Of a stretch of 64,000 nucleotides of DNA, positions 1 through 64,000 are shown piece by piece. Made by a program: the position numbers and the translations under genes. This DNA is from Thermoproteota archaeon (GTDB taxonomy: Archaea > Thermoproteota > Thermoprotei > Gearchaeales > Gearchaeaceae). The stretch is from the NCBI GenBank assembly GCA_032249235.1, contig JAVVGF010000001.1, forward strand, positions 320,001-384,000. The letters are read 5' to 3'. Within the stretch, counting starts at the first letter, position 1, and each line of letters starts with the position of its first letter. A model generated the notes under the pieces. The model did not search any database. It was given only the letters and a program-made list of their open reading frames with translations, and was not told the DNA's origin.

Positions 1-28
1 AATTGAAGGAAATTTTAAAAAATCTAAT

Positions 29-1486
29 CTAAGTAAAGCCTAGCAAAATGAATATCGGAGCTATACCAAGAATTATGCTAACTATCATCATTCCAATAGG
101 AGCTGCGATTTCTAAGTTTGATGCATCTGAACTTATGATCAATTCCTCTTTCTTTCTTCCAAAAGATACCCTCTTGAGCATTTGTAAAAAGTAACATGTT
201 GTAACGACAAGCGCTAGAAGGACAAGTACCGTTAAAGTCAAATAGAGCATACTTGAAGTTATTAAACGTATTAAACCAACAATTATTAAAAGCTCAGCTA
301 TGAAGCCGCTTGTTCCAGGCAATCCTATATCGCCTAAAGTTGCCAGTATTAAGCTAAATGAAAACTTTGGCATGTAAGAATTCAATCCGCCCAGCTTGCT
401 TATCAATCTTGTTCCGGTTCTTTCTTTAATTACTCCTGAAAGTATGAAAAGTGCTCCAATTATGAAACCATGACTTATCATTATAAAAATTGCTGTTGTA
501 TACAAAAGATTAGCTATAGGAGTATTTAGCTGATTAAATGAAGTAGCAATTGCAAGCATTACTAAACTCATTTGTGTTATGCTCCCATATGCTATCATTC
601 TTTTCAGATCATCTTGTGTCATTGCAACATAGCTTATATAAGCTGTCGAAATCGCAGCTAACAATGAAATATATATAAAATATGAATTCGCTATATCTGG
701 TACTAGTGGATATGCAATTCTAAGCATACCATATCCTCCCATTTTGAGCAAGAGAGAAGCAAGTATTACGCTTACAGGACTAGGTGCTTCAACATGTGCA
801 TCAGGTAACCATGTATGAAATGGAGGAATCGGCATTTTAATAGCAAATGCTATGAAGAAAGCGAAGAATATCAATGTTTTGAGAAATGTATCTAGCATTA
901 CTATATTGGAGAAATAGGCATCGAATGAGAAGCTTTTAGCTGCATATGCATAACCTATGAATATACCTAGAAGCATTATAACACTTCCAATGTGAGTGTA
1001 TATTAAGAACTTCATAGCCGCATAATGTCTTCTCTCATCTCCCCAAATATCTATAAGGAAAAACATTGGAATCAAAACAACCTCCCAGAAAATGAAGAAA
1101 AATAAGAAATCTCTTGCTAAAAAAGTTCCAGTTATTCCTATTTGGGTTACTAAAATTAGGAAATTATAAGTTCTTATCGAATGATGAATTAAAGTCAATG
1201 AAGAAAGTGCGACAAAAAACATAACTATACCTGTTAGAAGTACTAAAGATAAGCTAACTGCATCTCCGTAAAGATATAATGAAGAATTTATAGAATTCAA
1301 GCCAGTAATGACATAATTTTCTTTTAAAATGGATTTATTGATTAAAAAATTATACCAGATATATATGCTAAGTATCATTGTAATTATAGTTGAAATTATG
1401 GTAATTAATTGAGATATTTTATCTTTGAATATTAGTGAAATTATCGAAAAAATTAATGGAACAATTATTAAATAAATCAGTATCAT
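29..1486 (-). CDS. nuoM: NADH-quinone oxidoreductase subunit M (antiporter-like)
   Basis: Highly hydrophobic 485 aa; FFIFWEVVLIPMFFLI, KMPIPPFHTWLPDAHVEAP, LLKMGGYG motifs; 4-bp overlap with nuoL. Confidence 0.92.
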   Translation of the reverse strand: MILIYLIIVPLIFSIISLIFKDKISQLITIISTIITMILSIYIWYNFLINKSILKENYVITGLNSINSSLYLYGDAVSLSLVLLTGIVMFFVALSSLTLIHHSIRTYNFLILVTQIGITGTFLARDFLFFFIFWEVVLIPMFFLIDIWGDERRHYAAMKFLIYTHIGSVIMLLGIFIGYAYAAKSFSFDAYFSNIVMLDTFLKTLIFFAFFIAFAIKMPIPPFHTWLPDAHVEAPSPVSVILASLLLKMGGYGMLRIAYPLVPDIANSYFIYISLLAAISTAYISYVAMTQDDLKRMIAYGSITQMSLVMLAIATSFNQLNTPIANLLYTTAIFIMISHGFIIGALFILSGVIKERTGTRLISKLGGLNSYMPKFSFSLILATLGDIGLPGTSGFIAELLIIVGLIRLITSSMLYLTLTVLVLLALVVTTCYFLQMLKRVSFGRKKEELIISSDASNLEIAAPIGMMIVSIILGIAPIFILLGFT

Positions 1487-3360
1487 ATCAAGAAAACTAA
1501 AACTAAAATCAATAGGAATGAAGCAGTAGCAAATACGTAGAAAATGTATTGCTCAAGATTTCCTGTTTGAATTCTTCTTATATTATTTCCTGCTATTTTT
1601 GCAGCTTGACCAATGCCATTTACTATTCCGTCAATTATCTTATCATCGAAAAACTTTGCTGCAAGTCCTAAAATCCAGCCTGCATATTTCGCAATTCTTT
1701 CATAAACGTAATCGAAATAGTAGCCATTCTCTAAGATTTTATACAATATCTTGCCTGTGCTACTATTAACAAAACCCTTCATCCATTGAGCATTATAGTA
1801 TTGATAATATAGATAAGCTCCGCTTACCGTTATTAGAAGAACGATCAAATCTAAAAGTATCGAATTAAGTTCATTTGCTAACATTACATATTCACCTCCC
1901 AATATTGCGGGAAGGTTTGTTAATAACGCGAATATACCGAATCCGATTGTTAATATAATAAAGCCAAACATCGGTATTTTCATCGTTAAGTTTTCTGGTT
2001 CAGCTTCTTCTGCTTTCTTACTTCTTGCTTTACCTAAAAAAGTTAATTGGACAATCCTCATCCAATAAATTGCTGTGAAAAATGATGATAGAACTCCTAA
2101 AATGAAAAGCAGATTATTTTTACCAAATGCTTCTTCTAAAATTGGTTCTTTGGTAAAGAATCCGCTTAAAGGAGGAATTCCCATTATACTTAATCCTCCT
2201 AAAATCATCGAGTAATAGGCTATTTTCATTCTATTAGCTAATCCTCCCATTTCAAGCATGTTCCTTGTACCTAGTTCATGAATTACTGCTCCTGCGCTTA
2301 AAAACATTAAAGCCTTTGAAAAAGCATGTGCATATAAATGCATGATTGAACCTGAAGGTAAACCAATGCCCAATGCGAGCATCATTAAGCCCAATTGACT
2401 AATAGTTGAATATGCTAACACTTTCTTTATATCATTGGCAACTATTCCTAGAATTCCTGCATAAAGAGAAGTTACGGCTCCTATTATGCCTACAACGGCT
2501 AATGGAATTGTATCTATAGAAAACATAACGTAAAGTCTTGCAACTAAATATACGCCTGCGGCAACCATTGTGGCAGAATGAATTAACGCACTAACTGTTG
2601 TAGGTCCTTCCATCGCATCTGGCAACCATACATGCAATGGGAATTGGGCACTTTTACCAATGCTACCTCCAAAGAATAGTAGTGGTATTATTGTTGAAAG
2701 GCCTAATGCAACTAAAACTTGGTTTATTAAACCTGCTTGTATTTCTGCAACTGTGGGTAAGTATCCTAATTTAACCCATAGCAACGTAATTCCAGCTAAG
2801 AAAAATACATCACCAATCCTCGTAACTATAAATGCTTTTCTAGCTGCAGCAGCAACTTCTTCTCTTTCATGCCAAAATCCTATAAGTAAATATGATGCCA
2901 AGCCTACAAATTCCCAGAATAAATATAACATTATAAGATTATTCGATAAAACAAGCCCTTGCATCGAACCAACGAAAAATGACATCTCAGCAAAATATCT
3001 TGCAAGTCCTGGGTCTCCTTTCATATATTCAAGAGAGAATATGAATATTAGCAAGCTAACTATTGCGACAACAAGTGCTGTTGTTACGCTTAAATTATCA
3101 AGATATAATGACCAAGTCAATCCTTTAATTTCTCCAAATGAACTTTTGAAATCAGGTATTAATTGAAATCCTTCAATAACACTTTGATTTCCTGAAGCAT
3201 ATATCTCATTCGCTGTAAATATAGCAGCTAATAGAGATACAAAAACTGCTGCGATTGCTACATATCCTCCGCCCGCTTTAAGTTTTCTTCCAAATACTAA
3301 TATGAAAGGAGATATCAACAAAGGCACTAGTATTATGAGCCAAGCTATTTCTTTGATCAT
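1483..3360 (-). CDS. nuoL: NADH-quinone oxidoreductase subunit L
   Basis: WEFVGLASYLLIGFW, KSAQFPLHVWLPDAMEGPTTVSALIHSATMV motifs; C-terminal IDGIVNG...IQTG lateral helix. Confidence 0.95.
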   Translation of the reverse strand: MIKEIAWLIILVPLLISPFILVFGRKLKAGGGYVAIAAVFVSLLAAIFTANEIYASGNQSVIEGFQLIPDFKSSFGEIKGLTWSLYLDNLSVTTALVVAIVSLLIFIFSLEYMKGDPGLARYFAEMSFFVGSMQGLVLSNNLIMLYLFWEFVGLASYLLIGFWHEREEVAAAARKAFIVTRIGDVFFLAGITLLWVKLGYLPTVAEIQAGLINQVLVALGLSTIIPLLFFGGSIGKSAQFPLHVWLPDAMEGPTTVSALIHSATMVAAGVYLVARLYVMFSIDTIPLAVVGIIGAVTSLYAGILGIVANDIKKVLAYSTISQLGLMMLALGIGLPSGSIMHLYAHAFSKALMFLSAGAVIHELGTRNMLEMGGLANRMKIAYYSMILGGLSIMGIPPLSGFFTKEPILEEAFGKNNLLFILGVLSSFFTAIYWMRIVQLTFLGKARSKKAEEAEPENLTMKIPMFGFIILTIGFGIFALLTNLPAILGGEYVMLANELNSILLDLIVLLITVSGAYLYYQYYNAQWMKGFVNSSTGKILYKILENGYYFDYVYERIAKYAGWILGLAAKFFDDKIIDGIVNGIGQAAKIAGNNIRRIQTGNLEQYIFYVFATASFLLILVLVFLI

Positions 3361-3417
3361 ACGTGTTCATGAAATGATAATTTTCAAATTTATATCTTAC
3401 GTTGTTAAATATCGTTA

Positions 3418-4011
3418 GTGGAGGAATCTAGCTTCAAGAAAAGGCTTAGTAAGCGTTTAGCTGCATATATTCTTGTCACAATTTTGATAGGAGTAATTTT
3501 AGTAGGAATGTCATCTTTAAGGATTGCTACTAATGCAATAAATCAAGAACGAGTTCAGAACACAGAGAAAGAGCTCGCGCAAATTAGAAATCAGACTCAA
3601 GTCGAAATTTTCTTCTCAATTTTTAAAAACAATTACTTCATAGCATTGAACTTTCTCCCTCCTATAGCTGGACCAGTTTTCTTTGTTTTAGTTATGTATT
3701 CGACAGCTGAAATTTTTGCTGCTAGGTCAATTGAACTCTCTAACAACACGTTATCTCCTTATCTAATATCATTTTTATACATTTTTTCCTTAATGTTCAG
3801 CCCTACAGTATTATTTTTTGGATTCCTAGAATTTTTAGGCTATGCAATTGCTATAGCCCAAAGTTTTTATTTGATTGGATCTGCGCTAAGAACAATAAAA
3901 GAACGTCAAATCGCTATCTTTACAAATGAATTAAAATTCACTGCTTATACAGCTTTAATTATCGCATTAATATTATTACTTGCTGCTTATCTAGAATCTC
4001 TTTTAGTATAA
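3418..4011 (+). CDS. Stage II sporulation protein M (SpoIIM/DUF95)-like membrane protein
   Basis: IFKNN motif, FGFLEFLGY, terminal LLAAYLES; several TM segments. Confidence 0.65.
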   Translation: MEESSFKKRLSKRLAAYILVTILIGVILVGMSSLRIATNAINQERVQNTEKELAQIRNQTQVEIFFSIFKNNYFIALNFLPPIAGPVFFVLVMYSTAEIFAARSIELSNNTLSPYLISFLYIFSLMFSPTVLFFGFLEFLGYAIAIAQSFYLIGSALRTIKERQIAIFTNELKFTAYTALIIALILLLAAYLESLLV

Positions 4012-4631
4012 TAAACTGATATTGGAAGTAATATAAATATAATTAATATGATAATGCTAGATATAACTATTATATGACTAAGTTTATTATTAATCAAGTA
4101 TATTAAAATTAAAATTTGAAAAAAAGAATATATAAATGTAAATATTCCGTCCGTCTTTTTTACTCTTATTATTCCTCTTAATTTCCTGTTATTCATTAGC
4201 AAATCTACTCCCTCAATTGTTATTGCATCCCCCATCAAATGAAGAAAATATGCGCCTATAATGGAAAACGGTATTAATAAAGACTTAAGCCAATTTATCT
4301 TAAAGTTCAAGAGCAAAATCCATATTAAAATCACGATGATTGAGAAAAATCCTAATCCGTATATAGAATGTGTTATTCCTCTATGTTTTATTTTATCTTT
4401 CTTTCTTAAAATTAACGCTAATATTATAAAAAAGAAATAAAAAATTGCACCAAGAATTTTTGATTTTCCATGTTTAGATCTATAAATGTCTATATCAGGA
4501 AAATTTGAAAATAGAAATAACATTAAAGCTGAAGCGATGATGATATTATAATCAAAGTTGTTCTGATAAAGAAAAACATATGTAGGAAGGAAAGTCATTA
4601 GATTGAATGTTAAATGATATCTTCCTAACAT
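3987..4631 (-). CDS. Membrane-bound metal-dependent hydrolase (YdjM/DUF457 family)
   Basis: N-terminal H, PDID, HRGITHS, HLMGD motifs. Confidence 0.8.
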   Translation of the reverse strand: MLGRYHLTFNLMTFLPTYVFLYQNNFDYNIIIASALMLFLFSNFPDIDIYRSKHGKSKILGAIFYFFFIILALILRKKDKIKHRGITHSIYGLGFFSIIVILIWILLLNFKINWLKSLLIPFSIIGAYFLHLMGDAITIEGVDLLMNNRKLRGIIRVKKTDGIFTFIYSFFQILILIYLINNKLSHIIVISSIIILIIFILLPISVYYTKRDSR

Positions 4632-4746
4632 ATGAGGATTTTTATTTAAAATTTAAAGCTTTATCAGCTCGTCTCTTCTTCATCATTATTCAGTGGCTGC
4701 TTGCTTCATCACAAATATTAAATATTGTTATTCCTATAAATTTCTC

Positions 4747-5682
4747 ATGGTCTATGACATAATAATAATCGGTTCTGGTCCAGCAGGATATACTGCCGCA
4801 ATTTATTGTTCGAGAGCTCTTTTAAAGACTTTGCTTATTGCAGGCTATAATTATGGTGGTCAATTAATGTTGACTACCTTAGTTGAAAATTTTCCAGGAT
4901 TTCCTGAAGGAATTTTGGGACCAGAATTGATGAAAAGAATGGAAGAGCAAGCTGAGAAATTCGGTACTGAAATAATTAAAAGGGATGTGACGAAAGTTGA
5001 TTTGGGCACAAAACCTTTCAAAATTTGGGTTGAGGATGAGCTTTATGAGGCATGGTCTTTAATAATTGCAACAGGAGCGAGACCTAGATTCCTAGGCGTT
5101 AAAGGTGAAAAAGAATTACTAGGAAGAGGAGTTTCAACTTGCGCACCATGCGATGCACCTTTTTATAAAGGAAAGGAAGTCATCGTTGTAGGTGGAGGTG
5201 ATAGTGCTATGGAAGAAGCATTGGAATTAACTAAGCATGCTAGTAAGGTTACAATAGTTCATAGGAGAGATCAGTTCAGAGCACAAAAAATATTGCAAGA
5301 AAGAGTCTTTAAGAATCCGAAAATAGAAATAAAGTGGTCTCATGTTGTTGAAGAAATCGTAGGTAAAAATAAAGTTGAAGGTGTAATATTACGAGATCTT
5401 AAGAGTAATAATAGTTATTTCTTTAAATGTGATGGTGTTTTTATAGCAATCGGTTATGAACCTAATACTGAATTGTTTAAAGGTCAAGTAGAAATGGATG
5501 AAAAAGGCTATATAAAAGTCAAAGAATTTACAAAAACAAACATCGAAGGTGTGTTCGTAGCAGGAGAAGCTACAGATTATATTTATAGACAAGCAATAAC
5601 TGCAGCAGGTGATGGATGCAAAGCAGCTTTGGATGCTATTAAATACATTGATGAATTAAAGTCAAAGAAAATTATTACTTGA
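4747..5682 (+). CDS. trxB: Thioredoxin reductase
   Basis: GSGPAG, redox CAPC, GGGDSA motifs; start moved to ATG 4747 (TATA-like TTAAATA about 29 nt upstream). Confidence 0.95.
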   Translation: MVYDIIIIGSGPAGYTAAIYCSRALLKTLLIAGYNYGGQLMLTTLVENFPGFPEGILGPELMKRMEEQAEKFGTEIIKRDVTKVDLGTKPFKIWVEDELYEAWSLIIATGARPRFLGVKGEKELLGRGVSTCAPCDAPFYKGKEVIVVGGGDSAMEEALELTKHASKVTIVHRRDQFRAQKILQERVFKNPKIEIKWSHVVEEIVGKNKVEGVILRDLKSNNSYFFKCDGVFIAIGYEPNTELFKGQVEMDEKGYIKVKEFTKTNIEGVFVAGEATDYIYRQAITAAGDGCKAALDAIKYIDELKSKKIIT

Positions 5683-6323
5683 TGAAAAAAGCAATCTTAA
5701 TAGATATCGATGATTGTATTTTAAATACGATAAAAAGAAAAAAAGCAATATTTGAATTTCTATTGAATAAAAAAGTTCCTGCTTCAGAGATAATAGGCAA
5801 AAGGACAGCTGAAATACTAAGCAAGTATGTTTCGATTGAGAAAGTTTCTGAATATAGATTTAAATTCTGGAGTATTGCGCTCTGCGTAGATCCTATAGGA
5901 GAGAAGTTTTTATATTTGGATGAACCTGAACCTTATGCAAGACATATTCTAAGAAAGTTATCAAAAAAATATGAAATTTTTTATATAACAAATAGATTAG
6001 TATCAATGCAAAAATATACAGAATTAACTTTAAAGAGATATAATTTTCCAAAATATTGGAATATAATATCTGCCGATGATTATACTTTTTTTAAAAATGA
6101 AAATGGAAGGAAAACAATAATTAAAAAATTGCCATCAGAATATGAATATGCAGTTGTAGTTGATGATTTACCTGAAAATTATATTTATTATAAACAAATA
6201 GGCATAAAAAATATAATAGGTTATATGAAATACATAGTCTTAGACGAAAAGTTATTCTATGAACATGGGGCGAGTCTTGTCATTAAAAGTTGGAAAGAAT
6301 TCCCGTTGAAAGATTTCTTATAG
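5682..6323 (+). CDS. HAD-superfamily hydrolase
   Basis: DIDD motif I, ITNR motif II, VVVDD motif IV; start overlaps trxB stop. Confidence 0.7.
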   Translation: MKKAILIDIDDCILNTIKRKKAIFEFLLNKKVPASEIIGKRTAEILSKYVSIEKVSEYRFKFWSIALCVDPIGEKFLYLDEPEPYARHILRKLSKKYEIFYITNRLVSMQKYTELTLKRYNFPKYWNIISADDYTFFKNENGRKTIIKKLPSEYEYAVVVDDLPENYIYYKQIGIKNIIGYMKYIVLDEKLFYEHGASLVIKSWKEFPLKDFL

Positions 6324-6370
6324 AAGAAAAGCTAGAAAGTTATTTAAATTAGTCATTTTTTATTTTCTTA

Positions 6371-6895
6371 ATGAAAATCCTCTTCCTGCTAGGCGAAGGT
6401 TTTGAAGATATAGAATTCTATTATCCGTATTACAGATTGATCGAAGAAGGTTTCAATGTAATAGTTGCAGGCAAAAGCAAATCAAAGATAACAGGGAAAA
6501 GAGGTTATAGCTTTGAACCGCATATAACCTTTGATGAAGTGAAGCCTGAAGAGTATGATGCTCTCGTTATTCCTGGTGGTAAGTCTCCTGCAAATATAAG
6601 AGATGATCCGAATGTACAAAAGATTGTCAAATATTTCATGCAAAATTCAAAGCCTGTAGCTGCGATATGCCATGGGCCTCAAGTTTTAGTCTCAGCAGGA
6701 GTTGTAAAAGGTAGAAAATTGACATCTTGGTATGAAGTTTCTAAAGAAATAGTAGCAGCAGGAGGCGAATATATGAATAGCGAAGTTATTATCGATGGAA
6801 ATCTCATAACTTCTAGGCATCCAGGCGATTTGCCTTTTTTCGCTAGAGAGCTGATAAAAGCTTTGAAGAAAAAATTGGTAGAGGTCCAGAGATAA
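6371..6895 (+). CDS. pfpI: PfpI/DJ-1 family intracellular protease/deglycase
   Basis: FEDIE, IPGG, AICHGP nucleophile elbow, ITSRHPGD. Confidence 0.92.
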   Translation: MKILFLLGEGFEDIEFYYPYYRLIEEGFNVIVAGKSKSKITGKRGYSFEPHITFDEVKPEEYDALVIPGGKSPANIRDDPNVQKIVKYFMQNSKPVAAICHGPQVLVSAGVVKGRKLTSWYEVSKEIVAAGGEYMNSEVIIDGNLITSRHPGDLPFFARELIKALKKKLVEVQR

Positions 6896-7648
6896 TTGGG
6901 AGACATAAAATTTAGAATAGCTCATATCTCAGATACTCATATAAGCGATTTTGGTCAATATGTTGATAGCGTATTTGAAGAAGGCGTAAAGCTCGTAAAT
7001 AAACTAGATCCTAAACCAAATATTATAGTTCATTCAGGCGATTTAACTGATAATGGCGTATTATCAGAATATAAGCTTGCTCTTGATAAAATGTCAGAGT
7101 TTGATCAAAGAATGGTAATAACAACTGGAAATCATGATCAAAGGAATTTCGGTAATTCTTTGTTTGACGAGTTTATAGGCAAATTGGACTATGAAATTAG
7201 GATAGACGATTTCCAATTTTTAATAATAAATAGTGCACAGCCAGATAGGGATGAAGGTAGAATAGGTAGGAGAAGAATGGAATGGATATCTAACACTTTG
7301 GCTAAAGACAAAATAAAAATCTTGGTTTTTCATCATCACTTGATACCTGTACCGCATTCAGGAAGAGAAGCAAATGTGTTGGAGGATGCAGGAGATATTC
7401 TTGAGATGGCTATAAGAAATAAAGTTCATTTAGTGTTGATGGGGCATAGACATGTTAGGAATGTTATAAAAGTTGAGGATCTAATATTAGTAAACGCTGG
7501 AACATTTTCATGTAGAAGAACCAGAGGAAAATTTGGTTATTCTTTTAATTTAATTGATATAACTGAAGAAAATGAAGTATGCGTACAAGAAGTTTCGATA
7601 GATTATAACAAAACAACTTTATTAAAGAAATATAGCTTGAGATTTTAA
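6896..7648 (+). CDS. Calcineurin-like metallophosphoesterase (CpdA/Icc-like)
   Basis: HISDTH, SGDLTD, GNHD, FHHH, GHRH motifs all intact. Confidence 0.88.
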   Translation: MGDIKFRIAHISDTHISDFGQYVDSVFEEGVKLVNKLDPKPNIIVHSGDLTDNGVLSEYKLALDKMSEFDQRMVITTGNHDQRNFGNSLFDEFIGKLDYEIRIDDFQFLIINSAQPDRDEGRIGRRRMEWISNTLAKDKIKILVFHHHLIPVPHSGREANVLEDAGDILEMAIRNKVHLVLMGHRHVRNVIKVEDLILVNAGTFSCRRTRGKFGYSFNLIDITEENEVCVQEVSIDYNKTTLLKKYSLRF

Positions 7649-8593
7649 TTAAAATTTTGATAATATTTCATAAACTTTTTTGGCATAATCTTCTTTAATT
7701 TTTTCTTCATCAAACATTAGTAAAATGGTTCCTAAAATTGGCTTAACTTCCAATATTTTTATTTTTATATTATTCAATTTCTTTTTAATTTCTTCCTCGA
7801 CTAAATTAACGTAGAATAAATTTTTTGTCAACCCTCCTGTCAAATAGACTTCATTCCATCCTGTTTTTTCATGAATTACTTTGACGCATTCTGCTACTTG
7901 CTCAGCTTCATTTTTTAAAATTTTTAATATCTCTTCATCCTCCATTGCTTTTTGAATTATAAAAGGCGCAAGTTTAGCAATATCTTCATTATTCATTTTA
8001 GTGTAAACAATACTAGCTAAATCGCTAGGATTCTTTATTTTTAGTCTTTCAAATATTTCATCTTGTGTTTTAATTTTAGATAATCTACCATCATATCCTT
8101 TTAAAATTCTAGAAAAAGTTTTAATTACGATTCTATAAGCACTTCCTTCATCGCCTAGTAAATGACCCCAATTGCATGCTCTGATATAATTTCCCTTATT
8201 ATCGTATGCAGCTACCAAAGAACCTGTTCCTAATATTACTATTATTCCTTTATTTCCTCTCGTTGCTGCATAAAGCGCAGCTTCTCCATCATGGATTACG
8301 CGTAATTTTGCGAAAAGATCAAGTTTAGCTAGTTCTGATATCATCGTTTCATAATCTAGAGGGCTATTAATTCCTGCAAGTGCAATGCATGCATAATCAA
8401 CAGGAGGCTCAATATTCACAGCTGTGCAAGCTTGAATTGTAGCTTTTTCGATGTTTCTAATGGCTTTTTTTATTCCAACAGTTTGATAATTCGAAGGACC
8501 GCTATAAGCAAGAGCTATTTTCTCAGCATTCTCGTTAGTTATACATGCTTCTGTCTTCGTTGCACCTCCATCAATACCTAGAAACCATTTCAT
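7649..8593 (-). CDS. BadF/BadG/BcrA/BcrD-type ATPase, N-acetylglucosamine kinase-like
   Basis: GIDGGATKT, ILGTGS, WGHLLGDEGSA motifs; ATG at 8593 preferred over GTG 8605. Confidence 0.85.
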   Translation of the reverse strand: MKWFLGIDGGATKTEACITNENAEKIALAYSGPSNYQTVGIKKAIRNIEKATIQACTAVNIEPPVDYACIALAGINSPLDYETMISELAKLDLFAKLRVIHDGEAALYAATRGNKGIIVILGTGSLVAAYDNKGNYIRACNWGHLLGDEGSAYRIVIKTFSRILKGYDGRLSKIKTQDEIFERLKIKNPSDLASIVYTKMNNEDIAKLAPFIIQKAMEDEEILKILKNEAEQVAECVKVIHEKTGWNEVYLTGGLTKNLFYVNLVEEEIKKKLNNIKIKILEVKPILGTILLMFDEEKIKEDYAKKVYEILSKF

Positions 8594-8632
8594 ATAATTA
8601 CACAAATACTTTACTATAATTGATTGATTTTA

Positions 8633-8704
8633 AGCCGGGAGGGGGATTCGAACCCCCGTGAAACGGCTCTGCAGGCCGCCGCATAACCTCTATGCTATCC
8701 CGGC
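8633..8704 (-). tRNA. tRNA-Cys (GCA), intronless, CCA not encoded
   Basis: Minus strand GCCGGGATAGCATAGAGGTTATGCGGCGGCCTGCAGAGCCGTTTCACGGGGGTTCGAATCCCCCTCCCGGCT: acceptor stem GCCGGGA/TCCCGGC, anticodon loop CTGCAGA, T-loop TTCGAAT, U discriminator. Confidence 0.96.
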
Positions 8705-8759
8705 TTCTTCCAAATTAAAAAAGAATGGAAGAGGTTAATAATTTTTTTGATCGGAATAG

Positions 8760-9875
8760 TTACGCGACTTTATTGCTCAATTCTTTAAATATTTTAATTA
8801 AATCACTTATTTGAGCATTAGTTTTGATTCCTTTGCTATAGAAATGTGTTCTACCAGCTAAGAATCCCATTTCTTTTAACTTAACTATCACATCTCCAAT
8901 TTTTGGTTCATTAGTTTTTAGTTTACTTGCCAGGCTATCAAGCGTATAGAAAAAAGGAGGCTTTTCAATTTCTTGTTCTATAAACTCTATAAGTTCTCTC
9001 GCTTCAAATGAAATCTCTTTATTTTTCATGTTTTCAACAATTTCTTTATCGTAGATTTCTCCAAGCCATAAAGGCCCTGCAATTTGAGTTTTCTCTCCAC
9101 AATTTTCGCATATTTTGTTTATTTCTTTAAAGTCGAATATGTTTTTTCTCCATAAACAGTTTTGACAGTATTCTACATAGCCAATTTTAGCCAATATTGG
9201 GTCAACTTTACTTACGCTTACATACATTCGAAAATACACTCTCAAGTAATGTTTTGTCGCATGTGCAAAAACAGGTTCTAGTGCTAGTTCATTTGCGCTT
9301 GCAATTCTAATGCATGCTGCAATCAATATTCTAACCCCTATTTCTTTTGAAAATTCATTTTTTAAAGGGTGTGCAAAATATCTTCTCAAACAAGCCCTTC
9401 TAGCAACACCATATAGAGCAGCTGTATCTGTAGCTGCAATAGCGAGATAACCTTTATGCGCTAAGCTTCTCAAAGCAGGCTGTATGTAGTATATCGGAGA
9501 TCCAAAAGGATCTACATCTATGAAATCGAACCTTTTTCCTTTATATGCATGCTCTTCGAGCAACAAATTTGCATCTTTATTTTCTGCTTCAGCAATATTC
9601 TCTAACCCATTAATTTTGATGTTTTCCAAAATGTTTTCGTATGCAACCTTCAATTTATCGTTAAGTAAAATTTTCTCCACAGCTTCGGTTTCTAAAACAT
9701 ATCTAATTCCCCTTACTCCGGTAGCTGATAAAGGTTCGCATATTCTTAACTTTCTATTCATCTTTTTAAAAATAGAATCCAAAAAAGCAACTCCTATGTC
9801 CCTAGACAATTTCGCTTCAGGATTGTAGAATACTCCTTCTCTAACGATGATTTTTGCTTTACCTTCTTCTATCAT
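8760..9875 (-). CDS. trm1: tRNA (guanine-26-N2)-dimethyltransferase
   Basis: VFYNP...RD, SATGVRGIRY, DVDPFGSP, TDTAAL, CxxC...CxxC, GPLWLG. Confidence 0.95.
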   Translation of the reverse strand: MIEEGKAKIIVREGVFYNPEAKLSRDIGVAFLDSIFKKMNRKLRICEPLSATGVRGIRYVLETEAVEKILLNDKLKVAYENILENIKINGLENIAEAENKDANLLLEEHAYKGKRFDFIDVDPFGSPIYYIQPALRSLAHKGYLAIAATDTAALYGVARRACLRRYFAHPLKNEFSKEIGVRILIAACIRIASANELALEPVFAHATKHYLRVYFRMYVSVSKVDPILAKIGYVEYCQNCLWRKNIFDFKEINKICENCGEKTQIAGPLWLGEIYDKEIVENMKNKEISFEARELIEFIEQEIEKPPFFYTLDSLASKLKTNEPKIGDVIVKLKEMGFLAGRTHFYSKGIKTNAQISDLIKIFKELSNKVA

Positions 9876-10429
9876 CTAATTAAGATCCTTTTATCAGAAA
9901 CTATCATGTCCAATTTAACATCGTTTTCGCTAAAAGGTAGTTCTTTTATAATTTGAAAATCGTAAGCTATTCCTATCTTTAAACTTTGATGATTTTCTCT
10001 TAGAAACTTATCATATAAACCTAAACCATATCCAAGGCGATTAAAATTGAAGTCAAAGGCTACACCAGGAACAAGAATAATATCGATTTTTCCTTTGAAA
10101 ATTTCTTTGTTTTTAGGCACAGGTATTCCGAAATCATCCTTATCTAATTCTTCATCGTTTTTATACAAAACTGGATAGATTTTCTTCTCTTTTTTAACTG
10201 AACAGGGTAATAGTATTATCTTCTTCTCACTCATCTCTCTCAGAAAGTTGAATATATCTACTTCTTTTCTGATAGGATAATAACCCATAATCGATGTAGC
10301 TTTGTTTATTATTTCCAATTCTTTAAGTTTCCTAGAAATGGAATAGCTTGCATTAATTATTTCTTCTCTAGTTAGAGAAGATCTTATAAGCAGTAATTGC
10401 TTTCTTATTCTATCCTTTATCTCTTCCAT
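9872..10429 (-). CDS. 5-formyltetrahydrofolate cyclo-ligase
   Basis: VPGVAFD...RLGYGLGLYDKFL and DVKLD motifs. Confidence 0.9.
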   Translation of the reverse strand: MEEIKDRIRKQLLLIRSSLTREEIINASYSISRKLKELEIINKATSIMGYYPIRKEVDIFNFLREMSEKKIILLPCSVKKEKKIYPVLYKNDEELDKDDFGIPVPKNKEIFKGKIDIILVPGVAFDFNFNRLGYGLGLYDKFLRENHQSLKIGIAYDFQIIKELPFSENDVKLDMIVSDKRILIR

Positions 10430-10470
10430 TAATTATGATGTTTTTTATTAATTTTTTATAATTATTAAAG

Positions 10471-10929
10471 ATGGTTTGGATAATAGCGATCAAGCCAAAA
10501 GATAAATCAAATGACTGGAGGGCTATAAAGCTTGAGAATGAAGCTTTTGAACTACTAAATAAAAAAATGAATGCAAGATCTCTATTTTGTTATATTCTTG
10601 AAGGAAGAATTTCAAAAGAAGAAGCGAAGCGAATTGCAGAAGAATTCATCGTAGATCCTATTGTTGAAGATTATTATTTATTCGAATCTGAAGAAGAAAT
10701 TTATAAAGAGTTTGAAGGTCTTAAAATTTCAATTCATTATAAAAAAGGTTTCATAAATCCTGATGACGAAATAATTCAAAGAAGTTTGAGAATGATTTTA
10801 GGAGATAAAATCTCTAATCTTAAAACTTTTTTGACTTATCTTATAGAAGGAATAAACGAAGAAGAAGCAAAGCTTGTTGCCGAAAAAATATTAGCGAATA
10901 AGCTAATTCATGATGTAATAATAAAATGA
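10471..10929 (+). CDS. purS: Phosphoribosylformylglycinamidine synthase PurS, tandem two-domain form
   Basis: Two PurS-like repeats (YILEGRISKEEAKRIAEEFIVDPI and YLIEGINEEEAKLVAEKILANKL); overlaps purL start. Confidence 0.75.
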   Translation: MVWIIAIKPKDKSNDWRAIKLENEAFELLNKKMNARSLFCYILEGRISKEEAKRIAEEFIVDPIVEDYYLFESEEEIYKEFEGLKISIHYKKGFINPDDEIIQRSLRMILGDKISNLKTFLTYLIEGINEEEAKLVAEKILANKLIHDVIIK

Positions 10930-13286
10930 TCGAATTTCAAAGATTCAATATTTCAAGCTATAATGATGATGAATTACTCAGACTAAATCAACTTCTCGAT
11001 TTAAATTTAAGTATAGAGGAACTTAAAGCAATAAGAAAATATTACGAAAAAGAAAATAGAGAAGCTACTGATCTAGAATTACATACTTTTTCTCAAGTAT
11101 GGTCTGAACATTGTTTTCATAAGACTTTCAAGTCGAAAATTATCCTGAATAATGAAATAATCGAAGGATTATTCAAAGAATACATTTTTAAAGCGTCTGA
11201 ATTGTTGAATAAAAATTGGTGTATTAATTTATTTTCCGACAACGCAGGAATTATCGAATTCGATGAACAATATGCGATTGCAGTAAAAGTTGAGACGCAT
11301 AATCATCCTACTGCTTTAGACCCATTTTGCGGTGCTCATACAGGAATGGGAGGAGTTTATAGGGATATACTTGGTGTCAGTGCTAGACCTATTGGAGCAA
11401 TGGATTATTTATTTTTCGCACCTATCGATTTACCATATAACTCAATTCCTTCAGGTATCTATCATCCCAAAATAGTTTTAAAAAGAGTAGTTGAAGCCAT
11501 CGCAGATTATGGAAATAAAGTTGGAATTCCTACAGTAAATGGTTCAATTCACTTTGATATCGGTTATTTGAGAAATCCTTTAGTATATGCAGGTTGCATC
11601 GGTATCCTACCTAAAAATAAATACGTAAAAAATCCTAAAGTTGGAGATTTAATAGTAATAATAGGAGGGAAAACTGGAAGAGATGGAATTCATGGTGCAT
11701 CATTTGCTTCAGCTTCATTAACTCTAGAAAGTGGAGAAATCTACTATTCTGCTGTTCAAATAGGAAATCCGATTGAAGAAAAGAAAATTATTGAAGCGAT
11801 TATGAGAGCTAGGGATGAATATGAGAAACCTCTTTATTCTTTAATTACCGATCTAGGGGGCGGAGGGTTAGCAGTAGCTTTATGCGAATCATTCAAAAAT
11901 CTTGGATTTAAAGTAGATCTAAGCAACGTGCAACTTAAGCATTTGAATATGCAACCATGGGAAATTTGGGTTTCAGAATCTCAAGAAAGGATGCTTTTAG
12001 CAATACCGAAAGAGAACTTAGAAAAATTTTTAGAAATATGTGATGAAGAAGGAGTAAACGTTAACGTTATAGGCGAAGTAACGAATGATAAGAAAGCTTT
12101 AATATTTTATCAAGAAATGTTGGTGGGAGAAATAGATTTGGATTTCCTCTTTAAAGGAATACCACTTAAAGTTTTGAAAGCTGAATTGCCTAAATATGAA
12201 GCTTCTGAAGAAGTAGAGTTGAAAGATAAAGATGATTATACTTCTGATTTAATTGAAATATTGTCCGATCCAAATATTGCTAGTAAAGAATGGATTATAA
12301 GGCAATATGACCATGAAGTTGGTGCGAGGACAATTTTGAAGCCTTTACAAGGTTTCAATTGCGATGGCCCTGGTGATGCTGCTGTATTAAAACCTTTATA
12401 TGATTCATGGAAAGGTGTTGTAATTTCTAACGGCGGAAACCCTAGATACTCTTCCGATGTATATAACATGGCTTTATCAGCTATAGATGAAGCAATAAGA
12501 AATAATGTTGCTGCTGGTGGAAGAAGGATAGCTCTTTTAGATAATTTCAGTTGGGGCGATCCAAATGATCCGAAAGAATTAGGAAAATTAGTTTTAGCTG
12601 CAAAAGCATGTTATGAAGGTGCAATTGCTTTCGATACTCCTTTCATATCGGGAAAAGATAGTTTGTATAATATTTACCAAGAAGAAGGAAAAACCTTTTC
12701 AATCCCTCCTACATTGGTCATTACTGCAGTAGGCATAATTCCAGATGTCAGGAAAGCTGTAACAACAGATTTCAAAAGGAGTGGAAATTACATCTATATT
12801 TTGGGCTTTACTTTTGATGAGCTCGGGGGTTCTGCATTTTATTATAACAAAGGAATAAAAAGTGGAAAAGTTCCAACTGTGTATCCTGAAAGAGCAAAAC
12901 AAATCTATGAAAGAGTAATTAAAGCAATCGATAGAGGTTTGATCAAAGCATGTCATGATTGCTCTGAGGGAGGACTAGCTGTCGCAATAGCTGAGATGTG
13001 CATAGGCGGAAATTGTGGTGCAGAAATACACTTAGAAAAAATTCCTACAAATCTTTCTAAAAGGTATAAAATTCTTTTTTCAGAAAGCAATTCGAGATTT
13101 CTTGTTGAAGTTGCACAAGGCTATGAAAAAGAATTCGACCATGTAATGAGAGGTATAACTTATGCTAAAATAGGTTATGTTACAAGCGAAAAAACGCTAA
13201 AAATAAAACATGAAAAGTCAACAATTGTAGAGGCATCATTAAATGACATGGTTAGAGCGTGGAAAAATCCATTAAGTTTACCATGA
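10926..13286 (+). CDS. purL: FGAM synthase subunit PurL
   Basis: WSEHCFHK, KVETHNHP, DLGGGG, SESQERM, QYDHEV, ISGKDS motifs. Confidence 0.97.
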   Translation: MIEFQRFNISSYNDDELLRLNQLLDLNLSIEELKAIRKYYEKENREATDLELHTFSQVWSEHCFHKTFKSKIILNNEIIEGLFKEYIFKASELLNKNWCINLFSDNAGIIEFDEQYAIAVKVETHNHPTALDPFCGAHTGMGGVYRDILGVSARPIGAMDYLFFAPIDLPYNSIPSGIYHPKIVLKRVVEAIADYGNKVGIPTVNGSIHFDIGYLRNPLVYAGCIGILPKNKYVKNPKVGDLIVIIGGKTGRDGIHGASFASASLTLESGEIYYSAVQIGNPIEEKKIIEAIMRARDEYEKPLYSLITDLGGGGLAVALCESFKNLGFKVDLSNVQLKHLNMQPWEIWVSESQERMLLAIPKENLEKFLEICDEEGVNVNVIGEVTNDKKALIFYQEMLVGEIDLDFLFKGIPLKVLKAELPKYEASEEVELKDKDDYTSDLIEILSDPNIASKEWIIRQYDHEVGARTILKPLQGFNCDGPGDAAVLKPLYDSWKGVVISNGGNPRYSSDVYNMALSAIDEAIRNNVAAGGRRIALLDNFSWGDPNDPKELGKLVLAAKACYEGAIAFDTPFISGKDSLYNIYQEEGKTFSIPPTLVITAVGIIPDVRKAVTTDFKRSGNYIYILGFTFDELGGSAFYYNKGIKSGKVPTVYPERAKQIYERVIKAIDRGLIKACHDCSEGGLAVAIAEMCIGGNCGAEIHLEKIPTNLSKRYKILFSESNSRFLVEVAQGYEKEFDHVMRGITYAKIGYVTSEKTLKIKHEKSTIVEASLNDMVRAWKNPLSLP

Positions 13287-14056
13287 AGGTAAAATCATTA
13301 GTAATAAGGTCTGAGGGTACGAATTGTGATTTAGAAACTGTAGAAGCTCTTAGACTTGCAGGTTCTCAAGTAGATCTCCTTCACATCAATAGAATAATTA
13401 AAAAACCAGGTTTGTTGGAAGAATATCAATTGCTAGTTTTTCCAGGAGGTTTTTCTTTTGGTGATTGTATAAGCGCAGGCAAAATATTATCTAACATTTT
13501 AAAAACTGCTTTAAAGAAAGAATTGAAGAAATTTATAGATGAAGGTAAGCCTGTGCTTGGAATTTGCAATGGTTTTCAAACTTTACTTAAGCTAGGGGCA
13601 TTACCTTTTTCTGATGAATTTGAGCAATGTGCTTCTTTAGTGACGAATTCAAACGGGCTTTTTATCGATAAATGGGTTTATTTAAAATTCAACAGATCTA
13701 AGTGCATTTTTACAAAAGATTCTCCAAATGTAATTTACCTGCCAATTAATCATAAAGAAGGGAGATTTGTGATCGAGGAAAAATTTTTGAAGAAACTGGT
13801 AGATAACGAGCAAATCATTTATCAATATTCTTCGCAAAGCGGCGAGGTTAAAGAGGAATATAACCCTAATGGATCAACATTTAATATAGCCGCTATTTGT
13901 AATGAACATTATAATGTTCTAGGTATAATGCCGCATCCTGAAAAATACGTTCATAAATATCAACATCCTTCTTGGACTAGATATCCTAACTTGAAAGAAG
14001 AAGGAGAAGGGTTGTTAATTTTTAAAAACGCCTTGAATTACGCAAAAAAATTTTAG
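13283..14056 (+). CDS. purQ: FGAM synthase glutaminase subunit PurQ
   Basis: GTNCD, PGGFSFGD, GICNGFQ, MPHPE; ATG 13283 overlaps purL stop (ATGA). Confidence 0.96.
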   Translation: MKVKSLVIRSEGTNCDLETVEALRLAGSQVDLLHINRIIKKPGLLEEYQLLVFPGGFSFGDCISAGKILSNILKTALKKELKKFIDEGKPVLGICNGFQTLLKLGALPFSDEFEQCASLVTNSNGLFIDKWVYLKFNRSKCIFTKDSPNVIYLPINHKEGRFVIEEKFLKKLVDNEQIIYQYSSQSGEVKEEYNPNGSTFNIAAICNEHYNVLGIMPHPEKYVHKYQHPSWTRYPNLKEEGEGLLIFKNALNYAKKF

Positions 14057-14133
14057 TTCGCATAACCTAGGCTTTCATTTCGAGTAAAAAATCAAAAATT
14101 TTAAATAGCGGGATAAGATAAATTATTGCTTTC

Positions 14134-15369
14134 ATGTCGTCATTTAGGTTGGATGATTTAATTAGTAGATTATCTGAAAGAGCTTCGAGAATTTTTAAAA
14201 ATAGAGAAACCTTGAGACCTGATTATATTCCTGATGAACTCCCACATAGAGATAAAGAGATATACAAATTAGCTGAAATTTTATTCCATCCTTTGTTAAA
14301 AGGAGATAGACCTTCTAATGTATTCATCTACGGTTATCCAGGAACAGGCAAAACTGCTACAACAAAACATGTTTTCAAAGCTATAAAAGAAAAATTAGCT
14401 CCTAGACTTCAAGTTCCAGTTTATTGTCTTATTATAAATTGCAAAATCGACGATACTAATTATAGGATACTAAAGGAAATAAACGACTTCTTCAGTATAC
14501 CTACGCCTCATACAGGCTTATCACTAGCTGAGTTATATACCAGAATAGTTAAAGAGCTAAAGAGAAGGACAGGATTTTTCATACTTGCTTTAGATGAAAT
14601 AGATAATTTCGTGAAAAAAAGCGGTGATGAAATACTTTATAAATTAACTAGAATAAATTCTGAAGGAATCACAACAAAAGTATCCTTAGTGGGTATTACG
14701 AATGATCTTCATTTTAAAGAATATTTGGATCCAAGGGTTAAAAGTAGTCTAAGTGAAGAAGAACTAGTTTTCACACCATATACTGCAGATCAATTAAGAG
14801 ATATTTTGTATGCAAGGGCAAAAATCGCATTATATGAGGATAGCTATACAGATGGTGCCATAAATTTATGTGCTTCAATAGCAGCAAAAGAGCATGGAGA
14901 TGTTAGAAGAGCTCTAGATCTTTTAAGAGTGGCAGGAGAGTTGGCTGAGAGAAGGAATGATCCTAAAATAACTGAAGATCATGTAAAAGAAGCACTTAGA
15001 ATTATGGAGCGTGATAAGATTTGGGAAGTGGTGATTTCTTTACCTTTCCATTCAAAGCTTGTTTTATTGGTTATAGCTTATCTACAAGAAAGATTTCTAA
15101 GAGAATGTACCACGGGTGAAGTTTATGAAGAATATGTTAAAATATGCAGAGAAATTGGCCAAGAACCTCTAACTGCAAGAAGAGTTAGTGATATTATAAA
15201 TGAACTCGACATGGGTGGTCTAATAAAAGCAAACTTAACAAGTAAGGGTAGATATGGGAGAACTAAGTATATATCTTTGAGAATAGATAAGGATGAAACT
15301 TTCAGAGCTCTTAAAGAAGATGAAAGGCTTGAATTCATCATACAATCTATTAGTAGCTGGAATAGATGA
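14134..15369 (+). CDS. cdc6: Orc1/Cdc6 replication initiator
   Basis: PDYIPDELPHR, Walker A GYPGTGKT, Walker B LDEID, GDVRRALDLL, winged helix with GRYGRT. Confidence 0.96.
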   Translation: MSSFRLDDLISRLSERASRIFKNRETLRPDYIPDELPHRDKEIYKLAEILFHPLLKGDRPSNVFIYGYPGTGKTATTKHVFKAIKEKLAPRLQVPVYCLIINCKIDDTNYRILKEINDFFSIPTPHTGLSLAELYTRIVKELKRRTGFFILALDEIDNFVKKSGDEILYKLTRINSEGITTKVSLVGITNDLHFKEYLDPRVKSSLSEEELVFTPYTADQLRDILYARAKIALYEDSYTDGAINLCASIAAKEHGDVRRALDLLRVAGELAERRNDPKITEDHVKEALRIMERDKIWEVVISLPFHSKLVLLVIAYLQERFLRECTTGEVYEEYVKICREIGQEPLTARRVSDIINELDMGGLIKANLTSKGRYGRTKYISLRIDKDETFRALKEDERLEFIIQSISSWNR

Positions 15370-15907
15370 TGGAGGCTTCAAACCAGATTTTAAATATATA
15401 AAAGAAAAACCTTCTGTTCCCTTAATAGTTGTTTATTATAGAAATCATAGAATTATAGATTTGAAATTTTCTGCAATAAAAATAGATGGTTTGGATGCGA
15501 CCGAAAAATTAATTGAAATCCTTAAGCTTAAAAAACCTTCTGTCATCTTTTCAGCTGGCATCACAGTAGCTGGCTTTAATATTATAGATTTCATAAAGAT
15601 TTATGATACATTAAAAATTCCAACTATTGTTGTCTTAGATCATAAACCAAATCTAAAAAGAATTAAGGATGCAATTGCTAAACATTTGGATAATGCGGAA
15701 AAAAGGATTAGTATTATTATGAAGTATCCAAAATTTAAAAAATTCAAGAACCTTTATTATGAAAGTATTGGTATCGATGAAAAATTGGCATTGGAGCTAA
15801 TTAATTCTTTTAGAATTTTCAGTAAATATCCGGAGCCGCTTAGATTGGCTCATATGATAGCTAAATCATTGTATAAATACTCTTTAGAAAAGGAATCTCA
15901 TAACTGA
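15320..15907 (+). CDS. DUF99 family protein (endonuclease V-like fold)
   Basis: AGIDDG, DGLDAT, GITVAGFNIID, PEPLRLAHMIA; start ATG 15320 or 15293, both inside cdc6. Confidence 0.85.
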   Translation: MKGLNSSYNLLVAGIDDGGFKPDFKYIKEKPSVPLIVVYYRNHRIIDLKFSAIKIDGLDATEKLIEILKLKKPSVIFSAGITVAGFNIIDFIKIYDTLKIPTIVVLDHKPNLKRIKDAIAKHLDNAEKRISIIMKYPKFKKFKNLYYESIGIDEKLALELINSFRIFSKYPEPLRLAHMIAKSLYKYSLEKESHN

Positions 15908-17290
15908 TAGATCCTTTAAATTTATCACATAGCATGAATGCCTAGGTTTTTCATCGTTTAGATAATTTATCCATGATGAATTAGAGATTAATAAACAACC
16001 ATGATAACTCGAATTACTATAAATGTCAAAATGACCACACAACATTAAATCAGGCCTTTCATCTATTATAAAAGGATCGTAACCTAAAGGAAGAAGTCCT
16101 TCAATTCTTACGTTGCTTATAAGACTCCTTCTTTTCATTACATCTTGCATAGTTTTAATCATAGCTTCTTCTAATTTTTCTAAATCAACCACATTTTCGT
16201 TGAATAGAGATTCAAAATAAAATCCATGCGTCATTAGTATTTTTCTTTCAGATATCTCAATATAAGAAGGATCTTTGAGCAGTATTAGATTCTTAAATTT
16301 AAATAAGGGTTCAGTAATTTCTTGATCGAATTCATTAAAAGGAATAGTCTGAATTAATTGGTCTCTTTCACCTGGAATAGCATAAATCGTTATATCTTGT
16401 CTTATATTACTCAATAATCCAGCAAGTTCCTCATATTGACTGTACATGTCATCAGTTATATTAAATTTGAATTTACTTTCAAAAGAAAATCCTTCAATTA
16501 AATCTCCTGTTATTAATAAATATTTTATTTTTGAAGAAATTTCTTTATATTCATCAAATTTATTATTTAAAAAGTCTATAAAATTTTTAAAAGCATCATA
16601 ATCAAATGTTTCATTGCCACATCTTATGTCAGATATACATGCAATATATATATCTTTTTCTATCTTTTTTTCTGTCGCATATTCTAAATCAGGTAGATAA
16701 ATTTTATTTACTCTTATATAATATCCTTTATCAGTTTTTATAAGTATACCATCTAATATTGCTACGTCATCTAATTTCATTTCTAAAGCTAACCGGTATG
16801 CTTCTTCTTTATACTTCGGTACTATAGCTCTAAAGCTTCCATAAGGATCTTCAAATTCTAGTAGCAACGCATCATACTTGGCGCTTTCCTTACTATACAA
16901 CATCCCAGCTATTGATATCTGTGATTTATCCAACATCTTATCGAGATCAGTAGAAGTTGTATTTGCTGTTTTGCGATGAACTTTTTCAATTATCTTTTTT
17001 AGTTTGTTAAATCTATCTTCAAGCATTAATTTATACCCCATTGTGATATCGCTTACTTCTTTTATTTCTCTTCTGTAAGTCTGTGAATTTTGTTCTTTTA
17101 AAGATAAGTCTTTTGAATATCTTTTTATTAACTCATTAACAGTTTCTTTAGTAATTAATTCATCTATATTTTTTATTTCATTTAATATTAAATCTATAAT
17201 TTCACTATCTTCTAAACTTTCTAAAATTTTTAATGCATCCTCTGTAATATAGATTTTCTCTTTATTTAAAAATTCTTTAATTTTACTCAT
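15884..17290 (-). CDS. DNA polymerase D small subunit (DP1)/B-subunit homolog with degenerate exonuclease motifs
   Basis: N-terminal helical domain, OB fold (IAGML...EFEDPYG), PDE domain with altered motifs SDIRCG, GDLIEG, PGERD, THG, GHFD; DP1-like DPFIIDERPD. Confidence 0.8.
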   Translation of the reverse strand: MSKIKEFLNKEKIYITEDALKILESLEDSEIIDLILNEIKNIDELITKETVNELIKRYSKDLSLKEQNSQTYRREIKEVSDITMGYKLMLEDRFNKLKKIIEKVHRKTANTTSTDLDKMLDKSQISIAGMLYSKESAKYDALLLEFEDPYGSFRAIVPKYKEEAYRLALEMKLDDVAILDGILIKTDKGYYIRVNKIYLPDLEYATEKKIEKDIYIACISDIRCGNETFDYDAFKNFIDFLNNKFDEYKEISSKIKYLLITGDLIEGFSFESKFKFNITDDMYSQYEELAGLLSNIRQDITIYAIPGERDQLIQTIPFNEFDQEITEPLFKFKNLILLKDPSYIEISERKILMTHGFYFESLFNENVVDLEKLEEAMIKTMQDVMKRRSLISNVRIEGLLPLGYDPFIIDERPDLMLCGHFDIYSNSSYHGCLLISNSSWINYLNDEKPRHSCYVINLKDLSVMRFLF

Positions 17291-18230
17291 TTAAAGCAAG
17301 TGCTTTTAAAACTGTTATCCAAGCATTAGCTACGTTTTCAAAATTATAACCGCCTCCACCTAGAGCAAGTAGTCTACCTTTGCTTTTCTCATGTGAAAGT
17401 TTATGCAACAATTTCGTTACTTCTTTGTGCACGTTAGGAGTATAATTCAAATGTGTTAATGGATCTCCTCTCAAACCATCAGCGCCACATTGTAAAATGA
17501 TCAGTTCATAATTTTCATTGAGAATCATTTCTTCTGCTCTTTTAAGAGCTCTAAGAAATTCTTCATCTCCGCTATATGGCTTAAGAGGTATGTTTAACTT
17601 TTTGCCAAATCCTTCTCCTTTACCTCTTTCGTTTTCAAAACCTGTTCCTGGAAACAAAAATCTTCCATCTTCATGTATATCAACAAAGTATAGCTCGCCA
17701 TCTTCTTCATAAGAATAATAGACACCATCTCCATGATGAGCATCTATGTCAAAATAAAGAATTTTTTTAATACCATACTTTTTTCTTGCATACTCTATGC
17801 CAATACATATATCGTTGAAAACACAGAATCCTGAAGCTCTTTCTTTATATGCATGATGCAACCCTCCTGTTGGATTGAAAGCATGCTGAACTTTTCCTTG
17901 AAATATCGAATCTAAAGCTTCAAGGGTTGATCCTGCTGAATATGCAGATGCTTCATAAACGCCCGGATAAGCAGGCGTATCACCATAATCAAGATAGCCG
18001 CTACCAATTTTTGACAATCTTTTAACCAATTCTAAATACTCTTTTTCATGAAATAGTAAGATTTCTTCATCTGTCGCTCTTCTCGCACTCAGCTTTATTA
18101 CGATATTATTATCTAGCAATTCTTGTAATTTTTCTAAGAATATCTTATACCTATCTTCGTTCAAAGGATGAGGTTTAGGAAAATGATATCTTAAATTTTC
18201 TCCTAATACTACTCCTACTTTGCAATTCAT
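17283..18230 (-). CDS. Histone deacetylase/AcuC family Zn-dependent deacylase
   Basis: GGLHHA, SGFCVFND, DIDAHHGDG, GADGLRGDPL, GGGGY. Confidence 0.93.
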   Translation of the reverse strand: MNCKVGVVLGENLRYHFPKPHPLNEDRYKIFLEKLQELLDNNIVIKLSARRATDEEILLFHEKEYLELVKRLSKIGSGYLDYGDTPAYPGVYEASAYSAGSTLEALDSIFQGKVQHAFNPTGGLHHAYKERASGFCVFNDICIGIEYARKKYGIKKILYFDIDAHHGDGVYYSYEEDGELYFVDIHEDGRFLFPGTGFENERGKGEGFGKKLNIPLKPYSGDEEFLRALKRAEEMILNENYELIILQCGADGLRGDPLTHLNYTPNVHKEVTKLLHKLSHEKSKGRLLALGGGGYNFENVANAWITVLKALALNE

Positions 18231-18289
18231 CCCCTAATTTTAATCGATTAACGATTTTTAAATTAACATTATTAAATTATCGAGTTCAG

Positions 18290-18311
18290 TAGTAATACCT
18301 AAGTATTACTA
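18290..18311. promoter_or_regulatory. Inverted repeat, candidate operator between divergent genes
   Basis: TAGTAATAC-CTAA-GTATTACTA, perfect 9-bp arms. Confidence 0.45.
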
Positions 18312-18355
18312 TAGAGCTTTGAAAGTAGTAGCTTTATAAAACACGTTTAGTATTC

Positions 18356-18562
18356 ATGATGGATTTCATATATCAGATTTTCAATTTATTCGTATTCGCT
18401 TCATTCATATTTATTGCTATACTTTTTGTGCTAATGGTAAGGAAACCTCTTGCTGTAATACCTTCATTTTTTACAGGAGTAGCTATTTATATTGCGACAT
18501 ATAATGGTCTCATTGCAGGTTTAGTAACTTTTCTTCTAGCAGTCCTGTTTCAAGTTAAGTAA
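18356..18562 (+). CDS. Small hydrophobic membrane protein
   Basis: 68 aa, 2-3 TM segments; TTTATAAA box about 24 nt upstream. Confidence 0.6.
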   Translation: MMDFIYQIFNLFVFASFIFIAILFVLMVRKPLAVIPSFFTGVAIYIATYNGLIAGLVTFLLAVLFQVK

Positions 18563-18563
18563 T

Positions 18564-18578
18564 AAACATTTTATAGAG
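18564..18578 (+). promoter_or_regulatory. BRE/TATA promoter of dCTP deaminase-like gene
   Basis: AAACATTTTATAGAG; TTATAG begins 27 nt before ATG; same 15-mer at same spacing before the E1 alpha gene. Confidence 0.6.
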
Positions 18579-18597
18579 AATATCAATATTTTTAATA

Positions 18598-19128
18598 ATG
18601 GCTGTACTGGGAAAGAGCGAATTATTAAAACTTCAAGAAAAATATCATCTCATATATCCCTTCAATGAAGAATTAATAGACGGTGATAGTTTTATCTTAA
18701 CAGTTCAGCAGGATGTTGAGGTAAAATATTTAGAACATAAAAATATAATCTCTCACGAAATTGTATTTGTTCCAATTAACTTTGTCGCACATATGACTGC
18801 AAAAAGTAAATTTGGCAGATTAGGTTTGTCTTTTTTGAATGCTGCGAAAGTCCATAGTGGTTTTGTAGGAAGGATAGTTCTAGAAGTAGTTAATTTAAAT
18901 AACGAGCATTTACCCATAACTATTAAAAAAGGTGAGCCTTTCATGCATCTAGAATATATAAGAAGAGAAGGTGAGCCTTCTCCTTATCATGGTGAATATC
19001 AATTCCAATATATGAATGATGATGAGATAAGATTTTACCTTAAAATATTAAAAGAACACATTCCTAACTTCGAGTACTATTCAAAGATATGGCTAAAGAA
19101 TAAACCTCATTTACTTAAAGAATTATAA
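18598..19128 (+). CDS. dCTP deaminase/trimeric dUTPase family protein (divergent)
   Basis: AKSKFGRLGL, SGFVGRIVLEVVN, PYHGEYQFQ resemble Dcd motifs. Confidence 0.7.
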   Translation: MAVLGKSELLKLQEKYHLIYPFNEELIDGDSFILTVQQDVEVKYLEHKNIISHEIVFVPINFVAHMTAKSKFGRLGLSFLNAAKVHSGFVGRIVLEVVNLNNEHLPITIKKGEPFMHLEYIRREGEPSPYHGEYQFQYMNDDEIRFYLKILKEHIPNFEYYSKIWLKNKPHLLKEL

Positions 19129-19512
19129 TTTTTCAGCATACAAAAGGGGCCAAATTGGCCATTCTGTTCTTTCTGTCTTTTTGAATACAATCTTTACTTT
19201 TTGACCTATTTTTATCTCATTTAGATTCTCTTTCATCCTTGCTAAAATTTTTACATTATCTTTAAGTCTTATAAGACAAACAGCATAAGGAACCTCATCT
19301 CCAAAGCTTTTAGGTGCAACATGAATTATCGTGAAACTTTCTATTTCTCCTTCATTACTGATTTTCTTCCATGTTAATTTATTCGAAAAACAAGAAGGAC
19401 AAATTTTTCTCGGAGGTAAGCTAAGCTTTCCGCAATTCATGCACATTGAAGCATATAATTCGCCATTACTTGCTTTTCTGTAGAATTCTTCAATACTTAT
19501 TTCTTCGCTCAT
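19123..19512 (-). CDS. DUF35 Zn-ribbon/OB-fold thiolase partner
   Basis: CMNC...PPRKICPSC, then OB fold; overlaps thiolase stop. Confidence 0.9.
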   Translation of the reverse strand: MSEEISIEEFYRKASNGELYASMCMNCGKLSLPPRKICPSCFSNKLTWKKISNEGEIESFTIIHVAPKSFGDEVPYAVCLIRLKDNVKILARMKENLNEIKIGQKVKIVFKKTERTEWPIWPLLYAEKL

Positions 19513-20696
19513 GATCTAGCTTTAACAATCGTGACGAAATGGGTTAAGCCTGAACCACCCATATTTTGTGCTAAGCCTATTTTTGCACCCTTTACTTGTC
19601 TTTGTCCAGCTTCATTTCTCAATTGAAGATATAATTCATAGATTTGTGCAATACCAGTTGCTCCGACAGGATGACCTTTAGCCTTTAAGCCTCCACTTGG
19701 GTTTGAAGGATATTCTCCATTTAGATCAGTGATCCCTTTTTCAACAAGCTTTCCTCCCTTTCCTTTTTCAGTAAAACCTAATTCTTCATATTCTATGATT
19801 TCAGCAATCGTAAAACAATCATGCAATTCAAATACATCAATGTCATTTATGGTTAAATTTGCCTGTTCCAAAGCTTCCCTTGCAGCGATTCTTATACCTT
19901 TAATTTCCGTTATATCTTCTTTCTCTATTATAGAAGAATGATCGTTTGAATGTCCACTTCCAATTATATCAATTGGTAAATCTGTAAACTTTTCAGCTAT
20001 TTCAGGCTTAGTCAAAATAAGACATGCAGCACCATCGGTTACTAATGAACAATCATAAAGTTTAAGAGGCCATGCAATTACCCTAGATTTGAGTGCATCT
20101 TCTACAGTTATCAACTTTTGCATGTGTGCTTTTGGATTATAGTATGCGTTTTTATGATTCTTTACAGCAACCATAGCGAGTTGCTCTTCTGTAGTACCAT
20201 ATCTGTGCATGTGAGCTGTAGCCATGAGAGCGAAAACACCTACAAAGGTTAATCCACTCCATTGTTCAACGCTAACATCACTTGCAGTCATCAACGCTTC
20301 AGTTACTTCTGGAGTAGTTCTGTTGTTCATCTTCTCCACTCCACCTACGAGAACGATATCATAGAGGCCAGATTGGATAGCCATTATCCCTGTTCTTAAA
20401 GCAGTTGAACCTGATGCACATGCATTCTCAACCCTTATAGAAGGCAAATTATGCATGCCCAACCAGTCAGCAAGTATAGGTGCAACATGTGCTTGATGTT
20501 CAAAAAATTCTGAAAAATTCCCAAAAATTCCTAATTTAATCTTACCTCTAATATCTGGGTCTTTGCATCTAGCTATTGCTTCTTCAAAAGCTTCCACAAA
20601 AAGTTCTCTTGCCATTATTCCTGTTCTTTTACCAAATTTTGAGCATCCTGCACTAACTATTGAAGCTAAGGGTTTTTGAGAAAGCAATCTACTCAT
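19509..20696 (-). CDS. Thiolase (SCP2/archaeal type)
   Basis: ENACASG, ELHDCF, KGHPVGATG, QNMGG. Confidence 0.92.
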   Translation of the reverse strand: MSRLLSQKPLASIVSAGCSKFGKRTGIMARELFVEAFEEAIARCKDPDIRGKIKLGIFGNFSEFFEHQAHVAPILADWLGMHNLPSIRVENACASGSTALRTGIMAIQSGLYDIVLVGGVEKMNNRTTPEVTEALMTASDVSVEQWSGLTFVGVFALMATAHMHRYGTTEEQLAMVAVKNHKNAYYNPKAHMQKLITVEDALKSRVIAWPLKLYDCSLVTDGAACLILTKPEIAEKFTDLPIDIIGSGHSNDHSSIIEKEDITEIKGIRIAAREALEQANLTINDIDVFELHDCFTIAEIIEYEELGFTEKGKGGKLVEKGITDLNGEYPSNPSGGLKAKGHPVGATGIAQIYELYLQLRNEAGQRQVKGAKIGLAQNMGGSGLTHFVTIVKARS

Positions 20697-20725
20697 AGTA
20701 ATTACTTAATTCATAAAATATTTAA

Positions 20726-22018
20726 TCAAAATCTTGCCTGTCTCAGTGCAGCAATTCCTGGTAATTCTTTTTCCATTAACATTTCTGTAAGTGCTCCTCC
20801 TCCTGTGCTTACATGGCTGAATTTTTCTGCATAACCAAACATATTCAATGCAGCTACCGTATGTCCTCCTCCTGCAACAGAAAAAGCGTTTGAACTTGCA
20901 ATTGCTTTAAGCACTCTTTTAGTTCCGTAACTAAATAAAGATTCCTCATATACTCCAACTGGTCCGCTTATTATTACAGTCTTAGCTTCGTTTAAAATAT
21001 CTTCTATAAGTTCACATGTCTTCATTCCAATATCTTTTATAGGCATGTTCAGAGGTAAAGCGCTTAAGGGAAATTCGAATCTCTCATTCTTAGGGGTTTC
21101 TGCAGCAAGATCTTGAGGTAAAATTATCTTATCTTTATATTTTTCATATGCAATTTTTGCCCCTTCATATAATAATACTGCTCCCTTTCTTTCTAGTAAT
21201 TTCTCGTTAACTTCTCCGAGATTGTAACCTACAACTTTCAAATATAAATTGCCAATCAATCCTGCTAAAAATATCCAATCTGCTTTTCCTGTTTCTCCCA
21301 AATGCTCAATCATACTTATTGCGTCATCTAGCTTTGTTCCTCCTAGGATGTAAAGTCTGGGTTTTTCGCTATATTGTAGTAACCAAGTTAGAGCTCTTAC
21401 TTCCCATTCCATTACTCTACCAGCACATGAAGGCATTACAAACGGATAACCTGTTAGTGAAACATTAGCTCGATGGGCTGCTGCGAATGCATCGTTAACA
21501 TATATATCGCAAAGGACTGAGAGTGTTTGAACTTGTTTTGTTTTAGCTTGTTCTTCAAATGGTCTTTTTATCATCTCATCAGGATCTGTTCTAACGTTTT
21601 CGAGCATGACTATTCTATATTCTCCTTCTCTTAGCTTTTTCAATGCATCAACAGCTTTAGGCCCATAAACATCTGGAACGTAAATAACTTTAGTTTTAAG
21701 CATCTTTGATAGCAGTTTAGCATGAAGATCAGTCGTTGTGAAATCAGGATCGCCCGGCCTTCCTTGGTGGGTCAAAATAGCAACTCTCGCACCTCTAACT
21801 AATAGCTCCGTTAGCGTGGTCTCAGCTAATACCCTCATCCTTGTCAAATCTATTGGCATGTTAGTTTTAGGATCTAAAGGAAGATTCATATCTGTTCTAA
21901 GCAATACAACTTTATTTTCGAATTCAAAATCGTCCATTGTCTTGAATCCTACGTCTATTTTATTCATTTGTTCGAGAATGTCCTCTCTAACTTTTCCTCT
22001 TAAAATTCCGTAGGGCAT
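20726..22018 (-). CDS. pgk: Phosphoglycerate kinase
   Basis: RTDMNLP, HQGRPG, LENVR, NDAFAAAHR, GGGHT, STGGGA. Confidence 0.96.
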   Translation of the reverse strand: MPYGILRGKVREDILEQMNKIDVGFKTMDDFEFENKVVLLRTDMNLPLDPKTNMPIDLTRMRVLAETTLTELLVRGARVAILTHQGRPGDPDFTTTDLHAKLLSKMLKTKVIYVPDVYGPKAVDALKKLREGEYRIVMLENVRTDPDEMIKRPFEEQAKTKQVQTLSVLCDIYVNDAFAAAHRANVSLTGYPFVMPSCAGRVMEWEVRALTWLLQYSEKPRLYILGGTKLDDAISMIEHLGETGKADWIFLAGLIGNLYLKVVGYNLGEVNEKLLERKGAVLLYEGAKIAYEKYKDKIILPQDLAAETPKNERFEFPLSALPLNMPIKDIGMKTCELIEDILNEAKTVIISGPVGVYEESLFSYGTKRVLKAIASSNAFSVAGGGHTVAALNMFGYAEKFSHVSTGGGALTEMLMEKELPGIAALRQARF

Positions 22019-22019
22019 T

Positions 22020-23054
22020 TCAATAGAACTTCTTAACTATATTCAAAGTCCTATCAGTCAATTCTATTGATCTTCTTGGTTCTTCCTCAATTCCAGTTAA
22101 TGCTCTAATAGCATCAATATTTTCGGGAATCACGTTGCTTTCTTCAGGAGTAGCCCATATCAAAGTTAGGTCATTTTGTATCAGAGCAATGCTTTCTAAC
22201 CAAACAGGTATTTCATAAACATCTCCTCTACTTCTGCCAAGTTCTCTTCCTATTTCGAAGATTGTATTAAGTGCTTCAACCTTATCCTTACCACTTACAA
22301 ATACTACTCTAGGCTCTTCTTCTAAAGCTCTTATTACTGTTTCCTTGTTAACTCTTTCTTTCAATTCAATGAAAGCTGCATGTAAATGATATAAGTTGTG
22401 GCTACCTTTTGCTGCTATGGTAATTATATCCAAATCTTTTATCACAGTTTGTGCATCAGGACCGTGATGAGAAGGTATCTCAAGTTCGGGTACTACGGTA
22501 TTGATTATTCCTTTTTTATGCGATTCCCAAGGATCCGCTGCCCTACGAAATATTGATACTCTTGCTCTTTTAACTCCAATCCTTTCATGTATCGCCCCTA
22601 TTACTCTACATATTGCAGTCGTATTGCAGCTAACAACTCTTGTGAATTGCTTTCCAAAATTTTCTAAGTAATTTCTCGCGGCAACAAAACTAGCATTTGT
22701 TAATTCATGATCCTCTCCTCCTTGGAAAATCGCTTTTATGTTATATTTTTCATAAAATGGTTTGTTTTTAGCCCCCCATCCTTCTGTAGAAGCATCCACG
22801 ACAATATCTACTTTTTGAAGTAATTCTTCGAAAGTTCCAGCAGGTTCAAAATTATGCTTCTTAAATTCTTCAATTCTGGGATTTTGTGATAGATAAATTG
22901 GTATTCCTTTCTTAGCCATCAATGCAGCACGCCAGTCAAAGCCTGGCCCTGCAATTCCAATGAGCTCCATATCAGGTTGAAGTCTTACAGCATCTGCAAC
23001 GCGTTTTCCAATTGTTCCGTAACCCCCAACAACAGCAACTTTTACTTTTTTCAT
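22020..23054 (-). CDS. gap: Archaeal type II glyceraldehyde-3-phosphate dehydrogenase
   Basis: GYGTIGKRVADAV, VVSCNTT, PSHHGPD, IPENIDAIRA. Confidence 0.96.
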   Translation of the reverse strand: MKKVKVAVVGGYGTIGKRVADAVRLQPDMELIGIAGPGFDWRAALMAKKGIPIYLSQNPRIEEFKKHNFEPAGTFEELLQKVDIVVDASTEGWGAKNKPFYEKYNIKAIFQGGEDHELTNASFVAARNYLENFGKQFTRVVSCNTTAICRVIGAIHERIGVKRARVSIFRRAADPWESHKKGIINTVVPELEIPSHHGPDAQTVIKDLDIITIAAKGSHNLYHLHAAFIELKERVNKETVIRALEEEPRVVFVSGKDKVEALNTIFEIGRELGRSRGDVYEIPVWLESIALIQNDLTLIWATPEESNVIPENIDAIRALTGIEEEPRRSIELTDRTLNIVKKFY

Positions 23055-23078
23055 ATTTAAGAATGGCTTTACAAATTA

Positions 23079-23687
23079 TTAAATATTGTTCTTGAGATTC
23101 TTCTGCTTCATGAAGAATTCTGCTATTCTTTCTACAGCAATTTCTGTATGTTCAAACTCTCTACTCTGTTTAAATCTTAAATTCATTATAATCAACAAGC
23201 ACTGCACTGCATTTGCTACGCTTGCAGCGAAGATTCTATTAATAGTTTGATGGAGTTCGATTTCTTCTTCACTTTCAATTTCTCTTCCCATTCTTATTCC
23301 TTGCATATCCTTTTTTCTTCTTTCAATTATATCAGATGGATTGTATTCAAGAAGTATAATTGCATCAGGATTAAGGGCTTTAGCTGCTTCTAATGGCAAA
23401 CCTGGATAATATCCTCCTTGCATTTTTATGCTTACATGCGTATCTATTAGCACATCTCCTTCGATATCTGCAATTTTTTTAGCTGCGTCAAGCTGCAATG
23501 TTCTATATTCATCTAATGGTATCTTTTTTCTCATCTCATCTCTATCTTTTATGCCATATCTTTCTCTAGCTAATTCTAACATGACATCTCCATAGTTTAC
23601 AACCTTTAATTCAGGCATCTTTTTCCTTATGTAATTAAGAATGGTTGTTTTTCCAGCACCTGGTACAGCTACGATGACAGCTTTCAT
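23079..23687 (-). CDS. adkA: Archaeal adenylate kinase
   Basis: VPGAGKTT, NYGDVM, DRDEMRK, IDTH, GYYPGLP. Confidence 0.92.
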   Translation of the reverse strand: MKAVIVAVPGAGKTTILNYIRKKMPELKVVNYGDVMLELARERYGIKDRDEMRKKIPLDEYRTLQLDAAKKIADIEGDVLIDTHVSIKMQGGYYPGLPLEAAKALNPDAIILLEYNPSDIIERRKKDMQGIRMGREIESEEEIELHQTINRIFAASVANAVQCLLIIMNLRFKQSREFEHTEIAVERIAEFFMKQKNLKNNI

Positions 23688-23749
23688 AATTGTGCTATGT
23701 TTTTGCTTATAAAAATTTAGCTTTAATATTGCTCCTTGTATTTTTTCAT

Positions 23750-24907
23750 ATGGATTTCGAATTTAGCGAGGAACAAAAACTATTCAGAGAGAGCGTAAAG
23801 GAGTTTGCAGAAAAAGAGATTGCCCCTTATGAAGCTGAATGGGATAGAAAAGGAGAATTTCCTAAATCTTTATTTAAGAAATTAGCAGAAGTAGGTTTAG
23901 CAGGAATAAGAATTCCAGAAAAATACGGCGGCCAAGGTGCTGATGCGGTAACAACAGGAATAGCGATTGAGGAGCTTTCTAGATATGATTTCAACGTAGC
24001 TAACTTTTTGATAATCAACAACGTTTTGACAGCTAATGTTATTGCAGAATATGGGAGTGATTATCTAAAAGAATTGGTCCTTCCTGGTGTTGCTAAAGGC
24101 GAAATATGCTTAGGCATTGCATTGACAGAACCTCATTGCGGTAGCGATGCTGCAGCAATAAAAACAACTGCAATACTGGATAAAGATGAATGGGTTATAA
24201 GCGGAGAAAAATCATCCATAAGCATGGTTAAATACGCGAACTATTTCGTATTATTCGCGAAAACTAAACCTGAAGAGAGACATAGAGGAATAAGTGCTTT
24301 CTTAGTACCTGCAAATTCTAAGAACATAAAATATTCTTATTTTGATGATGTAGGTTATAGACCTATAACTAGAGGTGCCTTTAAGCTTGAAGAGGTAAGG
24401 ATACCTAAAGAATATTTGATAGGTAACTTAAATGAAGGATTTTATTACGTCATGAAAACCTTCGATTTTAGTAAAACTTTATTGGCTCTTTCATGTCTAG
24501 GAGCTGCTGAACAATCGCTTGAAGAAACAATAAAGTATGCGAAAGAGAGATATGCTTTTGGTAGACCTATAGCTAAGTTTGAAGCTATTCAATTCAAAAT
24601 AGCTGAACATCTAACAATGCTTGAGGCTTGTAAAACGTTATGTTACAAAACCTTGTGGATGAAAGATAAAGGTTACACGATTACAGCATATGCTGCGATG
24701 TGCAAATGGTGGGCTCCAAGACTTGCCTTTGAAATAATTCATGATTGTATATTAATGCACGGAAATATCGCATACACGAAAGATTTACCTTTAGAAAGAA
24801 GATTGAGGAATGTTATGGGAATAGAAATAGGCGATGGAACTGCAGAAATTCAAAAAATAGTTATTGGGAGAGAAGTTATAGGTAAAGATTATGTTCCTTA
24901 TAAATGA
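23750..24907 (+). CDS. Acyl-CoA dehydrogenase (cyclohexanecarboxyl-CoA dehydrogenase-like)
   Basis: MDFEFSEEQ start, ALTEPHCGSDAA, GEKSSIS, RYAFGRPI, EIGDGTAEIQK; ATG 23750 has TATA-like box about 28 nt upstream. Confidence 0.9.
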   Translation: MDFEFSEEQKLFRESVKEFAEKEIAPYEAEWDRKGEFPKSLFKKLAEVGLAGIRIPEKYGGQGADAVTTGIAIEELSRYDFNVANFLIINNVLTANVIAEYGSDYLKELVLPGVAKGEICLGIALTEPHCGSDAAAIKTTAILDKDEWVISGEKSSISMVKYANYFVLFAKTKPEERHRGISAFLVPANSKNIKYSYFDDVGYRPITRGAFKLEEVRIPKEYLIGNLNEGFYYVMKTFDFSKTLLALSCLGAAEQSLEETIKYAKERYAFGRPIAKFEAIQFKIAEHLTMLEACKTLCYKTLWMKDKGYTITAYAAMCKWWAPRLAFEIIHDCILMHGNIAYTKDLPLERRLRNVMGIEIGDGTAEIQKIVIGREVIGKDYVPYK

Positions 24908-25267
24908 TATTTTAATTAAAAATTTTAAAATATTTGATGTTTCTACAAATTTTATAAAAAACTGACTTATTTAAAACCATTTCATGAAATCCTAAAATAT
25001 GTAAATAACAAGCATGATGCCAGCTATTGAATATTTCTTCTCAATGATTGAGCAGCATCAAATAACAACGCAGAAGTCATCTTTTTTGCGATATTACTAT
25101 TTCTAAGATATTGCTGATGTTTTATAGCTTCTTCGGCTGCCTTAAGTGCTCTCACCAGTTTGAACTACATCAATCTTTAAGTAGCCGTAAGTCTCTAGAA
25201 ATTAATTAGCAATTGTTATTCTAGATTCGGTGTTTGAATTTCATAAATGAGTGAATGGAATAGAAAA

Positions 25268-26716
25268 CTAGCTAAGGTTTATTATAACAGATTTGATTCT
25301 TGTATAATTATATATCGCATGTATGCTTTGCTCAAATCCTAGACCACTTTGTTTTGCTGTAGAGAAAGGAACTTGAGGATAAGTTATTGGTCCTTCGTTT
25401 ATACAAACTGTTCCAGCCTTAATGCTTGCAGCTAGCTTATGCGCTTTACTCAAATCGTTTGTCCAAATGGCAGCATATAGACCATAAATAGTGGAATTTG
25501 CAAGTTCTATGGCTTCATCTAAGCTTGAAAAACTTGTCGCAGATAAAACAGGTCCAAAGATTTCTTCTTGGAATATTTTCATATCTTTTGCCACTTCATC
25601 AAAAAATGTTGGCAATAAGAAGTTGCCTTTTTGTAATTTTTCATCACTAGGTCTTGAACCACCATATATTAATTTTGCACCTTCTTTTCTTCCCTCTTCA
25701 ATATAATACATAACTCTGCTCAATTGTTCTTTAGAAACTAAAGGACCCATTTGGGTATCTTGATCTATTCCTGGCCCTACTCTAATCTTAGCAAATTGTT
25801 CTTGCAACATCTTTATCAGCTTATCTTTTAGACTTTCATGATATAGTAATCTTGAATATGCCCAACACATTTGTCCTGCATTCGTTATTATACCGTTTAT
25901 GATTCCTTGAATTGCTTTATCTAATTTAGCATCTGGTAATACGATGTTTGGGTTCTTTCCACCTAGCTCCAAGATTATAGGTTTTATGTGCTTTGAAACC
26001 AAAGCTATTACTTCCTTACCTCCCTCTAAAGAACCAGTAAATGTTACAGATTCTATTTCTTTATGCTCTACGAGATATCTTCCTATGGTTTTTCCGGGTC
26101 CTATTACTACATTTAAAACTCCATCTGGTAAACCTGCTTGCTTTGCTAATTCTGCTAATTTTATTGCAGTGATAGGAGTGTATGTAGCAGGCTTTAAAAT
26201 AGCTGTATTTCCTGCTGCTAATGCAGGCGCCAAGCTTCTTGCAGATAAAGGTAAAGGATAATTCCAAGGAGCAATATGGGCTGTTACTCCTAAAGGTTCT
26301 CTCAAAGTATAGCAGAATCTATCACCAGGTAAAGGTATAGTATCACCTTGTATTTTGTCTGCAAGTCCTGCGTAATATTCAAATAAGCGTGCAGCATAGA
26401 GAACATCTCCTATTGCTTCTTTAATTGGTTTTCCATTGTTCAGCGTTTCTAATTTGGCTAAATCGTTCGTATTATCTCTAATCAATGAAGCTAATTTATA
26501 CAATATCCTAGCTCTTCTAACAGGTTCTTGCTTAAACCATTGATCAAATGCTTTCTTCGCTGCTTCTATTGCTTTATCTACATCTTCAATAGAAGCCTCT
26601 TCTGCATAAGCTATTATTTCATTCGTAGCAGGATTGTAAACAGGTATTTTCTTTCCAGAACTAGCTTCAACAAACTTTCCATCAATAAACAATTTAACGT
26701 TTTCTATATTCTCCAT
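25268..26716 (-). CDS. NAD(P)-dependent aldehyde dehydrogenase
   Basis: PWNYP, FTGS, LELGGKNP, catalytic GQMC, EEIFGPV. Confidence 0.94.
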   Translation of the reverse strand: MENIENVKLFIDGKFVEASSGKKIPVYNPATNEIIAYAEEASIEDVDKAIEAAKKAFDQWFKQEPVRRARILYKLASLIRDNTNDLAKLETLNNGKPIKEAIGDVLYAARLFEYYAGLADKIQGDTIPLPGDRFCYTLREPLGVTAHIAPWNYPLPLSARSLAPALAAGNTAILKPATYTPITAIKLAELAKQAGLPDGVLNVVIGPGKTIGRYLVEHKEIESVTFTGSLEGGKEVIALVSKHIKPIILELGGKNPNIVLPDAKLDKAIQGIINGIITNAGQMCWAYSRLLYHESLKDKLIKMLQEQFAKIRVGPGIDQDTQMGPLVSKEQLSRVMYYIEEGRKEGAKLIYGGSRPSDEKLQKGNFLLPTFFDEVAKDMKIFQEEIFGPVLSATSFSSLDEAIELANSTIYGLYAAIWTNDLSKAHKLAASIKAGTVCINEGPITYPQVPFSTAKQSGLGFEQSIHAIYNYTRIKSVIINLS

Positions 26717-26728
26717 AATTAATATTAG

Positions 26729-27043
26729 TTATACTTTCTCATATTCTTCAGCAAAGAATACTTTCATTTTACCTTCTGAGATCTTCATAGCATCTCTTGC
26801 TGCTTCTTTCATTTCTTTAGAATTCAAGGCTGTTTCTAAATCTTGTTTGCTTTCAAATAATAATTCAGCTATCAAATAATATTCAGCTTCTCCAGAAGGC
26901 GTTCCAAAAATTTTGTTAATTCTAAATTTCTTCAATTTAGGTAATTTCTTAACTAATTCAACGTGTACTTTTTCATAATGTTCGTCAAAACTTTGAGCAT
27001 TAGAAGGCTTAGGATAAATTACGAAGATCTTGTACATATTCAT
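26729..27043 (-). CDS. EthD family protein
   Basis: FDEHYEKVHVELVKKLP, AELLFES motifs. Confidence 0.85.
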   Translation of the reverse strand: MNMYKIFVIYPKPSNAQSFDEHYEKVHVELVKKLPKLKKFRINKIFGTPSGEAEYYLIAELLFESKQDLETALNSKEMKEAARDAMKISEGKMKVFFAEEYEKV

Positions 27044-27095
27044 TCATATTATATTTACTTAAAAATTTAAGAGAAGAAAAAGAACTAGAGTATGA

Positions 27096-28004
27096 ATGAG
27101 TATTAACGTAATATTCGAGAGAAGAAATCAAATAGAAAGAAAACCTGAATGGATAAGATCAAGAATTCCTGCTGGAGAAAAATTTAAACTCATTAGTAAT
27201 TTATGCAAGGAATTAAATCTACATACTGTTTGCGAAGAAGCTGCATGTCCTAATATAGCTGAATGTTGGGGTTCTGGAACTGCTACTTTCATGATTCTTG
27301 GAGATATATGTACAAGAGCATGTAGATTTTGTAATGTTAAAAGTGGAAATCCAAAGGGTTTTGTTGACTATACAGAACCATTAAGGGTTGCAGAAGCTGT
27401 GTCGAAAATGGATTTAGATTACATCGTTATTACCTCTGTTGATAGAGATGATTTAGAAGATGGAGGCGCATCGATATTTGCTGCAACTGTTAAGGCTATC
27501 AAGAAAAAGAATCCAAATATAATAATTGAACTATTAATTCCCGATTTTAAAGCTAATATTGATTCTTTAAAAACAGTAGCTAACAGCGGCGCTGAAGTTA
27601 TAGGTCATAATATTGAGACTGTTAGAAGATTAACACCTATTGTAAGAGATCCTAGAGCAAACTATGATCAAAGCCTTTTTGTTCTAAAAACCCTTAAAGA
27701 ATTGAATCCAAAAATATTTACTAAATCTTCTATAATTGTAGGTTTCGGAGAAACAGAAGAGGAAGTAATCGAAACTATGGAAGATTTGAGAAAAGTAAAT
27801 GTTGATTTTTTGACAATAGGACAATATCTAAGACCTTCTAAAAGGCATATTCCCGTTATAGAATATGTAAATCCCGAAAAATTCAAAAAATATGAAGAAA
27901 TAGGATTGAAGTTGGGTTTCAAATACGTAGCTGCAGGTCCTTTCGTTCGTAGCTCATATAAAGCAGGACATTATTATATAAAAACACTATTAGCTAAAAG
28001 CTGA
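27096..28004 (+). CDS. lipA: Lipoyl synthase
   Basis: CEEAACPNIAEC, CTRACRFC, RSSY. Confidence 0.97.
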   Translation: MSINVIFERRNQIERKPEWIRSRIPAGEKFKLISNLCKELNLHTVCEEAACPNIAECWGSGTATFMILGDICTRACRFCNVKSGNPKGFVDYTEPLRVAEAVSKMDLDYIVITSVDRDDLEDGGASIFAATVKAIKKKNPNIIIELLIPDFKANIDSLKTVANSGAEVIGHNIETVRRLTPIVRDPRANYDQSLFVLKTLKELNPKIFTKSSIIVGFGETEEEVIETMEDLRKVNVDFLTIGQYLRPSKRHIPVIEYVNPEKFKKYEEIGLKLGFKYVAAGPFVRSSYKAGHYYIKTLLAKS

Positions 28005-28033
28005 CTTCTCCCCGCCCTGAAGGGTGAGGCTTT
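28001..28033 (-). mobile_element. Solo IS200/IS605-type (TnpB element) end hairpin remnant
   Basis: Minus strand AAAGCCTCACCCTTCAGGGCGGGGAGAAGTCAG: GC-rich imperfect hairpin ending in TCAG within AT-rich DNA; resembles archaeal IS605/IS1341 ends from memory. Confidence 0.6.
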
Positions 28034-28113
28034 CAATTGATGCAAAAAGTTCAATTTATTAATTTTTGTTTAATGAATCTTGAATAATTCTTACGCTATC
28101 CTTATAGTTTAAA

Positions 28114-28128
28114 AAACATTTTATAGAG
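28114..28128 (+). promoter_or_regulatory. BRE/TATA promoter of 2-oxoacid dehydrogenase operon
   Basis: AAACATTTTATAGAG, TTATAG 27 nt before ATG 28148. Confidence 0.6.
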
Positions 28129-28147
28129 GATGCTTGAATAATATACG

Positions 28148-29233
28148 ATGAGCGAATTATATCAAATATTAAACGAAGAAGGAATTGAAAATAAACAACT
28201 TTTAAGCAAGATAAACCTTAGCAATGACAAACTTCTTGAAATGTATAGACATATGTTAATAACGAGAATTCTTGACGGTTGGCTTATGAAATTGCAAAGA
28301 ATGGGAAAAGCTGCAATCCATGCACCTAATGAGGGACAAGAAGCAATAGCTGTAGGCGTAGCTCATGCAGCTGAAAAAGAAGATTGGTTCTTTCCTACTT
28401 ATAGAGATCTTGGTTTGCTAGTTGCTAAAGGCGCTCCAATAAGAGAAATTTTGAATAGATGGTTGGCTAATGCGCAAGATCCTTTAAAAGGGCATGAATT
28501 TGCTATATATGGCGGTAGAAAGTATAATATGGTTCCTACAACAACTCCTGTTAGTGTTCATCTTGCTGCAGCTACAGGCTTCGCTCATGCAGCCAAAATA
28601 AAGAAAGATAAGCTAGTTGTTTTCGCCTTTCTAGGAGATGGTGCTACATCTAAAGGAGATTTCCATGAAAGCTTGAATTGGGCAGGTGTGTTCAAATTAC
28701 CAATTGTATACGTATGTCAAAATAATCAGTATGCTATATCAATGCCTTTTAGAAGACAGACTGCATCTGAGACTATCGCTATAAAATCTGTTGCATATGG
28801 AATAAAAGGTATGAGAATAGATGGAAATGATATATTAGCCGTTTATTCAGCTATAAAAGAAGCAAGAGAAAGCGCTCTTAATGGTATGCCTGTTTTAGTC
28901 GAATGTTTAACTTACAGACTTGGATCACATACAACTGCAGATGATCCTACAAGATATAGAAGTCAAGAAGAGGTTGAAGAGATGAGGAAAAAAGAACCAA
29001 TTAAGCGCTTCAGGGCTTTCTTAATATCAAAAGGCATTTTGAGTGAAAAAGAAGATGAACAAATGAGGAAGGATATCGAAAGAGAGATAGAAGAAGAAGT
29101 TAAAATAGCAATAACAATTCCTCCACCTCCAGTACAAGCTATATTCGAAGATGTTTATTCTGAGCTACCGTGGCATTTAAAAGAGCAGATGGAAGAGCTC
29201 GTAAAAGAATATGAAGAAGATCATTTAAGTTAA
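28148..29233 (+). CDS. 2-oxoacid (pyruvate/branched-chain) dehydrogenase E1 alpha
   Basis: GQEA, ThDP motif GDGATSKGDF...NNQYAIS, YRLGSHTTADDP. Confidence 0.93.
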   Translation: MSELYQILNEEGIENKQLLSKINLSNDKLLEMYRHMLITRILDGWLMKLQRMGKAAIHAPNEGQEAIAVGVAHAAEKEDWFFPTYRDLGLLVAKGAPIREILNRWLANAQDPLKGHEFAIYGGRKYNMVPTTTPVSVHLAAATGFAHAAKIKKDKLVVFAFLGDGATSKGDFHESLNWAGVFKLPIVYVCQNNQYAISMPFRRQTASETIAIKSVAYGIKGMRIDGNDILAVYSAIKEARESALNGMPVLVECLTYRLGSHTTADDPTRYRSQEEVEEMRKKEPIKRFRAFLISKGILSEKEDEQMRKDIEREIEEEVKIAITIPPPPVQAIFEDVYSELPWHLKEQMEELVKEYEEDHLS

Positions 29234-29234
29234 C

Positions 29235-30209
29235 ATGCCAGTCCTAACTCTTGCAGCTGCTATTAATAATGCAATTAGAGAACAAATGAGAAAAGATGAT
29301 AGGATAGTAGTGCTCGGAGAAGATGTGGGTAAAAGAGGGGGTGTCTTCTTAGTGACAGAAGGTTTATTAGAGGAGTTCGGTCCTGAAAGAGTAATTGATA
29401 CGCCTTTATCAGAGGCTGCAATATTTGGTGTCGCTGCTGGAATGGCTATATATGGGCTCAAGCCTATTGCAGAAGTTCAATTCTTTGATTTTGCTTTTGG
29501 AGGCTTTGACCAAATCGTTTCTCAAATAGCTAAATTAAGATATAGAAGCGGAGGACAATTCAAAGCTCCTGTTATTATAAGGGGTCCTGTTGCAGGAGGA
29601 ATAAGAGGTGGAATGTTTCATTCCCAAAGTCCTGAAACTTACTACGTTCATACTGCAGGTCTTAAAGTTATAGTTCCTGCATTTCCTTATGATGCAAAAG
29701 GATTGTTGATTGCTGCTTTGAAACAAGATGATCCTGTTATATTTATGGAACCTAAAAGCATATACAGGACAGTCAAGCAAGAGGTACCTGAAGGAGAATA
29801 TATTGTTCCAATAGGAAAAGCGAACGTGATAAGACAAGGCGATGATGTTACAGTAATAACATATGGAGCAATGGTACATCGTGTTCTTGAAGCTGCTGAA
29901 GAAGCAAGTAAAGAAAAAATAAGCGTAGAAGTAATTGATTTAAGAACATTGATGCCTTATGATATTGATACGATTCTTAGCTCTATCAAAAAGACTGGTA
30001 GAGTAGTGATAGTTCATGAAGCTCCTAAAACATTAGGTTTCGGTGCAGAGATAGCAGCTTCTATTGCAGAAAGAGCATTGCTTTATCTAGAAGCTCCTAT
30101 TATAAGAGTGTGCGGTCAAGATACTCCTTTTCCGCTTGCAAATGAACATTACTATCTTCCTACAGTCAAAAGGATAAAAAAAGCAATAACTAAAGTCGCT
30201 ACATTTTAA
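29235..30209 (+). CDS. 2-oxoacid dehydrogenase E1 beta
   Basis: GEDVGKRGGVF, DTPLSE, FHSQSPE, EVIDLRTL. Confidence 0.95.
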   Translation: MPVLTLAAAINNAIREQMRKDDRIVVLGEDVGKRGGVFLVTEGLLEEFGPERVIDTPLSEAAIFGVAAGMAIYGLKPIAEVQFFDFAFGGFDQIVSQIAKLRYRSGGQFKAPVIIRGPVAGGIRGGMFHSQSPETYYVHTAGLKVIVPAFPYDAKGLLIAALKQDDPVIFMEPKSIYRTVKQEVPEGEYIVPIGKANVIRQGDDVTVITYGAMVHRVLEAAEEASKEKISVEVIDLRTLMPYDIDTILSSIKKTGRVVIVHEAPKTLGFGAEIAASIAERALLYLEAPIIRVCGQDTPFPLANEHYYLPTVKRIKKAITKVATF

Positions 30210-30210
30210 A

Positions 30211-31413
30211 ATGCCTAAGGAAATTTTACTTCCTGATATTGGAGAAGGAGTAAGCGAAGGAGAAATTGTAAAGTGGCTAGTAAAAGAAGGAGATTATGTC
30301 AAAATGTTTCAACCGATCGTTGAGGTCTTGACGGTTAAAGTTAAAGTCGAAATTCCATCTCCTTATAATGGTAAGATTGTTAAAATTTTGGCAAAAGAAA
30401 AAGAAGTGGTTAGAGTAGGAAAACCAATAGCTTTAATCGAAACTGAAGAAGTGATACCTGAGACAAAGCCTAAAGAAGAAGCTAAACCTAAAGAAGAATT
30501 AAGGCAGGTTGAGATTCCTAAGGAGGTAGCTGAAGAGAAAAAAGAAATACTTGCTACACCTGCTGTTAGAAGACTTGCAAGGGAATTAGGCGTAGATTTG
30601 TCCAAAGTTAAAGGTACAGGACCTGGAGGAAGAATATTGGAAGAAGATGTTAGAAGATATGCTGAAGAAATGAAGAAACATGAAGTTAAGCCAGTAGAAG
30701 TAAAAGCTGAAAAAGCTGCTTTGGAAGAGAGAATTCCTATTACTGGAGTAAGAAGAATGATTGCAGAAAAGTTATCAAAGACTGTTAAAACTGCAGTGCT
30801 AGTTACACATATGGATGAATGCGATGTAACTGAATTGGTTAAAATAAGAGAAGAATTAAAACAAGAAGCAGAGAAAAGAGGAGTAAAACTAACTTTCTTA
30901 CCTTTCATCATTAAAGCTGTGATTAAAGCTCTTCAAACATACCCTTCATTCAATGCATCGGTTGACGAAGAAAAGAATGAGCTAGTAATTAAGAAATATT
31001 ATAATATTGGCATTGCAACAGCAACAGATCAAGGTCTAATAGTCCCTGTAATAAAAGAAGCAGATAAGAAAGGATTATTTGAATTAGCTAAGGAGATTGA
31101 AGAACTAACCGAAAAAGCTAGGAAAGGAACGTTGAAAATTGAAGAAGTTATAGGCAGCACTTTTTCAATAACCAATGTAGGTCCGATTGGAGGCGTATTT
31201 GCTACGCCAATATTGAATAATCCTGATGTAGCAATTCTAGGAATTGGTAAAATTAAAAAAAGACCTTGGGTAGTTGAGAATAGAATTGAAATTAGAGACA
31301 TATTAACGCTATTTTTATCCTTCGATCATCGCGTAATAGATGGTGCTCAAGCAGCGCAATTCATGAATGAGGTAATGAAATACTTAGAAAAACCTTATCT
31401 ATTGTTAATTTAG
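30211..31413 (+). CDS. 2-oxoacid dehydrogenase E2 dihydrolipoamide acyltransferase
   Basis: Lipoyl domain (LPDIGEG), E3-binding ATPAVRRLA...GTGPGGRI, catalytic FDHRVIDG. Confidence 0.95.
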   Translation: MPKEILLPDIGEGVSEGEIVKWLVKEGDYVKMFQPIVEVLTVKVKVEIPSPYNGKIVKILAKEKEVVRVGKPIALIETEEVIPETKPKEEAKPKEELRQVEIPKEVAEEKKEILATPAVRRLARELGVDLSKVKGTGPGGRILEEDVRRYAEEMKKHEVKPVEVKAEKAALEERIPITGVRRMIAEKLSKTVKTAVLVTHMDECDVTELVKIREELKQEAEKRGVKLTFLPFIIKAVIKALQTYPSFNASVDEEKNELVIKKYYNIGIATATDQGLIVPVIKEADKKGLFELAKEIEELTEKARKGTLKIEEVIGSTFSITNVGPIGGVFATPILNNPDVAILGIGKIKKRPWVVENRIEIRDILTLFLSFDHRVIDGAQAAQFMNEVMKYLEKPYLLLI

Positions 31414-32066
31414 AACTCTGCAAAAACTGTACAAGGTGAGCTATCAATAACCTCGATGAAGAGCGGAATAACATAAAGTTTTTTTATTTCACTAGGAAGT
31501 TTTTCCAAATTCATATCCTCAACTATTATGAATTTTCCTTTGGAAAGCAAAATTCTATGAGCCTTTCTACCTTCTTCTCTATGCAATGGTGAAGATAAGG
31601 ATATGAAATCGAATCCTATTCCTCTAATATTTTCAAAATTAGCGAGATAGCTTGCAGCTTCAGAACTGAATCCAGGGCCCTCAAATTGATAAATATACGG
31701 ATCTTTATTTCTAAATATTTGAAATTCTGTTTTAATTATTATAAAGTCTGAATTTTTAATTCTTTCTTCAAAATTTTCAAAATCTTTCCTAAAAAATAAT
31801 TCTCCTTTTCCTTTTTTTATTTTTAAAATTAATATTTTATTAAAAATAAAATCTTCGATATCATATTCAGCTACACCTTTACCTCCTTCTATGAAATGTT
31901 TTTGGCAATCTGCATGAGTTCCAATATGGTTACCGAATTTTAACTCAAATGTATTCGCAGAATCTCCTTTGCTAATTTGATTTATAGGTGTTATTATAAG
32001 CTTCGTATTAGACATATAAGTTGGTGTTTGCTCATTAAGTTTGTGTGATAACAAAACATATGGCAT
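31410..32066 (-). CDS. Cyclase family protein (kynurenine formamidase-like)
   Basis: HIGTHAD metal motif, GIGFD, AHRILL, IVEDM. Confidence 0.85.
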   Translation of the reverse strand: MPYVLLSHKLNEQTPTYMSNTKLIITPINQISKGDSANTFELKFGNHIGTHADCQKHFIEGGKGVAEYDIEDFIFNKILILKIKKGKGELFFRKDFENFEERIKNSDFIIIKTEFQIFRNKDPYIYQFEGPGFSSEAASYLANFENIRGIGFDFISLSSPLHREEGRKAHRILLSKGKFIIVEDMNLEKLPSEIKKLYVIPLFIEVIDSSPCTVFAEF

Positions 32067-32099
32067 AATATTTTTATTAATTGTGATGAATAATTGTTT

Positions 32100-32732
32100 A
32101 TGCCTTTAGAACACAAATTTTCTGCTAAGCAATATCCTTTAGAAAAAGAAGTTAAAGGTATTTCAGTAAAGACAAATCAAGAACATTATAAGCTTTATCA
32201 AGGCTATGTGAACAAATGGAATGAAATACTTGAGAAGTTAAAAACAGCAGACAGGAGCAAAGCTGCAGCTACGTATAGCGAATATGGCGAATTGAAAAGA
32301 CAAGAAACCTTCAATGCCAATGGCAAAATACTTCATGAGCTTTTCTTTCCTACAATATTAGGAGGAGACGGTAAACCTAGAGGAGAAATTGTAGAGAAAA
32401 TTAAAGAAGACTTTGGTTCTTTTGAAGCATGGAAAGAAGATTTCATCGCTACAGCAATGGCTGCAAGAGGATGGGCTATTTTAGCGCTAGAGCTACAGTC
32501 AAATAAGCTATTTAATTTCTTAGTAGATTTGCAGAATATTGGTCATGTTCAAGATACCGTTGCCATTCTAGCTCTTGATGTTTTTGAGCATGCTTACTTC
32601 ATAGACTATGGAACTAATAGAAGAGCCTACATAGATGCTTTCTTCAACAACATAAATTGGGATTTCGTTGAAAAAAGATACCAGTATGCAAAGAAGGTAG
32701 CTGAGCTTTATAAACAATATTTTAAAGAATAA
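32100..32732 (+). CDS. sod: Fe/Mn superoxide dismutase
   Basis: EHYKLYQGYV, LHELFF, DVFEHAYFIDY. Confidence 0.93.
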   Translation: MPLEHKFSAKQYPLEKEVKGISVKTNQEHYKLYQGYVNKWNEILEKLKTADRSKAAATYSEYGELKRQETFNANGKILHELFFPTILGGDGKPRGEIVEKIKEDFGSFEAWKEDFIATAMAARGWAILALELQSNKLFNFLVDLQNIGHVQDTVAILALDVFEHAYFIDYGTNRRAYIDAFFNNINWDFVEKRYQYAKKVAELYKQYFKE

Positions 32733-32772
32733 ACCAAATTTAATTTTTATATTTTCTTTTTCATAAATCCAT

Positions 32773-33801
32773 GTGCTTAGGTTAGGATATTGGTGTGGTC
32801 AAGAACAATACGATCCAAAGACCTTAGTAGATTTCGCTAAGATAGCAGAAGTTGTAGGCTTCGATATGATAAGCGTAAGCGATCATTTTCATCCATGGAG
32901 CGATAAAGGAGGCCAATCAGGATTTCCATGGATTGTAGTCAATTTGATTGCAGATAAAACCCAAAATGTGGAAGTCGGTACAACTGTAACAACACCATTA
33001 TTTAGATATCACCCAGCTATAGTTGCACAAGCATTCGCTACATTGGCATATCTTTATCCTGGCAGGATATTTTTAACGCTCGGAGTAGGGCATTCGATGA
33101 ACGAAACTCCTTTAGGTTTCAAATGGCCTGAAAGTGTAGAGGAAAAAATTTCAAGACTTGAAGAAGCGGTTGAAATAATTCATTTATTATGGTCAAGAGA
33201 ATTCGTGACATATTATGGAAATTATTATCGTTTATATAAAGCAAAGCTTTATACTAAACCGAAAAGTAAAATTCCAATTTATATAGCTACTGCTACGAAA
33301 GAAGCAGCTAGAATAGCAGGAAGATATGGTGACGGAATATTAGTAAATCCACGTGGTTTAGAAAAATTCAACGAAATCATAGATGCTATGGTAAAAGAAG
33401 CTAAGAAACATGGTAGAGATCATGAAAAACTCAAAAAATTAGTTGAGTTCAAGGTCTCCTATAGTGTTGATTATGATGAGGCATTGAAATCAACGCTTTA
33501 TTGGGCTCCTACTGCAATAGATAGAAAGAAAAGAGAAAGTATTTCGGATCCTAGAGAACTTGAGGATAACGTTACCGAAAAAGAGATTGAAAAAATTAAG
33601 AAGACTTGGTTAATAGCTACAGATCCTGAGCAAATCATAAAAAGTTTAGAATACTTCTTGAATTTGAATGTTGATGTAATATTCTTCCATTCTTCTAGTC
33701 CTAATGAAAGAGCTTTTCTAAATATGCTAGGAAGAGATATTTTGCCATGGCTTAAAGAAATATATGAATTGAAAAAAGAACCAATTAGAGTTACCGATTA
33801 A
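32773..33801 (+). CDS. F420-dependent LLM-class oxidoreductase (G6PDH-like family)
   Basis: SDHFHPW, VTTPLFRYHPAIVAQAFATL, GHSMNE. Confidence 0.85.
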   Translation: MLRLGYWCGQEQYDPKTLVDFAKIAEVVGFDMISVSDHFHPWSDKGGQSGFPWIVVNLIADKTQNVEVGTTVTTPLFRYHPAIVAQAFATLAYLYPGRIFLTLGVGHSMNETPLGFKWPESVEEKISRLEEAVEIIHLLWSREFVTYYGNYYRLYKAKLYTKPKSKIPIYIATATKEAARIAGRYGDGILVNPRGLEKFNEIIDAMVKEAKKHGRDHEKLKKLVEFKVSYSVDYDEALKSTLYWAPTAIDRKKRESISDPRELEDNVTEKEIEKIKKTWLIATDPEQIIKSLEYFLNLNVDVIFFHSSSPNERAFLNMLGRDILPWLKEIYELKKEPIRVTD

Positions 33802-33917
33802 TTTTAATTAAGACCAATTTTAATCATTTCGTAATACCTTTTAGATTTTAAAATCTTCAATGTTAAATTGAAAGCTTAATTTAGTTTTTTATAATAGATA
33901 TTCAAAAAATATGCTAT

Positions 33918-35084
33918 TTATATAATAGAAATGACTGATTGATACCATTTGAAAACATATTCTGGAATGCTAAAACCTCTTTGTTCCATTCTACTAACCA
34001 TGAATATAGGTAATGGACTAAGCAAAAAAGCTGCTTTTAAATAAAATCTATTAGGTTCGCCTTTTTTATAGCTTGTTTCTAAGACATAATTAATGTCTGA
34101 AATGGCACCTATTGAGGTATTAGCATTACCTGTTATTGAAATTATTTTACCTCCTAACCTTTTGAAGTTTCTACACCAACCAACAACTATTTCTGTTTCT
34201 CCTGAATATGAAATTACAATGAATACATCGCCAGTTCTAGGAGAGGGCAAATTTGTATCTCTTACTACATAAGTTGCATCTCCTAGTATTCTTTTTATAT
34301 GTCCAATTCTTACCGCAGCCATTCTTGCAACTTCCAAACCACTACCTAAACCGCCAAAGAAACAAGCATTCCTTTTTTCTAATTCATCAGCAACCAAATT
34401 TAGAAATTTTATTGCTTCAACATTATCGAACACTTTGAATAAATCCATTAACAAGCTGTTAATGTATTCTTTCAGATGATCTGATGGTGCATCATTATTC
34501 ATCGCTTCTGCTATTGCTTGGAACAAAGCTGCGCTACCTAGTTCGAAAATATCTCCTAGAATTCCGTGTTCTCTAAATTCTCTTACTCCTTCTTCACTTA
34601 TTTCCGTTTCTCTTTTTCCTTTTAATAAGAGAGTTGTTCCAAATTTATAGCCTAATTTTGCTAGGGGAGATTCAGGATCTGAAGTTAATACGTTTATCCT
34701 ATAATCTTTGTTATTTCCTGTATCTACTATATATTGAGCCAATTTTTGCGCATCTATTAAAGGAATCAAAGCTTTTCCGCTTCCAGAATTTACTAAAAGA
34801 CAAAAAGGACCGTATTTTCTTCTTATTACTGGTGCGGCTTCATATAAATCTCTTCCAGGAAAACCTATGTCGCTTCTATCTAGAATTATTCTACCTCTTT
34901 CCATTTTCGCTATTTCGCTACAAGCTATGCTTAATGCTCCCTTTGATCTCCCTTCGCCTGTAGGTACGATTACTCTTGCAGAGATTATATTATAATAAAA
35001 GTTTCTAAGATTTTCTTCATCTAATTCTTCTAAATTTTTCTTTATTGCATTTAGGTACCTTAGTTCAGCGATTTCCTTTAGCAT
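33918..35084 (-). CDS. Tandem SIS-domain protein (phospho-hexuloisomerase-like)
   Basis: Two SIS repeats: GEGRSK...NSGSG...FELG and GLGSG...ISYSGETE. Confidence 0.7.
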   Translation of the reverse strand: MLKEIAELRYLNAIKKNLEELDEENLRNFYYNIISARVIVPTGEGRSKGALSIACSEIAKMERGRIILDRSDIGFPGRDLYEAAPVIRRKYGPFCLLVNSGSGKALIPLIDAQKLAQYIVDTGNNKDYRINVLTSDPESPLAKLGYKFGTTLLLKGKRETEISEEGVREFREHGILGDIFELGSAALFQAIAEAMNNDAPSDHLKEYINSLLMDLFKVFDNVEAIKFLNLVADELEKRNACFFGGLGSGLEVARMAAVRIGHIKRILGDATYVVRDTNLPSPRTGDVFIVISYSGETEIVVGWCRNFKRLGGKIISITGNANTSIGAISDINYVLETSYKKGEPNRFYLKAAFLLSPLPIFMVSRMEQRGFSIPEYVFKWYQSVISII

Positions 35085-35133
35085 GTGTGATTATAACCCT
35101 AACTATAAATATCTTTTACTAAAAGATTCTCAT

Positions 35134-36498
35134 ATGGTTTATGATGTCGCTATCATTGGAGCAGGACCAGGTGGTTATGTTGCTGCGATAAGGGCTGGAC
35201 AACTCGGTAAAAAAGTTTTGTTGATTGAAAGAGATAAATTAGGAGGCGTGTGCTTAAATTATGGTTGTATTCCTAGCAAAGCGATAATTCATCTCGCTCA
35301 TCTCTATAAAAAAATAAAATGGTTGAATGAAGTAGGCTTAGCTATAGGTGATGTTAAGCTTGATTTCAAAAGAATAAGAGATTGGAAAGAACAGGTAGTC
35401 GATAGATTAAGAAAGGGCATTAAGTTTTTACTAGATTCTTATGGGGTTGAGCAAATAGTTGGAAAAGCAAGTTTAAGAGATTACAACAAGATTGAAGTAG
35501 AAGGTAAAATATTTGAGGCTAATAACATTATAATAGCTACAGGTTCTTCTCCATTAGACCTTCCAAACCTAAAGCACGATGGAAGAGATATCCTCGATTC
35601 AACAGCAATGCTTGAATTGACAGAAGTACCTCAAAGATTGCTTGTAGTAGGTGGCGGAGCGATAGGACTTGAATTAGGATGTGCTTTTCAAAATTTCGGG
35701 AGTGAGCTTTATGTAGTAGAAATAATGGATCAATTGTTACCTGGCTTTGATAAAGAAGCTTCGGAAGTAATTAGGCGTAGTATAATAAAAAAAGGAGGAA
35801 AAGTTTATCTTAGTTCGAAAGTTCTTGAAGTAAAAAAGAATGGGAAATTAAAAGTAGCGATCGATACACAAGGGAAAATTGAAGAAATAGAGGTAGACAA
35901 GATATTGCTAAGTGTTGGAAGAAAGCCTAATAATGAGGATATCAACATCAAGGGTCTTCAAACGGATAAAAAAGGTTATATAATCGTGGATGAAAGGCAA
36001 AGGACTAACATTGAAAACATATACGCAATAGGTGACATTACAGGCCCTCCTTTTTTAGCACATCGAGCCTCAAAGCAAGGAATCGTAGCTGCTGAAGTAA
36101 TAAGCGGTATGAAAAGTGCATTCGATTACAGAGCAATACCTTCAACTTTTTTCACAGATCCCGAATTTATATCAGTAGGTAAAAGTTCTGCTGAAGTATC
36201 GAAGGCTGTAATCATAGGTAAATTCCCATTTTTAGCATTAGGAAGAGCTCTTACTCAAGGATTTAGCGAAGGTTTTGTAAAAGTAATTGCAGACAAAGAT
36301 AGTAAGGTAATTTTAGGAATTCAAGCCGTAGGAGAAGGGGTTTCTGAATTAAATGGTGAAGCTTCTTTAGCTATTGAGGCATCATTGACTTTAGAAGATT
36401 TAGGATTTGTCATGCATGCACATCCAACTTTAAGTGAAGCATTAATGGAATCTGCAGAAAATGCTTTAAGGAAGGCTATACATATTTTAAACAAATGA
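35134..36498 (+). CDS. lpdA: Dihydrolipoamide dehydrogenase (E3)
   Basis: GAGPGG, GGVCLNYGCIPSK, HAHPTLSE; ATG 35134 with TATAAATA about 30 nt upstream. Confidence 0.96.
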   Translation: MVYDVAIIGAGPGGYVAAIRAGQLGKKVLLIERDKLGGVCLNYGCIPSKAIIHLAHLYKKIKWLNEVGLAIGDVKLDFKRIRDWKEQVVDRLRKGIKFLLDSYGVEQIVGKASLRDYNKIEVEGKIFEANNIIIATGSSPLDLPNLKHDGRDILDSTAMLELTEVPQRLLVVGGGAIGLELGCAFQNFGSELYVVEIMDQLLPGFDKEASEVIRRSIIKKGGKVYLSSKVLEVKKNGKLKVAIDTQGKIEEIEVDKILLSVGRKPNNEDINIKGLQTDKKGYIIVDERQRTNIENIYAIGDITGPPFLAHRASKQGIVAAEVISGMKSAFDYRAIPSTFFTDPEFISVGKSSAEVSKAVIIGKFPFLALGRALTQGFSEGFVKVIADKDSKVILGIQAVGEGVSELNGEASLAIEASLTLEDLGFVMHAHPTLSEALMESAENALRKAIHILNK

Positions 36499-37157
36499 TA
36501 AAAGGATATTTACTCGATTTCGATTTTCTTGAATATTTTAAAGCTCTAAAACTTCAGCATGAACTTGTTAATTTAAGAAACGAGAATAAAATACCTGAAT
36601 CTCTAATCTTATTAGAACATGAACATGTAATAACCATAGGTAAAAGAGGTAAGGTTGAAGATATCCTTGATAAGTCATTACCTTATTATTTTGTTGAAAG
36701 AGGAGGAGAACTGACTTATCATGGACCAGGTCAACTTGTTGGATATCCTATTTTTGATCTCAAATATCTTAAGCTTGATGTTAAGCAATATGTAGCCAAG
36801 CTAGAAGAATCAATTTGCTATGCTTTGAAGAAGTTTAATATTTTTTGCGACAAAGAACATATTCTACCTGGAGTATGGACAGGGAAAATGAAAATCGCTT
36901 CTATTGGAATAGCATTGAAGAACTTTGTAACTTTTCACGGCTTTGCATTGAATGTAAATACGGATCTTAGTTATTTCTATAAAATAAAGCCATGCGGTTT
37001 AGATGCTTCAGTTATGACTTCTATGGAAAAGATATTAGGTGAGAAAATAAATATGAAAGAAGTTAAGGAAGCTATAATCGAAGGCTTTCAAAATGTTTTC
37101 AACATTGAATTTGAAAGAAAAAAACTTGAAGATCTAAATTTAAAGCTTCTCGAATAA
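36495..37157 (+). CDS. lipB: Octanoyltransferase LipB
   Basis: LLEH, RGGELTYHGPGQ, KIASIG, HGFALNV, PCG. Confidence 0.93.
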   Translation: MIKGYLLDFDFLEYFKALKLQHELVNLRNENKIPESLILLEHEHVITIGKRGKVEDILDKSLPYYFVERGGELTYHGPGQLVGYPIFDLKYLKLDVKQYVAKLEESICYALKKFNIFCDKEHILPGVWTGKMKIASIGIALKNFVTFHGFALNVNTDLSYFYKIKPCGLDASVMTSMEKILGEKINMKEVKEAIIEGFQNVFNIEFERKKLEDLNLKLLE

Positions 37158-38345
37158 CATCGAAATTCCTTGACCTACGCCAATACACATGGTAGCTAAA
37201 CAATATCTAACATTTCTTCTTTTTGCTTCATGAAATAATGTAGTCGTTATCCTTGCGCCTGAACATCCTAAAGGATGTCCTAAAGCTATTGCACCACCAT
37301 TGGGATTCAATCTAGGATCGTTAGGATCAATTTCAAATTCCTTTAAGCATGCTAGAACTTGCGCAGCGAATGCTTCATTTATCTCGATCAAATCGATATC
37401 TTTAAGTTCAAGTCCAACTTTTTTCAAAAGCTTTCTTGTTGCTGGTACAGGACCTATGCCCATAATATTAGGATTGACTCCTGCTGTAGCCCATGATATT
37501 ATTTTTAAAATTGGTTTGTATCCGAGTTCCTCTGCTTTTTCTCTGCTCATTAGCAAAACTACTGAAGCTCCATCGTTTATTCCAGAACTATTGCCTGCAG
37601 TAACAGTTCCATTAGGTCTGAATACGGGTTTTAATTTAGCTAATTTCTCAAGAGAAGTATCTGGTCTAGGATTTTCATCCTTGTCTACAATGTTAGTATT
37701 TTTAGTTTTTTCATCAAATACTTCGACCGGAATTATTTCATCTTTAAATTTTCCTTCTTTCTGAGCTTTAACTGCCTTCATATGACTATTGTAAGCAAAA
37801 AGGTCTTGTTCTTCTCTAGATATTTTATATAGTTCAGCAAGATTTTCTGCTGTTTCACCCATGCTTATTGGTGGATATTCTTTGGGCCATTTAGGATTTA
37901 CAAATCTCCATCCAATCGTTGTATCATAAATTTGCAATTCTCTTTGAAATGGCCGAATTGATTTAGGTATTACGAAAGGCGCTCTGCTCATGCTTTCGAC
38001 ACCTCCAGCAATGTAAATATCTCCAATTCCAGATCTTATCATGGAAGCTGCTATAGATATAGCCTCGAGACCTGAGCCGCACAAGCGATTAATCGTGGCT
38101 CCTGGTACTGAAACAGGAAAGCCTGCAAGTATTATAGCCATCCTTGCAACGTTTCTATTATCTTCTCCTGCTTGATTTGAACAACCTATGTAAACATCAT
38201 CGATTAAATTTGGGTCTAAATTGTTTCTTTCTACGATTTTTTTTAACAAAAGAGCTACCATATCGTCTGGTCTAACTAAGCTCAAAACACCTCCATATTT
38301 TCCTATAGGAGTCCTTATAGCATCAATGATTACTACTTCTCTCAT
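37140..38345 (-). CDS. Acetyl-CoA C-acyltransferase (PaaJ/PcaF-like thiolase)
   Basis: QAGEDNRNVARMA, NRLCGSG, DTTIGWRFVNP, NEAFA, GHPLG, MCIGVGQG. Confidence 0.92.
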   Translation of the reverse strand: MREVVIIDAIRTPIGKYGGVLSLVRPDDMVALLLKKIVERNNLDPNLIDDVYIGCSNQAGEDNRNVARMAIILAGFPVSVPGATINRLCGSGLEAISIAASMIRSGIGDIYIAGGVESMSRAPFVIPKSIRPFQRELQIYDTTIGWRFVNPKWPKEYPPISMGETAENLAELYKISREEQDLFAYNSHMKAVKAQKEGKFKDEIIPVEVFDEKTKNTNIVDKDENPRPDTSLEKLAKLKPVFRPNGTVTAGNSSGINDGASVVLLMSREKAEELGYKPILKIISWATAGVNPNIMGIGPVPATRKLLKKVGLELKDIDLIEINEAFAAQVLACLKEFEIDPNDPRLNPNGGAIALGHPLGCSGARITTTLFHEAKRRNVRYCLATMCIGVGQGISMLFEKL

Positions 38346-38382
38346 TGAAATAATCCTAATTTAATAAAAATATAATTTTAAA

Positions 38383-38425
38383 TTATTTACCTTTAAAAAC
38401 AGGTTTTCTTTTTTCAATGAAAGCC
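38383..38425. repeat. 43-bp direct repeat, copy 1 (3' end of PaaG-like gene)
   Basis: TTATTTACCTTTAAAAACAGGTTTTCTTTTTTCAATGAAAGCC identical to 39519-39561. Confidence 0.95.
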
Positions 38426-39171
38426 TTTAATCCTTCTAAATGATCTTCAGTTGAACCTGCAATTTCTTGCAAGTATGCCTCGTATTCAAGGACATTTTCC
38501 AAATCGTTGTTTAGCGAATAGTAAATCAATTTTTTCGTCAATGCTATAGCTCTTGTAGGAAGACTAGCGTATTTTCGAGCTATCTCATTCGTTTCTTCTT
38601 CTAGTTTATCCTCAGGTACCACTTTATTTATTAATCCTAATTCCAAGGCTCTTTTTGCATCTATTGTTTCTCCAAGCGTAAAGTATTCTAATGCTCTTGC
38701 CAATCCTATTTTCTTCAATATAAAGAAACACGATGCTGAATCAGGTATCAAACCTACATTTAGAAATGCTTCTACAAAATTTACTTTTTCTGATGCTAAC
38801 TTGTAGTCGCATGATAAGGCTAATCCTAATCCTGCTCCTGCTACTACACCGTTTATCGATGCGATTACTGGCTTAGGCGAAGTGGTTATTCTCGTAATTA
38901 TGCGATTAAAATACTTTCTTAGAAAGTCACCATAAGGAAACTTTTGACCTTTATCAAGATATTCCTTCATATATTTCAAATCAATACCTACGCAAAATCC
39001 TCTACCTGTTCCTGTTAATATTATGCATCTTATGTTTTCATCTTTACCCAATTCTGCAAGAGCTTTGTCCAATTGCTCAATACTGTTTGCATCTAAAGCA
39101 TTCAAAACTTCAGGTCTGTTAAGCGTTATTTTGCCGATGTTCTCCTTTCTTTCAACTATTATACTACTCAT
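38383..39171 (-). CDS. Enoyl-CoA hydratase/isomerase (PaaG-like)
   Basis: LNRPEVLNAL, AGAGLGLAL, AFLNVGLIPD (single catalytic Asp type). Confidence 0.85.
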   Translation of the reverse strand: MSSIIVERKENIGKITLNRPEVLNALDANSIEQLDKALAELGKDENIRCIILTGTGRGFCVGIDLKYMKEYLDKGQKFPYGDFLRKYFNRIITRITTSPKPVIASINGVVAGAGLGLALSCDYKLASEKVNFVEAFLNVGLIPDSASCFFILKKIGLARALEYFTLGETIDAKRALELGLINKVVPEDKLEEETNEIARKYASLPTRAIALTKKLIYYSLNNDLENVLEYEAYLQEIAGSTEDHLEGLKAFIEKRKPVFKGK

Positions 39172-39189
39172 GTAGTTTCAAATTATAAT

Positions 39190-39489
39190 TTAAAATAAAA
39201 AGTTGTTTTCCAAATCGTATTTTATCTTCATCATTTCTTTTAAAATAAATTCATCTATTCTTATTTTCTTTCTATAACTCATACCTAAAAATATGATACC
39301 TAGAATATCAGTTATCACTGGTTCAGGTAAAGCGAACATTAACAAGGCTAACTTGAATAATTTATTATTCTTCCTTCTATAGTTTAAGTTTTTCAAAGCT
39401 TTTAGAGACTGCTTTAGTATTAGATACGTTTCATTCATAGTAGAGGCTCTATTTTTTGCAAGCTTAGCTAGTAATCGATAATTGTCCAT
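39190..39489 (-). CDS. Hypothetical basic protein with a hydrophobic hairpin
   Basis: 99 aa ORF filling the gap co-directionally; LPEPVITDILG segment. Confidence 0.6.
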   Translation of the reverse strand: MDNYRLLAKLAKNRASTMNETYLILKQSLKALKNLNYRRKNNKLFKLALLMFALPEPVITDILGIIFLGMSYRKKIRIDEFILKEMMKIKYDLENNFLF

Positions 39490-39518
39490 AAAGAAACTTA
39501 CAAAAAAGTATTTAAGGT

Positions 39519-39561
39519 TTATTTACCTTTAAAAACAGGTTTTCTTTTTTCAATGAAAGCC
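39519..39561. repeat. 43-bp direct repeat, copy 2 (3' end of PaaF-like gene)
   Basis: Identical to 38383-38425. Confidence 0.95.
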
Positions 39562-40298
39562 CTCATTCCTTCTTTCGCATCTTCAGTCGATAGCAAAAGA
39601 TAGAATAACTTTCTCTCATATTCCAAACCTTCTTTTAAGCTTGTTTCTTGTGCTTTTCTTATGGAATCTTTAATGAAACGAACTGCAATAGGTGCTTTGC
39701 TAGCTATTTCCTTTGCTAACTTTATTGCTTCTTCTAGCAAAAGTTCTCTCGGAACAACTTTATTTACTATTCCTAATTCATATGCTTCTTTTGCATTTAT
39801 GAATTTACCAGTTAGACATAATTCCATCGCTTTTTGTTTACCTATTAATCTAGCAAGTCTTTGTGTCCCTCCTGCGCCTGGCATTAGTCCAAGATTTATT
39901 TCAGGCTGGCCGAACATTGCATCTTCAGAAGCGATTATCATATCACAACTTAAAGCTAATTCGCAACCACCTCCTACTGCATATCCTTGAACAGCAGCAA
40001 TGATTGGTTTAGTAACAAATTCCATCATTCTTTCCCATACTGCTAAGGGGCTTTTCTCTATCGCTTCAATAGGGCTAAGTAATACCATTTCTTTAATATC
40101 AGCACCTGCAGAGAAATGATTTGAACCCGTAATTATTATCACTCTTGTGCTTTCGTCTCTTTCAAATTGTTCAACAGCATCGATTATTTCTTCAACAGTC
40201 TTTTTGTTTAGTGCATTCAATTGAGCAGGACGGTTTATTCTTATTATACCTACTTCTTCTACTTTCTCTATAATGATATTTTCGTATTTCTTCTCCAT
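39519..40298 (-). CDS. Enoyl-CoA hydratase (PaaF-like)
   Basis: FSAGADIKEM, GGGCELA, GQPEINLGLMPGAGGTQRL. Confidence 0.92.
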   Translation of the reverse strand: MEKKYENIIIEKVEEVGIIRINRPAQLNALNKKTVEEIIDAVEQFERDESTRVIIITGSNHFSAGADIKEMVLLSPIEAIEKSPLAVWERMMEFVTKPIIAAVQGYAVGGGCELALSCDMIIASEDAMFGQPEINLGLMPGAGGTQRLARLIGKQKAMELCLTGKFINAKEAYELGIVNKVVPRELLLEEAIKLAKEIASKAPIAVRFIKDSIRKAQETSLKEGLEYERKLFYLLLSTEDAKEGMRAFIEKRKPVFKGK

Positions 40299-40328
40299 AG
40301 CCTAAGAAATGAAGATTAATTCTTAAGC

Positions 40329-41267
40329 TTAATGTATGTAAGATTCAAATTTAGTTATCAATTCTTTGCTTGCTTGATATCTGGAGATTTTTCCTTTAAG
40401 GATTTCCTCTGAAATTTTTTCCATTTCTTCATCATGTTCCTTTATAAATTTCTCAAGCAAACTGAAAAAGAAAGAATTTAAATCATTTATTAAGCTACTT
40501 TTCATCCTCATTTTTCTTCTCTTTTCTATTTCTCCACTTTTTGAATATTCTTCCCATTTACTCATCATAGCATCATAAAGCTCCTTTATTCCTTCATTAT
40601 AAAGTGCTGAAGTATAAACAATCTTTTTTTCTTTTCCAACGATCATTCTTAAAGTTACACCAGTTATTTTATTTCTGTCAAGATCTCCTTTATTTATAAC
40701 GTAGATATCTGCTATTTCCATCAAACCTGCTTTTAAAGCTTGTATTTCATCACCTGAATAAGGCATCAATACTAGAGAAACCACGTCTGCTTTCTTGAAT
40801 ATATCGGTTTCGATTTGACCAGCACCTACAGTTTCAATGAATATAACTGTTTTACCGCTAGCTTCTAATACTAGCATGGCATCATCGATTGCTCTCGATA
40901 AACCTCCAAACCATCCTCTTGTAGCTAAGCTCCTAGCATAAACCTTAGGATCTGAAACTTCTTCTATCATTCTAACTCTATTACCTAAAAGTGCTCCTCC
41001 TGATATTGGACTTGAAGGATCTACAAGCAAAACTCCAACATTTTCATCTCTATTTCTTGCTTCCTTTACTAATTTTGAAATAAGAGTGCTCTTACCAACA
41101 CCTGGGGGACCTGTTATTCCAAATACCTTTGCTTTACCTATTCTGTCTTTGAAAGTTTCTAATACTTCATATATTCTTGAATCGCCTTCCTCTATCATCG
41201 TTATAGCTTTTGCTATAAATCTTCTATCTCCATTCTCAATACCTTTCTTTATACTTTCCGTATCCAC
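40329..41267 (-). CDS. meaB: Methylmalonyl-CoA mutase chaperone GTPase MeaB/ArgK
   Basis: GPPGVGKST, VDPSSP...GGALLGNRVRM, ETVGAGQ, KAGLMEIAD. Confidence 0.94.
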   Translation of the reverse strand: MDTESIKKGIENGDRRFIAKAITMIEEGDSRIYEVLETFKDRIGKAKVFGITGPPGVGKSTLISKLVKEARNRDENVGVLLVDPSSPISGGALLGNRVRMIEEVSDPKVYARSLATRGWFGGLSRAIDDAMLVLEASGKTVIFIETVGAGQIETDIFKKADVVSLVLMPYSGDEIQALKAGLMEIADIYVINKGDLDRNKITGVTLRMIVGKEKKIVYTSALYNEGIKELYDAMMSKWEEYSKSGEIEKRRKMRMKSSLINDLNSFFFSLLEKFIKEHDEEMEKISEEILKGKISRYQASKELITKFESYIH

Positions 41268-41313
41268 TTAATTCTAGATAGATTTTAATTCTTTTAAAAA
41301 TATAATAAAAAGC

Positions 41314-43092
41314 GTGATTACAACAGCTGATTTATTCAAAGAATTTCCAAAAGGATATTGGAAGAAAAAATTAGAAGAGAAAATTCAAAAAAAGAATACC
41401 ATTTCTAGGCTTTACAACAAAGATGAAATGGAAAAAGTTTTTGAAGCTGAACAAACATGGAGGAAAGAAGTTTATGAACCATGGATTAAAGAAAGGCCTG
41501 AAAGAAAGCAAAAATTTGAAACAGCTTCAGGTATTGAATTAAAGCCTGTTTATACTCCTTATGATGTTAAGCATATTGACTATTTAGAAGATCTTAATCT
41601 TCCAGGATGTTTTCCCTTTACAAGAGGAATATATCCTTCAATGTATAGGGGTAAGCTATGGACGATAAGAGAATTTAGCGGTTTCGGTACTCCTGAGGAT
41701 ACTAATAAAAGACTGAAGTTTTTGCTTGAACATGGAGAAACAGGATTAAGTATAGCATTTGACATGCCTACGCTATATGGCTACGATGCAGATTCTCCTA
41801 GAGCTTTTGGAGAAGTGGGTAAAATGGGTGTTTCAGTAAGCTCTTTAAAGGATATGGAAATTTTATTTGAAGGAATACCTTTAGATCAAGTAACTACTTC
41901 AATGACGATTAATGCTCCTGCTATCGTATTGCTTGCTTTTTACATAGCTGTTGCTGAAAAACAAGGTGTTCCGTTGCATAAATTAAGTGGGACGATTCAA
42001 AATGATATGTTGAAAGAATACATTGCTCAGAAAGAATGGATATATCCTCCTGAAGCTCATTTGAGGATTATTAGAGATATAATGGAATTCTGCACTAAAA
42101 ACATGCCCAAGTGGAATTATATTAGTATAAGTGGTTATCACATAAGAGAAGCTGGTGCAAGTGCAATACAAGAATTAGCTTTCACTTTAATGGATGGTTT
42201 CACCTACGTTGAATTAGGAATTTCTGCAGGTTTAGATCCAAATGAATTCGCTACCAGACTTTCATTCTTCTTTAACTCGACTATGGATTTCTTTGAGGAA
42301 ATAGCAAAGTTTAGAGCTGCTAGAAGAATATGGGCAACAGTATTGAAAGAAAGATATGGTGTTAAGAATCCTAGAGCCTTATTACTTAGATTTCATACCC
42401 AAACTAGCGGTGCTTCTTTAACTTGGCAACAGCCTTTGAATAATATTGTAAGAACGGCGATAGAAGCATTAGCAGCAGTTTTAGGAGGAACACAAAGTTT
42501 ACATACCAATTCTTATGATGAAGCATTGTGTTTACCTACAGAAGAAGCAGTTGTTGTAGCTGTTAGGACACAACAAATAATTGCTCATGAAACAAATGTA
42601 GATGCAGTAATAGATCCTTTAGCAGGATCTTATTATGTTGAATGGTTGACGGATAAATTAGAAGAGGAGGCTTATAAATACTTCGATAAAATCGAAGAAT
42701 TAGGAGGTATGGTTGAAGCTATAAAGAAAGGATATCCACAAAAGGAAATAATTGAGAACGCATATAGACAAGCAATGAAAGTTGAGAATAAAGAAAGCAT
42801 AATAGTAGGTGTAAATGAATACATAGCTAAAGATGAAAAGATAGTTAACATATTCAGAACTGATCCTGAAGTTGAGAGGAAACAAAGGGAGAGATTAGAA
42901 AAATTGAAGCAAAGTAGAGATAACAAGAAGGTAAAAGAAGCTCTTGAAGAAGTGAGGAGGGCTTTCGAAGATCCTTCAATCAATCTCATGTATCCTATAT
43001 TGAAAGCTGTAAAAGCTTATGCTACACTTCAAGAAATAATGGATATAGGAAGAGAAGTCTATGGAACTTGGAAGGAACCTTCAATACTTTAG
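41314..43092 (+). CDS. Methylmalonyl-CoA mutase, catalytic (N-terminal) subunit
   Basis: [40 protein letters not shown]. Confidence 0.95.
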
Positions 43093-43099
43093 AGAAATA

Positions 43100-43531
43100 G
43101 TGAGTAAGCTTCCAAAAAGGATTAAAATTTTGGTAGCTAAACCTGGCTTAGACGCACATGATAGAGGTGTTCATGTTTTAATGCGCTATTTCAGAGATGC
43201 AGGTCTAGAAGTTGTTTATTCAGGAATTTTAGCTACAGTTGATGAAATAGTCCAAACTGCTATTGATGAAGATGTAGATGTGATAGCCCTTAGTTCTATG
43301 AACGGTGCACACATGGTTCATTTCCCTGCAGTAGTAGAGAAGTTAAGAGAAAGAGGTGCTAGTGATATAATTGTGGTAGGAGGTGGAATAATTCCTGAAG
43401 ATGATAAGCCGAAGCTTGAAGCGATAGGAGTTACAGGCAACTACGGTCCTGGTACGCCATTAGAAGTTATATTAGCTCATATTTTAAATAGGGTTATAAA
43501 AGAAAAATTTAAATTAGATATTAAAGTTTAG
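43100..43531 (+). CDS. Methylmalonyl-CoA mutase, cobalamin-binding subunit
   Basis: KPGLDAHDRG B12 motif, GGGIIP; in-frame GTG 43100 preferred over ATG 43061. Confidence 0.93.
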   Translation: MSKLPKRIKILVAKPGLDAHDRGVHVLMRYFRDAGLEVVYSGILATVDEIVQTAIDEDVDVIALSSMNGAHMVHFPAVVEKLRERGASDIIVVGGGIIPEDDKPKLEAIGVTGNYGPGTPLEVILAHILNRVIKEKFKLDIKV

Positions 43532-44675
43532 AAAGCCAATCTCTTTTATAAGGAAACTTTAAATTCTTTGGCCCTATATACTCAGCTTTTGGTCTTATAA
43601 TCTTGTTATCTTGTATTTGTTCGATGTAATGTGCCGCCCAACCAACGACTCTTGCTATTGCAAAGATTGGAGTATATAACGGTATGTCTATTCCTAAGCA
43701 GTAATAAATCGGTCCGATCCAGAAATCAATATTAGCTGGTATCTTTCTTTCACGCCACATTACTTCTTCAAACCTAAGCATTATTTGATGTAGCTCTTTA
43801 TATTGCGGCTTTTTTTCTAAAATTTTTTCAAACAATTTCTTAGCAACAATGGTTCTAGGATCTAATTTTTTATATACTCGATGTCCAAATCCCATAACTT
43901 TTTCTTTCCTTGCAAGTGTTTCTAGTATATATTTCTCAGCTTCTTCAACACTTTTTATTTTAATCAACATCTCTGTAGCTTTCTCATTTGCACCACCATG
44001 TAAGGGGCCTTTCAATGCAGATAATCCTGCAGATATAGATGAATACATATCAGAAAGAGTTGAAGCTACAGTTCTAGTGGTGAATGTTGAAGCATTGAAG
44101 TCATGATCCATATACATAATCAGTGTTATATCGAAGATTCTACTCGTAAACTGATCTGGAACTTCGTTATTTAACATATATAAGAAATTCTCTGAATGGC
44201 TTAAATCAAATCTAGGCTTTACAGGTTCTAGATTTTTGAAAACTATTCTATATCCATTTGCAGTTATTGTTGCTAATTTTGAAATTATCTTAATAGCACG
44301 AAGAATTAAGTCATCATAGCTTTGACTATACCATTTTTCATCATAAGCAAGAAGAAGTTCAATACCGATTTTTTGAAGATCAATTGGTGTCAAATACTTA
44401 CCTCTTAGAGTTTTGAAAATATCGTATACTTCTTCAGGAACCTCTCTTTCTTTTTTCAATTTTGTGATGAAATCACTTAACTCATCTTCATTTGGCAATT
44501 TTCCCTTTAGAATTAGATAAGCAGTTTCTTCAAAAAATGAATTCTCTGCTAACTCTTCTATGTTATAGCCTCTATATATCAAGAAACCTTCAGGATCGCT
44601 TAAGGATATTGAAGATTTATCAACAAGGACATTTTCAAGACCTTTCGGAACTCTTATATATTCAGGTTTCTCCAT
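43521..44675 (-). CDS. prpC: 2-methylcitrate/citrate synthase
   Basis: DHDFNAST, GPLHGGANE, GFGHRVY, NIDF; follows prpD-prpB. Confidence 0.85.
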   Translation of the reverse strand: MEKPEYIRVPKGLENVLVDKSSISLSDPEGFLIYRGYNIEELAENSFFEETAYLILKGKLPNEDELSDFITKLKKEREVPEEVYDIFKTLRGKYLTPIDLQKIGIELLLAYDEKWYSQSYDDLILRAIKIISKLATITANGYRIVFKNLEPVKPRFDLSHSENFLYMLNNEVPDQFTSRIFDITLIMYMDHDFNASTFTTRTVASTLSDMYSSISAGLSALKGPLHGGANEKATEMLIKIKSVEEAEKYILETLARKEKVMGFGHRVYKKLDPRTIVAKKLFEKILEKKPQYKELHQIMLRFEEVMWRERKIPANIDFWIGPIYYCLGIDIPLYTPIFAIARVVGWAAHYIEQIQDNKIIRPKAEYIGPKNLKFPYKRDWLSKL

Positions 44676-44696
44676 CAAGTTATCTTAAGGTAATTA

Positions 44697-45557
44697 TTAT
44701 TTAAAGCTTGAACTAGCAACTTTCTTATCTAACTCAATATATTGCTGGTAATTAATGAGCTCATAAAATTCTTTTCTGCTCATCATTTTTTCAACGAAAA
44801 ATTTTTGCGTTCCTTTTTCTTTGATCTCCTTAAGTACTTCTTTCATAGCATATAATGATGCTCTTAACAAGGTTACTGGGAAAAGAACGATATCATAACC
44901 TGCTTCTCTGAATTCATCTAGAGTCAAATAAGGTGTTTTACCGAATTCTGTCATATTTGCTACTAATGGGGCTTTAATTTCTTTAGAAAACATTTTGAAT
45001 TCTTCATAACTTTCCAAAGCTTCAGGAAATATTACGTCTGCACCTGCTTCTAAATATATTTTAGCTCTCTCTATTGCTCCTTTAATTCCTTCAATTGTTC
45101 TTGCATCTGTCCTAGCTATTATCAAAAAGTCATCTTTTTTCCTAGCTTCCATAGCCATTCTTATCTTTTTAACCATTTCATCAACATTAACGAGTTGTTT
45201 ATCTTCTAGATGTCCGCATTTTTTGGGCATAACTTGATCTTCAATTTGAATAGCATTAGCGCCTGCTCTTTCTAATTCTTTAACTGTTCTATAAACGTTT
45301 ATCGCTTCTCCATATCCTGTATCAACATCAACTATTAAAGGTAAATCTGTTACAGCCCTTATTTCGTCAACAAGCCTTTTAACTTCTGTTAAAGTTATAA
45401 CTCCTAAATCAGGTAAAGCCATGCTGCCTGAATATGCTGCTCCTGATAAGTAAAGGATTTCAAAGCCGAATTTTTCGCATAAAAGAGCGGAAATCGCATT
45501 AAAAACTCCGATAGCTGGTCTAGCTTTTTTATCGAGCAATTTCCTTAATTCTGTCAT
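44697..45557 (-). CDS. prpB: 2-methylisocitrate lyase
   Basis: DVDTGYG, KKCGH, ARTDA, NMTEFGKTP. Confidence 0.94.
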   Translation of the reverse strand: MTELRKLLDKKARPAIGVFNAISALLCEKFGFEILYLSGAAYSGSMALPDLGVITLTEVKRLVDEIRAVTDLPLIVDVDTGYGEAINVYRTVKELERAGANAIQIEDQVMPKKCGHLEDKQLVNVDEMVKKIRMAMEARKKDDFLIIARTDARTIEGIKGAIERAKIYLEAGADVIFPEALESYEEFKMFSKEIKAPLVANMTEFGKTPYLTLDEFREAGYDIVLFPVTLLRASLYAMKEVLKEIKEKGTQKFFVEKMMSRKEFYELINYQQYIELDKKVASSSFK

Positions 45558-45595
45558 AACATAAAAATAGTTAAAGTAGTATTAATGAAGAGACT

Positions 45596-46927
45596 TTAAA
45601 AAATTAGTTGTTCAACTACGTCTTTTACTTTTTTATTTTCAATATTATTCAGATCTTTCAACAAATCTTTCGTTCGATCTTTAAGTAATGGTTCAATCAT
45701 TTTCTTGAATTTGTTTTCTAATTCATGATCAGATAAAGGATTCTTAAAATGCCCTTTAGGATAAATGACTTCCTCTGATACAGTTTTTTCTTTAGATTTA
45801 ATAGTGATCCTTGCAGGAACAGCTTCTGGATACAATTTATCCAATCTTTCATCTACAGCTATTTTCATTTTCTTAATTAGTGATTTAACCAAAGGATCTC
45901 CTAGATCATAGTAAGAATCCACTTCTATTTTTCCTTTTGCCAAAATATATGCTACTATGAAGGGTAAACTATGATCAGCCGTTTCTTTAGTCTTAGGATC
46001 CCACTTTTCAGGATCCTTTACAATTATGTTATAAGAAACTTTGAATGTATCTATTTCTATACTTTCAATATTTTCGATTTCGATTCTATCTCTTATTTTA
46101 AATGCAGCTTCAGCAGCACCCATTGAATGATATTCTACAGGATAATTCTTAATGCTCGTTTCTATAATTTTGAAACTTGTTTTCAAATCCAAATCGAATT
46201 CACCTGAGATTTGTTTGAAAAATCCTCTTTCTCCTTCGAATACAGGTGCAGGACCTGTTACCCCTTGTTCTGCCAATAAGGTATAGAAAACAGCATTCCT
46301 AACAGCATTAGGAGCACTTAAACCTTTCCACATGCTTAGTTCTCCAATTCTTGTTTGTCTTAGCGTTATAACATTTGAGGCTGTTAAATTTATAGCTTGA
46401 GTTATTTTTTCTGTGCTTAGATCCATCAGTTTTCCTAAGGCTGCTGATGTTCCAATCGCTATGTAAGAAATGTGATCCCATCCTCTTTCTCTTATACTTG
46501 CAGCATCTGCAAGCTTGCAAATTATTTCGTAAGCAATATTTATAGCTAAGATTAGATCTTTACCTTCTAAATCTAAATTTTCTGCAACTGCCATTAAACC
46601 TGCTATACAATCGCTTGGATGAAGTGCTTCTTTGGATAAATAAGTATCATTATAATCATAATATCGCGTCATGGCTGAATTTACAAATGAAGCATATTCT
46701 AAACTTGTTTTCTTTCCAGAACCCCATATAGTTGCGCTTCTTTCAGAGCTGGTTTTTTCAACAACGTTTCTTATTTTCTTTATAGGTTCTTCTTTTAAAG
46801 CAGGAAGAGCTACTGCAATGCTATCAATAATTCTTCTTTTGGCTTCTTTTATTGCATGCGAATTTAAATCTTTATAATTAAAATCTCTGACGAATTCTGC
46901 TATTCTTTCAGCAAGAAATTTGCTCAT
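45596..46927 (-). CDS. prpD: 2-methylcitrate dehydratase (MmgE/PrpD family)
   Basis: DYNDTY...HPSD, LSMWKG, ETADHS, PKGH..NP. Confidence 0.9.
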   Translation of the reverse strand: MSKFLAERIAEFVRDFNYKDLNSHAIKEAKRRIIDSIAVALPALKEEPIKKIRNVVEKTSSERSATIWGSGKKTSLEYASFVNSAMTRYYDYNDTYLSKEALHPSDCIAGLMAVAENLDLEGKDLILAINIAYEIICKLADAASIRERGWDHISYIAIGTSAALGKLMDLSTEKITQAINLTASNVITLRQTRIGELSMWKGLSAPNAVRNAVFYTLLAEQGVTGPAPVFEGERGFFKQISGEFDLDLKTSFKIIETSIKNYPVEYHSMGAAEAAFKIRDRIEIENIESIEIDTFKVSYNIIVKDPEKWDPKTKETADHSLPFIVAYILAKGKIEVDSYYDLGDPLVKSLIKKMKIAVDERLDKLYPEAVPARITIKSKEKTVSEEVIYPKGHFKNPLSDHELENKFKKMIEPLLKDRTKDLLKDLNNIENKKVKDVVEQLIF

Positions 46928-47051
46928 AATATTTCATATGCTCTACTTAATAAAAAAGAAGATTTTTCTCAATCATTTAAAGTCTATTTATTCATTTTCA
47001 TTATATTTTTTTATCTTAAAGTATTTAATATGAATAATAAGCTGAAATCGT

Positions 47052-47597
47052 ATGGAAGCTACATTACTAAAGTCAAAGGAAGAAACAATTCGTAGAGAGA
47101 AGAAAAAGGCTATATTATTGTTGAGCAAAGGATACATTCCTAAAGATTACCCTAAAGAAAAACTTCTTGAATACTTCATACTCAAGCTTAATTATGAACT
47201 TAATAAAAATGTTGATGAGAATAAATTAAAGGAACTTGAAAATGAGATAATAAATTGGCCTAGGAATCCTAACAATGATCCTTCTTATTTTAATTTGATA
47301 AATCTTCGTGAGGAGTTGTATTTCGTTTTAGGTTTCAACGTTGAGTTTGCCTTTGAGGAATATTGTGCTCCAAGAGTAAAGGATGCAATTTTTAATTTAT
47401 TAAGCAAGGGTTATTCCTCAATAATAATAGTGCCTATCGATTATATTGTAGGAATAAATGAGAGAACTTTAAAAGAAATTGAAGAAATCAAAAACTCTAA
47501 AGAAATAGAAATACAAATTGCCTGGCCATACAAGCTCGGTCTTCAAGCAGATTTCATAGCAACTCATCTACTTTCTTTCTTAAGAAAGCCAAGATAA
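47052..47597 (+). CDS. CbiX-like chelatase-fold protein, apparently lacking catalytic His residues
   Basis: NWPRNPNNDP, AFEEYCAP, IQIAWPY resemble an extended CbiX subfamily; SKG in place of xHG. Confidence 0.55.
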   Translation: MEATLLKSKEETIRREKKKAILLLSKGYIPKDYPKEKLLEYFILKLNYELNKNVDENKLKELENEIINWPRNPNNDPSYFNLINLREELYFVLGFNVEFAFEEYCAPRVKDAIFNLLSKGYSSIIIVPIDYIVGINERTLKEIEEIKNSKEIEIQIAWPYKLGLQADFIATHLLSFLRKPR

Positions 47598-47678
47598 TTT
47601 CATGGAAAAGTCTAATCTAAATTAAGTTTTATCATCAGCTATTTTCTCTTAAATATTTATCATTAAAGTTTAAACAGA

Positions 47679-48323
47679 ATGGCAAGCAAATTAGAGAAAG
47701 AATGGGATAAACCTATAACAGAGCCTTTATCTGAGAAGATAAAAGATGCAATACAACCAAGTGCACCACTAAAACAGAGGATTTTCCAGGTCATACACCG
47801 ATTAAAATTACAATCAAGCAAATTAGATTTACTTGCGGAAAGGTTGAGAGAAAAAGATAGAAGATTATTCGAAAAAGTAGTAGATAGTTATGTAAAGCAC
47901 GATATGGATAAAGCAAAAATATTTGCTAATGAAACAGCAAATACAAGGAAAGCATTAAAGCTTGTTGAGAATTGCAAATCAGCTTTAGAATCTGTTGTAT
48001 TGAGACTTGAGACTGTTCAATCAGTTGGTGATGTTGCGGTAGCCATAAGCGGGGCAATAAGCGTAATACAATCTGTAAGAGGTAAATTAAGCGGTATATT
48101 CCCAGAACTTGATAAAGAACTAGTTGCCATAAACGAGAATCTATCAGGTTTGCTATATGAAACTGCAGGACCTGAAGGAATGATTGGAGGCTTTGAAGTA
48201 ACCACTGAAGAATCGGAAGCCATATTGAAGGAAGCAGTAAGCGTTGCAGAATCAAGAGCTAAAGAGAAATTCTCAGAAATACCTATAGGTACAGGCTTAA
48301 ACGTCGAGCAAAAACAAAATTAG
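47679..48323 (+). CDS. ESCRT-III/Snf7 family protein (CdvB-like)
   Basis: PLKQRI, RLREKDRRLFEKVV, ANE, LRLETVQSVGD, EESEAILKEA...KF pattern typical of CdvB paralogs; no C-terminal wH domain. Confidence 0.85.
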   Translation: MASKLEKEWDKPITEPLSEKIKDAIQPSAPLKQRIFQVIHRLKLQSSKLDLLAERLREKDRRLFEKVVDSYVKHDMDKAKIFANETANTRKALKLVENCKSALESVVLRLETVQSVGDVAVAISGAISVIQSVRGKLSGIFPELDKELVAINENLSGLLYETAGPEGMIGGFEVTTEESEAILKEAVSVAESRAKEKFSEIPIGTGLNVEQKQN

Positions 48324-48329
48324 TTAACT

Positions 48330-48355
48330 TTAATTTTTTATTTTTTTATTTTTTT
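48330..48355 (+). terminator. Oligo-T stretch, probable archaeal terminator
   Basis: Three T runs of 6-7 nt immediately after the CdvB-like stop. Confidence 0.4.
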
Positions 48356-48358
48356 CAT

Positions 48359-49657
48359 GTGAATCATAGATATTCTATTTTAGCATTATTGATTTTTCTA
48401 TCATTTATTATCTCAGTCAATATTCTTCATGCACAAAATACTGATAAGTATTATGTTATCTCAATAAATCAAAACATAGATTTAGGTTCGCAAGTTTTTC
48501 TTGAGCAATCTATTGATTATGCTGTAAATAACGGCTATAAAGGTGTGGTTATAGTACTCAATACTTTTGGAGGATATTCAACAAGCATGGAAGCAATGAT
48601 TCAAAAGATTCAGTATGCGCAATCTAAAAACGTTGAAGTCATCACTGTAGTAGCTCCAGTAGGTGCACACGCTACAAGTGCAGGTTCTTTCATAGCGCTC
48701 GCTTCAAGCAAAATATATATGGTTAAAGGAACTTCTATTGGTTCTGCAACACCTGTATTAGGAGCAGTAGATGAAGATACTAAGAGAAAAGTCATAGAAG
48801 CTTTCGCAGCATATGCTAGAGCCCTTGCTGAAGCAAAAGGAAGAAATGCTACAGCAGCAGAAGAAATGGTCACTTTAGGGAAATCTTACACAGCTGAAGA
48901 AGCATATAAATTGAAACTGATTGATGGTGTTCTTAATTCACAAAGCGTTAATGGTGCTTTGAGTGAACTTAATTTGAATTATGATACAATTCATACACCA
49001 GGATTTTATTCTAACTTTCTTTCAGTTTTATCTGATCCAAATGTAGCTGCAGCTTTAACTTTATTGGCTACTTTTGGTCTTTTATTTGGAATAGTAGCCC
49101 AATCTGAAATCGTCATCGCCGCTGGAATAGTTGCGTTAATTTTGACTTTAGTCAGTTATTCAATAATTTCTCCTTTCGTAGGTGCAATTCTATTATTTAT
49201 CGTTGGAGCTATTTTGTTATTGGTAGAGCTAAAAATAGGAGAAGGATTAGGAGCAATTCCTGCTGCAATATTCATGGCAATAGGTTTTCTTTTGCTTTAT
49301 ATTCCTGTAACACCTCCTGAAATAAAGCCAGGAGAATTGCCAAAAGTAAGTTTCATAGAAATAGGTATTTCGCAATATGCAATCGCTGCAGCAATTGTTG
49401 TACTAGGTTCTATTGCAGGGATCTATTTACATAAAATAGCAGAAACTGTTAGAAAAAGAACTGCTTTATTGGATGTGAATAAGTTAATCAATAAAACAGG
49501 TTATACTATTACCGAAATCTTACCTGATAAACCTGGGGTTGTCAACGTAGAATTTGAAGAGTGGACTGCTAAGAGCGATGAAGAAATACCACCAAATACC
49601 AAAATTAAAGTCGTAGGGATAGAAGGAAATATATTAAAAGTTAAAAGAACAGAATGA
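48359..49657 (+). CDS. NfeD long form, membrane-bound ClpP-class serine protease
   Basis: Signal peptide, LNTFGG, ATSAGSFI, IGSATPV, TM region, C-terminal OB fold (EEWTAKS). Confidence 0.9.
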   Translation: MNHRYSILALLIFLSFIISVNILHAQNTDKYYVISINQNIDLGSQVFLEQSIDYAVNNGYKGVVIVLNTFGGYSTSMEAMIQKIQYAQSKNVEVITVVAPVGAHATSAGSFIALASSKIYMVKGTSIGSATPVLGAVDEDTKRKVIEAFAAYARALAEAKGRNATAAEEMVTLGKSYTAEEAYKLKLIDGVLNSQSVNGALSELNLNYDTIHTPGFYSNFLSVLSDPNVAAALTLLATFGLLFGIVAQSEIVIAAGIVALILTLVSYSIISPFVGAILLFIVGAILLLVELKIGEGLGAIPAAIFMAIGFLLLYIPVTPPEIKPGELPKVSFIEIGISQYAIAAAIVVLGSIAGIYLHKIAETVRKRTALLDVNKLINKTGYTITEILPDKPGVVNVEFEEWTAKSDEEIPPNTKIKVVGIEGNILKVKRTE

Positions 49658-50043
49658 GTTTTTCAATAAAAATAGGTCTTATTGCAACCTTATTTTTTAT
49701 TGCAATCGCCTTGTTTGGAGCGTTTGTAATATATGTTTCATTTATTCAAAATGATTTTCTTTTATTTCTTGCAGGTTATATCTTGATACTTATTTCCATT
49801 GTGTCGTTTTTTGCCTTAGGCGTCGTAGATGTGACAATTAGGAAGAAAAAATACTTCGATATAAATAGGCTGAAAGGAAATTATGCTGAAGCAAAGACAG
49901 ATATGGAAAAAGGATCTAAAGGAGTAGTTTATGCAGAAGGGGAAGAATGGACTGCAATAGCGATGGATAATATAAAACGTGGAGAAAAAGTAATCATAGA
50001 AAAAATAGAGGGTAGCGTATTATATGTAAAGAAAAAAGAATAA
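49654..50043 (+). CDS. NfeD short form (2 TM plus OB fold)
   Basis: GVVYAEGEEWTA...KIEGSVLYV. Confidence 0.85.
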   Translation: MSFSIKIGLIATLFFIAIALFGAFVIYVSFIQNDFLLFLAGYILILISIVSFFALGVVDVTIRKKKYFDINRLKGNYAEAKTDMEKGSKGVVYAEGEEWTAIAMDNIKRGEKVIIEKIEGSVLYVKKKE

Positions 50044-50075
50044 ACTTATAATCTTAATAAGCATTATAAAATCGA

Positions 50076-51020
50076 ATGATACCAATTATTTTTCAAGTTT
50101 TAGCTAGCCCAGCAACAATATTTTTAATTATAATCCTCATCATAATTGTAGTCATTCTAATAAGAGCTTCAATAAGAAGAGTTTATGAATATGAGCGTTT
50201 AATTGTATTTAGGCTAGGTAAGTTTGTTGCTGAAAAAGGACCTGGCTTAGTTTTCATCATTCCTTTTATTGATACAACGCAAAAAGTAGATTTAAGAGAA
50301 AGATATATTTCTGTCACAAAGCAAACATGTATAACTAAAGATAATGCGCCTGTAGATATAGATTTTTTGATTTATTATAGAGTAATTTCAGCATCAGATT
50401 CTGTATTAAAAGTACAGAACTTTGAAGGTGCAGCTACGGGTATAGGAACTACTACTCTTAGAGCTGTAATAGGAGACATTTTGCTAGATGAAGTTTTATC
50501 TAAAAGAGAAACAATAAACCAAATTCTCAGGGCTAAATTAGATGAAGTAACGGGAAGATGGGGCGTAAAGATAACGAACGTTGAAATAAGAGAAATTCTA
50601 CCTCCAAAGCAAGTTCAAGATGCTATGATTTTACAAATGTCTGCAGAGAGAAGCAGGAGAGCTTTAATTACTGAAGCGGATGGTAAAAAGCAAGCTGCAA
50701 TTACAATTGCAGAAGGAGAAAAGCAAGCTGCAATTTTAAAAGCTGAAGGAGATAGGCAAGCTGCGATACTTAGAGCGGAGGGTGAAAGACAAGCTACAAT
50801 ATTAAGAGCAGAAGGTTATTCGATGGCTTTAGATCTTATATTCAATGTAGCAAAGAAACTTGATAGTAATACTATGATGCTTCAATACTTCGATGCTTTA
50901 AAAACCTTGGCTCAAAGTCCGTCTACAAAATTCATATTCCCGATGGAATTCACTTCTTTGTTAGCTCCAATACAAGAAATGGTAAGAAGATCTTCAAACA
51001 AAGAAAGTTCTTCTCAGTGA
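50076..51020 (+). CDS. SPFH/stomatin-like protein
   Basis: FRLGK...GPGL, ITKDN, TTLRAVIG, WGVKI, AEG-QAAIL coiled-coil repeats. Confidence 0.95.
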   Translation: MIPIIFQVLASPATIFLIIILIIIVVILIRASIRRVYEYERLIVFRLGKFVAEKGPGLVFIIPFIDTTQKVDLRERYISVTKQTCITKDNAPVDIDFLIYYRVISASDSVLKVQNFEGAATGIGTTTLRAVIGDILLDEVLSKRETINQILRAKLDEVTGRWGVKITNVEIREILPPKQVQDAMILQMSAERSRRALITEADGKKQAAITIAEGEKQAAILKAEGDRQAAILRAEGERQATILRAEGYSMALDLIFNVAKKLDSNTMMLQYFDALKTLAQSPSTKFIFPMEFTSLLAPIQEMVRRSSNKESSSQ

Positions 51021-51167
51021 TTATTCAGGTATACTTTCTGTTTCAAGTTTACCATCTTTCAAATAAACGATTAAAAATCTGTTATCTTCGAAAACCAAAG
51101 TTATTTCATTGGGTTTTTCGTCAACAGTGAGTAGTCTTCTTCCGATAACTCCATCATATTTAGCCAT
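51021..51167 (-). CDS. Small 48-aa hypothetical protein (not in ORF track)
   Basis: ATG...TAA reading MAKYDGVIGRRLLTVDEKPNEITLVFEDNRFLIVYLKDGKLETESIPE; TTTATATA box about 25-30 nt upstream. Confidence 0.7.
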   Translation of the reverse strand: MAKYDGVIGRRLLTVDEKPNEITLVFEDNRFLIVYLKDGKLETESIPE

Positions 51168-51206
51168 ACTTTAAAAATAAAAAAATTAAGTTATATAAAA
51201 AATATT

Positions 51207-51416
51207 CTATTCAGTTATTACTTCTGCTATTGCAAACCTTCCTGCAACCTTTACGATTTTTGCTTTTACTTTATCTCCTTTCTTTGTGTTTTTAACAAAA
51301 ACAACAAAGCCTTTTACTCTTGCTACACCGTCTCCTTGTCTTCCAACTTCTTGAATTTCTAGATCATACACTTCGTTTACCTTTACAGGTTTTTCGAAAA
51401 ATCTCTTCGTGCTCGT
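51207..51416 (-). CDS. TRAM domain RNA-binding protein (start codon non-canonical or uncertain)
   Basis: KPVKVNEVYDLEIQEVGRQGDGVARVKGFVVFVKNTKKGDKVKAKIVKVAGRFAIAEV; in-frame ACG 51416 and ATT 51422, in-frame TGA at 51423-51425. Confidence 0.85.
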   Translation of the reverse strand, partial: TSTKRFFEKPVKVNEVYDLEIQEVGRQGDGVARVKGFVVFVKNTKKGDKVKAKIVKVAGRFAIAEVITE

Positions 51417-51501
51417 ATCAATTCAGCCCGTTTTGATTAAATTAAATTTTCATATATTTAAATCTTTTTAAGTTTATTATTAAGTTCGAAAACTTAAAAT
51501 T

Positions 51502-52779
51502 ATGCCTGATGCTGATGTTATCGTAGTCGGTGCAGGATTAGCTGGATTAAGCGCTGCTTATAAGTTAGCTAGTTATGGCAAGAATGTTATTGTGTTGGAA
51601 AGAGGTGAATATCCAGGTTCTAAGAATGTTAGTGGAGGTAGAATGTATTTGCATGCAATAAAGAAGCATATTGATATTCCAATTTTTGATATGCCTTTTG
51701 AAAGGTTTGTAGTTAGAGAATGTATAACTTTCTTAAGCGGTAATATGTCGACAACTCTTGAATTAAGTCATTATAATGTAACAGAACCTATGAGCGCAAC
51801 AGTATTAAGAGCAAAGTTTGATAAATGGTTTGCAGAGAAAGTCGAAGAGAAAGGTGCAAGCATAATTACAAGGGCTAAGGTAGATGATTTGTTGATTGAG
51901 AATGGATTTACTAAAGGCGTTATTGTTGAAGGCGAACAATTAACTTCAAACGTTGTAATAATTGCTGAAGGCGTGAATAGTTTTCTTGCAGAGAAGTATG
52001 GTTTAAGGAAAAGCTTTAGCCCAGATTCAATAACTGTTGCAGCAAAAGGAATTGTTGAATTGGGCGAGGAAGAAATAAATAGAAGATTCAATCTAAAAGG
52101 AAGGGAAGGAGTTGCCCATGCAATAATCGGTTTTACTGATGGAATCCAAGGTGGTGGATTTATTTATACAGATAGGGAAGTCGTTTCAATAGGCGTTGTA
52201 TGCTTGCTTAAATCTTTAGTAGAACATAAAAAGTCAATAGCTGATCTATTCGAAGATTTTAGATTGCATCCTGCTATTCAAAGATATATTGAAGGAGGAA
52301 GGCTAATAGAATATTCAGGTCATTGTACGCCTGAACTAGGTTATAACATGATACCTAAAATTTATTCAAACGGATTGCTAATAGCAGGTGACGCTGCTGG
52401 ATTTTTCTTAGAGGGAGGTCCCATATTAAGAGGAATGGATTTCGCAATTGAATCAGGTGCTCTTGCTGCTGAAGCTGCAAGAATTGCTTTAGAAAAAAAT
52501 GATTTTTCAGAAAAAACGCTCAAAATTTATATCGATTTCTTAAATGATAGTTTTGTAATGAGAGATTTAAAAATGTACAGGAATTCACCTAAAGCTACAT
52601 CTATTCCAAGGCTTTATACAGTTTATCCTAAATTAATTAATGAAATTTTCAGCGAGGCGATGACGATAAATGGAAATATTAAACCTCATTTAGGAAGTAT
52701 TATTTTTAAAAGTTTAGCGAGAAATGCAAATATACTTCATTTGATTAGAGATACATTTGAATTCTTAACTTCTTTATAA
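51502..52779 (+). CDS. fixC: Electron transfer flavoprotein-quinone oxidoreductase FixC
   Basis: GAGLAG, ERGEYPGSKNVSGG, RAKFDKW, GDAAG...RGMDFAI. Confidence 0.9.
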   Translation: MPDADVIVVGAGLAGLSAAYKLASYGKNVIVLERGEYPGSKNVSGGRMYLHAIKKHIDIPIFDMPFERFVVRECITFLSGNMSTTLELSHYNVTEPMSATVLRAKFDKWFAEKVEEKGASIITRAKVDDLLIENGFTKGVIVEGEQLTSNVVIIAEGVNSFLAEKYGLRKSFSPDSITVAAKGIVELGEEEINRRFNLKGREGVAHAIIGFTDGIQGGGFIYTDREVVSIGVVCLLKSLVEHKKSIADLFEDFRLHPAIQRYIEGGRLIEYSGHCTPELGYNMIPKIYSNGLLIAGDAAGFFLEGGPILRGMDFAIESGALAAEAARIALEKNDFSEKTLKIYIDFLNDSFVMRDLKMYRNSPKATSIPRLYTVYPKLINEIFSEAMTINGNIKPHLGSIIFKSLARNANILHLIRDTFEFLTSL

Positions 52780-53078
52780 TGGCGGAAGTAAACAAACCAT
52801 TGAGAATATCAGAAAGATTAGCACTTACTACATACAATACTGATAAATTAAGTCATATTGAAGTAGATAATGAAAAATGTGCTACTTGTTTGAGCAAAGC
52901 TTGCCTTTATGTATGTCCCGCTAAAGTCTATGAATTGAAAGATGGCAAAATAATCTTTCATTACGAAGCATGTTTTGAAACAGGAGCTTGCATAGTAGCT
53001 TGTCATCAAATGGGAAATAAAGGAATAAAATGGAAATATCCTAAAGGAGGTTATGGTGTTATATTTAGACTCGGATAA
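52779..53078 (+). CDS. fixX: Ferredoxin-like protein FixX
   Basis: CATC...CLYVCPA, ACFETGAC, WKYPKGGYGV. Confidence 0.88.
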   Translation: MAEVNKPLRISERLALTTYNTDKLSHIEVDNEKCATCLSKACLYVCPAKVYELKDGKIIFHYEACFETGACIVACHQMGNKGIKWKYPKGGYGVIFRLG

Positions 53079-53139
53079 AAAGTTTGAATGATATGTTCAA
53101 ACATAAAGCATTATAAGCTTTTAAGTTGAAATATTAACG

Positions 53140-53433
53140 ATGGCTTTTATGTTCGAACAAGCTATAGCTTTAGTTGTGCCATTTCTGTTAGGTCTTTTAG
53201 TAGGGTATATACTGAAACAGTCTATAAAAATTCTTGTAGCTGTAGCAATTATAATTCTAATTCTCCTCGCTATAGGCGCGATAAACATAAGCGTCCTTGA
53301 ATACGGTTTCAAGCATATATTAGCCTATGGTGTTAGTGCTATCGAAGCTGCTAAGGCTGTTGCGGCTGTATTACCTTTTTCCTCAATATTATTCATAATA
53401 GGTTTAGCGATAGGTTTCTTATTATCTAAGTGA
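53140..53433 (+). CDS. Small membrane protein (FUN14-like)
   Basis: PFLLGLLVGYILKQSIK, GLAIGF; about 3 TM; overlaps dinB start. Confidence 0.6.
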   Translation: MAFMFEQAIALVVPFLLGLLVGYILKQSIKILVAVAIIILILLAIGAINISVLEYGFKHILAYGVSAIEAAKAVAAVLPFSSILFIIGLAIGFLLSK

Positions 53434-54518
53434 AAATAATCTGTTGCGTAGATCTAGATTATTTTTATGCCCAGTGTGAAGAAGTTTTGAATCCAAGCAT
53501 AAAGGATAAACCTGTCGTTGTTTGCATGTTTTCAGGTAGAGGAAGTGAAGGAGGAGCTGTTGCAACATGCAACTATATTGCAAGGAAATATGGAGTAAAA
53601 TCTGGAATGGCAATTGCAAGAGCAAAGAAATTGCTTGAAGGTAAGGAAGCATATTTCTTACCTGCAAGACTTGAGTTGTATGAAGAGATTTCCCAAAGAG
53701 TAATGAATATAGTTAAGGAATATGCAGATCAATTGGAAATAATTAGCGTTGATGAAGCTTTTTTAGATGTTACCCAAAAATCTGGAGGAGATTTTGACAA
53801 AGCTGTTCTTTTGATGCAAGTAATGAAAAATGAAATATACGAAAAAGAACACCTAACTTGTTCCGTAGGAATATCTTTTTCTAAAGTAATTGCTAAGATT
53901 GCTTCAGGTCTTAAAAAACCAAATGGTCTTGTTTTAGTGAAACCGGAAGATTTACAAAACATCATTTGGCCTTTGCCTGTTGAAGAAATTCCAGGTATAG
54001 GTCCTAAAACCAAAGAAATTTTGAATAAGTTGGGAATAATGACAATAGGCGATCTTGCTAAGGTTAATATTTTAACGTTAATTGAAATATTTGGGAAAAA
54101 GACTGCTACTTATCTTAAACTAGCAGCTGAAGGGAAAGACAAAGAAGAGATCAAGGAAGTTGAAGAAGCTAAGCAATATAGCAGAATGATCACTTTGAAA
54201 GAAAATACTTTATCCATGCGAGATATACTGCCTTATATTGAGGCTTTATGTAAAGAATTATCGGAAGCTTTGAAAAAGGATAAAAAATTAGCAAGAGGTA
54301 TAGGCTTAACTGCTATATTAGAGGATCTATCTACATTGTCAAAAAATAAAACTTTAGAAGAACCAACAAATGAGTTCGAAAAGATTTTTGAAGTTTCAAA
54401 AAGTTTACTTCCTGAACTAATCTCCAAATCTAATAAACTTTTTAGAAGAATATCTGTAAGAGTTTTTAATTTAATTGATATATCAGGAGTTAAAACATTA
54501 GAAGAATTTATCAAATAA
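53430..54518 (+). CDS. dinB: Y-family DNA polymerase IV (Dpo4/DinB)
   Basis: VDLDYFYAQCEE, GAVATCNYIARKYGVKSGM, SVDEAFLD, KPNG, PGIG. Confidence 0.95.
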   Translation: MKIICCVDLDYFYAQCEEVLNPSIKDKPVVVCMFSGRGSEGGAVATCNYIARKYGVKSGMAIARAKKLLEGKEAYFLPARLELYEEISQRVMNIVKEYADQLEIISVDEAFLDVTQKSGGDFDKAVLLMQVMKNEIYEKEHLTCSVGISFSKVIAKIASGLKKPNGLVLVKPEDLQNIIWPLPVEEIPGIGPKTKEILNKLGIMTIGDLAKVNILTLIEIFGKKTATYLKLAAEGKDKEEIKEVEEAKQYSRMITLKENTLSMRDILPYIEALCKELSEALKKDKKLARGIGLTAILEDLSTLSKNKTLEEPTNEFEKIFEVSKSLLPELISKSNKLFRRISVRVFNLIDISGVKTLEEFIK

Positions 54519-54987
54519 TATTTAATTTCTTTGCAAATTCGATCGTTTTCTCTTTGGTTTCCCATGGGACATATAAATAATCAAGCATTTCCTCTTTGCT
54601 CATGCCTAAATTTTTTGCTTCTTCGATGGTATATTTATAAGCTTCAATTTCTGTAGGTCTTTCATAATATGAATATCTTCTATCAAAAAGATCCAAGCCC
54701 TTCTTCCATTGAAGAACATGTATTAATTCATGTAAGATATCTAGATATAAATCTCTTAGTTTTCCCTTTTTCAAATAACTTTGGCAAATATATATTGATC
54801 CATCGGAATCTTCGACCCACATATAACCGTTACAATCAACAATCCTTATCTTTACAGTTCTTTTCATTTCTTCAAATTTTTCTTTAAGAACGTTTTTTAC
54901 AATCCAAGAATTTTCTAGACCTGAGAATACTTCTTCAAGCAAATATTCGCCTTTTTTGAGCTTTCTATTCACTTTAAAGTTCTCCAT
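54511..54987 (-). CDS. Hypothetical protein with HExxH zincin-like motif
   Basis: DILHELIHV followed by RPTEIEAY. Confidence 0.6.
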   Translation of the reverse strand: MENFKVNRKLKKGEYLLEEVFSGLENSWIVKNVLKEKFEEMKRTVKIRIVDCNGYMWVEDSDGSIYICQSYLKKGKLRDLYLDILHELIHVLQWKKGLDLFDRRYSYYERPTEIEAYKYTIEEAKNLGMSKEEMLDYLYVPWETKEKTIEFAKKLNII

Positions 54988-55031
54988 TGTTTCGAATTTA
55001 TCTTTTTTAACGAATAAATAAATTAACTTGC

Positions 55032-55889
55032 ATGAATGTCAATTATTTTTATCAACCAGTTTCAAGCATAACAAAACTTGCAGTTGGCTTAAAAGAAATC
55101 CTAGTTAATGCTAAAACAAATTATCAACACGTAATAATAGCAGAATTATATGAATACGGTCTTTCTTTAATACTAGATGATTTAATTCAAGTTGCTGAAG
55201 CAGATGAAGCTTTTTATCATGAAGCTCTAGTACATCCTGCTTTGTTTTTGCATGGAGATCCAAAAAAGGTTTTAATAATAGGAGGAGGAGACGGTTGTGC
55301 TGCAAGAGAGGTTTTGAAGCATAATGTTGAATTGATTAAGTTAGTTGACATAGATGGTGAACTTGTTGAGCTTTGCAAAAAGTATTTGAAGAGAATAAAT
55401 CAAGGAGCTTTAGAAAATGAAAAAGTGGAAGTAATAATTATGGATGGCAAAGAGTTTATTGAAAAAGAAAATCAAATATATGATATCATCATTCTTGATC
55501 TAACTGATCCATTTGGTCCTGAAATTTCCAAAGAGCTATACTCAGAGAAATTTTATAATAAAATAAAGAGGATTTTGGATTCAGACGGTATTCTCGTAAC
55601 GCAAGCAGGTACTGCTTTTTATTATACTGAAGTTTATGATTCTGTTTTGAATAATTTGAAGAATGTTTTCAAATTTGTGAAAGACTACGAGAATTGGATA
55701 CCATCCTTCGGATATAGCTGTTGTTTCATATTAGCATCAGATAAACATGACGTGAGGCATATAAATGAAGATGTCTTAGAAGAGAGGATTAAAAGGAAAA
55801 AAATAGAGCTAAGATTTTACAGCAAAGATACCCATATATCATTGTTTAAGAGAAGGATAACAAGAAATTTGATTAGCTCAATCTTTTAA
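55032..55889 (+). CDS. speE: Polyamine aminopropyltransferase (spermidine synthase family)
   Basis: DEAFYHEALVHP, IGGGDG, VDID, DLTDP. Confidence 0.92.
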   Translation: MNVNYFYQPVSSITKLAVGLKEILVNAKTNYQHVIIAELYEYGLSLILDDLIQVAEADEAFYHEALVHPALFLHGDPKKVLIIGGGDGCAAREVLKHNVELIKLVDIDGELVELCKKYLKRINQGALENEKVEVIIMDGKEFIEKENQIYDIIILDLTDPFGPEISKELYSEKFYNKIKRILDSDGILVTQAGTAFYYTEVYDSVLNNLKNVFKFVKDYENWIPSFGYSCCFILASDKHDVRHINEDVLEERIKRKKIELRFYSKDTHISLFKRRITRNLISSIF

Positions 55890-56456
55890 AACCTCACCTT
55901 TCCAAATTCTTAAAGTTTTATCCTCTATGCCTAAGTATCTTAATGCTCTTGCAATAGATTGATCGACTAAGTCTATCAAATCCTTTGGCTTACTATACCA
56001 TGCTGGTAAAGGAGGGAATATAACTACATTTGGCAATAAAGATAACTTCCTAAGATTATCTAAATGGATAAAGCTCAAAGGTGTTTCTCTGATCAATAGC
56101 ACAAGCGTTCTTTTTTCTTTGATACATACATCCGCAGCTCTTAACAATAAATTAGTAGCAAGACCGTTAGCTATGCTTGCAACTGTCTTCATAGAACATG
56201 GAGCAATTATCATGCCATCCGAGGGAAAAGATCCGCTTGCTATTGGAGCACTAAAATCAAATTCTTCATAATAAAAATTAGCCAATTTTATTATTTCTTC
56301 TCTTTTCATATCCAATTCATCTTCGATTACTTTCCAGGCAGAAGATGATACTACTAAATGAGATTCATGTCCTAATTCTCTCAATTTAACTAAAGTCCTG
56401 TATCCATATATTGAACCTGAAGCTCCAGAAATCCCAACAATTATTCTTTTTTTCAT
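55878..56456 (-). CDS. ubiX: Flavin prenyltransferase UbiX
   Basis: GISGASG, IASGS, PCSMKT, RAADV..KE, RETPL. Confidence 0.94.
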   Translation of the reverse strand: MKKRIIVGISGASGSIYGYRTLVKLRELGHESHLVVSSSAWKVIEDELDMKREEIIKLANFYYEEFDFSAPIASGSFPSDGMIIAPCSMKTVASIANGLATNLLLRAADVCIKEKRTLVLLIRETPLSFIHLDNLRKLSLLPNVVIFPPLPAWYSKPKDLIDLVDQSIARALRYLGIEDKTLRIWKGEVLKD

Positions 56457-57451
56457 AATTCGCTAACAGCTTTAAGTATTTCTTTTATCTCTTTCGCTGT
56501 ATATCTTTTCCCTAACAATTTATCTAATATTCTTGATTTAAGTGAAAGCTTAGGTGAACAACCGCATGCAAAAGGATGGCCGCCACCATTGAACCTTCGA
56601 GCTATTGTGAGTAGATTAATATTCTTGTTCAAGCCTGCATAAAGTGATACTGATCTATTCGAATATATTACAACGGTGAAATCTAAATTATGTTCGATAC
56701 TCGCATACTTTCCAGTCAAACTTCCAGGCAATTTTGATTTTCTTACATCAATAACTGCATATCTATAATTGCTTTTAGTAAGAAAAACTGGTAATGTTTT
56801 CACATATTCCTTGATCTTTTCATCATTCCTTTCTTCCTTTTTTGCCCACTTCAATATTTTTTCATCATTTATTCTTCCTTCACTCAATGCTTCAAAAACA
56901 TATTGCAATCTCTTCTTATTTCTTATTGCTCGATTTATGTTAATTGCTTCTTCTGTCGAATAGTTTGCGCTATCTGCATCGTTTGCAATGCTTACAAGTT
57001 TCATACTTATCTCGTCATTTAATTCAAAAACTTTGGCTACAAGTTCTGCAGCACTAACAGAGCGTTCAACAAATACTTTGGCTTTCTCCTTAATTTTTTC
57101 TATAGAACCTGGAGGCCATGAATGATGATCTATCCATATTACCTCGCATTTTGAATTTGTAATTTTTTCTATACTATTGTAAATTGTGTCTATTTGCTCC
57201 TCGTTTGGAGACAAATCAGATAATACTACAATCTTATTTTCCAAATTCAATTCTGAAAGATGGTATGGCAAATTCCTCGGAGATGAAGGTAAATAGTATG
57301 CATCGCCGAATTTTCTTTTTATTATAGAAGCTGAAATTACGCCGTCAACATCATCATGAGAAATTATAATAACCTTTTTGCTATTATCAATTTCTATCTT
57401 TTTTTTCTTATTTAATTTAAATAATTTTAATAATTTAATAATGAATTTCAT
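56453..57451 (-). CDS. DHH family phosphoesterase with DHHA1 domain
   Basis: HDDVDG, SDL, IDHH, GGGHPFACG. Confidence 0.9.
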   Translation of the reverse strand: MKFIIKLLKLFKLNKKKKIEIDNSKKVIIISHDDVDGVISASIIKRKFGDAYYLPSSPRNLPYHLSELNLENKIVVLSDLSPNEEQIDTIYNSIEKITNSKCEVIWIDHHSWPPGSIEKIKEKAKVFVERSVSAAELVAKVFELNDEISMKLVSIANDADSANYSTEEAININRAIRNKKRLQYVFEALSEGRINDEKILKWAKKEERNDEKIKEYVKTLPVFLTKSNYRYAVIDVRKSKLPGSLTGKYASIEHNLDFTVVIYSNRSVSLYAGLNKNINLLTIARRFNGGGHPFACGCSPKLSLKSRILDKLLGKRYTAKEIKEILKAVSEL

Positions 57452-58890
57452 TATATTTCGATCAAAGATCCTCTATTTAAATTTTTAGACATATATGGGC
57501 CATCAAGCTCATAACCGAATTTTCTATAATAACCTCTAACTCCAATAGCACTAATTATGATCATTTTGTTTAATCCATACTCAAAAAAAGCAATCCTTTC
57601 TGCTTCAGCTAAAAGCATTTTTCCATATCCTTTGTGTTGCCATGCTTCTTCACTTTTAATTCCTACAGGTACAGCTGAGCCATAAACATGTAGTTCTCTC
57701 ACTATAGCAGCATCCTTTGCTTCTTTCTTCCATGAATTTTCAGGAACTCTTAGCCTCAAATATCCAACCAATGTTAAATCATCATCCTCGAAAGATAAGA
57801 AATGTTCTATTCCTCCATAAGTTTGATAACTCCTGCGGATTAGTTTTATTTTACTCGGATCAATCTTTAATTTTTCTTTTATTTCTCTTATCCCTACTTC
57901 TCTACATCTTGTACAAAGGCATCTAATTCCTTTTTGCTTTAGTTTATGATTAACATATTCTCTTAAATCCCCCCTCTTTATTCCTGCAATGACCAAGCTT
58001 GAAGGTAGATCTCTTTGAACTCTATTAACTCTAATATAAGGCGGCATGAACTTCGTTATTTCACAAATAATTTCTGCGGCTTCTTCTTCATTTAATGGTT
58101 TGTATTTACCTTCTAAGTATTCTTTATAAAGTTCTGAACCAGGCATGACTAATGTTGGGTATATTTTTACCATATCAGGGCAAAATCTAGGATCATAGAA
58201 AATTGTTTTAAAAGTCTCTATATCCATTTGTTTTGTTGAACCTGGCAATCCTAGCATTATATGATAGCATACTTCAAAGCCTGCATCTTTTAAAAGTTTT
58301 GTTGCATGTATTACTTCTTTAACACCATGTCCTCTCTTGACCCTTTCAAGAACACTATCAAATGTCGATTGTACACCTATTTCAACTCTAGTTACGCCTA
58401 AATCTAAAAGTTCCTGAAGTATCATTTCATCAAGCCAATCAGGTCTAGTTTCTACAGATATCCCGACACATTTTATCAGAGCTTTTTCATTTTTGGCTAT
58501 TTCTTCTTCTATATTGAAATTTTCAAAATAGTTACTTTTTGGAAAATCGTTAAGTGCCTTTACCGCTGAGCCGATAAACCATCTTCGATAGTTTTTAGGC
58601 AAAGCAGTAAATGTTCCTCCTACGACTATTATTTGGGACTTCGAAGGGAAATGACCCATCATCAAATATTGCTTTAGCCGATCCATTGTTTGATAATAAG
58701 GATGATAAGCGTTCATAGCAGCTCTATTAACTGCAGGTTCACCAATTAGATAGCTCTTAGGCGCACCAAAATTAGGGCCTCCGAAACAATACGTGCATTT
58801 AGCAGGACAATCAAAAGGTGCAGTAACAATAGCTACTACAGATATCCCTGATGCAGCCCTTATTGGTTTTTTTATTTCGCTTAATTCCAC
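57451..58890 (-). CDS. elp3: tRNA uridine(34) acetyltransferase Elp3 (radical SAM plus GNAT)
   Basis: CPAKCTYC, PKSY, ETRPD, KIYPTLV, RVQRD, VRELHVYG, QHKGYG. Confidence 0.95.
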   Translation of the reverse strand: MELSEIKKPIRAASGISVVAIVTAPFDCPAKCTYCFGGPNFGAPKSYLIGEPAVNRAAMNAYHPYYQTMDRLKQYLMMGHFPSKSQIIVVGGTFTALPKNYRRWFIGSAVKALNDFPKSNYFENFNIEEEIAKNEKALIKCVGISVETRPDWLDEMILQELLDLGVTRVEIGVQSTFDSVLERVKRGHGVKEVIHATKLLKDAGFEVCYHIMLGLPGSTKQMDIETFKTIFYDPRFCPDMVKIYPTLVMPGSELYKEYLEGKYKPLNEEEAAEIICEITKFMPPYIRVNRVQRDLPSSLVIAGIKRGDLREYVNHKLKQKGIRCLCTRCREVGIREIKEKLKIDPSKIKLIRRSYQTYGGIEHFLSFEDDDLTLVGYLRLRVPENSWKKEAKDAAIVRELHVYGSAVPVGIKSEEAWQHKGYGKMLLAEAERIAFFEYGLNKMIIISAIGVRGYYRKFGYELDGPYMSKNLNRGSLIEI

Positions 58891-58939
58891 GCTTTAATTG
58901 ACTTTCATTAAACGAATTAATAAATGTTAGTTAAAAAAT

Positions 58940-59897
58940 ATGAAGATGAATGTTAGGAGTTTAAGATACTACGACATTCCTCAATTAACAAAATTATATA
59001 ATGAAGAAATGGCTTATGATCCAGACTTTCGACCCCTAAATCCTAATGAATTCGAAGCAAGATTCATTGAACAACCTTTCATAACTGAAGATTTGATTTT
59101 TGTTTGTGAACAAAATGATAAATTATTAGGTTGCATTATAGCTGACATAGATCAGCTTGTTGAATTAAAATTTGGTAAGAAAATCGCAATAATAGATTTA
59201 ATTTTAGCAAAAAAGGAAAAGTTTGAAGAAACACTACATGTTTTGTTAGAGAATCTTTTTGAAAAGATAGATAAAGAAGGAGCAAAAGAAATCCAAGTCC
59301 ATTTCATTGCAGATAATTTCAAAATCCTTCATGATTTTTTGATTTCAGAAGGGTTTAAATTAGATAGAGAATGGTATTATATGGAAAGTAAGGTTAAATA
59401 TTACGAGCTAGAGGATTTACCCAGCGGTTTCAAATGGGATTATATAAAATTCAAAGGCAGGCATGCTAATGCAAAAAAAATGGTTGCAATGTCATAACGA
59501 AGCATTCAAGGATCATTATGGTATGCGACCATTAAGATATGAAGAATTAAAGTCTTATACTTTAGAAGAAAACTTCGATCCTAAAGGATATTTCGGGATA
59601 TATGAAATTAATAGAAAAAGATTTATCGCTCAATGTTCATGCGAAATCGATCAAAAATTAAACGAATACAAAAATATGAAGAGAGCAATCATTTGGACTG
59701 TAGGAGTTATAGAAGAATATAGGAATAGGGGCTTTGGAAGAATGCTTGTTAAAAAAGCTTTCAATTGGGCATATGAAAAAGGTATGCAAACAGTTGCTAT
59801 ACATGTTGATTCGCAAAACAACGTTGCTTATAATTTATATTCAAGTCTAGGCTTTACAGCAATAAGGAAAAGATTATTCTATAGTATTGCGTTCTAA
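58940..59897 (+). pseudogene. Tandem GNAT acetyltransferase (MshD-like architecture), split by a one-base frameshift in an A8 run
   Basis: ORFs 58940-59497 and 59463-59897 fuse (NAKKWLQCHNEAFKDH) if one A is removed from 59473-59480; second domain has GVIEEYRNRGFG and VDSQN..AYNLY..LGF. Confidence 0.7.
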
Positions 59898-61061
59898 TAT
59901 CCCTGTTATACTTGAAAATATACTTAGAGTTTCTTTTAATAATTCTTGAGATTTTTCATCTAAGTTATATCGATCTAGAATATCCTTTAGCGAAAGCCAT
60001 GTTTTTATTGCTCCATGAGAATTCAAATTATTCCCAATATATTTTAAAAAAATATTTTTATGTTTTTCAATTTGGTTAATTAGGTTTTTCTTTTTTCTTC
60101 CTTTATTTATTTTAATGGATTTTAATCTTTTTCTAATTTTTTGAGCATAATATAAAGAATTGAAATTAAAATTATAATCTCTGTTTATTTTCATTAGATA
60201 ATAATAAATTCTTAATACGTCCATATCATATTTGTTCATTATATCCCTATAATAAATTATATTCCCTAAAGATTTTGACATTTTTTCACCTTTATAATTC
60301 AATAGACCCATGTGTATGAAATAGCGCGATATTGGATAGATTTTTTCGTAATACTCGCCAAGAAGTAAAATAAATTCATGATGTGGAAATATCAATTCTT
60401 TAGCTCCAATGTGAATATCGCAATAACCTCCTAGAAAATTCTCTATAACTGTGAAATCTTGTAAATGCCATCCAACCATACCATTGCCAAGCTTTGGATC
60501 GATTTCATCTCCGTTTCTTAACCATAATTTGAAATCGCAAGGATTTCTTTTATTTTCAGAAGGCTCTAAAAGAAGATTGAAGATGTAGTTTCTTTCTAAT
60601 TTAGATAAGGACCCAAGATATTTAGAGCGTGAAATATCACAGTAAATTCCTTCCTTTGTTTCATATGCTAAGTTTTTGCTTAAAAGATCTAAAATTATTT
60701 TAGTAGATTCTTGAATAAGCTTTGAAGGTCTTACGAAGAAAACTTTGTCGTTTATGATTTTTTGAATATCCTCGGTTACTCTATCGAAATACCTATCCGC
60801 TATTTCTTTTGCTCTAACTTTTTCTCTTTGAGCTTTTTCTAAGATTTTAATATCCATATCTGTTAAGTTTATTACGATTTCTGTTCTAAGCCCGAGGAAT
60901 TTTAAATATCTGTTTACCAAATCTGTTGTTAGCAACACTCTTAAATGACCTAAATGAACGTCATCATAAAGAGTAGGACCACATACGAAAATTTTAACAG
61001 TTTCTTCAAGAGGTTTAAAAAGTTCGAATTTACCTAGAATTCTGTTGTAGAGCCTAAGCAT
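59874..61061 (-). CDS. Cysteinyl-tRNA synthetase-like class I ligase, truncated and divergent
   Basis: CGPTLYDDVHLGH, NLTD, DFKLW, GWHLQD, LIFPHHE, KMSKSLGN; 395 aa, ends after a DALR-like helix. Confidence 0.8.
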   Translation of the reverse strand: MLRLYNRILGKFELFKPLEETVKIFVCGPTLYDDVHLGHLRVLLTTDLVNRYLKFLGLRTEIVINLTDMDIKILEKAQREKVRAKEIADRYFDRVTEDIQKIINDKVFFVRPSKLIQESTKIILDLLSKNLAYETKEGIYCDISRSKYLGSLSKLERNYIFNLLLEPSENKRNPCDFKLWLRNGDEIDPKLGNGMVGWHLQDFTVIENFLGGYCDIHIGAKELIFPHHEFILLLGEYYEKIYPISRYFIHMGLLNYKGEKMSKSLGNIIYYRDIMNKYDMDVLRIYYYLMKINRDYNFNFNSLYYAQKIRKRLKSIKINKGRKKKNLINQIEKHKNIFLKYIGNNLNSHGAIKTWLSLKDILDRYNLDEKSQELLKETLSIFSSITGILERNTIE

Positions 61062-61097
61062 GAAGAATTTATTTATGAGACTGAATTTAAGCTTTTA

Positions 61098-61340
61098 ATG
61101 AGAATCAAGCTCAAAAATGCTCAAGACTTAGCAAGATATGTATCCTCTCTTAATGTTGATGAAGGAATAAGAATAACATATGAAGATATAATTTTATTAA
61201 TTACTAGATATGACATGAAATATTATTTAGAAATTAGAAGCCAAAAAAGTACCGATAAAATAATATTTGAAAAAATTGAAGAGATTATAAATTATGTGAG
61301 CAAGATCTTAGTTTTTCCAATTACTGCTGAAATTTATTAA
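61098..61340 (+). CDS. Small hypothetical protein
   Basis: 80 aa ORF filling the gap between divergent and convergent neighbours. Confidence 0.55.
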   Translation: MRIKLKNAQDLARYVSSLNVDEGIRITYEDIILLITRYDMKYYLEIRSQKSTDKIIFEKIEEIINYVSKILVFPITAEIY

Positions 61341-62065
61341 TATAGCTTTTGACACTCACTACAAAAATAAGATATTCTCTTTCTTTCGCCTATACGAACT
61401 CGATTTATTTTATTATTACATATACTACATGTTTTCTTTGCATATACTTTTAAAAAGTTTTTTAATCTTTCATTTTCTTTCCTAACTCTATAGAATAAAA
61501 TTGAAAATTCTCTTAATTTTTCTAATAATTCTAAAAGCTTTTCAGAACTTAGCTTCTCAATTTTTGATGCAGGATGGATTTTTGCAAGATAAAGCGCTTC
61601 ATTCTTTATTATATTTCCTACACCTGGAAAGATATTTTGATCTAAGAGGATATCTGAAATAATTCCTTTTTTATCCTTTAGTAAATTCATCATTTCATTA
61701 ACATTCCATTCCTCATCCAAGATATCTTTTGCTTTCGGATTTTCGACTTTAACGAGCTTCGTGACTGAGCAATTATAAAAATATGCCTTATGCTTATTCT
61801 CCAAAGCTAGTCTTACTTTATTCCTTTCCTTTATAAGCTCATCGATTGAATAACTTCCATACATTAAAAAATGTATTTTAATATACCCTACACCTTCGAT
61901 ATTAAAAAACAGATTTTTTCCGTAGCTAAAGACATCATTTATTTTTTTGTTTATTAATTCTTTAAAATCAATTTTTTTAGAATTACCCCATGCGTTGTGA
62001 ATAATTTCATTAAGCATCAATTCATTCAATTTTTCAGCTACAACTTTTACAGAAGGGCCCTCCAT
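61337..62065 (-). CDS. Fpg/Nei family DNA glycosylase/AP lyase (endonuclease VIII-like)
   Basis: EGP N-terminus, GKNLF, HFLMYG, H2TH LLDQNIFPGVGNIIKNE, C4 Zn finger. Confidence 0.88.
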   Translation of the reverse strand: MEGPSVKVVAEKLNELMLNEIIHNAWGNSKKIDFKELINKKINDVFSYGKNLFFNIEGVGYIKIHFLMYGSYSIDELIKERNKVRLALENKHKAYFYNCSVTKLVKVENPKAKDILDEEWNVNEMMNLLKDKKGIISDILLDQNIFPGVGNIIKNEALYLAKIHPASKIEKLSSEKLLELLEKLREFSILFYRVRKENERLKNFLKVYAKKTCSICNNKINRVRIGERKRISYFCSECQKLY

Positions 62066-62793
62066 TATTTCATTATAATTTTCTGAAATTCTTTTGCATC
62101 TTCGAACATAAATATATTATTAAATAAAATATATTTTTGTTTTGCATGAATTTTATCTACATTCTCTTTTAAAACATTTAAATCGTTTAACGTAAACTTA
62201 TAACTATACATCTTTTTGCCTGGTGGAGAACCATGAAGTCTAGTATATAATATTTCTTTTGTTGAAAGATATACAGGTTTTCCTGCAAATAAATCTACGC
62301 AATGAATTAAATCGAATTTTTCACAAAGTTTTCTTATATTCTCTTCACTCCATCCACGTAACTCTATAGCTATATTTATTTCATTCTTTTTTATTAAACT
62401 GAAAAATTGCTCAGCATTATTTATATTTTCAGGTGTATCCTTAAAGCTAGCTGGAAGCTGTATTAAACAAATTTTTGCATCCAAAATCTTGCATATTTCA
62501 AGAGTTTTCTCCCAAGAATCGAATACTTCTTTGCTAGGTTGAAGGTTTCCATATTTACTATTTTTGTCAATTTTCATCTTTGATCTCTTCCAGGTAGGAC
62601 TTGAAGGAGGATGTGTTACACCTTGAAAACACTTAACTGTAAATTCAAAATCTGCAGGAGCTTCTTTTCTTAATTCTTTCATTCTTTCGACTTCAGGAAT
62701 GTTATAAAAAGTTTCTTGCAGCTCGACCACCTTGAATATTTTAAAATATTCTTTTCTACTTCTTTGAAAACCGCAACATCCTACTTTTATCAT
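62065..62793 (-). CDS. DUF72 (YecE-like) protein
   Basis: VGCCG, VELQETFY, FTVK, QLPASF, ELRG, RLHG, FNN; ATG 62793 or 62808. Confidence 0.9.
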   Translation of the reverse strand: MIKVGCCGFQRSRKEYFKIFKVVELQETFYNIPEVERMKELRKEAPADFEFTVKCFQGVTHPPSSPTWKRSKMKIDKNSKYGNLQPSKEVFDSWEKTLEICKILDAKICLIQLPASFKDTPENINNAEQFFSLIKKNEINIAIELRGWSEENIRKLCEKFDLIHCVDLFAGKPVYLSTKEILYTRLHGSPPGKKMYSYKFTLNDLNVLKENVDKIHAKQKYILFNNIFMFEDAKEFQKIIMK

Positions 62794-62857
62794 ACAAAAA
62801 AATTTCATAAAAGATTTTTAAGTAAAATTTTAATTCATTCAATTCTAAATCATACAT

Positions 62858-63184
62858 GTGTCTATAACCGTTGAAGATTTGAAGAAAATAGATTTAAGAG
62901 TAGGAAAGGTAATTGAAGCCAAAAGAGTAGAAGGGACGGATAAACTCCTGTTACTAAAAGTGAGTCTAGGGAATGAAACAAGAAATATTGTAGCAGGAAT
63001 TGGGGATCAATATGAACCTGAATATTTATTGGGAAGAAATATTGTTATCGTTGCAAATTTGAAGCCTAGAGTCATAAGAGGAATAGAAAGCCAAGGGATG
63101 ATGTTATGTGCTGTTGATGATGAGGAAAATGTATATCCGATAACAACTTTAGGCGATGCTAAAGAAGGATCCAGGGTTTATTGA
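62858..63184 (+). CDS. tRNA-binding protein (Trbp111/CsaA/MetRS C-terminal-like)
   Basis: DLRVGKV, DKLL, NLKPRVIRGIESQGM. Confidence 0.9.
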   Translation: MSITVEDLKKIDLRVGKVIEAKRVEGTDKLLLLKVSLGNETRNIVAGIGDQYEPEYLLGRNIVIVANLKPRVIRGIESQGMMLCAVDDEENVYPITTLGDAKEGSRVY

Positions 63185-63185
63185 A

Positions 63186-64000
63186 ATGCAAATTCCTAAT
63201 CTTTTGGATAATCCAATTTTTTTAAAAAAATTTTCCTTATTAGAAAAGGCTCTTCAAAGAGAACTTGAGCGCTATAAAGATTCATTATATTATGAGTCTC
63301 TTTTGTATGCACTTAAAGGAGGTAAAAGATTAAGACCGATTTTGCTTCTTCTTTGTTCTGAAATAATAGGTGAACCTGTTAAAGAACCTTATTCTGCAGC
63401 GATTATTGTTGAATTAATCCATACTGTCTCATTGGTTCATGATGATATGATAGATAAAGATGTTTATAGAAGAGGAATGGAAAGTTATCATGTAAAATAT
63501 GGAGAAGAGCAAGCTTTGTTGCTCGCTGATTTCGTTTTATCGTTGGTATTAGAACTTTCTATGAGGTATGCTGATACTGAAATACCTTATTTGATATCTC
63601 GAACTGTAAGAAAAATGAGCGAAGGCCAATTACTTGAAGTTAAATTGAGATCTAAAGAGAAAATCACTTGGGATGAATATTTCAAAATTATCGATGGTAA
63701 AACAGCATCGCTTTTTGAGCTTTCTTCAAGAGCAGGTGCAATATTAACTACAGAGGATCCTTACTTAATCAAAGCGATTTCAGATTTTGGAAGAAATTTG
63801 GGTATACTTTATCAGATATATGATGATTTGAGAGATTGGTCTAAGAAGGAATATGTTCAAAAATTAGAAGTAGAGAACAAAAATGAATTTTTGAAGAAAA
63901 AAATGGAGCATTACCATAATCTAGCTTATAAATCATTAAATCTTTTACCTGAAAGTGTTTCAAAGGATTTATTACTAAAGTTTTTAGACATTATTTTGAA
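63186..64000 (+). CDS. Polyprenyl diphosphate synthase (GGPP synthase-like), truncated by window end
   Basis: Hand translation: GGKRLRP, SLVHDDMID...RRG, GQ, KTASLF, YQIYDDLRD; open to the end of the window. Confidence 0.9.
   Translation, partial: MQIPNLLDNPIFLKKFSLLEKALQRELERYKDSLYYESLLYALKGGKRLRPILLLLCSEIIGEPVKEPYSAAIIVELIHTVSLVHDDMIDKDVYRRGMESYHVKYGEEQALLLADFVLSLVLELSMRYADTEIPYLISRTVRKMSEGQLLEVKLRSKEKITWDEYFKIIDGKTASLFELSSRAGAILTTEDPYLIKAISDFGRNLGILYQIYDDLRDWSKKEYVQKLEVENKNEFLKKKMEHYHNLAYKSLNLLPESVSKDLLLKFLDIIL

What the first reader, a model, noticed from the sequence alone, without database searches (positions are those of the whole stretch)
15884..17290. Catalytically dead DP1 homolog near cdc6: an archaeal analogue of eukaryotic polymerase B-subunits?
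Seen: full DP1 architecture (N-terminal helical domain, OB fold, phosphodiesterase domain), but the metal-binding motifs are substituted: DxH to DIR, GDxxD to GDLIE, GNHD to GERD, GHxH to GHFD; only HG is intact. The 468-codon frame is uninterrupted and no DP2 gene lies in the window. Known: archaeal DP1 is an active 3'-5' exonuclease often encoded with cdc6 and DP2, whereas eukaryotic Pol alpha/delta/epsilon B-subunits are inactivated DP1 homologs serving as scaffolds. Inference: this lineage may keep a structural-only B-subunit, possibly partnering a family B polymerase or GINS instead of DP2. This is the strongest candidate for novel biology in the window.
Basis: partly seen in the sequence, partly recalled or inferred. 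Interest (0 to 1): 0.8.

Follow-up and report, generated by a model that had tools for sequence, protein, structure and literature searches.

The report
Dead PolD kept in a crenarchaeal lineage
This archaeon keeps the small subunit of the archaeal D-family DNA polymerase with its nuclease site disabled, together with a shrunken, equally disabled large subunit hidden elsewhere in the genome, which suggests the pair has a non-enzymatic job at the replication fork.

Summary
The 468-codon ORF at 15884-17290 (-) is a true DP1 homologue, with a four-helix N-domain, an OB fold and a phosphodiesterase domain. Its motifs read DIR, GDLIE, GERD, HG and GHFD.

The three lost histidines include the counterpart of P. 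abyssi H451, the proton donor. All members of the family carry the same substitutions. The gene is under purifying selection (dN/dS 0.075).

The inference "no DP2" is wrong at genome level. Contig C4 holds a 729-aa DP2 remnant that Pfam and NCBIfam models do not detect. It keeps:
- the DP2 N-terminal domain
- all three zinc modules
- one double-psi barrel
- the C-terminal DP1-docking region
- the terminal L..FF primase/PCNA motif

It lacks the DGD catalytic aspartates and the first barrel. The only PolB is an intact PolB1 with no Cys-rich tail.

A sister family shows an intermediate state (DP2 CNGQED, DP1 GEHD). The other 104 genomes of the class have neither subunit.

Best reading: a catalytically dead PolD heterodimer kept as a replisome scaffold while PolB1 does the synthesis.

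An inactive DP1 with an inactive DP2 was briefly noted in 2020 for a Nitrososphaeria group. This is therefore a new lineage of a known kind.

The parts
15884..17290 (-). DP1-like gene (468 aa): small subunit of a catalytically dead PolD
   Evidence: ORF. NF003118 E 6.7e-65. Family profile against PDB: DP1 5ihe_A 3.3e-79. AF2 model pLDDT 77.5; Foldseek best match is P. abyssi DP1, E 3.2e-33, TM 0.66/0.69. dN/dS 0.075.
17111..17290 (-). N-terminal four-helix domain (residues 1-60), the counterpart of DP1N, which binds Gins51 in Thermococcus
   Evidence: AF2 model: helices 3-10, 17-25, 29-40 and 48-59 at pLDDT 82-90, followed by a disordered linker 61-81. The NF003118 match starts at residue 4. 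DP1N is described as four helices that bind Gins51C (PMC9023282, sections 19 and 21). The 80-aa piece alone found nothing in PDB by sequence.
16697..16921 (-). OB fold (residues about 124-198)
   Evidence: Pfam tRNA_anti-codon OB, residues 126-198, E 7.2e-5, below the cut-off. Beta strands 124-198 in the model at pLDDT 87-96.
15890..16648 (-). Phosphodiesterase (calcineurin-like) domain. It is the most conserved part of the protein within the family.
   Evidence: Pfam DNA_pol_E_B and Metallophos, residues 216-424. Mean pairwise identity among 8 family sequences is 0.53, against 0.34-0.43 for the other regions.
16622..16630 (-). Motif I: DIR (canonical D-x-H). The His is replaced by Arg223, which is invariant in the family.
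16493..16507 (-). Motif II: GDLIE (canonical GDxxD). Asp263 is kept. The second acidic residue is Glu in 9 of the 10 family rows.
16361..16372 (-). Motif III: GERD (canonical GNHD). Asn becomes Glu308 and His becomes Arg309. This His corresponds to P. abyssi DP1 H451, the proton donor.
   Evidence: Alignment to 5ihe_A. H451 role and the exonuclease-deficient H451A variant: PMC6355029 passages. The residue-number mapping (chain residue 307 + 144) is my inference. Invariant in the family.
16223..16228 (-). Motif IV: HG, kept. It sits in a family-specific invariant THGxYFE.
16025..16036 (-). Motif V: GHFD (canonical GHxH). The second His is Asp or Asn in all family members.
17283..18230 (-). Histone-deacetylase-family gene directly upstream. 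It overlaps the DP1-like start by 8 nt, so the two are probably one transcription unit.
   Evidence: ORF. Pfam Hist_deacetyl 1.7e-80. The same order occurs in a same-genus genome and in a metagenome contig.
14134..15369 (+). Orc1/Cdc6 initiator gene, two genes away and convergent with the DP1-like gene
   Evidence: TIGR02928 2e-125; Cdc6_C and lid domains.
15293..15907 (+). Endonuclease dU gene between orc1 and the DP1-like gene. The 3' ends of the two ORFs overlap by 24 nt.
   Evidence: Pfam Endo_dU 6.1e-45.

Best explanation
The ORF encodes the small subunit of a catalytically dead family-D DNA polymerase.

Its partner is a 729-aa DP2 remnant encoded on another contig (G000:C4:10846-13032, minus strand). 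The remnant keeps the DP2 N-terminal domain, Zn-I, Zn-II and Zn-III, one double-psi beta-barrel, the C-terminal helical/Zn-III region that docks DP1, and the terminal L..FF peptide. It has lost the DGD catalytic aspartates and the first barrel.

I propose that the two proteins still form a heterodimer that neither polymerises nor proofreads. The pair would be kept for PolD's non-catalytic roles: tethering to GINS/CMG through the DP1 N-domain, and to primase and PCNA through the DP2 C-terminal peptide. The single intact PolB1 would then do the synthesis.

Shown here:
- homology and fold of both proteins
- loss of the catalytic residues
- conservation and purifying selection
- co-occurrence of the two genes
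- presence of PolB1, PriL and a GINS subunit

Inferred, not shown:
- loss of both activities
- binding of the two remnants to each other
- the scaffold role
For: **DP1 side**
- The profile and the fold place it in DP1.
- His is replaced by Arg in motifs I and III, and by Asp or Asn in motif V. These substitutions are present in all 10 family rows and in none of the 83 other DP1 rows.
- H451A alone makes P. abyssi PolD exonuclease-deficient (PMC6355029 passages).
- dN/dS is 0.075. Neighbouring genes give 0.021-0.066.
- 3 of 3 variants seen in other hot-spring contigs are synonymous.

**DP2 side**
- hhalign of the remnant family against canonical DP2: probability 99.4%, E 2.3e-21.
- PDB hmmsearch: DP2 6knb_B, E 9.3e-21.
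- Foldseek: the top 8 hits are DP2 chains, E 1.3e-10 to 2.8e-5.
- VIA-align: 6t8h_B Z 15.8. 3o59 (DP2 residues 1-300) Z 15.8, rmsd 3.5 A, 207 residues aligned. DPBB folds Z 8-9.8 for residues 451-577.
- DGD motif: CDGDED in 4 of 4 canonical rows, CNGQED in 2 of 2 sister-family rows, and no acidic pair in 14 of 14 remnant rows.
- All 12 zinc-ligand cysteines are invariant in 6 sequences at 25-41% identity.
- The terminal motif E[KR]LDK[FY][FL] is present in 14 of 14 remnant rows. It matches the Thermococcus cPIP LDEFF, whose mutation abolishes primase binding (PMC8096248 passages).
- The closest relative is 85% identical along the whole length.

**Co-occurrence in the class (120 genomes)**
- DP1 occurs in 16 genomes.
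- DP2 or its remnant occurs in 15 of those 16. The exception is a genome that is 67% complete.
- Neither gene was found in the other 104.

**Other replisome parts**
- One PolB, of PolB1 type, with YGDTDS intact and no Cys-rich tail.
- PriL and a GINS subunit are present.

**Published non-catalytic roles of PolD**
- It links primase to GINS.
- It stimulates the CMG ATPase and helicase activities (abstracts of PMC8096248 and PMC9023282).
Against:
- The DP2-remnant model is poor overall (pLDDT 56.8). Its Zn modules and C-terminal region fall below 50-60.
- The Zn-III loop keeps only one of the two interface arginines (RP instead of RRxP), and one genus has lost it.
- One metal site could survive (Asp263, Glu308, His355, His420). 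The remodelled pocket is the most conserved part of the protein, so a changed activity is not excluded.
- The genome is 91% complete in 18 contigs, so a canonical DP2 on missing sequence cannot be ruled out for this genome alone.
- There is no evidence of transcription. The single RNA run had contigs on orc1 and the deacetylase gene only.
- In Sulfolobus, GINS is said to contact primase directly (recalled, not checked). A PolD bridge is therefore not a necessity for PolB1-based replisomes.
Confidence: 0.6

Rival explanations
1. The dead DP1 works without any DP2, as a eukaryote-style B-subunit bound to the family-B polymerase or only to GINS.
For: Standard DP2 models find nothing in the genome. 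The PDE site is dead. A PolB1 and a GINS subunit exist. Archaeal precedents pair a dead DP1 with a PolB in Aenigmatarchaeota and Baldrarchaeia (PMC7544198 section 20; PMC12680538 passages).
Against: A conserved DP2 remnant with the DP1-docking Zn-III region co-occurs with the gene in 8 of 9 family genomes. The PolB1 ends without any Cys-rich domain. In the published two-hybrid tests, DP1 did not bind PolBs that lack the DP2-derived tail.
Confidence: 0.1
2. The phosphodiesterase pocket is remodelled rather than dead. The protein would keep a hydrolytic or ligand-binding activity, for example a one-metal nuclease or phosphatase, or a binder of 3' ends or nucleotides.
For: Asp221, Asp263, Glu308, Asp310, His355 and His420 are invariant. 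The replacement residues Arg223, Glu308 and Arg309 are invariant too, as is a new THGxYFE motif. The PDE domain is the most conserved region, at 0.53 mean identity.
Against: Three of the histidines that define the family's dinuclear site and its proton donor are gone. Arg in place of a metal-ligand His usually fills the metal site; this is general knowledge of pseudoenzymes, recalled. The partner polymerase is dead as well, so there is no nascent strand to proofread.
Confidence: 0.15
3. The dead pair has been recruited to a job outside the replication fork, such as repair, recombination or regulation. It would use its zinc modules and OB fold as a DNA-binding platform.
For: The DP2 remnant is no longer near orc1. 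It sits in an operon-like row after a PcrB-family (GGGP-synthase-like) gene and a membrane-protein gene. The DP1-like gene is coupled to a deacetylase-family gene. The remnant evolves fast: 41% identity between two species of the genus, against 46-88% for 14 neighbouring genes.
Against: The features that are retained are those that connect PolD to replisome partners: the DP1 N-domain, Zn-III and its C-terminal region, and the cPIP. The DP1-like gene stays beside orc1 in three genomes or contigs.
Confidence: 0.14
4. The gene is a pseudogene drifting neutrally.
For: It is below the NCBIfam equivalog cut-off and sits on a long stem branch in the DP1 tree.
Against: dN/dS is 0.075. Intact ORFs of 468-487 aa occur in 9 of 9 family genomes at 39-63% identity. 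76 positions are invariant. 0 of 20000 shuffles stay open.
Confidence: 0.01

Closest known systems
[quoted passage not shown] 2020 (NAR 48:10142, PMC7544198; section 20 read in full, plus the legends of supplementary figures S15 and S16)
   Same: It has an inactivated DP1, no active DP2 and no PolB with a C-terminal zinc domain. I found 685-715-aa DP2-like proteins named 'hypothetical protein [Nitrososphaerota / Nitrososphaeria archaeon]' (P0026, P0029, P0037). Like the window's remnant, they lack DGD, share the deletions in the C-terminal half, and keep the zinc modules and a terminal L..F motif.
   Different: - The class differs. The window's class holds 104 genomes with neither subunit, and its nearest named relatives are titled Crenarchaeota or Thermoproteota archaeon.
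- The window's remnant lacks the DPBB-1 vestige that the Nitrososphaeria form keeps, and the N-terminal halves do not align.
- The paper names two or three MAGs and draws no conclusion.
- I could not obtain that group's DP1, so I could not compare the substitution patterns. The figures S15 and S16 themselves were not visible to me.
Canonical archaeal PolD (DP1-DP2), e.g. P. abyssi 6HMS/6T8H and T. kodakarensis 6KNB
   Same: It shares the two-subunit design, the DP1 N-domain + OB + PDE architecture, the DP2 N-terminal domain, three zinc modules, DPBB-2, the C-terminal docking region and the terminal cPIP.
   Different: Both active sites are gone. The DP2 remnant is about 400 residues shorter and has a single detectable barrel. 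It is invisible to the Pfam and NCBIfam DP2 models. The two genes are unlinked.
Eukaryotic B-subunits (POLA2, POLD2, POLE2) with the C-terminal domains of their catalytic subunits; and the non-catalytic C-terminal half of Pol epsilon with Dpb2
   Same: An inactivated DP1-type phosphodiesterase serves as a structural subunit. Its partner carries a DP2-type zinc C-terminal domain. A catalytically inert polymerase-derived module is retained.
   Different: The partner here is a DP2 remnant, not a PolB. The similarity to B-subunits is weak: Pol31 E 1.6e-4 against DP1 E 3.3e-79, and TM about 0.5 against about 0.67. The substitutions are independent. That the inert Pol epsilon half is essential is recalled, not checked here.
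Aenigmatarchaeota and Baldrarchaeia PolB with a DP2-derived C-terminal domain plus DP1 (PMC7544198; PMC12680538, passages)
   Same: An archaeal DP1 is retained without an active DP2. In Aenigmatarchaeota that DP1 is inactivated.
   Different: In those lineages the DP2 tail is fused to a PolB. Here the PolB1 has no such tail and a separate DP2 remnant persists. The 2025 paper states that those two are the only lineages lacking DP2 while retaining DP1. This lineage would look like a third to standard models.

Membership tests
DP1, PolD small subunit (NCBIfam PRK04036 models; Pfam PF04042) | Significant profile match over the whole length | tested here: met
   NF003118 E 6.7e-65, residues 4-440. 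PF04042 at 36.6 bits, over its cut-off of 29.1. Family profile against PDB DP1, E 3.3e-79.
DP1, PolD small subunit (NCBIfam PRK04036 models; Pfam PF04042) | Score above the curated equivalog cut-off | tested here: not met
   219.9 bits against a cut-off of 445 for the best of the five PRK04036 models.
DP1, PolD small subunit (NCBIfam PRK04036 models; Pfam PF04042) | N-terminal helical domain + OB fold + phosphodiesterase fold | tested here: met
   AF2 model. Foldseek to DP1 chains, E 3.2e-33, TM 0.66-0.72.
DP1, PolD small subunit (NCBIfam PRK04036 models; Pfam PF04042) | Five metallophosphoesterase motifs with their His/Asn ligands and the catalytic His (H451 in P. abyssi) | tested here: not met
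   The motifs read DIR, GDLIE, GERD, HG and GHFD. The H451 counterpart is Arg309.
DP1, PolD small subunit (NCBIfam PRK04036 models; Pfam PF04042) | 3'-5' exonuclease activity | not testable with these tools
   Needs an enzyme assay.
DP1, PolD small subunit (NCBIfam PRK04036 models; Pfam PF04042) | A DP2 partner with the Zn-III C-terminal domain in the same genome | tested here: met
   A 729-aa remnant at G000:C4.
DP2, PolD large subunit (TIGR00354; Pfam PF03833, PF24844, PF24846), applied to the partner on contig C4 | Match to the curated family models | tested here: not met
   No hit for any of the four models in the genome or on the protein at E <= 0.1.
DP2, PolD large subunit (TIGR00354; Pfam PF03833, PF24844, PF24846), applied to the partner on contig C4 | Homology by profile-profile comparison and by fold | tested here: met
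   hhalign probability 99.4%, E 2.3e-21, over remnant columns 357-750. PDB DP2, E 9.3e-21. Foldseek and VIA-align matches to DP2 and to DP2(1-300). The N-terminal half alone was not significant by hhalign (probability 1.5%); its kinship rests on the fold match.
DP2, PolD large subunit (TIGR00354; Pfam PF03833, PF24844, PF24846), applied to the partner on contig C4 | Catalytic DGD motif in DPBB-2 | tested here: not met
   No acidic pair in 14 of 14 remnant rows. CDGDED in 4 of 4 canonical rows. DGD are the only strictly conserved aspartates: PMC6355029 passage.
DP2, PolD large subunit (TIGR00354; Pfam PF03833, PF24844, PF24846), applied to the partner on contig C4 | Two double-psi beta-barrels | tested here: inconclusive
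   One barrel was found, at residues 451-577 (Z 8-9.8). The DPBB-1 sequence region is absent from the alignment. Residues 255-432 of the model are low-confidence.
DP2, PolD large subunit (TIGR00354; Pfam PF03833, PF24844, PF24846), applied to the partner on contig C4 | Three zinc modules (6 CxxC) and the terminal cPIP | tested here: met
   6 CxxC in all 8 family genomes. E[KR]LDK[FY][FL] at the C-terminus in 14 of 14 rows.
Eukaryote-type B-subunit arrangement (dead DP1 homologue + PolB with a Cys-rich C-terminal domain) | Inactivated phosphodiesterase motifs | tested here: met
Eukaryote-type B-subunit arrangement (dead DP1 homologue + PolB with a Cys-rich C-terminal domain) | A family-B catalytic subunit carrying a zinc or Fe-S C-terminal domain | tested here: not met
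   The genome has a single PolB. It is of PolB1 type (1s5j_A, E 3.6e-215). Its C-terminus holds no cysteines.
Inactivated-PolD group of Nitrososphaeria (Kazlauskas 2020) | Inactive DP1, no active DP2, no PolB with a C-terminal zinc domain | tested here: met
Inactivated-PolD group of Nitrososphaeria (Kazlauskas 2020) | Same evolutionary lineage or origin | tested here: inconclusive
   The DP2 remnants form separate sets: 9 proteins at E <= 1e-30, against P0026-type proteins at about 1e-15. Their N-terminal halves differ. The source names and the class differ. That group's DP1 could not be fetched.

The most novel reading that the evidence does not exclude
PolD has an essential, polymerase-independent role as replisome organiser: it bridges GINS/CMG, primase and PCNA. 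That role can outlive both of its catalytic sites.

The class would then preserve the stepwise path by which classical Crenarchaeota lost PolD:
1. A full PolD.
2. A DP2 with a dead DGD motif beside a nearly intact DP1.
3. A one-barrel remnant beside a dead DP1.
4. Nothing.

This is an archaeal parallel to the inert C-terminal half of Pol epsilon with Dpb2. It arose independently of the eukaryotic line, and perhaps more than once in TACK archaea.
Probability: 0.35. Interest if true: 0.8.

Novelty: new member of a known kind. Interest (0 to 1): 0.6.

Why it matters
Textbook accounts say that Crenarchaeota simply lack PolD (PMC4104785 and PMC7544198, passages). A 2025 survey names only two archaeal lineages that keep DP1 without DP2 (PMC12680538, passage).

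Here a lineage in a mostly PolD-less class keeps both subunits, with both active sites removed. The DP1-like gene shows measured purifying selection. A sister family looks like an intermediate.

If the pair is a scaffold, it isolates PolD's non-catalytic functions in nature. Those functions are hard to separate genetically in Thermococcus or haloarchaea, where PolD is essential as a polymerase. It would also give a second, independent example of a replicative polymerase surviving as a structural module, as proposed for Pol epsilon.

Practically, it shows that 'DP2 absent' calls made with Pfam or TIGRFAM models can be false negatives.

Tried and rejected
- **Complex prediction.** I asked for DP1-like 85-468 with the remnant 560-729. 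Binding of the two proteins therefore remains inferred.
- **Expression.** One RNA run held a small share of the stretch. Its contigs lay on orc1 and on the deacetylase gene, and none lay on the DP1-like gene. There is no evidence either way.
- **DP1 N-domain.** The 80-aa piece alone against PDB by sequence gave nothing below E 0.28.
- **N-terminal half of the remnant.** hhalign against canonical DP2 was not significant (probability 1.5%, E 0.035). The fold search later matched DP2(1-300).
- **A separately encoded catalytic piece of DP2.** PF03833, PF24844, PF24846 and TIGR00354 over the six frames of the genome gave only a 67-aa zinc ribbon at E 0.08.
- **Nitrososphaeria dead-PolD genomes.** P0026 over a sample of 401 genomes of the phylum matched only the zinc regions of canonical DP2. 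I could not compare that group's DP1.
- **Origin-recognition-box-like repeats around orc1.** Only weak AT-rich two-copy matches turned up.
- **Earlier findings of this scan.** Look-ups by place and by sequence gave nothing.
- **Pseudogene reading.** Rejected on dN/dS and conservation.
- **dN/dS for the DP2 remnant.** Not computed. The only DNA pairs are at 41% identity or less, which is saturated. The 85%-identical relative is held as protein only.
- **Papers on an inactive DP1, DP2 or PolD.** The held library gave only Kazlauskas 2020 among archaeal papers. Searches for 'AAA471-B05' and 'YNPFFA' found no paper on this lineage's polymerases.
Full report
**Observation**

The frame at 15884-17290 (-) is an uninterrupted 468-codon ORF in DNA of 26% G+C. 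None of 20000 shuffles of its bases stayed open.

It matches the NCBIfam DP1 model NF003118 over residues 4-440 with E 6.7e-65. The score of 219.9 bits is below the equivalog cut-off of 445. Pfam finds DNA_pol_E_B, Metallophos and, weakly, an OB fold.

I aligned it with 12 relatives from the same class. The canonical proteins read SDLHVGS, GDLIDG, PGNHDA, SHG and MGHVHI. The coordinates were checked by translation.

- 70 rows are fully canonical.
- 13 rows depart at one or two positions but keep the His of motifs I and III and the last His of motif V.
- Only the 10 rows of the window's family lack all three. At most 8 of these are distinct genomes, since four named rows may duplicate four unnamed ones.

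**What the substitutions mean**

The His of GNHD aligns with chain residue 307 of 5ihe_A. By the construct's offset this is P. abyssi DP1 H451; the offset is my inference. Raia et al. 2019 call H451 the critical proton donor and use H451A as the exonuclease-deficient enzyme (PMC6355029, passages). In the window protein this residue is Arg309.

The other lost residues are the motif I His (Arg223), the motif III Asn (Glu308) and the last motif V His (Asp422). In the Mre11/calcineurin-type fold these are metal ligands; I recall that assignment and no call tested it.

Asp221, Asp263, His355 and His420 remain. One of the two metal sites might therefore survive. The canonical two-metal, His-assisted mechanism cannot.

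**The gene is not decaying**

Against a 92%-identical gene on a metagenome contig, NG86 gives dN/dS 0.075 at dS 0.51. The three neighbouring genes give 0.021-0.066.

Contigs from other hot-spring runs carry three differences inside the gene, and all are synonymous.

All 9 genomes of the family, G000 included, carry an intact ORF of 468-487 aa at 39-63% identity. Within the family the phosphodiesterase domain is the best conserved part, with mean pairwise identity 0.53 against 0.34-0.43 elsewhere. The replacement residues Arg223, Glu308 and Arg309 are invariant.

In a DP1 tree of 52 rows the family is one clade (SH-aLRT 100) on a long stem of 1.4 substitutions per site, with ordinary branches inside it. 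That fits one burst of change followed by renewed constraint.

**Fold of the DP1-like protein**

The AF2 model has pLDDT 77.5 and pTM 0.66. It shows four N-terminal helices (residues 3-59, pLDDT 82-90), a disordered linker (61-81), an OB barrel and the phosphodiesterase sandwich.

Foldseek puts P. abyssi and T. kodakarensis DP1 first (E 3.2e-33 to 1.5e-23, TM 0.64-0.72). Eukaryotic B-subunits follow far behind (POLD2 E 1.6e-19, TM about 0.5). By sequence profile the gap is wider still: DP1 E 3.3e-79 against Pol31 E 1.6e-4. The protein is a DP1, not a member of the eukaryotic B-subunit branch.

Standard models find none in the 1.43-Mb, 91%-complete genome. This holds for PF03833, TIGR00354, PF24844 and PF24846.

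In three genomes of a sister genus, however, TIGR00354 weakly touched the last 80 positions of a 758-760-aa ORF. Using that ORF as a query found a homologue in the window's genome at G000:C4:10846-13032 (-), 729 aa, E 4.2e-58. A profile of six such proteins finds the gene in 8 of 9 family genomes; it is missing only from a genome that is 67% complete.

Homology to DP2 is solid for the C-terminal 55% of the protein:
- hhalign against four canonical DP2s: probability 99.4%, E 2.3e-21
- PDB hmmsearch: 6knb_B at E 9.3e-21

The N-terminal half is not significant by hhalign (probability 1.5%).

The AF2 model of the remnant has mean pLDDT of only 56.8, but it is confident for residues 40-250 and 440-570. 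Fold searches on it gave:
- P. horikoshii DP2(1-300): Z 15.8, rmsd 3.5 A, 207 residues aligned
- whole P. abyssi DP2: Z 15.8
- residues 451-577 superpose on double-psi barrels of RNA polymerases and on designed DPBB proteins at Z 8-9.8

**Anatomy of the remnant**

Kept:
- the N-terminal domain
- all six CxxC pairs of Zn-I, Zn-II and Zn-III, invariant in 6 sequences at 25-41% identity
- the second barrel with its D..LN.S signature
- the C-terminal helices
- a terminal E[KR]LDK[FY][FL] motif, in 14 of 14 rows

Lost:
- about 400 residues, including the stretch that aligns with DPBB-1 (YYAGPIRSAGGTEQ ... GFRIRYGR)
- the clamp insertion
- the DGD motif

Canonical relatives read CDGDED in 4 of 4 rows. 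The remnant has no acidic pair in 14 of 14 rows. These are 8 genomes plus 6 cluster representatives, which overlap in part. Raia et al. state that DGD are the only strictly conserved aspartates of the PolD active site.

The terminal motif matches the Thermococcus DP2 cPIP (KGISLDEFFGS). Its L/F/F to alanine mutant loses primase binding (PMC8096248, passages).

The Zn-III loop, whose RR pair sits in the DP1 OB-PDE groove (PMC6355029 section 9), keeps a single Arg-Pro in most members.

The closest relative held as protein is 85% identical over the whole length. Between two species of the genus the remnant is 41% identical. That is the lowest of 16 genes compared, so it evolves fast but stays intact.

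**Context in the genome and in the class**

The genome has one family-B polymerase. It is a PolB1 orthologue (S. solfataricus PolB1 1s5j_A, E 3.6e-215). Its exonuclease motifs and YGDTDS are intact, and its tail holds no cysteines. PriL and a GINS subunit are present.

Across the 120 genomes held for the class:
- DP1 is found in 16: the window's family 9 of 9, the sister family 2 of 3, and two further families 5 of 5.
- DP2 or its remnant is found in 15 of those 16.
- Neither was found in the other 104, many of which are closed genomes.

The two families with full PolD score about 1400 bits on TIGR00354.

The sister family of the same order is intermediate:
- Its 1031-aa DP2 keeps all three Pfam DP2 domains at reduced scores (57, 234 and 210 bits against 390, 426 and 480).
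- It reads CNGQED in place of CDGDED in both genomes.
- Its DP1 keeps every His and differs only by Asn to Glu in motif III.

So the polymerase site seems to have died first and the nuclease site later. This ordering is an inference from two families and rests on no rooted tree. In the DP1 tree the two families sit on adjacent long branches (SH-aLRT 91), which may be long-branch attraction.

The nearest named records are titled 'Crenarchaeota archaeon' and 'Thermoproteota archaeon'. Other holders of the DNA are hot-spring metagenomes.

**Mechanism proposed**

PolD has documented non-catalytic contacts:
- The four-helix DP1 N-domain binds the C-terminal domain of Gins51.
- PolD, but not PolB, binds GINS.
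- PolD stimulates the CMG ATPase and helicase (PMC9023282, abstract and sections 19 and 21).
- PolD connects primase to GINS through the DP2 cPIP, and PCNA displaces primase (PMC8096248, abstract and passages).

The parts that survive in this lineage are the ones these contacts need. The parts that make or trim DNA are gone.

I therefore read the pair as a dead PolD heterodimer kept as a replisome connector while PolB1 synthesises DNA (confidence 0.6).

The strongly conserved, remodelled PDE pocket leaves room for a changed activity or a ligand-binding role (rival, 0.15). The remnant's new genomic neighbourhood is a PcrB-family gene and a membrane-protein gene. That leaves room for a job away from the fork (rival, 0.14).

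**Comparison with what is known**

Kazlauskas et al. 2020 (PMC7544198, section 20 read in full) list three archaeal groups with an inactive DP1 or no active DP2. [quoted passage not shown] It was known from two or three MAGs, and they judged it 'premature to draw any conclusion'.

A profile search over 1.84 billion representatives gave the following:
- 9 proteins of the window's remnant type at E <= 1e-30
- a second set of 685-715-aa DP2-like proteins (P0026, P0029, P0037), which sources name as hypothetical proteins of Nitrososphaerota or Nitrososphaeria
- a 1034-aa DP2 without DGD (P0021)

The Nitrososphaeria set also lacks DGD and keeps the zinc modules and a terminal L..F. It retains a DPBB-1 vestige that the window's family lacks. 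It is probably the published group, but I could not verify that.

[quoted passage not shown] It also reports that DP1 binds PolBs only when they carry the DP2 tail (PMC12680538, passages).

My searches of the held library for inactive DP1, DP2 or PolD found no other archaeal paper. Nothing was found on the polymerases of this lineage. Supplementary figures S15 and S16 of the 2020 paper were not visible to me and may show more than their legends tell.

**Verdict**

The thing is a new lineage of an already noted but barely described kind, an inactivated PolD. The new elements are an anatomy worked out here, an apparent intermediate in the sister family, and a location in a class otherwise devoid of PolD. 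Interest 0.6.

Noticed in passing
L025:2987-6079 (-) and L127:649-3741 (+) (DP2); L015:1270-2802 and L014:1216-2739 (DP1), sister family of the same order: This family shows an intermediate state. Its full-length 1031-aa DP2 has a catalytic motif reading CNGQED instead of CDGDED. Its DP1 keeps all histidines and changes only GNHD to GEHD. The two genes lie on different contigs.
   Followed up: partly
Proteins P0026, P0029, P0037 (685-715 aa): This is a second family of short DP2-like proteins without DGD. Sources name them hypothetical proteins of Nitrososphaerota or Nitrososphaeria archaea. They keep six CxxC and a terminal QxSLxEF. An ESM Atlas cluster of 58 members (752 aa) looks like the same set.
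   Followed up: partly
Protein P0021 (1034 aa): Another DP2, from a short assembled contig of a low-GC organism. It lacks the DGD aspartates but keeps all three Pfam DP2 domains. It may mark a further lineage with a dead polymerase site.
   Followed up: no
L041, L053, L076, L091, L109, L060 (motif V) and L078, L085 (motif III); Six otherwise canonical DP1s, among them a Candidatus ainarchaeum record and several records titled only 'archaeon', have Asp in place of the first His of motif V. Two others (a Jordarchaeia and a Thermoproteota record) have Gly in place of the motif III Asn.
   Followed up: no
window 17283-18230 (-): A histone-deacetylase-family gene overlaps the DP1-like start codon by 8 nt, and the pairing is conserved in two relatives. 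Among hot-spring contigs it carries 6 nonsynonymous of 15 differences. The three neighbouring genes carry none in 15 differences.
   Followed up: partly
window 15293-15907 (+): An endonuclease dU gene sits between orc1/cdc6 and the DP1-like gene. Its ORF overlaps the end of orc1 by 77 nt as called. It overlaps the 3' end of the DP1-like ORF by 24 nt on the opposite strand.
   Followed up: no
L027:1492-5016 (G000 contig C4): The DP2 remnant is the last gene of a tight row: a PcrB-family (GGGP-synthase-like) gene, a 200-aa membrane ORF with no Pfam match, and then the remnant, which overlaps that ORF by 4 nt. The order is conserved in a sister genus (L023).
   Followed up: partly
G003:C201:287-2470 and G003:C67:758-2941: One same-genus genome (74% complete, 4% contamination) carries the DP2 remnant on two contigs with nearly the same score. 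This may be an assembly duplicate or two strains.
   Followed up: no
window 10926-14056 (+): Two large ORFs (786 aa and 265 aa) lie directly upstream of orc1. By eye they look like the FGAM synthase subunits PurL and PurQ. I did not scan them.
   Followed up: no
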